From: Heptranchias perlo
Lineage: Eukaryota
Length of the DNA stretch: 64,000 nt
Assembly: GCF_035084215.1 (NCBI RefSeq)
Contig: NC_090354.1
Coordinates: forward strand, 3,472,001 to 3,536,000
Direction of reading: 5' to 3'
The position numbers and the translations under genes were made by a program. The notes under the pieces are model-generated. The model searched no databases. It had not been told where the DNA came from and saw nothing but the letters and a program-made list of their open reading frames with translations. Of the stretch, positions 1-64,000 are shown piece after piece. Each line of letters starts with the position of its first letter. Position 1 is the first letter of the stretch.

Positions 1-11005: not shown

Positions 11006-13129
11006 GAAACTATTCATATATATTTCCTAAGTTTAGCTATAAATGCAGTCAAATATTGTTAATTCCATTTGAAAAACCCCATCTATAAATCTCTTTCTAC
11101 ACACACAAATGTATATACGTGTGTGCGTAATATGATATTTCAGGTACCTATCATGCACATAGACACAATAACACATACAAATACTGATGAGATTTATTTC
11201 CAAATCTATTCAGAGAATAAACCTACTTCTGCTTAGTGCGTTTACAGATGATTTTACATATATTTTTGCAGGCATCATATGCATGCAACTGAAGTACATT
11301 CCCCGCACTTAGACAAAATGTTGTTCTTTTGATAAATATGCAGCATCACAGCGATATAGAATGTTATAATTGTTGGTGCTGGCGTTTTAGTTTTATGTTC
11401 CATTGATGTGTAACTCTGTTGCATGCTGTAGAAGATGGAGCAATACTAGTATAATGCATGTATTTGTGTATCTGGGTATGTATACTTATGCCTCCTTATT
11501 ATTGATATTTTTAGCAGATGCATCGCATAGCCTGAAGTTTAATCTGAAATTAATAGAAAGCTGGTATCTTATACAAAAGCGAAAACGTTATCAAAGTTGT
11601 CAAGTTTGAAATCTAAAACCACATGCTTGTTATGTTCCTGCTAATATATATATTATAAGCGCACAAAGATAGAAACAGGGAGAGAGAGAGAAGTACATGC
11701 ACACACACGAACACCTGCATTCACATACATTGTAAATGTACAGCGGGATTCCTATTGAAAAATGGTAATCCTGCTATTTATACAATTCTATGTCTGTAGT
11801 TCTTGGGAGAATTATGTAAAAACTTTAAGGAGTCAAAAATAAAGTATCACCAAAATTCTTACATTCAACGTCCTTGTGTAATACTCTCTTTTTACTGAAA
11901 TTATAGACAACATGTTATCTATCAAAACGATATGATGGTGCAGGAGAATGCGACACAGAGAAAGACAGAGACGGAAAAAGAAACAGATACAGAAACAGGG
12001 ACGGAGACAGAGAAAGAACAATCCTGATTGAAGTAAAGTCTTGCCTTTCTCTAGGACGAAATTCCAGTTTTGCTTTTACATAATGTTGCAGTCAGTTCTC
12101 TTCTTGTGCAAATCCTATCGCAGGAAATTGTTACACGCGTCCTTTTCTGTTATATATAAAACAGGTCTGCAATTTGATTTAAATACGGAGACAGACAGAG
12201 GGGTGGTTACCTAAACTGTACACCTTTTAAAATCATGCAACAGATAAAAGCGAAATCAATAAAGTCTGAGAAAGAATAAATCAGCAAGGTCGGGAAACAA
12301 GTCTGTAGGAAATGTGCATGCGGATGGCTATTACATTGAAGATGTGTGGTATATGGTTTGTTGAAAGGAAGACGGTCACACAAACAATAATCAATATCTA
12401 TTCTACAATCTACGATAGACTCAATGTAAAAGTGCGTGCACTGAAATGTGAGAAATGTAACGGGGTTGAAAGTTCATTTGGAAGCTAAGCATCCAGAAAT
12501 GAAAATATACACTTAAAACATTTTTCTACATAACTTATGTCCTTTAAATAAGAAATACAACAAATTATTTTCCCAATACATACATCGTTTAGAATAGCCA
12601 ACTGCAAATTAAACACCCCGTTTGTTACATATTTAGCTGAGCGAGCGCATAGTTAAAAGTCCAAATCCTTAACATTTTATATATTTCCCAAGCGTAGCAA
12701 ACCTCGTGATTTCGCTACATTGGAACAGTCTTCTTTCATTTATTAACTTTAGCCTCATATTGTGGACTATCCTGCCGTTAATGGACGAACTTATTTTTTT
12801 CTGTGGGCTTCTCAGTTTCATAAAGCAGTTTGAAAATAATAAAACTACATAAAACGTGGCACAGATGAACATATAGTAATGAAGATAAATGTTAAATTAA
12901 TTTTCGTGACAATTTGCAAACACGGAACAAAATAGCTGATTGAGTCAAAGTTTTAGACAGGATTTTTGATATTTTATTTTTTAAGGTATCGTGCAACAGG
13001 ACCAAGCAAGAAAGGCTGGGGTAATTGAAGCAGGAGCTGTATGCTTTTTAAGTATGTGTTATATGTATTGAATCCCGGTTCTTCGACTAACGTCCAGTGA
13101 ATCACCATGACTGGGTTTGGTGGAACAAT

Positions 13130-13145
13130 GCCGCCACCTACTGGA
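13130..13145 (-). promoter_or_regulatory. CTCF core motif between HoxB8 and HoxB9
   Basis: Minus strand TCCAGTAGGTGGCGGC matches the CCASYAGRKGGCR consensus exactly. Confidence 0.7.
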
Positions 13146-14664
13146 ATCAGGGCGAAGTATTTTGGACTTTAAAAAAACACAGGGTGAAAAAAGCATTAGC
13201 AAATATGCGCAATAGAGCGATAAAATCTGACTATAAAGAATTCATTAGACCCAAACCGCGGCGAAGGAAGAATATTTAAGCTCTTCAATTCCATCATCCC
13301 ATACAATCGTAGACAGTACCAATAAACCACATCCTTAGTGTAGTGCTGTAGCGGATTGCTAACAACCCAAATTCCTAAAGGGCAGTAAAGAAGAGGAAGA
13401 AGAAAAAGAAAAAAGGGAGAAAAAAAGCTTTCAGAACTCTATTGTCTCCACCTCCGAGACTAAACAATTGGGCATTCTGCTTTAGAATAAAGTCCCAGGC
13501 ATAGGCGCGGGGTTGTAAACACAGCCAAAGCCCCCGCTCCAGACGTCTCGCCAGACTCCGTATAGCTTTTTATTGCAGCAATTTCTGGCAGCCTGAAATG
13601 GTTAGGAAGTAGAACAAAAGAGGGCGTCGCTTGCTTTAGAGTCTAAAAAGCATTTTGGTTACACCACAATATTCACCGCAAGTTTCCCCTAAAAAAATCC
13701 AGTTCCTATGTATTTCCCCTCAGAAATAAAACTCAAAGCCATATTTTTATTGCTCGCCACCTCCAATTGTGAGTTTAATTTAATAGGTTCTGAAAGTTTT
13801 CCCTTTGCTGTGTTTGTTTTACAGACGTTCAATTCTTAACCTTCAGAAATTTATACCCTATAAACTTTTACAACGGTCATATTATTTTATTGCAGCTCAC
13901 CACACTGAATTTCCTATAATGACAGACAACTTCCTAACTCCTCCTCCTCCGAGGAGCAAGGCTCATTTCTGTTTTCTTTTTGTATGCGTTTGAGTCTCTT
14001 GTGTTTGATAAAATATTGAAATGAAAACAATTGATATTACATTAGTCTTAATATACGACATGCTGATACTGTAATTATTTTAATCTAGCCTAGTAAACAC
14101 TGTTTCAAACGATCGCATTTTCCCTTTCCCTAATATGTCAGTGTTAAAGAATCTAAACATAGATTTATTTTTTAATATGGCTATGAGATATCCATAGCAG
14201 CCCATCCACTGAACCAACCTAAAGAACAGGTTTTAAAGTGGTCAGCTGCCCTCCCTCCCCTCTAATTATCCCGTTTTGCATTGCCAAGAATAAGAAGGCT
14301 TTGAAAGTACAATCAAACAAAAATGACATCTACCCTGAAGACCCGATGAAATTGATCAGCTTTTCTTTCCAGTACGGTGAAATATGCATCTTATTATCAG
14401 AGATTTATACATATGAATATTTGAAGATATATTTGTTTGGCGTGTTATTGTCTTCAATTTAAATACATTTCATTACAACATCCCTAGTAGTTGCGTGCAA
14501 ATTCCTATGACTAATTTTATAATTGATTCAGTAATATTTCTCGTAGTTTTTAAATTTTGGTTATCAACGCATTTTTGCAATATACAATTACATGTATGGT
14601 TGTAACGTAAGCAAATAGGCCGATAGGTTTCTACATTCATTTATTTTAGTCATCTTGCAATACT

Positions 14665-14806
14665 NNNNNNNNNNNNNNNNNNNNNNNNNNNNNNNNNNNN
14701 NNNNNNNNNNNNNNNNNNNNNNNNNNNNNNNNNNNNNNNNNNNNNNNNNNNNNNNNNNNNNNNNNNNNNNNNNNNNNNNNNNNNNNNNNNNNNNNNNNNN
14801 NNNNNN
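14665..14806. other. Assembly gap (N run)
   Basis: Run of N. Confidence 1.
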
Positions 14807-17457
14807 ATATATATAGATGATTGATAGATGGAATACACATCTGAGAAACAAGGGTTTAATATAAATTCCCTCTATCTGCTAAAGCAAGAGAGGCGACTTG
14901 AAACTTCCAAAGAGAGTAAAGAGTGTTGAAATATTGTCTTATTCAAAATTCAAGTTAAATAGGCCGATCGAAGGAATATTACTTAGCACATTTATTATAA
15001 CAATAAACAATGCAACTAAACTAGCAGAACATGGACAACGGGTTCTTTTTTTCTTCTTAATAGTTTATGTAAATTCTGTTACAATATATAATTTCCTCCA
15101 TGTATAAATACGTTAGATTTTACGTTCGAATTCCCCATGCATTTTATTTTGTTCCAATAACTGTGATGCTTAAGATGCAGCTTGTGCAAAATAATAAGTA
15201 ATGAACTTACATACTTTATGATATGAATCAGAGAATAAAATATGCAAAGTTAACAGCAGAAAAATGCGGTTAGGTTTTTAGTTTATAATTTGTTTCGTGG
15301 GGAGTTAATTAATGGATCAAAAGAACACAAATTAACTGATATTTCAGATCCTGTAATGATAAAAGCATGGAAGGTAAGTGAGTAACTTACTGAATGTCGA
15401 CTAACTACCCTGGGATGGAGCCAAATTTTATGAGTTTCTGAATCTTATATCCGTATCAACAACTTGAGATTATGTCTCATTCGGCGAGATACCCCAGTCA
15501 AGATTCCTTCATGAGACGGAGGCATTTTGATTTAGCTTTATTTATAGGGACACTTTGCCTAGCTTTATGCTTCTTCTCTGCAGTTGTGCGTATTCCTTTC
15601 TCTGCTGTTCTATTGACGACCGCCATTGTGTCCACTGTTAGAGAGGATTTATCGGAAAAGCCCACGAATTGAAAGATAAAATTACTGAATTACTTTTAGT
15701 CCGTATGTCTGGTATAAACACTGGCGTTTCTTCTCAATAATTGTCTCATGGTTTATCAGGTAAATACTTTGATTCCTTTGACCTTGTTTGAGATTTTAAG
15801 AATGGACTTTTATTTCTGCTTCCAAATACTTCTTTTCAATCTCTATTTGTAATTATTGACGAAGCTTATTTAATAAATATTTTTCTTTCTAATATTTTTT
15901 TTAATGGGTCTGGTTCTCAGCCATCAGGCACAGGGAGGGGTTCACATTCACAACCAGGAATGAGGCAAGACTTTAAAAAGGAGAGGCAAGCTCACGCCGA
16001 AACATCCGTTTCCAAACTTTCACCAGCATTTATTTTGCAGCCGTTTTTAATACATTCATATATTTCCATCTACTGATTGTGGTGTTAGGTGTACAGAGAA
16101 CGGTGGGTTCAAAATGTTTTTCACCATTCAGTGGGTTTCATTTATTATTACTATTATTATTAATAATAAATCACATAAGAATAGTGCAACCGCGCGCTGT
16201 TGACGTCGGATAGCTGCAGATAAAAAGAAACTAAAAGCAATTGTTGCCTTTAATTGGGGTGCTTTTAGGTAAAATAGTTGTTCATTCACCTTAAATGTAA
16301 AATGTGCACACAGCTACAAAACTCAGAACATACACCAGCTCCAAACCGGACGGAGACAGAGAGATATTGAGAAATATTTTACAAGTTGTCATCTGGAATG
16401 TTAACTTTGCTACAATTTATCCCTTTGAGCTGATCCGTTTTGTCGACTTCCTTTTGTGTAAGCTGATAGGCAAACACAATGCGAGTCCCTTCGCCAGATT
16501 ATTCCTAAACAGTATTTTATTTCTAAAATGTCATCAATTTCTTTATTACAGATCGTTAAATTTTCGCTTCGACCACAGTTAAACGTGCTTACTACAATAT
16601 TAAACCATTTTTTAAAGAGCCACGTGGTAATAGTTACCCATAGTTATACAAAGTCTTAACAAAGGGTACAGGCACCCAAACGTGAAAGCTACTAATTTAA
16701 ACCTTAGGAGTATCGTGTTGCACATAAAAATAAAATCGACAGACTCACACTCACTCAAACACGCAGACTAAAGTCTACAGAAATAGTGATCGCAAATTAT
16801 ATTATCAATCGGTTTAAATAGTAACTACTCTTCCATTGAAACAGGCAAGGTCTCAAATCAAAGAGATACAGGGATCGGGGGAAACAGCACTTAAAACAAC
16901 CGCAATGTGGTTCGAAATGGTTTTTATAAACATTCAATTTGCATGTAAACAAATGAAAATAAGTCGTGTTAAATCATTGCGAACAACAATGATTAAAAAT
17001 ATATATTTAATCGTAGGTTAAAAAGATCCTTTTTTGCAAAATGGTGCTTTGGAGCGCGGGCCAGCCCAGTCCCGCGGCAAAGGCCATCACCAAAACACTC
17101 ACAGAAATTGTAATAATTTATAAATAACCTGAAGTTTCTTTTTAAGCCACAAAGAGAGAAAACGTAGCCGGAATAAAAGCTCGCTCCTCTCTTTGGCTGT
17201 TATAGTGGATGAGAATGAGAGGAAGTTGTATCTCTTAATATCCTGCAATAAAATCCTTTACACGTGACTCTATTCCCTGAATGAATGCACTAAAATGTTC
17301 GAAATAAATAGCCGAATTGCTGGATGTTAAACCCTTACATTCTGGCTATTCTTTGCTGTGGAAGGATGTTGGTTTTCTCAGAACTACAGTGGTTTAAGGA
17401 TATATTGCAGTGATAGCAATAACCGGCTACTCGCTAAAGTTTAAGCTCAACAGCTAG

Positions 17458-17699
17458 TCACTCGAACTCTTTTACGTGCTCCTTACTGAGTCTTTTCATC
17501 TTCATCCTCCTGTTCTGAAACCAGATTTTGACTTGTCTTTCAGTCAGGTTGAGAAGACGTGCCACTTCGTGCCTGCGGTCCCTGGTGAGGTACATATTGA
17601 ATAGAAACTCCTTCTCCAACTCCAGGGTCTGATATTTGCTGTAAGGACATCTTTTCTTCCTTGTCGAACGAGCGTGTAACCAATTTGCAGAAGGGTTAT
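17458..17699 (-). CDS. HOXB9: HoxB9 exon 2 (homeodomain); absent from the ORF track
   Basis: Hand translation: [80 protein letters not shown]. Acceptor CATCAG|AT at 17700-17701, TGA at 17458-17460. 252 aa with exon 1. Confidence 0.95.
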
Positions 17700-18396
17700 C
17701 TGATGATGAGTGGAGGAGAGAGGGGGAAGAAAATCAGATCAGAATAAGAATTATAATGCGATCATATTTCTTCTATGCACTTCTAACTTTGCAATGGGAA
17801 TGGGGTGACTCTTCCAAAATGGTATCTATGCAGCTAAGAATTGAGATAGTATGTTCTGTTGTGGTCATATTCCTAAGCGTCTTTCCCTCAGTAAAGTGTG
17901 TTACTAAACTGGAAACCGCTGGGCGCCCTCGGATGGTTTAGATTTATTTTTGCTGTTTATTACTACGTTTGTAATTGAGATGTAAACGCTAAGCCCCGAC
18001 AGCATTGTATAAATTGCTTTCTTTTTTTTCTTTCTCAACGACTTCACATAAAGAAGGTTCCGCAAATTTTCGCTCACTGTTCTTCAAAAGATTGATTCAA
18101 ACAGAAAATTGCAAGGAAAAAATATGCTTTATTAATTCATTAATGTATTTATTGCCTCGTAGAGGATCGTCTGGCAAACCCGTCATTAGAAGTTTGCAGG
18201 TGGTGACTTGTGTAGCTCATAAAACAGAACTGAGGCGCATAAAGTAACAAGCAATATAAAACCAGTTAAATACGTGTAGCTAAACTGGAAGTAAACTGCC
18301 TCTAAATTAGAACCTTATTTCAGTCTCGTTTTTGCTTGATTTTCGTAAACGATAAACATTCTGAGATAAATCAAGTACATTTTCCGAACAACTTAC

Positions 18397-18913
18397 TTTG
18401 TTCTGATGTCTCTTTGTCCCTCTTCTCTTCACACATACTGTCTTCAAAGCACGGCGCTTTTCTGGAGCTGATGGTTTCGCTCACCAGAGATTCCCCGTGT
18501 AATTTTCGGAGCGCCGCTGGTAAGGTTTCCCCGCCGTGACCCGCGAGTGACTCTGTTTTCAATGAATCGTGAACGCTGGACTGTATCCCGGGTACGGCCA
18601 CGGTCCTAGGGGTCGAGTCTAACCAGGACCGCATGTACCTGCTATCAGGCGGGATGGGGTGTGACTGGACGTATGGATGGTACAATGTGGAGGCATTGGC
18701 AGAGGGCTGAGCGTACACGGGGGCCCAAGAGGTGCCGAACACGGGAGATTTCGGCTGAAAATTACAAGCAGGAAAGTCGGGGTGCTCGGGGAGCCCCGGC
18801 TGTCTGGAGACTATATATTGCCCCGAAGTGAGCTTTGCTGCTGGCGTCTCCTCGTTTTCATGACTTATAAGAGAATCGACAAAATAGTTACTAATAGCAC
18901 CAGAGATCGACAT
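18397..18913 (-). CDS. HOXB9: HoxB9 exon 1
   Basis: MSISGAISNYFVDSLISHE...FPACNFQPKSPVFGTSW...SRYMRSWL (Hox9 activation region). The true ATG is at 18913; the ORF track starts at an upstream TTG. Donor CAAA|GTAAGT. 517 nt, phase 1. Confidence 0.94.
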
Positions 18914-19090
18914 TGTCAAACATCACTTCGATTCATTGGGAAATTATATGTAAGACTAGAAATTGTTCTCTCAACTTCTCAACTAACAAAGTAGAGTTAG
19001 CTAATATGTTGTGGGCTATCTGCGAAACGATTGGTTAAAGTTTTCATGAGGCCGACAAAGCGACAATAAAACGTAAATCAATCCGCAATG
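18914..19090 (-). promoter_or_regulatory. HoxB9 leader / proximal promoter
   Basis: Minus strand GCGGATTGATTTACGTTTTATTG (Pbx-Hox TGATTTAC at 19073-19080 plus TTTTATTG) and CCAAT at ~19030, typical of Hox9 upstream regions. Confidence 0.55.
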
Positions 19091-22000
19091 GGGGTTAAAC
19101 AATTAACATCGCCCCCCGTATTAAATACTTTTAGAGGTGAAATGGGATTTAAAAAACGAACAGTAACTCACATATATACATATTGTACAACTTTCCTTAA
19201 CAATACAAAACGTGATTAATTTTAAAAGACAATCTTTTAAGGAACTATTTTGCTTCCTAATCAATCTTATCTCGTGTGACAAATTCCCACACCAGGTCTC
19301 ATAATCGTTAGTCTTATTATTACTGTTATTATCTTAAACCAACAACATAAAACGTATTAAATGCAAACATCGTAGCAGATAATTCTTGCGATATTTGCGT
19401 TTGATGGGTACACGAAACTGGTGAGTTTGGCGGTTTGGAACGCCCAGATTTGAGTTTATAATGTAACCCGAGGTTCTGGTCCCATTGAATGAAATATGTG
19501 TGCATTGTAAGTATAGCAAATTTAAACTTTATACAGCAGAGATTGTCGTGAAAATTACATCACAAACCGTGACAAGCCAATGCTTTACTTTTCTTTCACA
19601 TTTTAATTTGGACAAAAGTCCGCAATTGAGCAGGGCTAGAACGAATTGGATTAAAGACAGTTTCTTGTTCCAGTTCCTGCATTCTCAACCATCAACTTCC
19701 TTTTGTTCCCTTTGTAATGTTTTAAAGCTCACAGTTACATTAAAGACACGGCTTCATAATATTCTGCATTATAAGGCTGGGTGCTTTTAAATTACTCTCA
19801 AGACTGCTTTAGGAGAAAGGAAAGTCCATATTTTAAACAATGTTGAATTACAGTGAACGAGTGAATAATTACGATGTTTTTTAAAATATATATGCATAAA
19901 CTGTTACAGGTTAATAAGTTGTAAGTTAAATCCACGACTTCCCTTGTTATCTTTTGCATCTGTTTAAGGAGCCGCCCTTTCCGTGAGAATAAGTACCAAG
20001 CAAGATATTTGCATCGTGAAGCTAGGGCGAAATTATGAATGGAAGTTCTAAGATCACATTCGACTTCATCCATTAAAAACTGATACAAAAAATGGCGAAA
20101 TTCACAAATATGGACAAAATTTAATGGGTAGTGAGGGGTCTATATAGGTAGGAAACTGCTCGGCTTTCTAACTTACCAAACCAATTCCTTAATGTAACTC
20201 ATTAATGACAACTGACAATGTACTGGTTTGCAACAAATTAATTTAGAAGGTTGGTTGAGATAACTTGATTTGATGTGATTCAGCTCATACAAAGACTTTG
20301 CGGTTGAAGAGACTTGGATATTAGTCAAACCGCAGGGCGAGCAATGGCGAAGGCAATAAGATTACAACAAGTGGCGACTTGTTTACACTCACCAACACAC
20401 GGTTAGACGACGTTTTTTGTTAAACTTTCATTTTGTAAAATTAATGCAATAAGCTGCATTATTCAATTCAGGAAGAAATTATTTTAAATATAAATGGATG
20501 TTCATTTGTTTGAAATCACAAATCATTGGACCAACATTTCAGTCTTAATTTTGGAGCGGTTATACTGACAAGCCGTGGACTGTCAGATGGACTGCTGGTG
20601 AACAATAGCAACCGCCATTAAAATATCACAAGTGAGTTTCTGGGTATTGAGAATGTCACATGCTGAGGATAATATCTGCGTATTCCTTAATGTTATGATT
20701 GGATCCTCACTATATCTTGAGTCTCGAAAAGGATCTTACCGTTTTAAAAATAATTTACAAAATACTTGCAAGAACCTGGATAAACTATAAGCCAGCTTGA
20801 TGTGAACACAAGGGAGACTATCCAAATATTAGAACAGATCCGTGTGAACCTACACCTATGTGTTCAAATTGGTTGTTAGCATCTTGGAATTTATTCTTCA
20901 AAATATGCACAAATGTGAACATCATTCTTGGGATTATTTTGTATTTTTTACTTGCCTTGACTAACGGTGTATGTGATTTTAAAAGAACGTTCTTATTCTC
21001 TCTCCTGCACCCTCGTTCAAAAAGTTTAATTTTGCTTCCACAATGATTTCCGAAATTCAGGGGTAAACTAAAGAAAAATAATTTGACAACAGTCCACATT
21101 TCAAGACTGTATACTTTAAAACGTTTTTTAAAATCGTTAAGATGAGAGATAGGTTTCAGTTTGACGTGACGATTGTTTTAAAACAATATTATCCATAGTT
21201 TTCAAACACAGTCGAAATACTAAAAGAAAGATTATTTCAGCAGCAAAATTGTGCAGTACAAGAGTCTGCCTGACTTTCACACTGTGTCTGTAAATTGGGT
21301 AGCAAACGGATGCTTGAACCAAGAGTAAAAAGTTGCATCCACATATGTTGGTGATTGTTGTTTATATTATCGCTTCTGCAGTCACTGTGACCGAAGGCCA
21401 GGGAGCAAAGTTAAAAACAAGCTGTCATATATTTAAATAGGAATTCGTTAGAATAGTTTATATTTAATTAGTAAAGTTATGAGATATAATTATTTCGATA
21501 TGATCTTCTAAGAAATTTCATTTGTAGATATATTTATTTCTACTGCAAGAAAAAGTATATTTTTAAAATGTAAAAAATTTAGTATTTTTCGAAGTGCACC
21601 AAGTGGGCGAAAATCAGCTTTAGTGATTTAATTTGTCCAAATAATATATTTTAATCTATTTATTCAAAGCATGCCGATGTATCCGCTCATATTTGAATGT
21701 ACCTTAACCTGAAAACTGTCAATCGGCTTGTGTATTATTGTGCAAATGTTAAAAGACAGTTTACATCAGCAGGTTCAAAGACACCTGCCCATCTCTTATT
21801 CGGAATTATTTTTAAAGCGATAATCTGGAACTAGCACCATCATTACTCTATCCCGTTCGAATAGAAATTCTAGGTAGCGGTTGGATTCTTGCAAAGTTCT
21901 CAATTTACAACCAAAAAAGTCTTAAATGTACAAACTTAGTAGTTTTAAAAATGATTGTTCAATATAGTATAGAGTTTCACTGTCAATAAAGTAAAATGTG

Positions 22001-23508
22001 CATTCCCAAATGGTTAGTAACAGTACAGTTTTCTGTATTATGGGTTTATTTAAAGAATGCATTCATATATTAAGTTCACTAACAGAAACTATGCGCTAGT
22101 ATCTATATGGAAAACATGCAAAATTTAACTTGGGCGCAACGAATAGGAACCGCATTTTAACAATATAAGTCTATAAAAAGGATAAAAGATTATATTGCTG
22201 CATTCGCAGTATCTTTGCTTAATATATTGTTGCAGTCTATATGTTTTTATTGTGGCGAATTATGGGCTTTTCTTATATATTCCGAATGTATTTAGAGTTT
22301 TAAAAAGGCTTTTTTAAAAGCACATATTCGGATCTCTGCCAACCAAAAATGGCGAATGTCTCCAAACAGCAGCCACTGGCATCATGAATGGGAAAAGTTA
22401 CGTCGTTCGGGGTCGCTGCAGGCCATTTGGGTGAGAACAGCACATTTAGTCGAAGGAGGTTTAGCTGAGGCCTAGCTATACAAGAAAGTAGGCCCTTTGC
22501 TCCAGGCTACACAGCACATTGTACAATCCTACCAACCTAATAATTTTAGTGTAGTTATAAGCGCTGTGACATCTTTAAAAGTAACGAGTTTCTTTGTTGT
22601 ATTCCCCCGTTTGGCTCATTTCATAGTACATTGGAAATATGCAGATGAGCAGGAAAACAAATCAAAATCCTTTACAATAAATAGCACACCACACCTCGTA
22701 AAAAAAATCCAAGGATTCAACCCCTGATTGGAACACGCTCTGATATCCAACTGATGTTAAAATGTAATATCAAGATTTTCCTTTTTCCTTTAATGCAATT
22801 CTATTCTTAAAATCACTCGGCGGGCTAAGTGGCCGATGTGTATGTGTCTCCGTGTGTATTTTAAACAGTATTCGATAACAAATTTGCAGGTACCCCAGAT
22901 TTCAAACTGACCGTGAAAGTGAACGAATTGAAGAATATCTGCGCAAACTCGTTCAGTTTATACTTTTATATTTGAACTAACCAAACAATAAAACGGTATC
23001 AACGATACTAAAGCTTCCTCATCCGGGGGAAAGGGACTAATCGAAGGCTTGCCTTATGTGTTTATAATTGGATGCCTCCAGTTAAAAATGCTATGAAATA
23101 TAGTAAGACGTGCCTGGCTGCAATAATATCGTTCCGGCCTCTTTTATTTAATATAAAATGACGTTGCGATAGACTGAGCATTTACATTACTAGTTATGTC
23201 TGGATAAATTGCATTATAGCAAGATAAAATAATACAAGTATTGCAAGACTAGAAGCATTGATAACTTGACATTGAACGAATGAAAACCGCTCTGAGCCGT
23301 GAGTGTTTTCCTTAGATCATAATCCAAGGGTAGAAACGTTACTTCACGGACCAAAAATAATGCACTATAGAACTAATCGTGTTGGTCATCTGTTCATTTT
23401 CATCCTTGTTCGATGCATTTAAGCTTCTCTGTTTTTAAAGTCTGAAATAACTTCTTTAATGGATATAAACTGTGCAGATATTACCCGCTGACTCATGCCT
23501 GGAAGAAA

Positions 23509-23738
23509 NNNNNNNNNNNNNNNNNNNNNNNNNNNNNNNNNNNNNNNNNNNNNNNNNNNNNNNNNNNNNNNNNNNNNNNNNNNNNNNNNNNNNNNNNNNN
23601 NNNNNNNNNNNNNNNNNNNNNNNNNNNNNNNNNNNNNNNNNNNNNNNNNNNNNNNNNNNNNNNNNNNNNNNNNNNNNNNNNNNNNNNNNNNNNNNNNNNN
23701 NNNNNNNNNNNNNNNNNNNNNNNNNNNNNNNNNNNNNN
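23509..23738. other. Assembly gap (N run)
   Basis: Run of N. Confidence 1.
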
Positions 23739-24121
23739 ATCTATCTATCTACGCAGTTAGATCTTAAATAATAGAAAAGCAGAGCCAATTAGTCACCTTT
23801 GCAAACACAATACAATTCCAATATTTACCCCCAGAAAATATGCATAATTTGTACTATTTAAAACGTTGCCATGCTATTCATGCACGTGCTTGCACAGAAA
23901 TTGACATGTTAGAGTCTATCCGCGCATCAGATAAATAGACAATTAGACAGAGATATATTTCAGTTAATCCGCAATAAGAATTCCACGCTAGGCATCGTTA
24001 GCTGCACCATACTTCTACATCTTCGTAATATATAAAATGTTTTCCTACAGAAACCATGTCTTCGGGTAGCAAAATACCAGAGATTCCTCTTTTTAACTAA
24101 AATCCAAAAGTTTGCGATGAC

Positions 24122-24210
24122 AATAACTGGAGTAATTCAGGCAGTTTCTTGTCACTGCGATCAAACAGAAGCCCAACAACATGAAACTACCTAAGTCACA
24201 CAGCAGTTCC
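24122..24210 (-). ncRNA. MIR196A: mir-196 precursor hairpin (miR-196a-type; mature 24172-24193)
   Basis: Minus strand gives UAGGUAGUUUCAUGUUGUUGGG exactly, a loop CUUCUGUUUGAUC and a complementary 3' arm GCAGUGACAAGAAACUGCCUGA. Canonical position between Hox9 and Hox10. Confidence 0.97.
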
Positions 24211-25463
24211 ATTTCGCTTGCGCCATAGACTGGACCTAACGAGTCGAGTTCAATTCGAACAGTAAAATAAAGTCCAGCATTGCGAGATATGGTTTGGCTA
24301 GACATTATTCTTTAAAAAATAATTCAATTAATAAAAAAAGAAAGAAAAATGAGGGAGGATGGTTAGAAATCTCACAATCACCGACGGCTCCAAAATTGCA
24401 TCTATCTCTGTTTAATTATTCCAACAGGGCAGATTGCATCATTTTGGCCTTGCTTCGTTCGTATTTATCGTGCAAATAAACATTTAAGAATCTGAAGCAA
24501 CAGGCATCACTATACTCCATCGTTACCATAGTAATGGATCAAGGTTTTCACTTTTTAAAACCAGTCACTAGGCTGTTGTAACAACAAACTTAGTAAAACC
24601 AAACATTCAAAGTCCCCCAAAGTCAACGCAGCTGTAACCAGCCTTACAAAGGGGTCGCTGGCAAAACACAGTTAAACGTGACAAAAATGTCCTACCATTC
24701 TCATCTGTTTTCCAAAGCCTTGAAGGCAAATTTGGGCAAAAGTTAGCGGGATTCCACTTGAAGTTTGTCAAGAAAAGAAAAGCGTGACCATTTTCCTGAT
24801 CTCAAAGCTATGTTGTGTGGCATGCCACTCGGAGCCAAACTGCCCAAGTCCAACAAGTCCTACATGACAGCAACTTGCCAAACATATTTACAAGCCATAA
24901 AACTTTACAAAAGCAGACGTAGTCGTCCGTGGAGCATCGTCAGTGCCCACAGTCAAATTACGACCGTCTCGATGGTATTTAAATCACCGACACCGGATAC
25001 CAAATAAATTTCAAACTGCAGGGTTTTCTTTAGGGCTGGAAGCGTCGGAATCCCCTGTTTTTTTTCTCTCAACCATCAACTTGTCCATTTCAGGTCAATT
25101 TCACGGGTTCACAATCAGCCAACCACCATCCATGATATACACGAGCCAGGCTTGAAGAAAGAGCCACTAGCGGGTAAATGGCCACAGTAATACTTAAGCA
25201 GACGTTTAAACATTAAGAAACGTATTAAGAATTACGGAAATCCAGCCAAACACATTTTTCTTTAAATCTGCATTTTAATATTGACCCGTAACAAGGCCAA
25301 GGGAATAATGCAACGACTTTAAGCCGTGAAATATACAGAACATGCTATAAAAAAATCCTGCCAACATTTATTATACACCATGAAATTAAAATATTTCATT
25401 TAAACAGTTATTGGTGGATTTACAGTGACAATGATTTTGACCAAGTATTAACAGTTCTTTGTA

Positions 25464-25558
25464 CCCCCCCCCCCACACCCCCACACCCCCCCCCCCCCAC
25501 ACCCCCACCCCCCCCCCCCCCCCCACACCCCCACGCCCCCCCCCCCCCCCCCACCCAC
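25464..25558 (-). repeat. G-rich low-complexity tract on the minus strand (poly-C/CA on +)
   Basis: About 95 bp of C runs separated by ACA/A/ACG. Confidence 0.85.
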
Positions 25559-27877
25559 TTACAAGGGCATTGTGCGGAGTTCAGTGTGCTTAGCAATAGA
25601 CAAGAGGTGATGGACACAACGTTAATAGTCTTTGGTATAACAAGTTTCTTTACTTTTAAAAAAAATAAATATTACACTTTATCCAACATTACACATTTAG
25701 TATCTGACAAATCTCTATCTAAAAACACGCATGTAAAACTAATTGAGACGACAGACCACCATAGTTTGTTTGTATTAAATGTCAGATATTTTGATGAACA
25801 TTTAAAATACACGCTATTCTTAAGTACAAACACATTTTAGTTATAGTGTATAATGTCCACTAAGGGTGTACGTTCACTGCAAGAGGTATAATCGGCACTC
25901 ATGGCATGTTACAAGCTGGGTTTTAACCGATTGCTATATATTCGCATTATTTATGCAACAGATGTTCAAAAGAACAACTACCTATCCCCCAGTGGACATT
26001 ACTTCTCAAGAACATTGACTGAAACACTCGCCTGTGTCTATATCTATTTTCATTTGCCGATGTACTTAATCTGGAATTGCTATTGCGAGTTCGTATTAAT
26101 TTATTGGTTTCTCACATTCCATTCACGTTTTGATGGGAAGCTTTACGCCACGTCTGTAGTGTGGAACAGAATGAGAAATTAAACCGTAAAATTGAGGCTG
26201 AATCTTGTTAAACAAATCGGGGTCCAATTAGTTCCCCACCCAGATGGGTTTTTTTTGCCCTCAACATGAATCGAGAAGCTTTGAGGTATTTTTAGGTGTA
26301 GGGAGGAAAAATATAGATCAATGGCAAATGAAAAAATGAAATTAGTAGCCAGCGGGGACCTATGCGAATTGTTTTCTGTTTGGGAGGTATGAGCAAGGTG
26401 TATGGAGGCCAGTTCATGAATAATTTTAGTCACTTGATGTTAGTCAAAGGGACACAGACAAAAAAATCGCTATGTAAGAATCTGTCCTTTCATAACAATA
26501 AGATCATCAAAAAGCGTTCAAACTTAGTACTTGTTTCTTTCATTTAAATGCTTATATCAATAAATGTGCATCCAATAACTGTTTTACCTCTTCCGCAAAT
26601 CTTTATTTAGCAGACATCTCCAGTTATTAGATGTTATTTTAAGTCAAGTCAATTGTAAAACATTTTGTTAATCTACATAACAACAGTCAATGCATTTCCA
26701 AAGCAAGTTATAGTGTAAAAGCTTTAAGACGTTTCCACGTGAAAGACGCTAAATAAATGCAAGTGTTAATACTATAATCTCTATGAAATCGATTTGCAAT
26801 TTTTCATAGTTTGTTATTTCCAAGCACCTCTATTTAACTGTCCTTTGTACGATGCGGTCGTGCATTGAAATGGAAAAATCAGATTTTATTTGGAACTCTT
26901 AGAACACTTTTTAACAACAATCGTGTTTATTGGGCATTGTGATTGCCCACTGAAAGCACATGAGAGCAACGAAGAGAATTGCACATTGTTTGATATCATT
27001 TTTGTAAAGCGTGCCCATTCAATGATGTGCATAAATAGTCATTCTTACAAACTAAGAAGCAGGGGGATTCTTGATAGGGCGATCATCTAGGAAAACGTGT
27101 TTTTACCTTTATGTCCTCTTATTACTTTAAGAAACACCTTTGCTTTAAGACAAAGCAGGATGTATCTATCTATAAGCAAGAAATAATTCAAAATTTATTC
27201 CTTGGTAGACCTAGCATTTCCCATAATTACTAACCTCTAATTGTTTCAACATGCCTCTCTATTTTGAGGCTATTTTGTTGCTATACTTTAACAAGTGCTT
27301 CAAACATTCTTGTGCGTGAACTATGTCTGCGCAGATGGTGTTATCTAATAGTGCCGATTTCTCTTTTGTCTCACAACAAGCGGAAGTTGCAGACCCTAAA
27401 ATGATTACTCTTGTAAGCATGACACATATATGTGGTATAACTATACGTAGTTTAAATCCAACAAAAAGGACAAAATGTACAATGCAAACCAGATTTTATT
27501 GCCTTTTCCAAACATTCTTTCAGTTCCTTTTCTCATAATTAAGTGATAGGGCACTAAATTAATTGATGGCAATTAATGGACTTCTGTGCAGTAAACGAGT
27601 CTTCAGAATGTGCTCATTTTCAAAAGCAAATCAGTACCTTTTTGTTATGTTTCGTCATTTTGAACTTGCAATCCCTCCATCCCACCTTCTACCCTTCCCC
27701 TTAGCGGGCTCATTGTTGTTGTAGTGACTAGACTTGTGAACTTGCAACTCCTCCCCATGACCACCAAACTCCCCCCTCCCCCCTTCAATGTTGTTGCAGC
27801 GTCCGGACTTCTGCAAGGAGATGCCTTATATCGTCCACTGTCTCATTTTCTTAAATTGAAAAGCGTTAGCCCGTTCA

Positions 27878-28149
27878 TCAGATGGGGAAAGTAGCCGATA
27901 TTTCTCGAACTCTGTGCTCCCGGCTCATCTTTTTCAGTTTCATTCTTCGGTTTTGAAACCAGATTTTGACCTGTCTGTCGGTTAGATTCACGCCCCGGCT
28001 GATCTCCAGGCGGCGCTCTCGAGTCAAATACATGTTAAAGAGGAATTCCTTTTCCAGCTCCAGTGTCTGGTGCTTGGTGTACGGGCAGCGTTTCTTCCTT
28101 CCGCCCTTCGGCGTCAGCCAGTTTATCGCATTCTCAGCCCTTGTGCTCT
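27878..28149 (-). CDS. HOXB10: HoxB10 exon 2 (homeodomain)
   Basis: [90 protein letters not shown]. Acceptor TTGACAG|AG at 28150-28151, tandem TGA stops. 325 aa with exon 1. Confidence 0.92.
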
Positions 28150-31100
28150 CTGTCAATCGGGAAAAACAAATTGTCAGACGACCTGCTGAATAAAACGGGT
28201 TCTGTTTTTTTTCTCTTTCTTTCACCATCAACGATACCATGACTCAGGGTTTTGAAGGAGGTCTCCCAGTTGGGAGCGGGGAGGGGTGGGAGTGTCGGCT
28301 TACAGTCAACTAGTGGAATGTGAACAGTTCAGATTTTATCCCGTTCCACATTAGCACAAGCTGTAAATGATATTGTATCACAACGCTGCATTACCGGTTC
28401 GAATATATATGCTATTAACTTTAGGTCTTATCAATATAAGTGTTCCAACAGCTTTACTTGAAGATAAATCTTGCACCTGGACAAATAATTACAGTGAAGG
28501 CCTAGTTAAGATTGAATCTAAAATGATATTTCAAAATCACATTACACCTAATCCTTGATTTCTAACAAGATTCAGATGCAATGCAATGGAATAAGATATC
28601 ACAGACAACACTTAAACCCCCACCCTTTTTACAGTTTACATTCTGACTGTAAAGAGATAGGATTGTCCCGAAAGCTTCATTGCAAAAAACGTCACGAGTA
28701 GGTTTTAAACAGCTAAGATAGCTTAACATTAGCAGAAAATCGTACCCCTAAATTCTAATTTATAAGCTCCCCTTTTAAAAAATGTGCCTAACTAGTTTAA
28801 GGTAAACCTGTTGTATTTCCAAGGGGCATCTCACAAAAGGACTTTTAAGCATCTATTAACTTTCCAGAGTCAATGATTAGTGCAAATGACCTTTTGAAAA
28901 TTGTTTTAGAAGCGTGATGCAGCATTGCAAAATAACCTTTAACTCCTATAATGTCGCCTTTACACTGGATTTTCACTTAAAGGTTATGGTTTATGCAAGG
29001 AAATGGGAGTAGCTCCTTTGCGGAGAGGGCAAGGAACACAGATGTTTTCAACGGGAAGTCATGCGCCTTTTTATAAAGCGTCTCGTCGCTATTCATTTTA
29101 TTTTATTTGCTGAAAGTCTCCCATTTATTTTGTTAGTTTTTAATGCAACAGTTGACGCACTTTGAAATAGTTTTTGTCATTCGCCGCCCTTTTAAGTGAG
29201 TGTTCTGATGAAAATTGCTATGCTGACTGTTTCTACATAAACTTTTAGACTTATTAGCAGGATTTTTAAATTGTAAAAGGATCTGTGGTTCCCATGTTTA
29301 TTGAGGTAAACCTCACTGTATGCGAGTCAAATGTCGCCGATGCCGCCAATATCGCTGAATTAAACTGAAATGGGATGAACCAGAAGTCATTATTGGCAAA
29401 AAGGTCAAATGTACCCAAATTGTATGTGCAAAGATACACCCAGTTTCTCAACATCTTTGCAGTCTATATTGGTTGAAGACAAGCTACTTGGGTCCCCCGA
29501 GTCCTAATAACTCTTTTGTGAAATCCTATAGTTGCAATTAAAGTCTATAATTTAACCCCGTTGAAAGTGCGGATATCCATTCAACAGAGGGTTTTTAGGA
29601 TAAGAAAATATCAGATGCAATTTCGTTGATGTGAATTACACCCTGACACAGGGCAAGCTCTTGATTTTTTTGGAGGGGGTTAAAAATCATGGAACATAAG
29701 AAATGTCCAGGTTTGTTGATCCAACTACTGTACAAAATTTGTAAAACTAATAACGTCATAAAGAAGCAATCGATAAAGAGCTAAAATATTCGCTCCATAC
29801 GAGAAACGGTGTGTGTAGTGCAGGGATCAGCTCGTTACCGGCCATCTTTCAATTAAATTCTAAGGAGAAAAACACGAAACCTATTTGCGGGAATATCACA
29901 GCTTAAAGAATCTATAAATGGTTATTGATTGGCCATGCTCTTAGCTCTTGTTTAGATCGCAAGATCTTATCAATTCCATTCCGTTCAATGACATATCACA
30001 ATTCCCCAATATTAACCGCATTCGTACTGGATCTTCCTGTCCACAAATATTATTTAAAGTCATAAAACCTGTTTTTAAATATTCGCAAACTATTACGGCC
30101 TGACTTTGAAGCACCAGGTACAATTCAAGAATGTTCGTTGCGTCTGTTCTGGCGACCCAATGATAATCAATACATGCGAATGTATCATACATTTCAAATT
30201 AATAATGTGTGGTCAAATACATACGTGCAAGACATGGGGCTAAATTATAATATTTTTCTTTTATCTGTGTTTATCTGGCGCTCCAAATGGTCAAAAAGGA
30301 AAGGAATTAGATAATAGTCGGACTGAAATCTCCTCAGGTTTCTCCAATAGTTCTTTTTGTAAATGCTGCTGTGTCAATTTCTTGGTCGTATTGCTGTGTG
30401 TGAGAGTTGCACCATGTGTTACATTTTCTATTCAAATGCTATAACTTAATTGTGCGAACCTTTAGATCAAAATGGAAACTGCGTGCTGTGATTACCTTGG
30501 CCTGCATGCATGTAAAATGCGGAAAATTACTCAACGAGACTGAAGTGACCGGAACAGCAAGAATTTGAAAAGAAATACAGTCCTAAACAACGTAACCTGG
30601 GGTTCGGTTTAAAAATGAGCATGCAAATTTACAATATATCTTTAAGCAGTAAGCTAATTATTGACTGAGTAAAGCATTTTAATTACATGTTGTAAAGTCA
30701 TATTGTATACTAATGTCTGAATCCTACTCGCGGATTTATATTGCAACTGTTATGATTATTTTATATCAATAAAATATATTATTGTTTGGGAAGTTGTTTG
30801 GGAAATAACTGATATGTGTGAATCGCAATGTACGTTCTAATTTTAAGTATCGATTAATTATGTGCAAGTTCAATTTTTAAAACAGTCAAAATCCCAACTC
30901 AATTTAAGGGCTCCGTCTTTATTAGCTACTTTGTCACGTCATTAGGCTCTTTGTGTGAAGCTGACGTTATTTCAATGCAGCAAAGATGGCGGAAGCGTTG
31001 TTGTTATTGAGTTTAGTTTTTTTCCTGAGCCAAACTGAGATTTTTGTTATCAACTAAAAATGGAAATTCAATGTCCTTGGAAGTCAAATAATCTCCTGAA

Positions 31101-32298
31101 ACTGGGCACATCAACAGGTCTGTGCAATAAATGGATAACAGCAATGATATATTACCTATACTTTTTATATTAAAAAACTGCTCAATGATATTTCACTCTA
31201 CGGAATTAAAGGTCGACCAGCATTGAGTGTTCTGTCAGTGATCAGCTCAACTATGGGCTGTTCATTGGTAAGAAAGAAATCATGAGTCCCGACATCTACG
31301 GAGGGTGTTTATAGTTAATTTACAACAGTCCCCGCCAAGTCTATTTGTCAGTTTAAACTAACCTTTATCAATTCAGAATTACCCAGTCTGTAGTTTGGGT
31401 GCACACTTTTGATTTAGTCTAGGTTCTGTCAATAAATGGCATTAATGCAACCATACACAATTGAAATGAAAAAGACGATAAGATTGAAATACATAACTTT
31501 TCTCTATTCCTAAATGAGAGTTAATTTTACTTGCGAGGTGTTCCCTGTCTGTTTAGTGGGACAAGAGACACACTACACGCCCCTTTACAATACCTAGCCT
31601 CAAATTCACAGTGTAACGTGTGCTTCACATGTCCCAGATTTCCATAACAATACAAACAGTTGGATACACCATTGTTACTTGACGTGTAGTACAGTCTTCT
31701 CGTTTGTGTCACTTGTTTGTGTAGGTAAACATTCAATAAAAATCAGTGTTAGACAGAAAGAGCAACTCATCAGCCCAACATTTATCCTTAAACCTTAACA
31801 ACACACAAAACAGACACAAACAAGGAACCAGCCATTTGAACTGCTAGGGTTTGGGCCGATTTTACAAAGGACTTGTAGACTTTAATGCAGTTGAACTGGC
31901 TTCGCTTTGCAATGTTTCTTTTTTTTTGTTTGTGAGTAGGGGGAGGAAATCCGTTATGGCGAATCCGAGTTGATTATAACTTCCTACGAGTTATTGCATT
32001 CTGGTGTTTACTCGCTTCTTTCCTATTGTGTAGCGGGTCAGGGTAGGGGAAAATTATAGATATTTGTTTTTTATTTATGTTTTCCAGAAAAAAGGAAAGG
32101 GGAATTACTCCAACGCAAAAGTTAAACCCATTGACCACCTGTTACATAATAGTCAATTTCTGAAAGAATCGGTAAAGCGATAGTAAAAATTGCTTGATAT
32201 TCATTACACTTCTCATAGATTGTGTTAGAAACAGACCACAGCCAGAGCACCATCGGAATTATAGATACCTACCAGGAAATAGCATTAAGGGGACCTCA

Positions 32299-32923
32299 AT
32301 TACTAATTAGCATGTCAGTTCAATTTGTTTGCCCCTGTGGCTCTTTTATCCCTAACTTACCGAGGAGCGAGGTCTCATAAAATAATACTGCAATACCTCT
32401 GCAGCGCTGTGTGATGTAATTTTCCTTTGGCGCCATAATCTAGTTCCATGGCAACAAAGAGAGCTTAAGTAAATATCACATGGTGCCATCAAGCTCATTT
32501 TATTTATATTCAGTATTTGGAATTTGTAGTTGCATCTTAGATTGTTTTGATACATGAGCCAACCATTGAAAGACCATCGCTCGGATGCTTAGATTGCTGT
32601 TCGCCGGGTGTCAGCCTCACAGCCAACATATCAACACCCATAGCTGTTTATCAAAAATATTGCTGACCACTAATGCAACGTTTGCGCCAAAACCCTAAAC
32701 TCGAGCATTTTCTGGCATTTCATTTAAAGGAATATTTATCTGCATATATTTATGTTTCTATATATGTATGTATAAACTCTCTAATTATCCATGCAATGTT
32801 ACCCACATACATACACAGACATTTATATATATATATGCATACATATATACAGAAGAACGTATGTGTATACATGATGCCTCGGATTACTAATTAGTAGGTC
32901 AGTTCAATTTGTTTGCCCATGTG
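32299..32923 (+). repeat. 41-bp direct repeat pair (32299-32339 and 32883-32923)
   Basis: ATTACTAATTAG(CAT/TAG)GTCAGTTCAATTTGTTTGCCC(C/A)TGTG, 38/41 identical. Confidence 0.9.
32361..32436 (-). CDS. Candidate alternative first coding exon of HoxB10 (MAPKENYITQRCRGIAVLFYETSLL)
   Basis: ATT-ATG-G start, 25 open codons plus 1 nt, consensus donor CG|GTAAGT in phase 1 (in frame with exon 2), TATAAATA 65 nt upstream. No transcript evidence. Confidence 0.35.
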
Positions 32924-33130
32924 TATACGTATAATTATATATATTTAGATAAATGTATATATCTGTATATACAAGCATATAGATATACATATATATCGGC
33001 ATTATAATTATATAGATATATATGTCATTTTGTAAACATTTATCTGTGTATATAATTATAATTATGTATATATGCTCATAAAATTATATAGCTATATAGA
33101 CATATATATATTTGCATATATGTCATTATT
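32740..33130. repeat. Degenerate (TA)n/(TACA)n low-complexity region in HoxB10 intron
   Basis: tatatatatatgcatacatatatac... seen directly. Confidence 0.8.
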
Positions 33131-33560
33131 TATGTGGTAACGGAAGCGCTATTTTAAGTTTATATTTTACTTGATATAACTACAGCTTAAAGTTTTCTTC
33201 TTAAACATGCCTTGCATTTGGAAATGCTCATTTATTTTTGCCTAGGTGGGTTTTTATATTGGGGACTTTTACAACGGTTTCTAATGCAGCTAAGGAGTGG
33301 CCTTCAGAACAGGAACCTTCCGTTGTTTTGATCTTTAAAAGGGTCACTTAAACGTGTTTGTAATTTACTCTGCCGTAACGGGTCTGTCCTATAAATTACT
33401 CAAGGTATTAATTTGTACTGAGGGATCTTTGTGCTGGAGACAAAAAGGCTCCTTTATGGCCTAAATAAAGTCACCTTGCCGCAGATGAGAGAGCTGCCTA
33501 TGTTCCTGTTCCAATTGCCGTGTAATTGCTTGTCTTCCTTTCGTTCATGGTTTTACCCAC

Positions 33561-34266
33561 CTTTTGTTTCCTTCTCGGAAAGTGTCTTATTCGCGCCAGG
33601 AAACTGTAAAGAGGCACTTTCTCTTCCCCCGGTGTTCTTTCCCGCGTCTCCGCGGCCGGGATCGTTTGAGGTGCTCACTTTTATATCGTTTTCACCTGGT
33701 TTTGAGGAGGACGACGTGGCGAAGGAAGAAGTGAAGGAAATGTTGGACTGAATCGAGCACGGAGCAGTGACTAGCTGCGGTTGGTTGTAATCCGTGGGTT
33801 TATTTGATGGATAGGTCGGTTCTGAACGGAAGTAGCTGGGCATGGGAATCCTGCCACTGTCACTGGTGCACATTTCAGAAATCACCCTCGGGTACACTGA
33901 AACCTCAGGGCGCGTCTTCGCGTGCTTATCCCCGTCTAATAAACAATAGTTGGTTTCCTCCTTCACGCTGGACGCGAAGGAGAAAGTGTTTATCTGCTGA
34001 AGTCGGCCAGTGTGGCTGGATGGTGACGGGGTTGCCCACCCTGATATCCCTGGCACGTACTGATGTGGAACCAAACCTATGCCTTGCTGGTGATTCATTT
34101 CCCCTTGGATACGACGTGCTAGGCCAACTTGCCAATTCTGCACCCTGTAGCCCTGGTCCGGTCTGGAGGACAAATAACCCCCAGGACAGTAAGGTTCAGC
34201 TCGGCTGGAGCAAATTAAAGACCTCACTGAAAACGAGCTTGAAGCAGAATTCTCCGAACATGACAT
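33561..34266 (-). CDS. HOXB10: HoxB10 exon 1
   Basis: MSCSENSASSSFSVRSLICSSRAE...FSFASSVKEETNYCLLD...IPMPSYFR (Hox10 N-terminal motifs). Donor AAAAG|GTGGGT. 706 nt, phase 1. Intron 5411 bp. Confidence 0.88.
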
Positions 34267-34394
34267 AGCTGCAGCTTAATTTGCTGAGGAGGGGGGTGGG
34301 GGAGGAGGGGGGGAGGGTGGAAAGAAAAAAAAAGGTCCTTATCAAACTGACATTTCTCCTGGACTCATCAGAAGGCGGCGGTGGACAACTTCCT

Positions 34395-34550
34395 CCCAAC
34401 CGGCCAATCAGAATGCCAGTAGCCACTGCAGGCTCCGCCCACATCACGGGGGTTTTGAAATGAGACGAAAATTGATGCATTGGTGGGGCTCCGCTACACT
34501 TAGTTATTGTGACAAATACAAGCTTGTTAATTCTGCTTTAATTAACCAAC
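34395..34550 (-). promoter_or_regulatory. HoxB10 proximal promoter
   Basis: GGCCAATCAG (NF-Y), CTCCGCCC (GC box) and TTAATT/TTAATTAA sites 130-280 bp upstream of the ATG. Confidence 0.55.
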
Positions 34551-37500
34551 TTGGAAGGGAAGCCTCTCGTTCTCTACTAATAAATATTCACCACTTCAAC
34601 TTAAACACGGTGGTAGGCATTTTTTGTGTCAAATTAAAACAAAACAAGATTATATTTTGCAGGGATTTTTTCAGACAGTATGGCGACAGCAGGAACACTG
34701 AAGAAGCTACATGCATCTTTCAAGTTCTGTTTTGTGGAAGTAGTGATTTAGAGGAAATACGGACAAAAGAGGAAAACTGAAAGTAACACAGAAATTCACT
34801 AGTGGAAAGAATGCATTAGCTTTCAGGAAGAATGATGCCGGCACCTCGAGAAATAGGCATATATATCTTTAATGTGATAGATAAATATCTCTATATATAT
34901 ACATATAATTAATTTATTGGAACGGCTAAATGTTAATTTATAGTTTCAATAGCGTCATACAGTTAAGTGACATTAACAGCCTCCCATCAGATGGGACATG
35001 GCGTTTGGACTTAAGTTTACGTGAATCTGAAAATATATATTTTACACACACGCACAAACGTGATTCAAAAGCAAAGTTCAAGGTAGAGGCTTTTTTGGGT
35101 AAAGGTGGCAGTTTATATATAAAGATAGCACTGGGCGTGGGATCTCTGCAGTTTCCAAATGCATAAAATATGAATATCATTTCAAACAATACTGGGTGTA
35201 ACAATACGGCGTGAATGATTGTAACAACGTACAAATATTTAACTTTTGTTCTAGGGTCTCTCTCTTGTACTGTACTGGGTTAAAAGAGGGCAATGAGATC
35301 CAGGGTTCGAAGATGGCCGCAATTCCCCCCTCACAAATATTTTAATCCGTTCATCTAGCTATTTGAAAAAAGAATTACGTTTTATCTATTTATTTTAATT
35401 TTTCGCTGTTTCTCGAACCTGTTTTTATTTTTTTAACAAAGAAATGGCAAAACTTCACTTTACAGTTTCGATTTTGTATTCCGGAGACTTTTCCCTTTGC
35501 CTATTTTAATTTTTATTGAAGTCTTTAAGTTCCTTATTTGCTATTTTAAACGTTAAAGATGATTATTTATGTTTTATATGCTTAAATTCTGCTATATTTA
35601 TTTATTTTTCATAAAGTATTAAGCTTTGGCGGACTAGAGAGCTGAATACACATATAACTAAACAAGCAAACATGTAAATAAATAGGTAATTTTACTAATG
35701 CAAGTGCGTATATTGGACACATACATCTTTCTGAAAGAAAGGAATCTTAGGCCTGCAGTATATTTGTGCAGAGCTGTTCATTTAGAGACCGTTCGCTTTG
35801 CCATTAATATATATCCATTAAATCTGACTTTATGTATCCCTAAGGTTTTGAACTGAGATCAAATCTCCGGTGCAAACATGTCTTTGCAATAGCAGTTTTG
35901 GGCCTAAATCTGTTTTTTTTTAAGAAAGGGAGGATTATGTAAGTTGTCTCTTTCCCGAGACTGAGATATTTTATAGCCATTCTGTCAAATCACGCACAGG
36001 CGCCAACTCAGGGGAAACAAACTTTATTAACAAAAAAAAATTAACTCTGAAATATTACCCCCTCCCCCCGCGACCTCACGTTACCAACTGTAAATATTTT
36101 TAACAACAAAAAAAATCTAAATCCTGACGATGACAGATTAGGACATTCCTATTGACAACTGACTAACTACAGATTTGGTGGAGTTGTCCTTTTCAACCTC
36201 AATTAAATCTGCTTTCGTGACTAAAGTTAAAACTGTACAGTCCGCACATATTTTAATTCACTGGAAGCAGCAGCAACGAATCATCAATGTGAGTTGGAAA
36301 TACAACCGGAACTCATATGTTCTGCTGTTAATTGAATTAGGTTGTAGATGGGATTCGACGCCTCTCACACCCCTACCCACCCCGAGAAATACATCATCTA
36401 AAATGAAATGAAAACACCTTTGTATGTAGAACTGGACTTACTTACAATTTACAACCGGGTAATATTGCAGAAACGCAATAGTGGATTGTAGCATGTTATT
36501 GCCACATGGACGAGACACACGTGGGGACACTTTTTCTACCCGGAACTGCAGCAATAATTCTACAGAAATGACTAAGGGGCGACTTTCAAGAGAATAGGCT
36601 GAGGGATTATCCCGTCCCCTGCTTGTAACGAGACCCTGGAGGACAGTATTTTGGGCACCGTCTAGGACAATCTAAAGCGCAGGCAACTCTTTGTGGGGGA
36701 GAGAGAGTAAAGGGGTGAGAGGGGAATTATACAGTGGATATCATGCATACCAAATAAACACAGAATATAAATGCAGGACTCAGAAAGTGTTCTTTAATAC
36801 AATAGTTCCACATTAGTGTATGTATGTGTGTATATACACTCGTTAATCTCTGGATAGATTATGCAGTTACGTTATAGTCCTTACCTAAACACATACGCAC
36901 AAAATTGCATAACTGGGTCGATAGACACATAATTCGGCTACATTTTATGATTCATTGTGCATGTAAATACCACATGTACTCGCGCGCAGTGAAAAACGGG
37001 TCTGTTAAAAAGGGGCTGAAATTGCTGCTCTCACACGTTGTTAAGGATATACTGCTGCAAAACTGCAGATTTGGATTATTTTTTAAAATAAAGGTTTGTA
37101 GAAACTATGAGGTTAGATTGCACAGTTGAATAGTGAGGCATAAAATAATTATTAAAAACACATGGAGATTTGGGATACTTTTAGTGAGATTGTGAAAACA
37201 GTCCCGCCCAACAATTAGATTAACCAAATTATGAATTTGATAAGTAATACGTCCTTCTCATAGGTTTCATTTGACCTCCATAATCCGTTGGTACCTTTAC
37301 TTTTAAAACACGGTGTTTTACACACGAATTTACGTGTATTCCTTGCACAAGGGTCTTGGTAAACAGTGTATACGTCCAGTTTTAGTATACGTGCTGCTGA
37401 ACAGCCAGAATTTACCGATCAAAGCAATTTATATGTGCTTATTGAATAACAACATTCATTTTGTATCCCCTGCGAAAAAAAACCCATGGGGATTGTAAAC

Positions 37501-39447
37501 TATTAAAGTTTACATCATAAACGACACTTTTGTACAGAGTTTTTTTGAGATCGTGCAGTTTTTCCTTTAGTCCGAATTAACGTTGAAATTTACAATGGAG
37601 GCCACGCGTCCCACAAGCATTCAGAAACGTACAGCGCAGAATCCAATGTGCTCTTGATAAGAATTACTGCGTCGATTAAAAAAACATTGAGGCAGAAGTG
37701 AGCGTGGAACGATCCCCGATGCTGGTGGTTGCACGGTGAAAACGAGCCATATATAATTCTAAGATATTTAAATCAGATTCATACAATAAAGGTGACAGCA
37801 ACAGCACCAGGAGCCCTGCATAGTCATTGTTTATAGAAGAATTACAATCACGGAGCTGTATTTAAGTAAAGAAATCTTTTTCCAAGGGTCGCATTATTTT
37901 TTCCAGATTTGAAACAGAGTTCATTAATAGCTCCTTAATAGAGTAACACTAAATCCGAGGAGGGTTACGTATTGCGAGCAGGACATTTACTGCAAAGTGG
38001 TGTCAAACGCTAATTACCATGGAGAAATTCACACAAACATTTGATTTTTAAAACTTACACAAAAATATTGATTTCTCTTCCATAATGCAACAATAATAAG
38101 ACGGGCACCGACAATAAATAACCAGTGATACTATCTTAACTGCAAATAGATGTAAGATAATGTTGTAGGTTTTATAGTTTCTCCTAATTAATCAAGTTTA
38201 GTATTTAAAAATTTAAATACTCTCACTTTTGAATCCAAACTGGTTAAACTCCCAAATCACACAATTCAGTCCACAATGGTTGTTATGCCCTTAATCCTTC
38301 TCTTTCTCGCTCACTATTTCGTTCGCTTTCGTTCAAATGTACAAATGAAGGAAAGTTTAAAATGCTGAGCGGCCACACAAAGAATAGTTGTATATATTTA
38401 TTTGATATACCAGTGAAATTGGTATGTGTACATATTATCGAATGTACGATGACACCAACAACTTGCATTTTCACAGCGCCTTTAACGTTGAAACAAAAGT
38501 TCTAAGTCGCTTCAGTGAATGTAACGCCATCGTCTCAGGTCTTTGGATATAATATGGATACATATATAATAACCATCACATTGAAATGTTAAATTTTATG
38601 AGGCTTTTATCGGTTCCATTAATTCTAGGTTTATTCTTGGAAAGTTTGTACAAATGGGAAAGTTCAGGAAATTCTCCCGTTTTATTTCACAAAACTCACC
38701 GTCAGAACAGAAAGTCACCGCCGTTTACTATCAGCTCGAGTCGGTGCGCGGTAGCCACTGAGAGAGGGACAATACCGGGTCTTATCAGTTGCTAACCGAC
38801 AACGTACGGTCTTTTTACACACACACACATATATATATACGGTTAGAAGACGATGAAAATTAAATATAATTTGTCACAACTCGATTGTATTTGTGCAGGT
38901 CTATTATAATTTATACTTTTGCTACTTAAAAATATACTGTTGAAGCGGAGATCGGTTGACTTTCAGCTTCAATCAAGCAATTTCCTGGGACATTTCTGCA
39001 TCTTTCATATGATTTCGCTGCAACTTAACCAATGATCAGTCTCCCACACAGACTCGTTTGGAAACGATCTAAAACTCGATCGTTAGTCGTTCAAGTTAAG
39101 TTTAAGATTGTAGGAACTTACAGGGAGAAGGCGTCACAGTTACCAAGTTCCGAAGGCGAATCCTGCACTTTTCTTATTTTGTTTTATAGTTAATTTCGGA
39201 ATCTCACAGAGGGCCCGGAGAATGAAACAGTGCGACGCCACGAAAGGAAATAACGATAATACCACACAATCCACCAAGAGTCTACCTCCCGACAGAAATT
39301 TTCCTTGGAAGCACATCGGCTTACGGCAAACCGCAGGTAAAGGAATCAAATATTAAACTCCATGCAGCGAGTTAGCATCTCAATTCGGTAGTTATTCTGT
39401 GTCTTTATTGATAGCATGAATCAAACAGAAATAGCCAAGAACGCAGC

Positions 39448-39585
39448 TCTCTATCTATCTATCTACATATCTATCTGTCTGTCTGTCTGTCTGCCTAACT
39501 GTCTCCCTGTCTGTCAGTCTGTCTGTCTACCAATCAATTAATCTATCTAATCTATTTATCTGACTATTTCTCTATCTATCTACTA
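39448..39585. repeat. (TCTA)n/(TCTG)n compound tetranucleotide microsatellite
   Basis: ctatctatctatct...gtctgtctgtctg... seen directly. Confidence 0.9.
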
Positions 39586-40501
39586 CCAAGCCTCAGTTTT
39601 CCAAGTTGAAGGTGACGTAATAATTTCCCCTCCCTCAGCCCATCGTTTCCCCCTTTAACTCGTTGCCTCACAGGGTCACAAAATTGTGGCGCTCTTTACT
39701 TTTCTCGGGCTTCTCTTCATCTTTCAAAACGCTGGTTTGTAAAATCCAAACTCAATATCAACAAACCATCGTTTCCTGTGCACCTCTTCTCTCCGAATCT
39801 TTTCATATCCCTGTCTCGTTTGGCCTGCATCTGGGCTTCTAAATTAAACTCAAAATCAACCTGTCCATTGATCCAATCTAATTCGCTCAAGGTGAAGGTG
39901 ATGTCCCAGCATCTTCCTCTCTGCAAACTTCAAGACTCCTTTAAATTCTTTCAGCAGTAGACGAAGCTGCTTTGCATAAATCCTCTACTATAATAAACAG
40001 AAACACAAAACACGCAAAAGCGAGGCCTGGATCCTCTGTCTTAATTTAACAATAGGATAGAAAGAGACTAACGCTAATAGTAACAAAGTAATACTCTTAT
40101 AATAGTCCCCAAGTACTAAACTCCCTCCTCCTTCCTGAATTAATTAATGTTCCAAGTTGGATTGTTACCGATTTTAAAAATTATTGATACTTAAAAAAAA
40201 CTATTCACATGTGACTAGGAGCTGCGCACAGTTCCAGGGGTTGCAAAAAAATCTCTAAATGAAATGCAGAGAATGAATATTTTAAATCGAATGAGATTTG
40301 GTAGTTAACATGGTGATCCTTTAAAATATCACATTTTCAGTAAATTACACTTTGTTAACATCAGCATCAACCCAGATTCCGCGCTGTATATTATGAAACA
40401 GAAACACCGGAACTTCCACCACAGTCAACAATTCTGACTTATTATTGGGTCAAATAAATCCACCCATTGACCACATACAATCAATTGTACATTTATTCCT
40501 C

Positions 40502-40648
40502 TCTGAGCTTCTTGTGCCTCGGATGGGAACGTGCCGAATCTATTCCAGGAAGTGATCTTGCATGAGCTTGCGGTTTTAGGCCCACAAGGACATGCTTGAT
40601 TTTTTTTTCCAGTTAATCCACATTGATGACATTCTGATCACGAGTCTG
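40502..40648 (-). pseudogene. Possible, highly decayed Hox11-like homeobox remnant (speculative)
   Basis: Fragments QTRD / NV / INWKKKSSMS / KITSWNR / KKLR are collinear with Hox11 QIRE / NV / INKEKRLQLS / KIWFQNR / KKL. The alignment needs several indels. Confidence 0.2.
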
Positions 40649-40864
40649 CGTCAACCATCTCACTCACTCTTAAAGCCGTGTGAAGGTCAAGTTATTTTGA
40701 AAACATTCCAAAACGTTCACAGCTCAAACGCAGATAAAGCACTTTTAGCTCCAGAATTTACTCACGGTGCAAATCTATAACTAGGAAAGCAACAATTAAT
40801 GAAATATGGCCCCATATAATAAATAGCTGGACAGACATTCCTTCTGACTAGCTTATACGTGAAT

Positions 40865-41010
40865 NNNNNNNNNNNNNNNNNNNNNNNNNNNNNNNNNNNN
40901 NNNNNNNNNNNNNNNNNNNNNNNNNNNNNNNNNNNNNNNNNNNNNNNNNNNNNNNNNNNNNNNNNNNNNNNNNNNNNNNNNNNNNNNNNNNNNNNNNNNN
41001 NNNNNNNNNN
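40865..41010. other. Assembly gap (N run)
   Basis: Run of N. Confidence 1.
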
Positions 41011-44000
41011 TATCAAACGAGCCCTTTCTCGTGTTCAGACATAAGTTGCCAACCACCAACTCATTGCAAGGGTATCATCTCTTTACAAAACACCCAAATC
41101 AAACACGATCACAAGATCTGCACTTATTCGGCGCCTAATTTATTTTTTAGTCGGTATAGCTTTAAGGATTTTGACTTTCCTTCTCGTGGCACTCCGAACA
41201 CTGACTCTGACATTGTCGGCCCCTGTTGTAGAACAGTCGCATTTTAATCTATTTTCTAAATGTAAAAATAATCGCTTGTCTTTATTTTAGAAAGGAATAC
41301 CATAAAGGCCCACATTGCATTTCGATTTCTCAACAAATAACTTATTGTCACGGCAAATAGATACATCATTCTGTAGCCACTGTAACAGCAGCGTGTTTCC
41401 GTTTTTAATAAAGGAAGAACTATATAAGCGGGATACCTGTAATCAGGTGTTAATTATTGGCTTCTTTTCACTAATAAAAGCTAATCACATTTAGCAACTT
41501 TTGAGATTTTAAAACGACATGTAAACGATTTAAAATTAACAACTTGATTTTAATTACTATTTTTGTTGTTTTCGCCACATGAAAATTACATTTTTGCATT
41601 TCAGTTCAAGTTTAAATAAAATTTAAGTGAATTTTCTTACTCAGTCTTGTCAGTTTGATCAGGTCGAATGGACTTAAATGTAACAGTGTCGCCTTGACCC
41701 AGCTAGCGGATAAAGAGAATGCGTCTACAATGACATATAAAATCCAGCTTTAAATCTTTACCAACAACAGTATTTTAGCTCGGCAAAGCTTGAGGAGGAA
41801 ATCTCCGTTCAGAATGAAACGAGTACCACGGTTTATTCCTCGTTTCAACTGATTGCAAGGGCGCGTTTAAATTCTAATATTTTTTCTATATAAATTATTA
41901 TTAAGTAAACGTTGAATTTTCCTCAACTTCTCATCCACTTTGACTTTCGGTCTTTGGTAATAACAATGCGAACTTAGAATGCCAATAAGGATCTGTCGCT
42001 CTACATGCTGGCAGCCATAGGAATCTTACACAGTTACGAATATTTGATAAACTTTAATAAATTATAAATGGCTTTCTATTGAATCTTTGGAGTTGTAATC
42101 ACAGCTTTGCACAATACAACTTTAAAAACAGCATACAATAGGCCCAGGGCCTAAACAAAGATACAACTATTTCCGCGATCAAAAATAAAATGTAGACCCT
42201 TTCTCAAGGAAAATATCTTTAGTCGCGTTGTAAAATTATTAATCACTGTTCGAAAATAATGGATCACTTATACTGTCGCTCACGTGATGGCGGTTGCTGC
42301 ACAAACTGGGAGGATTTTGTTGAACGTTTACTAAAGATTTTTATATACGGTTTCGCAAGAAATGGTGCAAACATATTAAATGCCTTTCCGACGCGCAGTA
42401 TTTTTCTCTATTTTTCTCTTCCAATTTAGCCATCGGAATAATACAATTTATACATGGGGCACTTTCAAGTAGAATAGCTAATGTTGATTTCATAAAATAA
42501 ATCCGATTTTTACTTACAAAATAAAAATATTTAAGAATCTGTGTATCCCTGTTAATGCTGCATTAATCTCTGATAATACAGTCATATGTTGGGCTAATCT
42601 TTACAAAAGTAGAGAGTAGGTACACCATAACAGTCAACGAGTTTGCACTGACTATGCGATCCATTTAGAGAGTCAAAGATTTATTGGTAATTAATGTTTT
42701 GGAATAATAGGTCTTGGAAAATTGGAGATTCTTGTATCAATTGTCTCATTATGGAAGCAATTTTTCTCCGTATGTTGAGACAGCACTGGGCTAAATTAAA
42801 TGCAAACCGCCGCTGCAATACTTCAGACTGCCACTTGAGGTCAGTGTTGCTCCACAAATGGGACTAAGAAGACCTTGGACTTTAATTGTGACTGTCTTGA
42901 GGCTGGATTCAAGGCTAAGAATTATCCATTGTATCCGTAGTTCTATTTGTAGCATTAATATGCACTAACTAAGTTAAACTTCATATGGCACGTCACAATC
43001 TAAAAATGATTTTTAAATTTAACTTCAGCGATTTAGATCAAGCTTGATTATTATAATTATAAAATGATGTACGCAAGTAAACCAGCCAATAGACTGATCT
43101 AATAAATATTTTTAACTAATAAAACTTCACATTTGAGTCCTTTTGTTGTCCTACTGTGATCCCTAAATTTTAACTTGCATCGAATTTAAACCGGAGAGAG
43201 ATGGCGATCGGTGCGTTGAAGATATTGTCTCTTTATATATCATAGAGTAACAGACGAGTTATTTTTTAAACTCTGGGTTGAAAGGTTGTCTGCGAACTGT
43301 TCAATAATTGCTGGGGCTTCCTACCAGGGAAATGATTGATGTTGGTGTTCATACAGTTTTGAGTTACAGCATAAGCAGGTCGGGAAATAAAAGCCACTTT
43401 GAAAGATCATTGTGCATTAAACTGTCTTCCATTCTTTACTGCTTTTCCAATTAGCCACTTCCAACTCTCCGACTAGCCTTCCTGTTGCTTTAAGTTAGTG
43501 ACCAACAAAAAAAAGGCTGCATCACTGATGAAAAACATTTTTCTTAAGTCTGCTCATTTCTCCTTGTGTAGCATCTATGGTAGAGTTAGATTATCATGAA
43601 GATTAAACCGTGTGACAGGCAGTATTAGCCTAATCAGTAATTCAACTTGAAATGATTTATCCTTTTCAGGGTAAATAAAGGTAATGGCATCAGCATTGAG
43701 ATCAGCACTAACTTCATGCGCTCTTTGGGACGAAAATAATGGATTCCACACATTGAAATCATGACTGAAGCGAGCGATATTTCTTGCAGAGGAAATCAAC
43801 AGTAAATTAAGGTCAAACTGGGTGTCGAGCGTTTTCAAAGTCAACAACTTTCCTCACACTTTTTTTCAGAATCGAAATAAATAAAATCCCCGTCACACTG
43901 AACAAAACATCACATTCCAGACTCACACTAAATGATTACTTTCTGAAACAAAGAAATTAAACATTGAACGAAATACTTATAAAAACAAACTTTGTTACAA

Positions 44001-45321
44001 CAATTCAAAATAATCCAAATCGCAAGGATCAGAAACACACAACGGAACCCACAGAAAACTGCTGAAGAACTCATCAATTCAATATACCAAGGAGTGTTAT
44101 TTCTAAACACAACACAAATTTCCGAAAATAAGCTAGTAGCAGGATATCTGAACCCAGCTGCTTATGAAAGCGGGAATCTAAAATAATGAACATAGGGAGT
44201 TCTATATTCAGGTGTTGCCAAACCAGCTCAATAACACGGAAGAAAGACGCTTAAGTCAAAACAGATCAGGCGACCATGTCCATTTACTCAGTTGCGGTAT
44301 TTACTGCTTTGACTACATCGATGTGCGGAACCAAAAATCAACCCGGGGGTAAACGCTAAGCAGGGATTATATTAATGCATTAGAATTCTGCAAGTCCAAT
44401 AAGGAGCTAGACCCCAAGATAAGATAGGGGGGATCTGATTTTCGTTGCGACCTGTTCTTTTTACACGTGGTTTGGTGTCTGCCGTTAGCTCGCCTGATAT
44501 GCTATTCTGGACCATGCGTGCAACAATCTTCCGCTTCGATTGAATAAAAGCTTCAGTGATGTACAAACAAGATCCAAAACATTACTTTCAAGAATCCCGC
44601 CATTGCCAGGAGTAACCTACGGCCACCAGGAAGGTATACTTACTCACCTGTCAGATTCTTACGGTCTGTTTAGGGGTCTCCCCAAACTCTCATTTGTTGC
44701 TTTAATACTGCACGCCTTCAGTTCCTCAATGACCATGGGTCGTGGGATCTGTGCTCTTTCCCCCTCCCCGTTCGTACGCGCGCTGCAGATTTTATAACAC
44801 ACTGCATAATATTACTGCTATTAGGGCTTGACGTTGATTGCGCCATCCTGCGGATTATGCAGATTGCCCCCCGTTACTGTTTAGCTTTTGAAAAGAACCC
44901 TTCGTGTTATTTAGGAGGCTGTTGTATTTATGTGAAGTCGGCGCTGCGTGTACTTTCCACCTCGTTTGGTCAGTCGGATTGATGCCAAGGGAGGCTCATT
45001 TCAAAATGAGTCGTTAACATGTTATTAAAGATCAGTGAAATATAACTGTAGCCATGACAACGGTTTTTGCCTGTTATTGGCGCAACATGGCAAGGTTACA
45101 GAACATTGTCCACTGCGTCAGACCCTGGAAGGCCCATCATCCACACAGTTAATAAATAGATTCACTTTCTGTCAACAGGGGGAAAAAATCCAGCGCCAAG
45201 TTTGAACGCCTCTTGTTTTTTTTGTGCTTTGAGGCTGCTCGGAGCCATTAACAGATCGTGAAACTGATCCGTTTCCGGAGCGAAGTTTGGAAGTTTGTGC
45301 TGTTAGTGGAATGTGTTTGTC

Positions 45322-45364
45322 TTGACCCCGGGGTCAAAGGTGACCTTGACCTGACGGAAGTTCA
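45322..45364. promoter_or_regulatory. Cluster of nuclear-receptor half-sites
   Basis: TTGACCCCGGGGTCAAAGGTGACCTTGACCTGACGGAAGTTCA: six RGKTCA-like half-sites in 43 bp. Confidence 0.5.
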
Positions 45365-46828
45365 AAGACAGTGCTTATTAGACCAGAAGAAAAAAAGACG
45401 GTTCGGCACTTAAAGCATTTGCGTTTTCTGAGAAAGGCAGAAAGAGAGGGGCGATAAAAAGCGAGTAGGGAAAGAATGAAGGGGAGACAAGAAGATAAAG
45501 AAAAGGAAGACGGGGGGGGGGGGGGTGGAGAGAGAAGCGAGAAGGTAAAAAGGGGAATAAAAACAGAAATATACAACGGATCAGGCAGCGTCTATTAAGA
45601 AAAAGGACGGGTTATTTTGCGTTAAGCCCTTCATCAGAATTTGTCAATTTCTGTTTTTAATTATATATGACCAGCGTTTGCAATTTGTTTAAAGAAACAG
45701 GCAGCGAGGGTAGAAAAGGGCGGAGAGACAGAAAGACCGAGACAGAGGAATGAAAATAGAAAAAGGAAGGCGGAGAAAGACATGGAAGAAGATGAGAAAG
45801 GAGACTGAAACAGAAGATAAGAGAGAGAGCAGGGACAGAGAGAGAGAAAGAACGGAACAGGACAAAACACAGAAAAATAAACTGTTTATTGAATTGTCAA
45901 CAAAACCCTTGCGTCTTTTTTCCTATCAAAGCGATTCTAGAGAAATAGCTTCATCGACACAACTGCACCAATAAGAATGGGACCTGATGGAGAATTGAGT
46001 TTATCAGAGAGATAAAACTACAATAAAAGTTATAGCTCCAGAGATCGAAACATCGATTTCAAGACGAAATTATCTTATTGGACAGGATAGACCGTTGAAA
46101 ATATGTCTTAATTTTTCTTTTTTTATAAACCTTCGATGTAAACCGGCGGAGCCTGGCCATCCCAATGAGATGCCCATCTGGACAAACTGCTTGAATTTAT
46201 TTCACCAAATAAAGCCCCGGCCTCTCCTATGAGTTTTGGGTTTAATTCATAGTGTGTACCTCCTTTTCCCCCAAAACAAAATGTTACATGCAGTATTTTC
46301 CTTTATTATTTTCTTGATTACCATTTGAAATTCTTTTTCCCCATTTCCTCCCCTTCTCCCCCAAAATTTTGTGTTTCTGTATATTTTAATTTTAAAATTT
46401 TTTATTAAGTAACAATGTTGAAAATGTCCATTGCAGTACTATGTATTCAGGAAGCTGAAACTAGCAAATTGGTTCCCCGCCTGTATAGAAGGCGAGTTTG
46501 TTTTTAAATATTGATTTGTAGGGTTCTGTCACGGGGGCAAATATGGCCGCTCCGATTCCCATGTATTCTGGGAATAAATAAATGTCCGTCCACGATCTTG
46601 GAGTGAGATTATAACTTTTTAGTTTGGCCGTCGTCCATTCAGCAAGTCGTAGTTAAAAAAAAGAAGATAAAGGCAAAGATTGGTTGTACTCAAGAAGGAG
46701 AGAGGGAGGGGGACAATTCTTGTTTTACCCGATATGTAAGAAAGTCACAATTCGCATCATGTTTGCAAGTTGTTTTTTGCTATTTTTTTCATTTTATGGC
46801 TTCAGTCGAACTTCTCTTCCACGGAGCG

Positions 46829-47205
46829 AAAGAGACAGAGAGGTAGAAGAACAGAGAGAGAGAGACAAAAGGACGGAGTATGGTGGAGAAATAAACAAAG
46901 ACAGAGACAGAGAGGGGAGAAAAAGGGACAGAGACAGAGAGGGAGTGATAAAGGGACAGAGACAGAGAGTGGAGAAAAAGGGACAGAGACAGAGTGGGAG
47001 AGATAAAGGGACAGAGAGAGAGAGGGAGAGATAAAGGGACAGAGACAGAGTGGGGGAGATAAAGGGACAGAGAGAGAGGGAGAGATAAAGGGACAGAGAC
47101 AGAGTGGGGGAGATAAAGGGACAGAGAGAGAGGGAGAGATAAAGGGACAGAGAGAGAGAGGGGGAGTGATAAAGGGACACAGACAGAGAGGGAGTGATAA
47201 AGACT
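46829..47205 (+). repeat. Purine-rich minisatellite, unit ~GGGAGAGATAAAGGGACAGAGA(C/G)AGAG
   Basis: About 10 recurrences of GATAAAGGGACAGAGA at ~22-26 bp spacing. Confidence 0.9.
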
Positions 47206-47336
47206 GAGAATGCGACAGTGAAACAAACCGAATGAAGGCGACGAGAGAACTTTTAAAACAATATTTCCGCTCTCCATTAAATCTGATTGGTTAATTGGGA
47301 CTATTTACCCGGTGCGGCACACATTCAGTAATTAAG

Positions 47337-47830
47337 ATGCATGCTGGGTATGTGTTGGATACATACTGAGTACATGCTAGTTGTATGCTGGGTACATAAT
47401 GGACATACGATGGGCATATGCTGGATATGTGCCAGGTACATGCCATGTATCTATTGGGTACAAGCTGGGCACATGGTAGGTACATAGTACTGAAATGCTG
47501 AATGCATGCTGGATATATGGTGAGAACATGCTATGTTCGCCATGTATATACTTGATACATACAAGACACATGCTTGTTCATGTTATATGCATGCTGGGTA
47601 CATGCTAGCTAGATACTGGATCTATGCCAGATCCATGTTCGGTGTATGAAGGTTACATGCTGGCTGTATGCTCAGTACAAGTTGGGTGCATGCTAGGTGC
47701 ATACTGGCTACATGCTCAGTACATGTGGGGTACATGCTAGGTATATCCTGAATATTTGCTTGAAATTTGATATATATTTGTTAGGTACATCTTTGCACAT
47801 GCTACATGTAGCTGCATGCTGGGCATGACT
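47337..47830 (+). repeat. Degenerate short-period tandem repeat, unit ~GTACATGCTGG
   Basis: TACAT/CATGCT(G/A)G recurs every ~11-12 bp over ~500 bp. Confidence 0.75.
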
Positions 47831-50302
47831 GGCTCTGGATAAGTGCAGATGCACGTGGCTAAATCCTAAAATATTTAGATAACGATTTGTTTCGCTTGTT
47901 TCTGGGGCAACCACGTGATTTGGCCAGTTTTCCCCTCCGCTAATAAATGGATTCTTAGACATGTAATAACTCGCAGCATTATTTGTTGCTTTTAATGTCG
48001 TTAGAGTGCAAAATCTATGAAATTGCGTCGATCCTTAAGTGAAATTAATTAAATACCAACGCAGTAGCCATTCTGGGCTCTGAGCGATCAGCTGGAGAAA
48101 TAAACTGGCCTGTCAATTCTGTAAGACTGAGATTGAAGGGATGCATTTGATGAGATTGACATGTGATGACCGGGCGCACATTTTTCCAGTGTGCCCTGTA
48201 AATTATGAACTACAAGGGAGGACAATAACTGTCGATATTGTTGATATAACCGTGTCTTATTTTGGTAGAGTACAAATTATATAACTTTCTCGCCAGTGGC
48301 CCGAAGCTTTGTGGCCGCTTGTTATATAAAGCGGAGGAAATGGTCCATCTTGAGGTTCGAAATTCGATCTGTACCAAATATTGGAAGCAGCAAAGATAAT
48401 AGAGGCTAGGTTCTAGCCCGAATTGTTATATTGTGTGCGCCGGTCCAGAGGGTCAGCCAGATATGTATTCGGCCGGACCAGGCCTGGAATACGTGGTTAG
48501 CCTCTCCTTCAATTCCTCTGATGCAAATGAATTAATTTGTGTCTTTTTATCAGATTTCACACCTCCTGTTGAGATCCCAAACACTCGTTGTTTTATAATG
48601 ATTATTGTCATCGCTGTTTATTGTGGGGCTATGATTCTAGTTTCCGTCTAAACTTCATTTGACTTACGCAATTTTTTTTTTAAAACTGCGAAATAGGAAG
48701 TGAAATATTTCTACTGAAGGAATTTACAGCGGAGAACATTTATTTATCAGGAACAAATATGATATTGGTGAAAATCTGCGTTTAAGCTTAACTTAATAGA
48801 TCAGAAACACTCACTGAAATAACATTATGTGTTGAGGCATTTAATTTTTAGTTAAAAGATTCAGGCAACCACTTTTGAGAATGCTGAATTAGCAAACACT
48901 TTAGATTTTCCCGCCAGGAACATGCCAATAAGTTATTGGAGAAAACTTGCAACTGAATGGTCAACATTATTTTATCTGCATTGCTATTGTTACATATTAT
49001 TCTGCGTTCTGAAACAAGGGTTCTGGGGCGTCACCACGCCGATTCCACGAGACAGTTTTCATAATGGAAATCTATCTTACTAGATACATTACAACAGATA
49101 AGAATTCTGAGACTAAGATTAATAATTAAGAATCTGTTCGCTTTAATTATCTGTTGACAGCGATCTGTGAGACTATGAATCATTCCAGGTCCTTAGCTCT
49201 CCATCAGTTGGAGGTTCTGGTACATTCCTCTTGTTGATATAATAATCTGTTTATGTCACTCGGTGTGCCCGTTGTGTTCTGTTTTTATGACTGAAACCAA
49301 GCATAATAAAGATGTTAATGTGAAAAATGTGATAAAACGCCAGCAACTCCATGAATGTTTAACCTCGAAGTGCACAAGGAACTTTATATGACCTTACATG
49401 GCTTATTGCCCGCCTCCATCTTTTAACTAAATGGTCATAGGGCCCACACCCAGCTTAGTAGCGCGAATAATCGACAGGTAGAGATTCGTATATGTACTCT
49501 CAAGAAATTAAAATAATTTTAAATATAAAAAAAAATTGATCCGTTGATTTATAGTATTTAAAACAAAACCTCACTAGGCGTCATTTATTATTTAGAGGCA
49601 TTGCTGCAGATATTCCATTTGGCGAATTAGCTGCACTGGAGCCGGAACCTGAACCTTAAATGTTCATTCCTTGCTGTATCTATATGTCAAGGTATAATTC
49701 ATTACACGACTGTCCCCTTACAATCTTACACTTGTATAAGTCCCTTTTTCCAACGCGGGACAAAGACTTGCTCTGTCCATTCTTTATATACAGGAATAAC
49801 GATTTCTTCACAGTTAGCTCATAGAGGAAATCTCTCCCATAGTTAGTAAATGCAATTCACATAAATGGTGATGGTGTGGCTGTGAATTACTGGATCCTAC
49901 ATTTTAATGGCTGGACCACCAGTTACATTTTCCAATATATGATTCATAAATGGTCAACCATTTCAAGATATTTCTACATTACATGTACAGCAGATCCCTG
50001 TTTGCAGCATTGCGGCTTTATTCAGAGAAGTCTCTACTGGCCAGACTGGTTTAGCATAACTGAACGTACCATTATTAAGCGTATCTTCACTGACTGTGCT
50101 GTTGCTTATTATATAATTGCTAATAATCCAGTAGTTAGTGATTTGTGTCTCAGGACATCAATATGAATTAGGTGATATCAGGATTACATAATGCATACCC
50201 ACTTAGTCTGTTCTGTTCATTTGTTTTTTAAGAGATGCTTTTGTAAACTGCAGGTTTGAAAACGCGTTCTTGCAAGTATTCTTAAAGCTCTTTGTCCTTG
50301 AA

Positions 50303-51600
50303 CTAGAATTACATAGAATCCACAGAACAGAAACACGCCATACGGCCCAATTGGTCTATGTCGGTGTTTATGCTACACACGAGCCTCCTCCCACTCTAAT
50401 TACCTCTTCCCACTCTGCCCCCATAATCCCCTATTCCCTTCTCCCTCATGTATGCATCTCCCCTTAAATGCACCAATCCTACCTGCTTCAATCACTCAGT
50501 GTTGCAGCGAGTTTCACATACCTACCACTCTCTGTGCAAATATATTCCTCTTAAATGCTTTGTTTGATCTGTTGATGACTATCTTGTATTTATGCCCCCT
50601 TGTTCTGGACTCACTCACTAGTGGAAACGGTTTCTCCACCCAATTGAACCCCTTCATAACTTTATTTCCTCTCAGTCTTCTCTTTTCCAAATAAAAGAAT
50701 CCCAGCCTGCTCAATCTTACCTGGTAGTTGCATCTGGTCAATTCTAGTAACATCCTTGTAAATCTTTTCTGCACTTTCTCTAGTGCTTCAATATCAATTT
50801 TTGTAATATGGGGAACAGAACTGCACGTTCCAAGTATAGTCCAACCAAGATTCTACATAAATGTAATATTATCTCCTTGCTTTTGTATTACATTCCCCTA
50901 GAAATGCATCCAGTACATTGTTGCACTTTTTATGGCCTTATCAACTTGTGTTGCTACATTTAGTGGTGTATCTATCTATATTCCCAGATCTCTTTTCTCC
51001 TCTACCCCGTTTAGTTTCTTATCTTCCAAAGAATAAGTTACCTCTTTATTCCTCCCACACATTATTAGCTATACGCCCAAATTCGGTATCATCTGCAAAT
51101 GTCGACACCGTACCTCCAATTTCTGAGCCCAAATCATGTATGTATATGGTTAACAACAGTGGTCCCAGCATGGATCCCTGAATTGCCCTTGTCTATTGTT
51201 TCTGTTATTTCTTCAGAGAATTCAATAACGTTGGGTAAACATGACCTTCCTTCCAGAAATCAATACTGACTATGTTCTATTATAGTCTCCATCTTTAGAT
51301 GTTTTGTTATCTGATCTTTCAGCAAAGATTCTAGTATCTTTCCTACCACTGACGTTAAGCTAATTGGTCTATAGTTCCCTGGATTAGTTGTATCTCCCCT
51401 TTTCAAGATAGGAATTACATTTGCTGTCCCCCATTCCACTGACATTATTCGTTCTTCTATTGGAGTTTTATGTATGGATACTAGTAACTCTGCTATCTTC
51501 TCCCTAATTTCTTTGAGTATCTGTGAGAGCAGTCCACTGGGACCCGGGATCTTGTCCTCCTTAAGTTTGGCTAGTTTGCCTAGTATCTCCTTTCTTTCTT
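50303..51600 (-). mobile_element. CR1-type LINE fragment (decayed ORF2 3' part and 3' tail)
   Basis: Peptides WGTANVIPILKRGDTTNPGNYRPISLTSVVGKILESLLKD and QKRFTRML...LEKRRLRG...FPLVSESRTRGHKYKI...FAQRVV; (TTCTATG)-like tail at the left end; frameshifts and internal deletions. Confidence 0.9.
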
Positions 51601-54600
51601 AACTGATATTGCATCAGAAACGTGTCCATTGGGGTGTGGTGTAAAATGTGTATTGCCTCTACTCTCAGGCAACTGTGTGTGATTGTACATAACATGTACA
51701 TAACATGTAATGCAACCACTTGCAATGGTTGTACAAAACACAACAAGAAGCCACATGGGCAATAACTTGCCCATAAAAATATTGCAACTCTCCAAACCCG
51801 GAAACGTTGATTTCAACGAGGCTGCGCGATGGCAGCGCAGGGGCGGTTTCTACCTATGAGTTCCCAAAACTGATAAATATTTAGTTGAGCCAAATTAACT
51901 TAGTACGTTCCACTGATAATTATATTTTTAAATGGTAAAGATGTGATGAAACTAAACAGTTTAAAAGCAAAGTTCTTAATTGTTAGCTAGAGATATCTTC
52001 AAACCTTAACTTTTATCAGAAGAATGAGGACAGTTTGGATCAGATAGTAGTTTTCTCATCCAATGGGATTTGAAATAGTATCTTGTGCCGACACTGTTCA
52101 CATTTCCGGTATGTATTGTGTCCTGGAATTCAAATGAGGGATTTTGTTTATCAAACAATTAAGGTTTTAAGTTAATCACATAATTTGGGATGGAATGTAA
52201 ATGATTTTTCCCTCAGGATTGCACACAACAATACATATTATTAAATGAATTTAAATATACATTTTTCAGCCTTCCCATATTTTGAGAACTGATATTCAAT
52301 TCTACATCCCAGTATTCTTACCAAACACCCCTTTCTCCTAATACTGGTGGATTTTATATTCTTGTGATCCTGTGACAGAAGTCACACAATGCTCACATTG
52401 AAATGAGGATTAAATTAATTGGGATAGTATAAATCTCCAGTGACACTGTATTTTGTGATATTTAAACATTGACGCATACGATTTGATAGAGAAAACAGGG
52501 AGCATTATGTCATGCTGACTTGTTTTAGTCAAGTAAATACTGAAAGGGACCAATGTAATCTATTGTGTCCGTTGTGAGTATGCAATATCAGGAAGGTGCA
52601 GCGAGCGTTATAAATGTCCACGCGTCTGTGTATCTTTGCTTTATAGACTAAATGGTGATTAAAGCGCGCCATGGGCTTTTAAATCTGTGGTATTGAAAAT
52701 TAAAGCTTGAAGTTCCCTTTCAGCGATAAAGAGAAAACGATAAACTTTGCACACTTGCTGCTAAAGGCTGGTGCTTCACCGTGTGTGTTTTCAAAGCCAG
52801 TTCTGGTCTGTAATGCAAATTCATCTGCAATATTAATCTTTGAGGGTTAGTTTATTTATACTGACGAGGTAATTCGATATTATATGCACGTTTAATTTGA
52901 ATATCTGAACGGTAATGAGTGAATTCATGCTACGGATTATATTTTGCACACAATTAAATGGATTTTAAAACTCGAATAAATTAATCTTATTAACACAGTA
53001 AATATCTGTAATTTTATTTGCATGGTCATCGTTTAAAGTTACTTGGAACCAAACGGCCTTCGACATCTGGTCCCATCTAGAAGTCGAGCTGACTTTTCAA
53101 GTTAAAAACTCAGCTCCATTAGTGAAGAATTTAGCGCCAGCATCAACGCTAATTAAAAACCCAGTAAAATGTGTCCCAGAATAAGGGCTGTGGCTACTTC
53201 AAGGGGGAGGGGGTACAACAGTCCGATAGAGTCGGTGTCTCCAGTGGAGTTTATTCGGTTCTATTCGCATTAAAAGACAAGCCGCAATTTTTCAGACCGA
53301 AACTGAATTTCTCTGCCGCTTTCTTTCACTCACCCAACAATGATAAGAATTCGACTTAACGCGCCAAATAAACTTCAGATTCCTGGATTAAAAGCTGTTG
53401 CCTTTTTCTTTGTTTATGTAGAGTTGGAAGATCTCTTTCTTTCTCTCTCTCTCTAGCTCCAGATTTGATGTTTGTTATAAGAGGCGCCCCAGCCTCTGTC
53501 TCTTTTCTCGTCAGCCAGTTGTCTATTCGCACATATAATTTACACAGACAGGCAATAAAATGTCTGGCTGCTGTGTGCGCAACCTATACAACGCCTTGCA
53601 GAAAGGCTGGTTTTAAATGCTACACCAGCACAACCGTGGGATTGAAATTTTACCTTCCACCCGCATTTAGAATTTATAGTCTCGATATATTTTTGGAAAT
53701 GCTAGCATTTTGTTTCGTATGTGGATAGATTTTTTAAAAGAATTCTAAAAACAAACAAACAACGCCACTGTGAAAACAAATCTATAAACTGTACTTGATC
53801 GTGGATGTTTGGTGTGGAGTTCTCAAAGTTTAAAGCACCGTTAAATACATTGTATTGTAAATATTCTGTATGGTTAAAAATCCAGGTGTTAAAATATGGG
53901 ATTGATAAAAAAAAAGAAATCTCTTGGAATTTCGATGCCTCTGCTAGCGCTCTGGGCTCTTTATGACCCTATCTGAGGCGAGTGGCTGCAAATGATTGAA
54001 CTTCTCTTGTTATTTCTGTCGGGCAATTGTTTTCCCTCCTGCAGTTTCTAACCTTGAAACGGTTCCAGACTTAAACTTTATTCCCTGGACGCATTCCCCT
54101 GTGAAACTTACTTGTCGTTCATTCTAGAACGGATGTTTATTCGAGAGAAAGTTTAATGTGTTGGAGACTCGACTTCTTGTTTGCTGTAGTCTATTTGGTG
54201 GAGATCCTTATAGAAAATATTTTTTATTGATTGGGGGAAGGTTCAAATAATACAAATAAAGCGACATCGCCAACATACAAATACAAGCAACACCTATAAA
54301 AAAAACACCATCTAAAATTAGAAAGATCAGTCTATTGCAAGGTGTATAAATTAGTCAAGAAATCCGTGGTTGGACCCATCTTCAGGGCAAAATTTAAATT
54401 CTTAAAATTCACTTGTAATTCTACTTCATATGTGTATCTAAGGACAAAGAAATTACCTCCTCTTGTTACAATATCCTCCAACATGGGGGAATCTCATGGC
54501 GTGCGATGTGATCACATGATCCTACCAAGAATGCAACATTGCTTGCACCAAACACTTTGGGGCCAACATTGGTTCATCGGCGGTGGAATGTCAACAGCTT

Positions 54601-57600
54601 TTTAAATGCATGTTGTTATTATCTTGTATTATTGTGTCTGTTGTGTCGTCGATTTGAAGTGGTAGCCAGCAAACTACAGCACACAGATATTTTGTGAGAA
54701 AATACTTAAGATGAATTTTGCCGCTCATCCCTTGGAACTAACAAGTAAAAATGTTCGGTTTTGTTTAAAGGCCTGTTGTAGGCGACTGTTTATTTTAATA
54801 ATTATAATCTTGACAGAATCTTGCCAATTCTCCAAATAACTACTTAAAAAATCCCATAATTTTTTATTGTTCCAAACTGTTGTCCAAACTACCACGCATT
54901 TTTTTATTGATCGTAACATTTGATTTCGAATGTCCTTTCAAGGTGATTTGTGCAATAAGTCCTCCCAAGGTACAGTAGTTAATTTGTACCAATCTGGCTG
55001 TTCTACAATAATTTTAATTACAATTCTATTGAGACGTAGTAATCCAACCAAAACGAATACACCGTGTTCCAGTAAGAACATGCAAGGATTAGCTTGAGAT
55101 TGCCACCGTTCTGCCAATCAAGCATGTGGAATGTGGCATAAATCTAGTTATTTGTTTTCTTTTGAAATTGAACTCAAAACTGCAACAAATGCTTTGGAAA
55201 AAAAGGATTAACTCGTGCAGCTTATTTAACCCTTTCAATCTGTACATTCGTTGTGAAATGCTTTTTTTTTTAGTTTAGGGACTCGTTTTATTTCCCACAG
55301 TATAAGAATACAAGACTTTGGAAGCAAAATGCTCCATATTACATCCTGCTGGTTTGGCTCGCATGCATTAGCATAGAGGCTTTCACTGACCCCAGCGCTT
55401 TCGCTTCGGAGTTCGTTAATACATACTGGCAGTTAGTTTGCTCCGAGAAAACTAATTGATAAAAGTAAAAAAGAAATATAGAAGTTGATCATTCATTTAT
55501 CACTACGTTGAAGCTGCAGCACAATTTTTAAACTGAGTTTTGGTTTTGTTGCAGGTCAAAGTTTATGGGAGGGTTCGTTTTAGGATCGTGGATTAAACCC
55601 AAGCATTGTGAAATTAAGAAATGTGCTCGTTTGCAATCAACATAAGAATAACACGATACTTAGTACCAATTAAAGCACTGCACTACAGCAGGACAACAGT
55701 CTTCGAACCTGGCTGAGGTGATCTGGGAGTGCACAACAGGTCTGAAAAGAATTCGTTATCGAAAGCAATGAACAGAAATGTTAATTTGTTTTCAGTAAGC
55801 GTGCTGCCGAATTTGACCAATACACAATGTTCAGCATTAGACCAGGGTACAAGTCCTTCAGAAGTGCTGTTCATAAACAGTAAGTTCGGTGAGCATTTTA
55901 AGCTTTTGGCTGTGCTCTGGAGAACGACACTCTCTCGCTATGTCTACCCCAAATCGAAACAAATTCTTTAACGAGCCAGCAAATAAACTGTCATGTTTCG
56001 GTCTGGTTTCTCCATGCACTTGTAGTACCCACTCCCCGAAGACTGCCCACATTTGATCTTCCCAGAAATGGCTAGTTGTAAAAAAACACTAACTTTCAAA
56101 CAGATGCAGGCACAAAGATATACGAACCTACTACCATTTCCCATATTTTACTGAGAGGCAGACACGTTCCTTATTCCAATTGTGAGCTAGTAAATCCCTG
56201 CGAGAAAGGAGGAGAAGAGACGGTCTCAAGAATAAATAAGACAAACATTTTTCACCGGGTTACCGTTTATATTATTACATCTATCTCCCTTTTGCGAAAA
56301 AATTAGTAACTATTTATAATAATCCCTTCCGGGATCTCTCAAAAAAACTGAAAGTTGGCAATTTTTTGTACTTTTGGTGAAACTTTTAAAATTTAAAATA
56401 TGTTACAATTAAGTACAGTTTGACATTGAAATACCAAAAAAATTGTACCAAAATTTACAAACATTGGATTAATTCTTAAATTATAGCATTCGTGAAAATA
56501 TCTCAATAAAAACCATAGCACGGCATGACTTAGGAAACTCCAAAATATACTAACTTTTAAAAATCTAAAATCATAAGGGATAATATGTGTTTTGCACTGT
56601 TTTAAATACAAAATTCAAGAGCGAAAATAAGGAAACTGGGATAAAACTGAAGATTCTGGAAATACACAGCAGGTCAGTTAACACCGGTGGAGACAAAGGG
56701 CAGGTTAACTGTTCGTATGCGCCTGAAACGTTCGCCTGTTTTACTCTTTACAGTTTGAGTGACTTGTGTATTTCGAGCGTTTTGTTTTTATTTCAAATTA
56801 CTAACATTTGTCGTTCTTTCGGAAGCTCGCTTTGCACGAATTAAATATTTTAGAACTATGGATTTGGATAAGCAGAAATAAATAACGTTGAACATGCTGC
56901 ATACGAGACAAAGAAAGCGAGCGTGTAGCGTTATTTAAAAGGCCGGTTTGATGTGACAGGCTGCTTTTTGCGTGTTTAAACGTTACCCAAGTGATTTGAA
57001 AGCAAGCTTTACAAATACACAGTGTCACTTAAGTATCCCGACTCCCGCAAATTTTCATCACTATTACTGTAGCTCCTATGGAGATGAAACAGGGTGCATT
57101 TCACCAAATAAAACCAACCTCCCCTTAAACAAACTACAAATCGAACATTAATTATGTTTGCTGTAAACACACCCAGCTGCTAAATATCTATATCCACTCT
57201 GCATGTTTCCGACGGGATTACAGTGTTTTTAAAGTGTCGTTTAGCAATGAAGTTCTATACTTTTTGTAGAAGATAAAATATCATTTGTCTATAAAACAAA
57301 TTGCAGTGATTTTTATTGTCTTTAAATCGCAATTCCTGGTCCATAGGCATAATTAGCTCCGATCTGATTTTTATTCATTTGGCTCGTTCAGAACAAATGT
57401 GTTACATCAACCGCAAAAAGATCTACTCGGGTTGGTGTATCGGGGAAATTGGATCAGGAAACAAAATGATTACAGGCAGTTTCCACAATCACTGCAAGCT
57501 AAATTGTTTCCCACCCAGCCCAAGAAGCACGAAGAAATTGGGGGGAATGGTAAACCAACCCATACCGTTTTAAATTCAAGTCCAGAGGAATGCGGCCGTT

Positions 57601-58537
57601 TGCAACAACCGCTTTAGGTTTAATGTCAAAATGACACACACAAAATTGTCAAGGATGGAGAATAAGGAAAGTGTTTTTTAAAAAATCATTTTTTTAAAAC
57701 GAGAGGTCAACGTGAAAAGCCAAGGTCTATATTGCATCACACCGCCAAAGCTCCAAACTGTTAAAAAAAAGAGGAGGAAGTCAATTAGAAAGTAATGATT
57801 AGGTGGCAACATTGCGTTTTAAAGTCCTGCAAACGGTAGAAAGGTACAGCTGAGGGACGTGAGGAGTTGCACGGTTCTGAGAAAGAATAAACTGTAGTGG
57901 GAACCTGTAAATGAGTGTTGGGGATGCAGGGAGGAGGAATAGCCTATCCAACCACATAGTTGAAGCTTAGAAGGAACAAGGCAGAGAAGTTTATAGCTGC
58001 AATGGTCATGGCAGATAGGCAGATAAAGACGGAAAAGGATATGATGAATAAATTACTTACTGTTAATAGGTTTACATACTGGTAGCAATTTAGGTCAAAA
58101 GAGCCGATGTGATTCATTTTACACCGTACAGGGATGAACTTGCATCAGCAATAACAGCAACTAGGAATAGAAGGCGTCAGCATTCACGCAATCTGTGTGC
58201 ATAATATTAACTCGTGTAGTGCTCGAGTTTCGAGTTCACAGTTTTCATTGGTTGCAAAGTATCCTTTTACATCTTAAGAGGTTTCTGCACTGTTTCTGGA
58301 TTTGTGTTGGAATTGGACAAAACACATAACATTCAATAGTTAATATTTCTGTTTTTTTTAATGCGTTTGTATCGTTTCAGCTGCTCTGTAGCTTGTGACA
58401 CTTTCAACCCCCCCTCCCCCCCGCAAACAGACATACACAATATATGTTTCCACACAAATATAAACACCCTCACATACACGTACACGCAGCCTTTGCTACG
58501 GAACTGCACACAACTCATATACTCTCATTCACACAAA

Positions 58538-58950
58538 CATAGAATCATAGAATCACGGAAAAGATACAGCGCGGAAGGAGGCCATTCGGCCCATCGAGTC
58601 CGTGCCGGCTCTATGCAAGAGCAATCCAGCTAGTCCCACTCCCCCGCCCTTTCCCCGTAGCCCTGCATTTTTTTCCTTTCAAGTACTTATCCAGTTCCCT
58701 TTTGAAGGCCATGATTGAATCTGCCTCCACCACTCCCCCGGGCAGTGCATTCCAGATCCTAACCACTCGCTGTGTAAAAAAGTTTTTCCTCATGTCACCT
58801 TTGGTTCTTTTGCCAATCACCTTAAATCTATGTCCTCTGGTTGTTGACCTTTCCACCAATGGGAACAGTTTCTCTCTATCTACTCTGTCTAGACCCTTCA
58901 TGATTTTGAATACCTCGATCAAATCTCCTCGCAACCTTCTCTGTTCCAAG
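58538..58950 (-). mobile_element. 5'-truncated CR1-type LINE 3' end (relatively young)
   Basis: Uninterrupted EQRRLRGDLIEVFKIMKGLDRVDREKLFPLVERSTTRGHRFKVIGKR...FFTQRVVRIWNALP...FKRELDKYL, then 3'UTR and a (TTCTATGA)n tail. Confidence 0.93.
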
Positions 58951-59614
58951 GACTTTTGTACTCTATCTCATAAACAGAGATATACAGACACAACATATGC
59001 ACCATCTCTCACCGGAAGACGTAAACATCCAGCACATGTACTCTTTGACGCATAAAGGCATGGATATAGCAACATGTTTACTATTACACACGGGCATACG
59101 CATATTTGCTTCCAGTAGCGTTACGTAAACGAGCAGTTAGAATAGAGGAGACCGTTCCAAAAGATAAAAGCCGTAGAGGACAAAATAATTACAATATTAA
59201 ACGGATATTTTCTAGAAATATTCACCAAGGAATATAACACTAACTTGCTATCCAATTCTTGTAATATTCCCAATAACAGAGGATTTTGAAGTTAATAGGG
59301 CAGAGCTACTTGCCAAGTTGAAGGAACTTTAACACTAACAAATCACTTGTGACAGATGGTATCTATCCTACGTATTTTGACGCCAACCATAGAGGAAATT
59401 TGCATCGTACTGGCTATCGTCATGAATGAATCGCTGTTGGACTGTTGGACTGAAAGCAGCAAATGTAGTGCCTTGGTTTTAAAAGAGCAACATATCTGAT
59501 CCAGGTACCAACAAACCTATTAGCCTAATATCAATAGTAGCTAAAATCGTGGAAATTATTCTAATAGGAAGGCTGGAGGAATATCTACAAAGCAACAACA
59601 GTAACAAAATAACC

Positions 59615-59708
59615 GCATTCGCGTTTATGTAGCATTTTATCACCTGGAAATGTCAGAAAGCACTTCACGCAATGAATTACATTGAAGTGCAGTGCCTGTT
59701 GTTATTTC
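59615..59708 (-). mobile_element. SINE 3' tail remnant (DeuSINE/SacSINE-like)
   Basis: Minus strand ...CACTTCAATGTAATTCATTGCGTGAAGTGCTTTCTGACATTTCCAGGTGATAAAATGCTACATAAACGC resembles the tail at 63350-63445. Confidence 0.5.
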
Positions 59709-59724
59709 CACAAACAATTTAATA

Positions 59725-60182
59725 AGAATGAACCGGAGCTTAAAGGGTTAAATTATGAGTACAGGTTGCATATACTTGGCGTGTGTTCTCTTGAGTTTAG
59801 AAGGTTGAGGGTGAACTAATCGAGGTGATTAAAATGATTAAGGGATACGATAGGGTTGATACAAAGAAATTATTTCCTCTGCTAGGGGAATCCAGAACAA
59901 GGGGGCACAATCTTAAAATTGGGGCTAAGCCATTTGGGAATGAAATCAGGAAGAACTTTTCGCACAAAAGGTAGTGGACACAGGAACTCTCTCCCCCAAA
60001 AGGTTGTGGATGCTGGGTCAATTGAAATTTTCAAGACTGAGGTCCATAGATTTTTGTTGGGTAAGGGTACCAGGGGAAATGGAATAAAGGCGGTAAATTG
60101 AGCTGAGGTACAGATCAGCCATGACCTAATTGAATGACAGAACAGATTCGAGGGGCTGAATGGCCTCCGCCTGTTCCTGTAT
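59725..60182 (+). mobile_element. CR1-type LINE 3' end nested in the older element
   Basis: GLNYEYRL...SLEFRRLR.ELIEVIKMIKGYDRVDTKKLFPLLGESRTRGHNLKI... followed by 3'UTR GATCAGCCATGA...GAGGGGCTGAATGGCCT...CTGTTCCT. Confidence 0.85.
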
Positions 60183-63154
60183 AGAAACAGCCAGCATTGA
60201 TTTAGAAGGTGACGAACTTTACAAATCTTTTGGAATCCTTTGAAGTGTTTCGGACAAAATAGATAGTGAAATTGTAGGTTATTATTTATTTGGAACTTTC
60301 AGAATGCCTTTGACAAAGTTTCACATGGGGAACGTCTTATTAAAGGGAAAAAAACATAGGGATCCAGGGTAGAACTGGATAAGATATTGGTTATAAAATA
60401 GGAATTGGGTCGAACTGGGGGGAATTAGATCTGAGTCCCTCTAGGGTTAATGTTTCGATCGCCGTGTTTTTCCCCAATTTATACTAATTACCTGGATATC
60501 AAAAAATTACCAAGTTTGCTGAACTAGGTAAAGCAGTGGAAATAGATTTGCAGCAATGTTAAAATCTGTTGTGCAGCTGAGCAGATAAACGGGACATTAA
60601 CTTGAACACTGATAACTGTAAAGTATTGCAAAATGGTCAAGTATATTTCATAGGTATACAATGTTTGCAACTGAACTATCAGAACGAGAGGTAAGCAATC
60701 TTTATACAACCACTTCTGTGTTAATGTGAATAAGTTTCTGCTGTTCAGAAGTGCAAAATTAACTGTATTTGGTGACCCAAGATCTGAACTCCTTCCTAAT
60801 ATAAGGTTTCAGACTCATTCTGCTCTGGACACGCTCCAGTGCAACTTCACTTTGCCTGGGTTCATATATAAAACTGGGAGTTACGCAATGTACAGTCTCA
60901 CACCATGTATTGAATCGCCCAATACAAAGCCATAACAGGTTAGATACAACTACAAAATTAAGTAAAACTCTTGTCTTGCACATTTTTACTACACTTCGCT
61001 TTACAATGAACCTACAAAACTTCCGAATAAATCATATGTGCACACACATAATCGTATATCTATACCTGTGTCATAACGTAAGATTCCATTTTCTGTCTAT
61101 GCGTGGGATGTCTAAATCAGTTTAATTATAACTTCGGTCTATACAACCGATTCAAATTGAGACATGTACCAAACTCAGACCGTATATGTAGTTTAATGGC
61201 AGCCTTAGAAATTGATCCGGGAATGATAGTGGACTTATCACTCTCGAAGTCTAGACAATATGGCAAATCAACATAACAAAGCGACTGGATTGCTGGGATA
61301 TATGGCCAGAAGAAAGTCTTTACAAGTTATGCTGAGTCCTTATAATGCACAGGTCAGGCTTCACTTGGAGTATTAATGGTATAGATTAGGTAAAATAGGA
61401 ATAATACTTCCGAATAATCCCGGAAATGAGAACCAGGGGATATGCATTTCAATTTAATTTTTTGAAAAAATTAGAACAGATATTTGGAAGAACATCTTCA
61501 TTCAAAGAGTGGAGTATGGAGGCTAAATTAATGGATGCTCTAACGGGAAGGATGAGTTTCGATTTTTTTTTCTCGTCCTTGACTTACATTCTTATATACT
61601 CGCCCTCTTTCTCACACACAGACATACACACGTCTAGACTCTTTATACCACACGTAACCCAAAGTTAACAGTGTTCAAATGTATTTTTACATTGACACAG
61701 GCGGCTATAAATATATTTCCGAAAGTAGTGCAAACGGGCGATTCTATAAGAATTAACTATTTTCATTGAGGTATTCCTGTAATAAATTGCGGGACAGTTT
61801 TCTCATGAAATGTCCACGAATTGGATCTAATTACGGACTTTTTGTTAAGTGGTTGAGGTTACTTTGAAATTAATGCAAATTATTTATTTCTAAACTCATT
61901 GGTGTCTGATTGAAGCTCTGGTTTTGAATTACAATATCCGAAGTATTGCCTATTTCCTTTGCAGTCGTTCTAAGGTCGGGTTTCGCCTCAGGAGCGTTTT
62001 GCTGAAACACGACAGTAATAAAACCAAACGGTAGGAACCCTGACTCTCTCTTACAAATAAACTGCATCTTTAAATTCACAGACGTCCACACAAGTCCAAG
62101 CCAGCCTCCTCGAGTACCAATGTTTAAAAAAAATTAAACTAAAGTGGTCTTTGTATCAGGGAGACTTTGAAGATGCTTCGGCTGCAATGAAATGGATTTA
62201 GTGTTTACAGCTAGACACCATTATTTGTATTTTATGTTTAGAGCGCCGAAATATGATAGATTGGTTGAAGAGGTTGGACTGCACGACCCGATAGTTCAAT
62301 TGCAGATTAGCTGTGCAAAACCAACTGCAAAATACAGAACATTCTCACAGATTTCTGTTAATCTCAATGTACGGAATTCCAGCTTCACACTTGCCAGGTG
62401 GAGAAACCTACAATGTGAGATTCAGCCTTGATAGGTTACAAGTATTTGCACTTAGTGGGAATTCTCGAACGTTAAACGTGCTAAATTCATAGTTTAAAAA
62501 ATCCTTGAATTTTAATCCGAATATCGACATGTTCTCCATGAAACTGCAAGTTCGGAACAGGTTGCTATTTGGTTACCAGTGGAAGTGTGTGACCCTTATA
62601 TAAAACTTATGTTATATAATATCTACAAGATAGATTCGAATTATTGTACGCATATTATCAGAGCAGAAACATTGTGAATAATAGCCCTGCTTTCTATAAG
62701 TTTTTGATTGTTATTAAATAGTGGATTGTTCAAATATATTTATCACAATATTGTACATCATGGAGCTGCTAAGCCTGTATTCATTATTGCACTAACATTA
62801 AAATGATGAAGAGTGAGATATGTTATAATTGCATTGATTTCATTGTTGTTCATAACTGTACGTGATCTTTCCTTCCCCAGATAAAGCACATTGTACTCAA
62901 TCAATATAAACTAATCAGCAGTACCTGGAAATCCAGGCAATTTGATTCGTAAATTTGCAGGAACAGAACCGATAAACAATTAGCAATTATGATATTATTT
63001 ATTTTTGGAATTGGACGAAGAGAGAAGAGGAGGGTACCCCGTGACAATAGAATTAATATTTATAATGGCGCAATGGAAATAGCTGAATCTTCATCTCGCT
63101 CTGATCAATAATGTCATAAAGTAATCGCTGGTCCCGTGTTATGAAGTGTGTCGA

Positions 63155-63168
63155 ACGGCAGAGGGCGC
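63155..63168 (+). promoter_or_regulatory. CTCF-like motif in the HoxB10-HoxB13 gap
   Basis: ACGGCAGAGGGCGC versus consensus CCAGCAGAGGGCGC, in a local CpG-rich patch. Confidence 0.5.
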
Positions 63169-63349
63169 GCGGGTGTAGACACCTGCGGAGCCAAGGACAG
63201 GGGTTATGGATATGAAACCTATATTCTTCTTCAGTTGAAGAATCGATTTACATTTTTAACAATAAAATTGAGATTTTAAAACATAAATTTAATTAAACAT
63301 TGAATAGTTCAATACAACTGCAATAGTACGTTTCTCTACGTTATAATAG

Positions 63350-63445
63350 TAATAGACTACTTCATAAAAGTACTACATTGGCTGTGAAGCGCTTTGGGAT
63401 GTACTGACGTCGTAGAAGGCACTATATAAATGCAAGCCTTTATTT
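63350..63445 (+). mobile_element. SINE 3' tail remnant (DeuSINE/SacSINE-like)
   Basis: GACTACTTCATAAAGTACTACATTGGCTGTGAAGCGCTTTGGGATGTACTGACGTCGTAGAAGGCACTATATAAATGCAAG resembles the 3' end of shark DeuSINE-family elements (recalled, not searched). Confidence 0.65.
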
Positions 63446-64000
63446 ACTTAACACAATTGCACACATTGTCAGATACAACTAATCATAATCGCGTCTGTAA
63501 ATCAAAGCTCGAAGCCTCAAAATAATTGCCATAGTATTGAAATATGTTCCTGAAATATACTTTGCATAAACAGAACCAATTATCTACAATTTAAGCATGA
63601 CGTAGTTTGGAAAATATACGTGTAAAATTGAGCCGTGCACAAAGTTCATTGTTATTAATACAACCTGCGAAAATTGTATTTTTATGCATATACCTTTAAT
63701 AAGGTTTAGAGTTTACAGGTGACCACCCTTACAATAATACCCCTTCTCTAATTACATCGACTTTGTATTGTGTGTGTGCACCGCTAGTTGAGTACCAGAT
63801 GGTAGCCTTGGAGGCTGGTTATTAAGGATTTTTATTGATGTACCCAGTGGAGGCTTTGACCTATTTGGATTCCTCAGTAGCGGTATCATTAATTTCTGGT
63901 AGGGAAAGTGGAGTGGGCGAAGTCTAAAACATTGTTTTTCTTTCAAAAACAATCTTTGATGATTAATTGAATTATATTCTTACAAGTTGATTCTTCATCG

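What the first reader, a model, noticed from the sequence alone, without database searches (positions are those of the whole stretch)
32355..32510. Hidden alternative first exon in the HoxB10 intron encoding an in-frame short homeodomain isoform
Seen on the minus strand: TATAAATA (32501-32508), E-box CACATG (32477), RFX-like GTTCCATGGCAAC (32443-32455), an ATG in strong context (32436), 25 open codons MAPKENYITQRCRGIAVLFYETSLL and a consensus donor CG|GTAAGT in phase 1. Splicing to 28149 gives a 115-aa protein (...[24 protein letters not shown]...) with the homeodomain but without the 235-aa N-terminus. All Hox introns here are phase 1, so the exon could also join HoxB9 exon 2 in frame, with mir-196 inside the intron. 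Known: mammalian HOXA10 has an intronic alternative first exon and HOXA10-HOXA9 read-through transcripts. Inference: a paralogous, possibly ancestral, module. Caveat: an out-of-frame ATG at 32449 (24-codon overlapping uORF, strong context) would compete, so the transcript may be mainly non-coding or a pri-miRNA host.
Basis: partly seen in the sequence, partly recalled or inferred. Interest (0 to 1): 0.75.

Follow-up and report, generated by a model that had tools for sequence, protein, structure and literature searches.

The report
Shark HoxB10 distal non-coding leader exon
The proposed hidden exon inside this shark's HoxB10 intron has all the stated sequence signals but no RNA or protein support here, while one transcript contig shows a different exon 10 kb upstream spliced onto the homeobox exon, giving a likely non-coding RNA that is placed like the human HOXA10 distal variant and possibly carries mir-196.

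Summary
The combination is uncommon (P 0.004-0.16 per intron, post hoc). Nothing shows it is used. Contigs of 3 of 4 runs join exon 1 to exon 2 straight across it, no joint to 32361 is listed, and none of 203 retrieved proteins carries the peptide. The premise is also off: the human HOXA10 alternative start is 6.3 kb upstream, not intronic (PMC11986565, PMC4342872). The same data reveal a different alternative exon. In 1 of 4 runs a contig leaves the exon-2 acceptor (28149) and maps uniquely to 44648-44723, 10.4 kb upstream of the HoxB10 ATG. It ends at the only CAG|GTRAGT donor on this strand of the window. Both its ATGs stop inside the exon, so the RNA is likely non-coding and possibly a mir-196 host. 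Shared ancestry with the HOXA10 distal exon is untested. A RefSeq model in another shark joins HoxB10 exon 1 in frame to HoxB9 exon 2. No earlier scan note on this was found.

The parts
32361..32436 (-). Present in the DNA, no use seen
   Evidence: skipped by the 28149-33561 joint in 3 of 4 runs
32375..32449 (-). Out-of-frame ATG in strong context, 24 codons
32443..32455 (.). RFX X-box-like 13-mer (consensus recalled); lies 3' of the start site the TATA would predict
32501..32508 (-). TATA-like word, 1 of 14 in this intron
32299..32339 (.). Copy B of a 41-nt direct repeat holding Forkhead-like and TAATTA words (motif names recalled)
32883..32923 (.). Copy A of the 41-nt repeat (93%), inside a TA-rich tract, 584 nt from copy B
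44648..44723 (-). Distal exon (at least 76 nt) spliced to the HoxB10 exon-2 acceptor; donor CAG|GTGAGT; ATGs at 44736 and 44693 stop inside the exon
   Evidence: loose end of an X1 contig (table 7), exact unique match at 44654-44683, donor, frames
44790..44796 (-). Candidate TATA box for the distal exon (start near 44765 is inferred)
   Evidence: sequence
33561..34350 (-). HoxB10 canonical exon 1 (ATG 34266, 235 codons); the X2 contig begins at 34350
25600..28149 (-). HoxB10 exon 2 (homeobox, stop near 27878) and a long 3' region; contigs run past 25600, the edge of the stretch laid
24129..24202 (-). mir-196 precursor
   Evidence: Rfam RF00256, 68.7 bits
29196..30465 (+). GT..AG intron on the + strand, joined across in one X1 contig: likely a spliced antisense RNA in the HoxB10 intron
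   Evidence: table 5 (depth 6.9, letters between not known); splice signals
17458..17699 (-). HoxB9 exon 2, phase-1 acceptor; outside the stretch laid

Best explanation
The stretch at 32355-32510 is likely ordinary intron, probably part of a cis-regulatory element with a cryptic donor that is seldom or never used, whereas the alternative 5' exon seen in RNA lies at 44648-44723 and is spliced to HoxB10 exon 2, making a likely non-coding transcript. Shown: the joint from 44648 to 28149 in one contig of one run, the consensus donor, and the lack of a reading frame from that exon into the homeodomain. Inferred: a distal TATA promoter near 44796 fires in some tissues; polymerase reads 16.5 kb through the HoxB10 promoter and exon 1; the donor pairs with the exon-2 acceptor, so exon 1 is skipped. 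The two leader ATGs stop 11 and 22 nt before the joint, too close for junction-dependent decay (50-nt rule, established knowledge), so the RNA would be stable. The first in-frame ATG (28033) lies inside the homeobox and would give only 51 aa. The RNA most likely acts as a primary transcript that runs on to mir-196 (about even odds) and/or tunes HoxB10 by transcription across its promoter.
For: Joint 28149-33561 in X1, X2 and X3 (one sample) crosses 32361; the only other joint listed is 29195-30466. The X1 loose end behind the acceptor matches 44654-44683 exactly, once, with 0 of 100 shuffles matching. The six letters next to it equal 44648-44653 and are followed by GTGAGT; this is the only CAGGTRAGT on the minus strand of 64 kb. 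Leader ATGs give 25 and 7 codons. Contigs of X1, X2 and of organism B reach the 25600 edge, 2.3 kb past the stop and past six AATAAA words. No protein under 160 aa with the shark HoxB10 C-terminus, and no hit to the 25-aa peptide, among 203 proteins. The window's own HoxB10 is listed as one 325-aa protein with no isoform label. In humans the alternative HOXA10 start is distal and its RNA is called putative non-coding.
Against: The distal joint rests on one contig in 1 of 4 runs. It appears as a loose end, not a listed joint, because 44648 lay outside the stretch laid. The exon end and the intron end share 6 letters, which also fits template switching. X2 holds HoxB10 as one unbranched contig without it. 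Contigs drop rare forms, tissues are unknown, 18 loose ends and 56 pieces were not shown, and probably no embryo was sampled, so a joint at 32361 could be missed. No contig was followed to mir-196: 1.4 kb with three more poly(A)-like words (25372, 25279, 24416) is unseen. The enhancer reading of 32250-32760 rests on motifs only (6 Forkhead-like words against 2.55 expected).
Confidence: 0.66

Rival explanations
1. The reader is right in tissues or stages not sampled: an intronic TATA/RFX promoter makes a 32361 exon that joins exon 2 and yields a 115-aa homeodomain protein or a mostly non-coding RNA.
For: All signals are present and in frame; it is the only GTAAGT in the intron and P is 0.004-0.03 on strict criteria; it holds the best X-box-like word of the window; short Hox-A10 isoforms are annotated in mammals.
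Against: Contigs of 3 of 4 runs splice across it and no joint to it is listed; no such protein among 203; a strong out-of-frame ATG sits 13 nt upstream; the human precedent is distal; criteria were post hoc and relaxed ones give P 0.14-0.64.
Confidence: 0.15
2. The 543 nt between the two 41-nt repeats, which hold the whole proposed promoter and exon, are a lineage-specific insertion with a long target-site duplication, so the signals are incidental and young.
For: The repeat is 93% identical, unique in the window, and brackets the feature; the copies show no similarity beyond 41 nt.
Against: No second copy of the inner segment in the window; no poly(A) tail or terminal inverted repeat seen; copy A sits in a TA-rich tract, which also fits a short templated insertion of copy B during break repair (inference).
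Confidence: 0.1
3. The 44648>28149 contig is a reverse-transcription template switch or assembly chimera, and HoxB10 has only its canonical form.
For: 6 shared letters at both ends of the joint; one contig, one run; not in the unbranched X2 contig of the same sample.
Against: The break falls exactly at the window's only CAG|GTRAGT donor on this strand and at the real acceptor, in the right order and on the right strand; three of the six shared letters are the CAG expected at both splice sites.
Confidence: 0.07

Closest known systems
Human HOXA10 transcript variant 2 (NR_037939) from the distal promoter, and the HOXA10-HOXA9 read-through
   Same: An alternative start several kb upstream of canonical exon 1 (-6.3 kb; CpG island chr7:27219309-27219750, hg19; PMC11986565, PMC4342872), with an RNA called putative non-coding. 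Mammalian protein models show a short M-x-Q start joined to Hox-A10 exon 2 (P0001) and to Hox-A9 (P0167, P0168). The shark 44648 exon has the same position and skips exon 1.
   Different: Different cluster (B, not A), 10.4 kb away, and no in-frame ATG. No sequence likeness shown (3 published primers tried). Joining to HoxB9 was not tested.
Polycistronic Hox/miR-196 primary transcripts (A10-9 with mir-196b; B7-8-9 with mir-196a1; Mainguy et al. 2007, PMC1831499; PMC9456764)
   Same: Long sense transcripts with non-coding 5' exons whose introns cover other genes; miRNAs co-transcribed with Hox genes.
   Different: Those are mammalian, and mammals lack HoxB10 (recalled). Here the leader joins HoxB10 exon 2, and inclusion of the mir-196 hairpin was not observed.
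RefSeq model XP_078080345.1, Mustelus asterias 'Hox-A10-like isoform X2' (P0112)
   Same: HoxB10 exon 1 joined in frame to an 80-aa tail identical to this window's HoxB9 exon 2; mir-196 would lie in its intron if gene order is as in this window.
   Different: Starts from canonical exon 1, not from a hidden exon. It is a computed model whose read support I did not see.
HOXA10-AS
   Same: Antisense RNA overlapping exon 2 of a group-10 Hox gene (PMC11986565); the + strand joint 29195-30466 suggests a similar RNA here.
   Different: One low-depth contig; strand inferred from GT..AG only; no sequence comparison made.

Membership tests
   It is in the intron; the human start is 6.3 kb upstream. The mouse layout was not checked.
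   No joint listed in 4 runs; 3 join across it; contigs cannot show absence
   115 aa in silico; no such protein among 203 retrieved
   No similarity to L002 (whole teleost hoxa10 intron; 84 of 200 shuffles score as well) or L001 (109 of 200); no other shark genome was available
HOXA10-variant-2-type alternative first exon: distal exon (44648) | Lies upstream of canonical exon 1 | tested here: met
   10.4 kb 5' of ATG 34266
HOXA10-variant-2-type alternative first exon: distal exon (44648) | Spliced to exon 2, skipping exon 1 | tested here: met
   One contig in 1 of 4 runs, at a consensus donor
HOXA10-variant-2-type alternative first exon: distal exon (44648) | Short in-frame start (M-x-Q type) | tested here: not met
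   Both ATGs stop inside the exon
HOXA10-variant-2-type alternative first exon: distal exon (44648) | Is a first exon with its own promoter | not testable with these tools
   Contigs cannot show a start; a TATA word at 44796 and no pyrimidine tract before 44724 are hints
HOXA10-variant-2-type alternative first exon: distal exon (44648) | Shared descent with the HOXA10 exon | tested here: inconclusive
   3 published human primers match no better than random tiles; the human exon itself was not available
HOXA10-variant-2-type alternative first exon: distal exon (44648) | Also splices into the group-9 gene | not tested
   HoxB9 and 44648 both lay outside the stretch laid
miR-196 primary (host) transcript | Same strand as, and upstream of, the hairpin | tested here: met
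miR-196 primary (host) transcript | RNA is continuous through the hairpin | tested here: inconclusive
RFX-bound enhancer or promoter (32250-32760) | X-box motif | tested here: met
   consensus recalled; loose matches are not enriched
RFX-bound enhancer or promoter (32250-32760) | Conservation, open chromatin or reporter activity | not testable with these tools
   No genome held; no chromatin data

The most novel reading that the evidence does not exclude
The distal 44648 exon and the mammalian HOXA10 distal exon descend from one promoter module that sat between Hox11 and Hox10 before the vertebrate cluster duplications. It skips exon 1 to drive miR-196 and Hox10/Hox9 read-through RNA, and on the B cluster it outlived HoxB11 and HoxB12, with sharks keeping the full arrangement.
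Probability: 0.22. Interest if true: 0.62.

Novelty: new member of a known kind. Interest (0 to 1): 0.33.

Why it matters
The distal exon matters more. It suggests that the skip-exon-1 layout known from mammalian HOXA10 also exists on the B cluster of a shark, which makes the age of Hox/miR-196 polycistronic transcription testable with existing shark genomes and long reads. It also warns that probes or read counts on HoxB10 exon 2 may measure a non-coding RNA. Complex non-coding transcription in Hox clusters is well known, so this is a new case rather than a new principle.

Tried and rejected
Runs: no holder was on record as RNA. I take X1-X3 as RNA because their contigs skip the 5411-nt intron; X4 shows no joint. 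No contig of the 4 runs covers bin 32288-32591. It is also a weak hint that the segment is not a common transcribed repeat. Depth: in X1 the first 200 nt of exon 2 have depth 1564 against 119 for exon 1 and 18 for the intron. My arithmetic leaves about 1100-1400 for the 44648 path (the method rebuilt the X2 bin exactly). The tool warns that contig depth cannot rank parts of a gene, and paralogue pieces fall in the same bin, so 'major form in X1' is only a hint. Genome: none held. Metagenome scan: 80 loci kept, only 2 of them vertebrate group-10 (L001, L002); blastn found only low-complexity hits and local alignments were at shuffle level in 8 of 8 comparisons. CpG: the ratio is 0.58 at the proposed start (98 of 124 tiles are as high), 0.89 at the distal exon (28 of 124) and 0.45 at the real HoxB10 start, so it is uninformative. 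HoxB11/12 remnant as the source of the distal exon: no degenerate homeobox beyond the four intact ones (next best E 0.75, at the window's edge). Alternative tails of Hypanus and Mobula HoxB10 isoforms do not map to the window (E 0.3 or worse). Of 10 other loose ends tried, none mapped to a new exon; 3 gave hits, at 5651, 6805 and 17463, the last two in the HoxB8 and HoxB9 exon-2 regions. Earlier scan notes: nothing by place or sequence, and two unrelated notes by words. Literature: 10 searches listed no paper on alternative HoxB10 exons in sharks; the library lacks most subscription journals. I could not check the recalled mouse Hoxa10 transcripts of Benson et al. 1995, so an intronic exon in mouse is not excluded.

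Full report
Setting. The window holds HoxB7-, B8-, B9- and B10-type genes on the minus strand (the B7 and B8 names are my reading) and mir-196 at 24129-24202. The 235-aa exon-1 product is 100% identical to a protein named Hox-B10a of Heptranchias perlo, and 15 other hits are chondrichthyan proteins of the same family. The canonical splice 33561>28149 gives 325 aa, the length of that record.

Observation. All listed signals are at the stated places, the join to 28149 gives 115 aa, and the join to HoxB9 exon 2 gives 105 aa. The donor is the only GTAAGT in the intron. In 2000 Markov shuffles of the intron a comparable set arises with P 0.004 (TATA, strong ATG, GTAAGT), 0.029 (no TATA asked) or 0.164 (any ATG), and 0.018, 0.137 or 0.636 with GTRAG. 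The criteria were chosen after seeing the site, so this is suggestive only. There are 14 TATA-like words in the intron. The X-box-like word lies downstream of the start the TATA would predict. A 41-nt direct repeat, 93% identical and found only twice in the window, brackets the whole feature.

RNA test. Four runs hold part of the gene: X1-X3 from one sample and X4 from a second organism. All are contigs, none on record as RNA. Laid on 25600-34700, X1, X2 and X3 each join 28149 to 33561 across the proposed exon. The only other listed joint is 29195-30466. No joint to 32361 is listed. Contigs drop rare forms, the tissues are unknown, and 18 loose ends and 56 pieces were not shown, so this does not exclude the exon.

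What the RNA shows instead. One X1 contig runs from exon 2 into 70 letters that lie nowhere in the stretch (table 7). Its first 30 letters match 44654-44683 exactly and once. The six letters between also fit 44648-44653, and the next genomic letters on the minus strand are GTGAGT. This CAG|GTGAGT is the only CAGGTRAGT on that strand in 64 kb. So an exon of at least 76 nt, 10.4 kb upstream of the HoxB10 ATG, is spliced over a 16.5-kb intron to the homeobox exon and skips exon 1. The six shared letters leave room for template switching, but the exact hit on both splice sites makes that unlikely. A TATA word at 44796 suggests a start near 44765 (inference). The ATGs at 44736 and 44693 stop after 25 and 7 codons, and the first in-frame ATG after the joint (28033) is inside the homeobox and gives 51 aa, so the RNA is likely non-coding. 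X2 carries HoxB10 as one unbranched contig, which fits library-specific use.

3' end. Contigs of X1, X2 and X4 reach the 25600 edge, 2.3 kb past the stop codon and past six AATAAA words. The hairpin is 1.4 kb further, with three more poly(A)-like words between. A host role for mir-196 is therefore inferred, at about even odds.

Protein test. Searches with HoxB10 exon 2 (107 hits, 48-156 aa) and HoxB9 exon 2 (67 hits, 43-139 aa) returned no short protein with the shark C-termini, and the 25-aa peptide hit none of 203 proteins. These searches see only those length ranges and cluster representatives. By-catch: Mustelus 'isoform X2' (P0112) is HoxB10 exon 1 plus an 80-aa tail identical to this window's HoxB9 exon 2.

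Conservation. No genome is held. Of 80 metagenome loci, two are vertebrate group-10 genes; one holds a whole teleost hoxa10 intron (names from my reading of the peptides). Neither resembles the proposed exon or the distal exon. Three published primers from the human distal promoter match neither region. These are weak tests.

Comparison with what is known. [quoted passage not shown] Its alternative start lies at CpG island chr7:27219309-27219750 and its RNA, NR_037939, is called putative non-coding (PMC4342872; passages). Hoxa10/Hoxa9 fusion and pri-miR-196b transcripts are documented (PMC9456764 and bioRxiv 10.64898/2026.03.29.707813; passages). Polycistronic A10-9 and B7-8-9 units with miR-196 are listed in PMC1831499 (parts 1 and 2 of 3 read), and a HOXB9/miR-196a-1 transcript in PMC4393232 (passages). 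PMC8293171 (passages) lists HOXA10-AS for birds and mammals and does not mention HoxB10. I saw no figures or supplements; exact exon maps there could refine the positional comparison. The distal shark exon works like the HOXA10 distal exon in position and exon skipping. It fails the in-frame start, and shared descent is not shown, so I do not file it as a homologue.

Verdict. The proposed coding exon is unsupported (about 15% that it is used somewhere). The locus does have an alternative 5' exon, elsewhere and likely non-coding, resting on one contig. New member of a known kind; interest 0.33.

Noticed in passing
window 29196-30465 (+), contigs 28126-30741: One X1 contig skips a GT..AG intron on the + strand, with donor GTGAGT and a branch-point-like word near the acceptor: likely a spliced antisense RNA inside the HoxB10 intron, placed like HOXA10-AS. 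Longest ATG-led frame 63 aa. X4 has intronic pieces at 29498-29653 and 29972-30152.
   Followed up: partly
P0112 (Mustelus asterias, XP_078080345.1); window 17461-17700: Annotated chimera of HoxB10 exon 1 and HoxB9 exon 2 in frame: a group-10 N-terminus on a group-9 homeodomain.
   Followed up: partly
P0122, P0127 (Hypanus sabinus), P0126 (Mobula birostris): Ray HoxB10 models in which exon 1 joins tails without a homeodomain; the tails do not map to this window.
   Followed up: partly
window 32299-32339 and 32883-32923: 41-nt direct repeat, 93% identical, 584 nt apart; one copy sits in a TA-rich tract. Origin unexplained: templated insertion or long target-site duplication.
   Followed up: partly
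window 25600-27878 (-): HoxB10 3' region of at least 2.3 kb read through six AATAAA words in X1 and X2, and covered at 90-95% identity in organism B.
   Followed up: partly
window 33453-33469 (-): Paired TTTAT...CATAAA words about 100 nt into the HoxB10 intron, like the homeodomain/Cdx-binding element known from other Hox introns (recalled; sequence).
   Followed up: no
window 50500-51850, 58600-59000, 59800-60300: LINE reverse-transcriptase-like fragments (read; family likeness recalled) appear only beyond the distal exon. PMC1831499 reports that in mammals repeats stop at the non-coding unit upstream of Hoxb9. Not tested with a repeat library.
   Followed up: no
window 34400-64000: No degenerate homeobox (no HoxB11 or HoxB12 remnant) found with a group-10 profile.
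   Followed up: yes
P0167, P0168, P0001: Mammalian models show the same short M-x-Q/P start on Hox-A9 and Hox-A10 tails, consistent with one distal exon serving both genes.
   Followed up: partly
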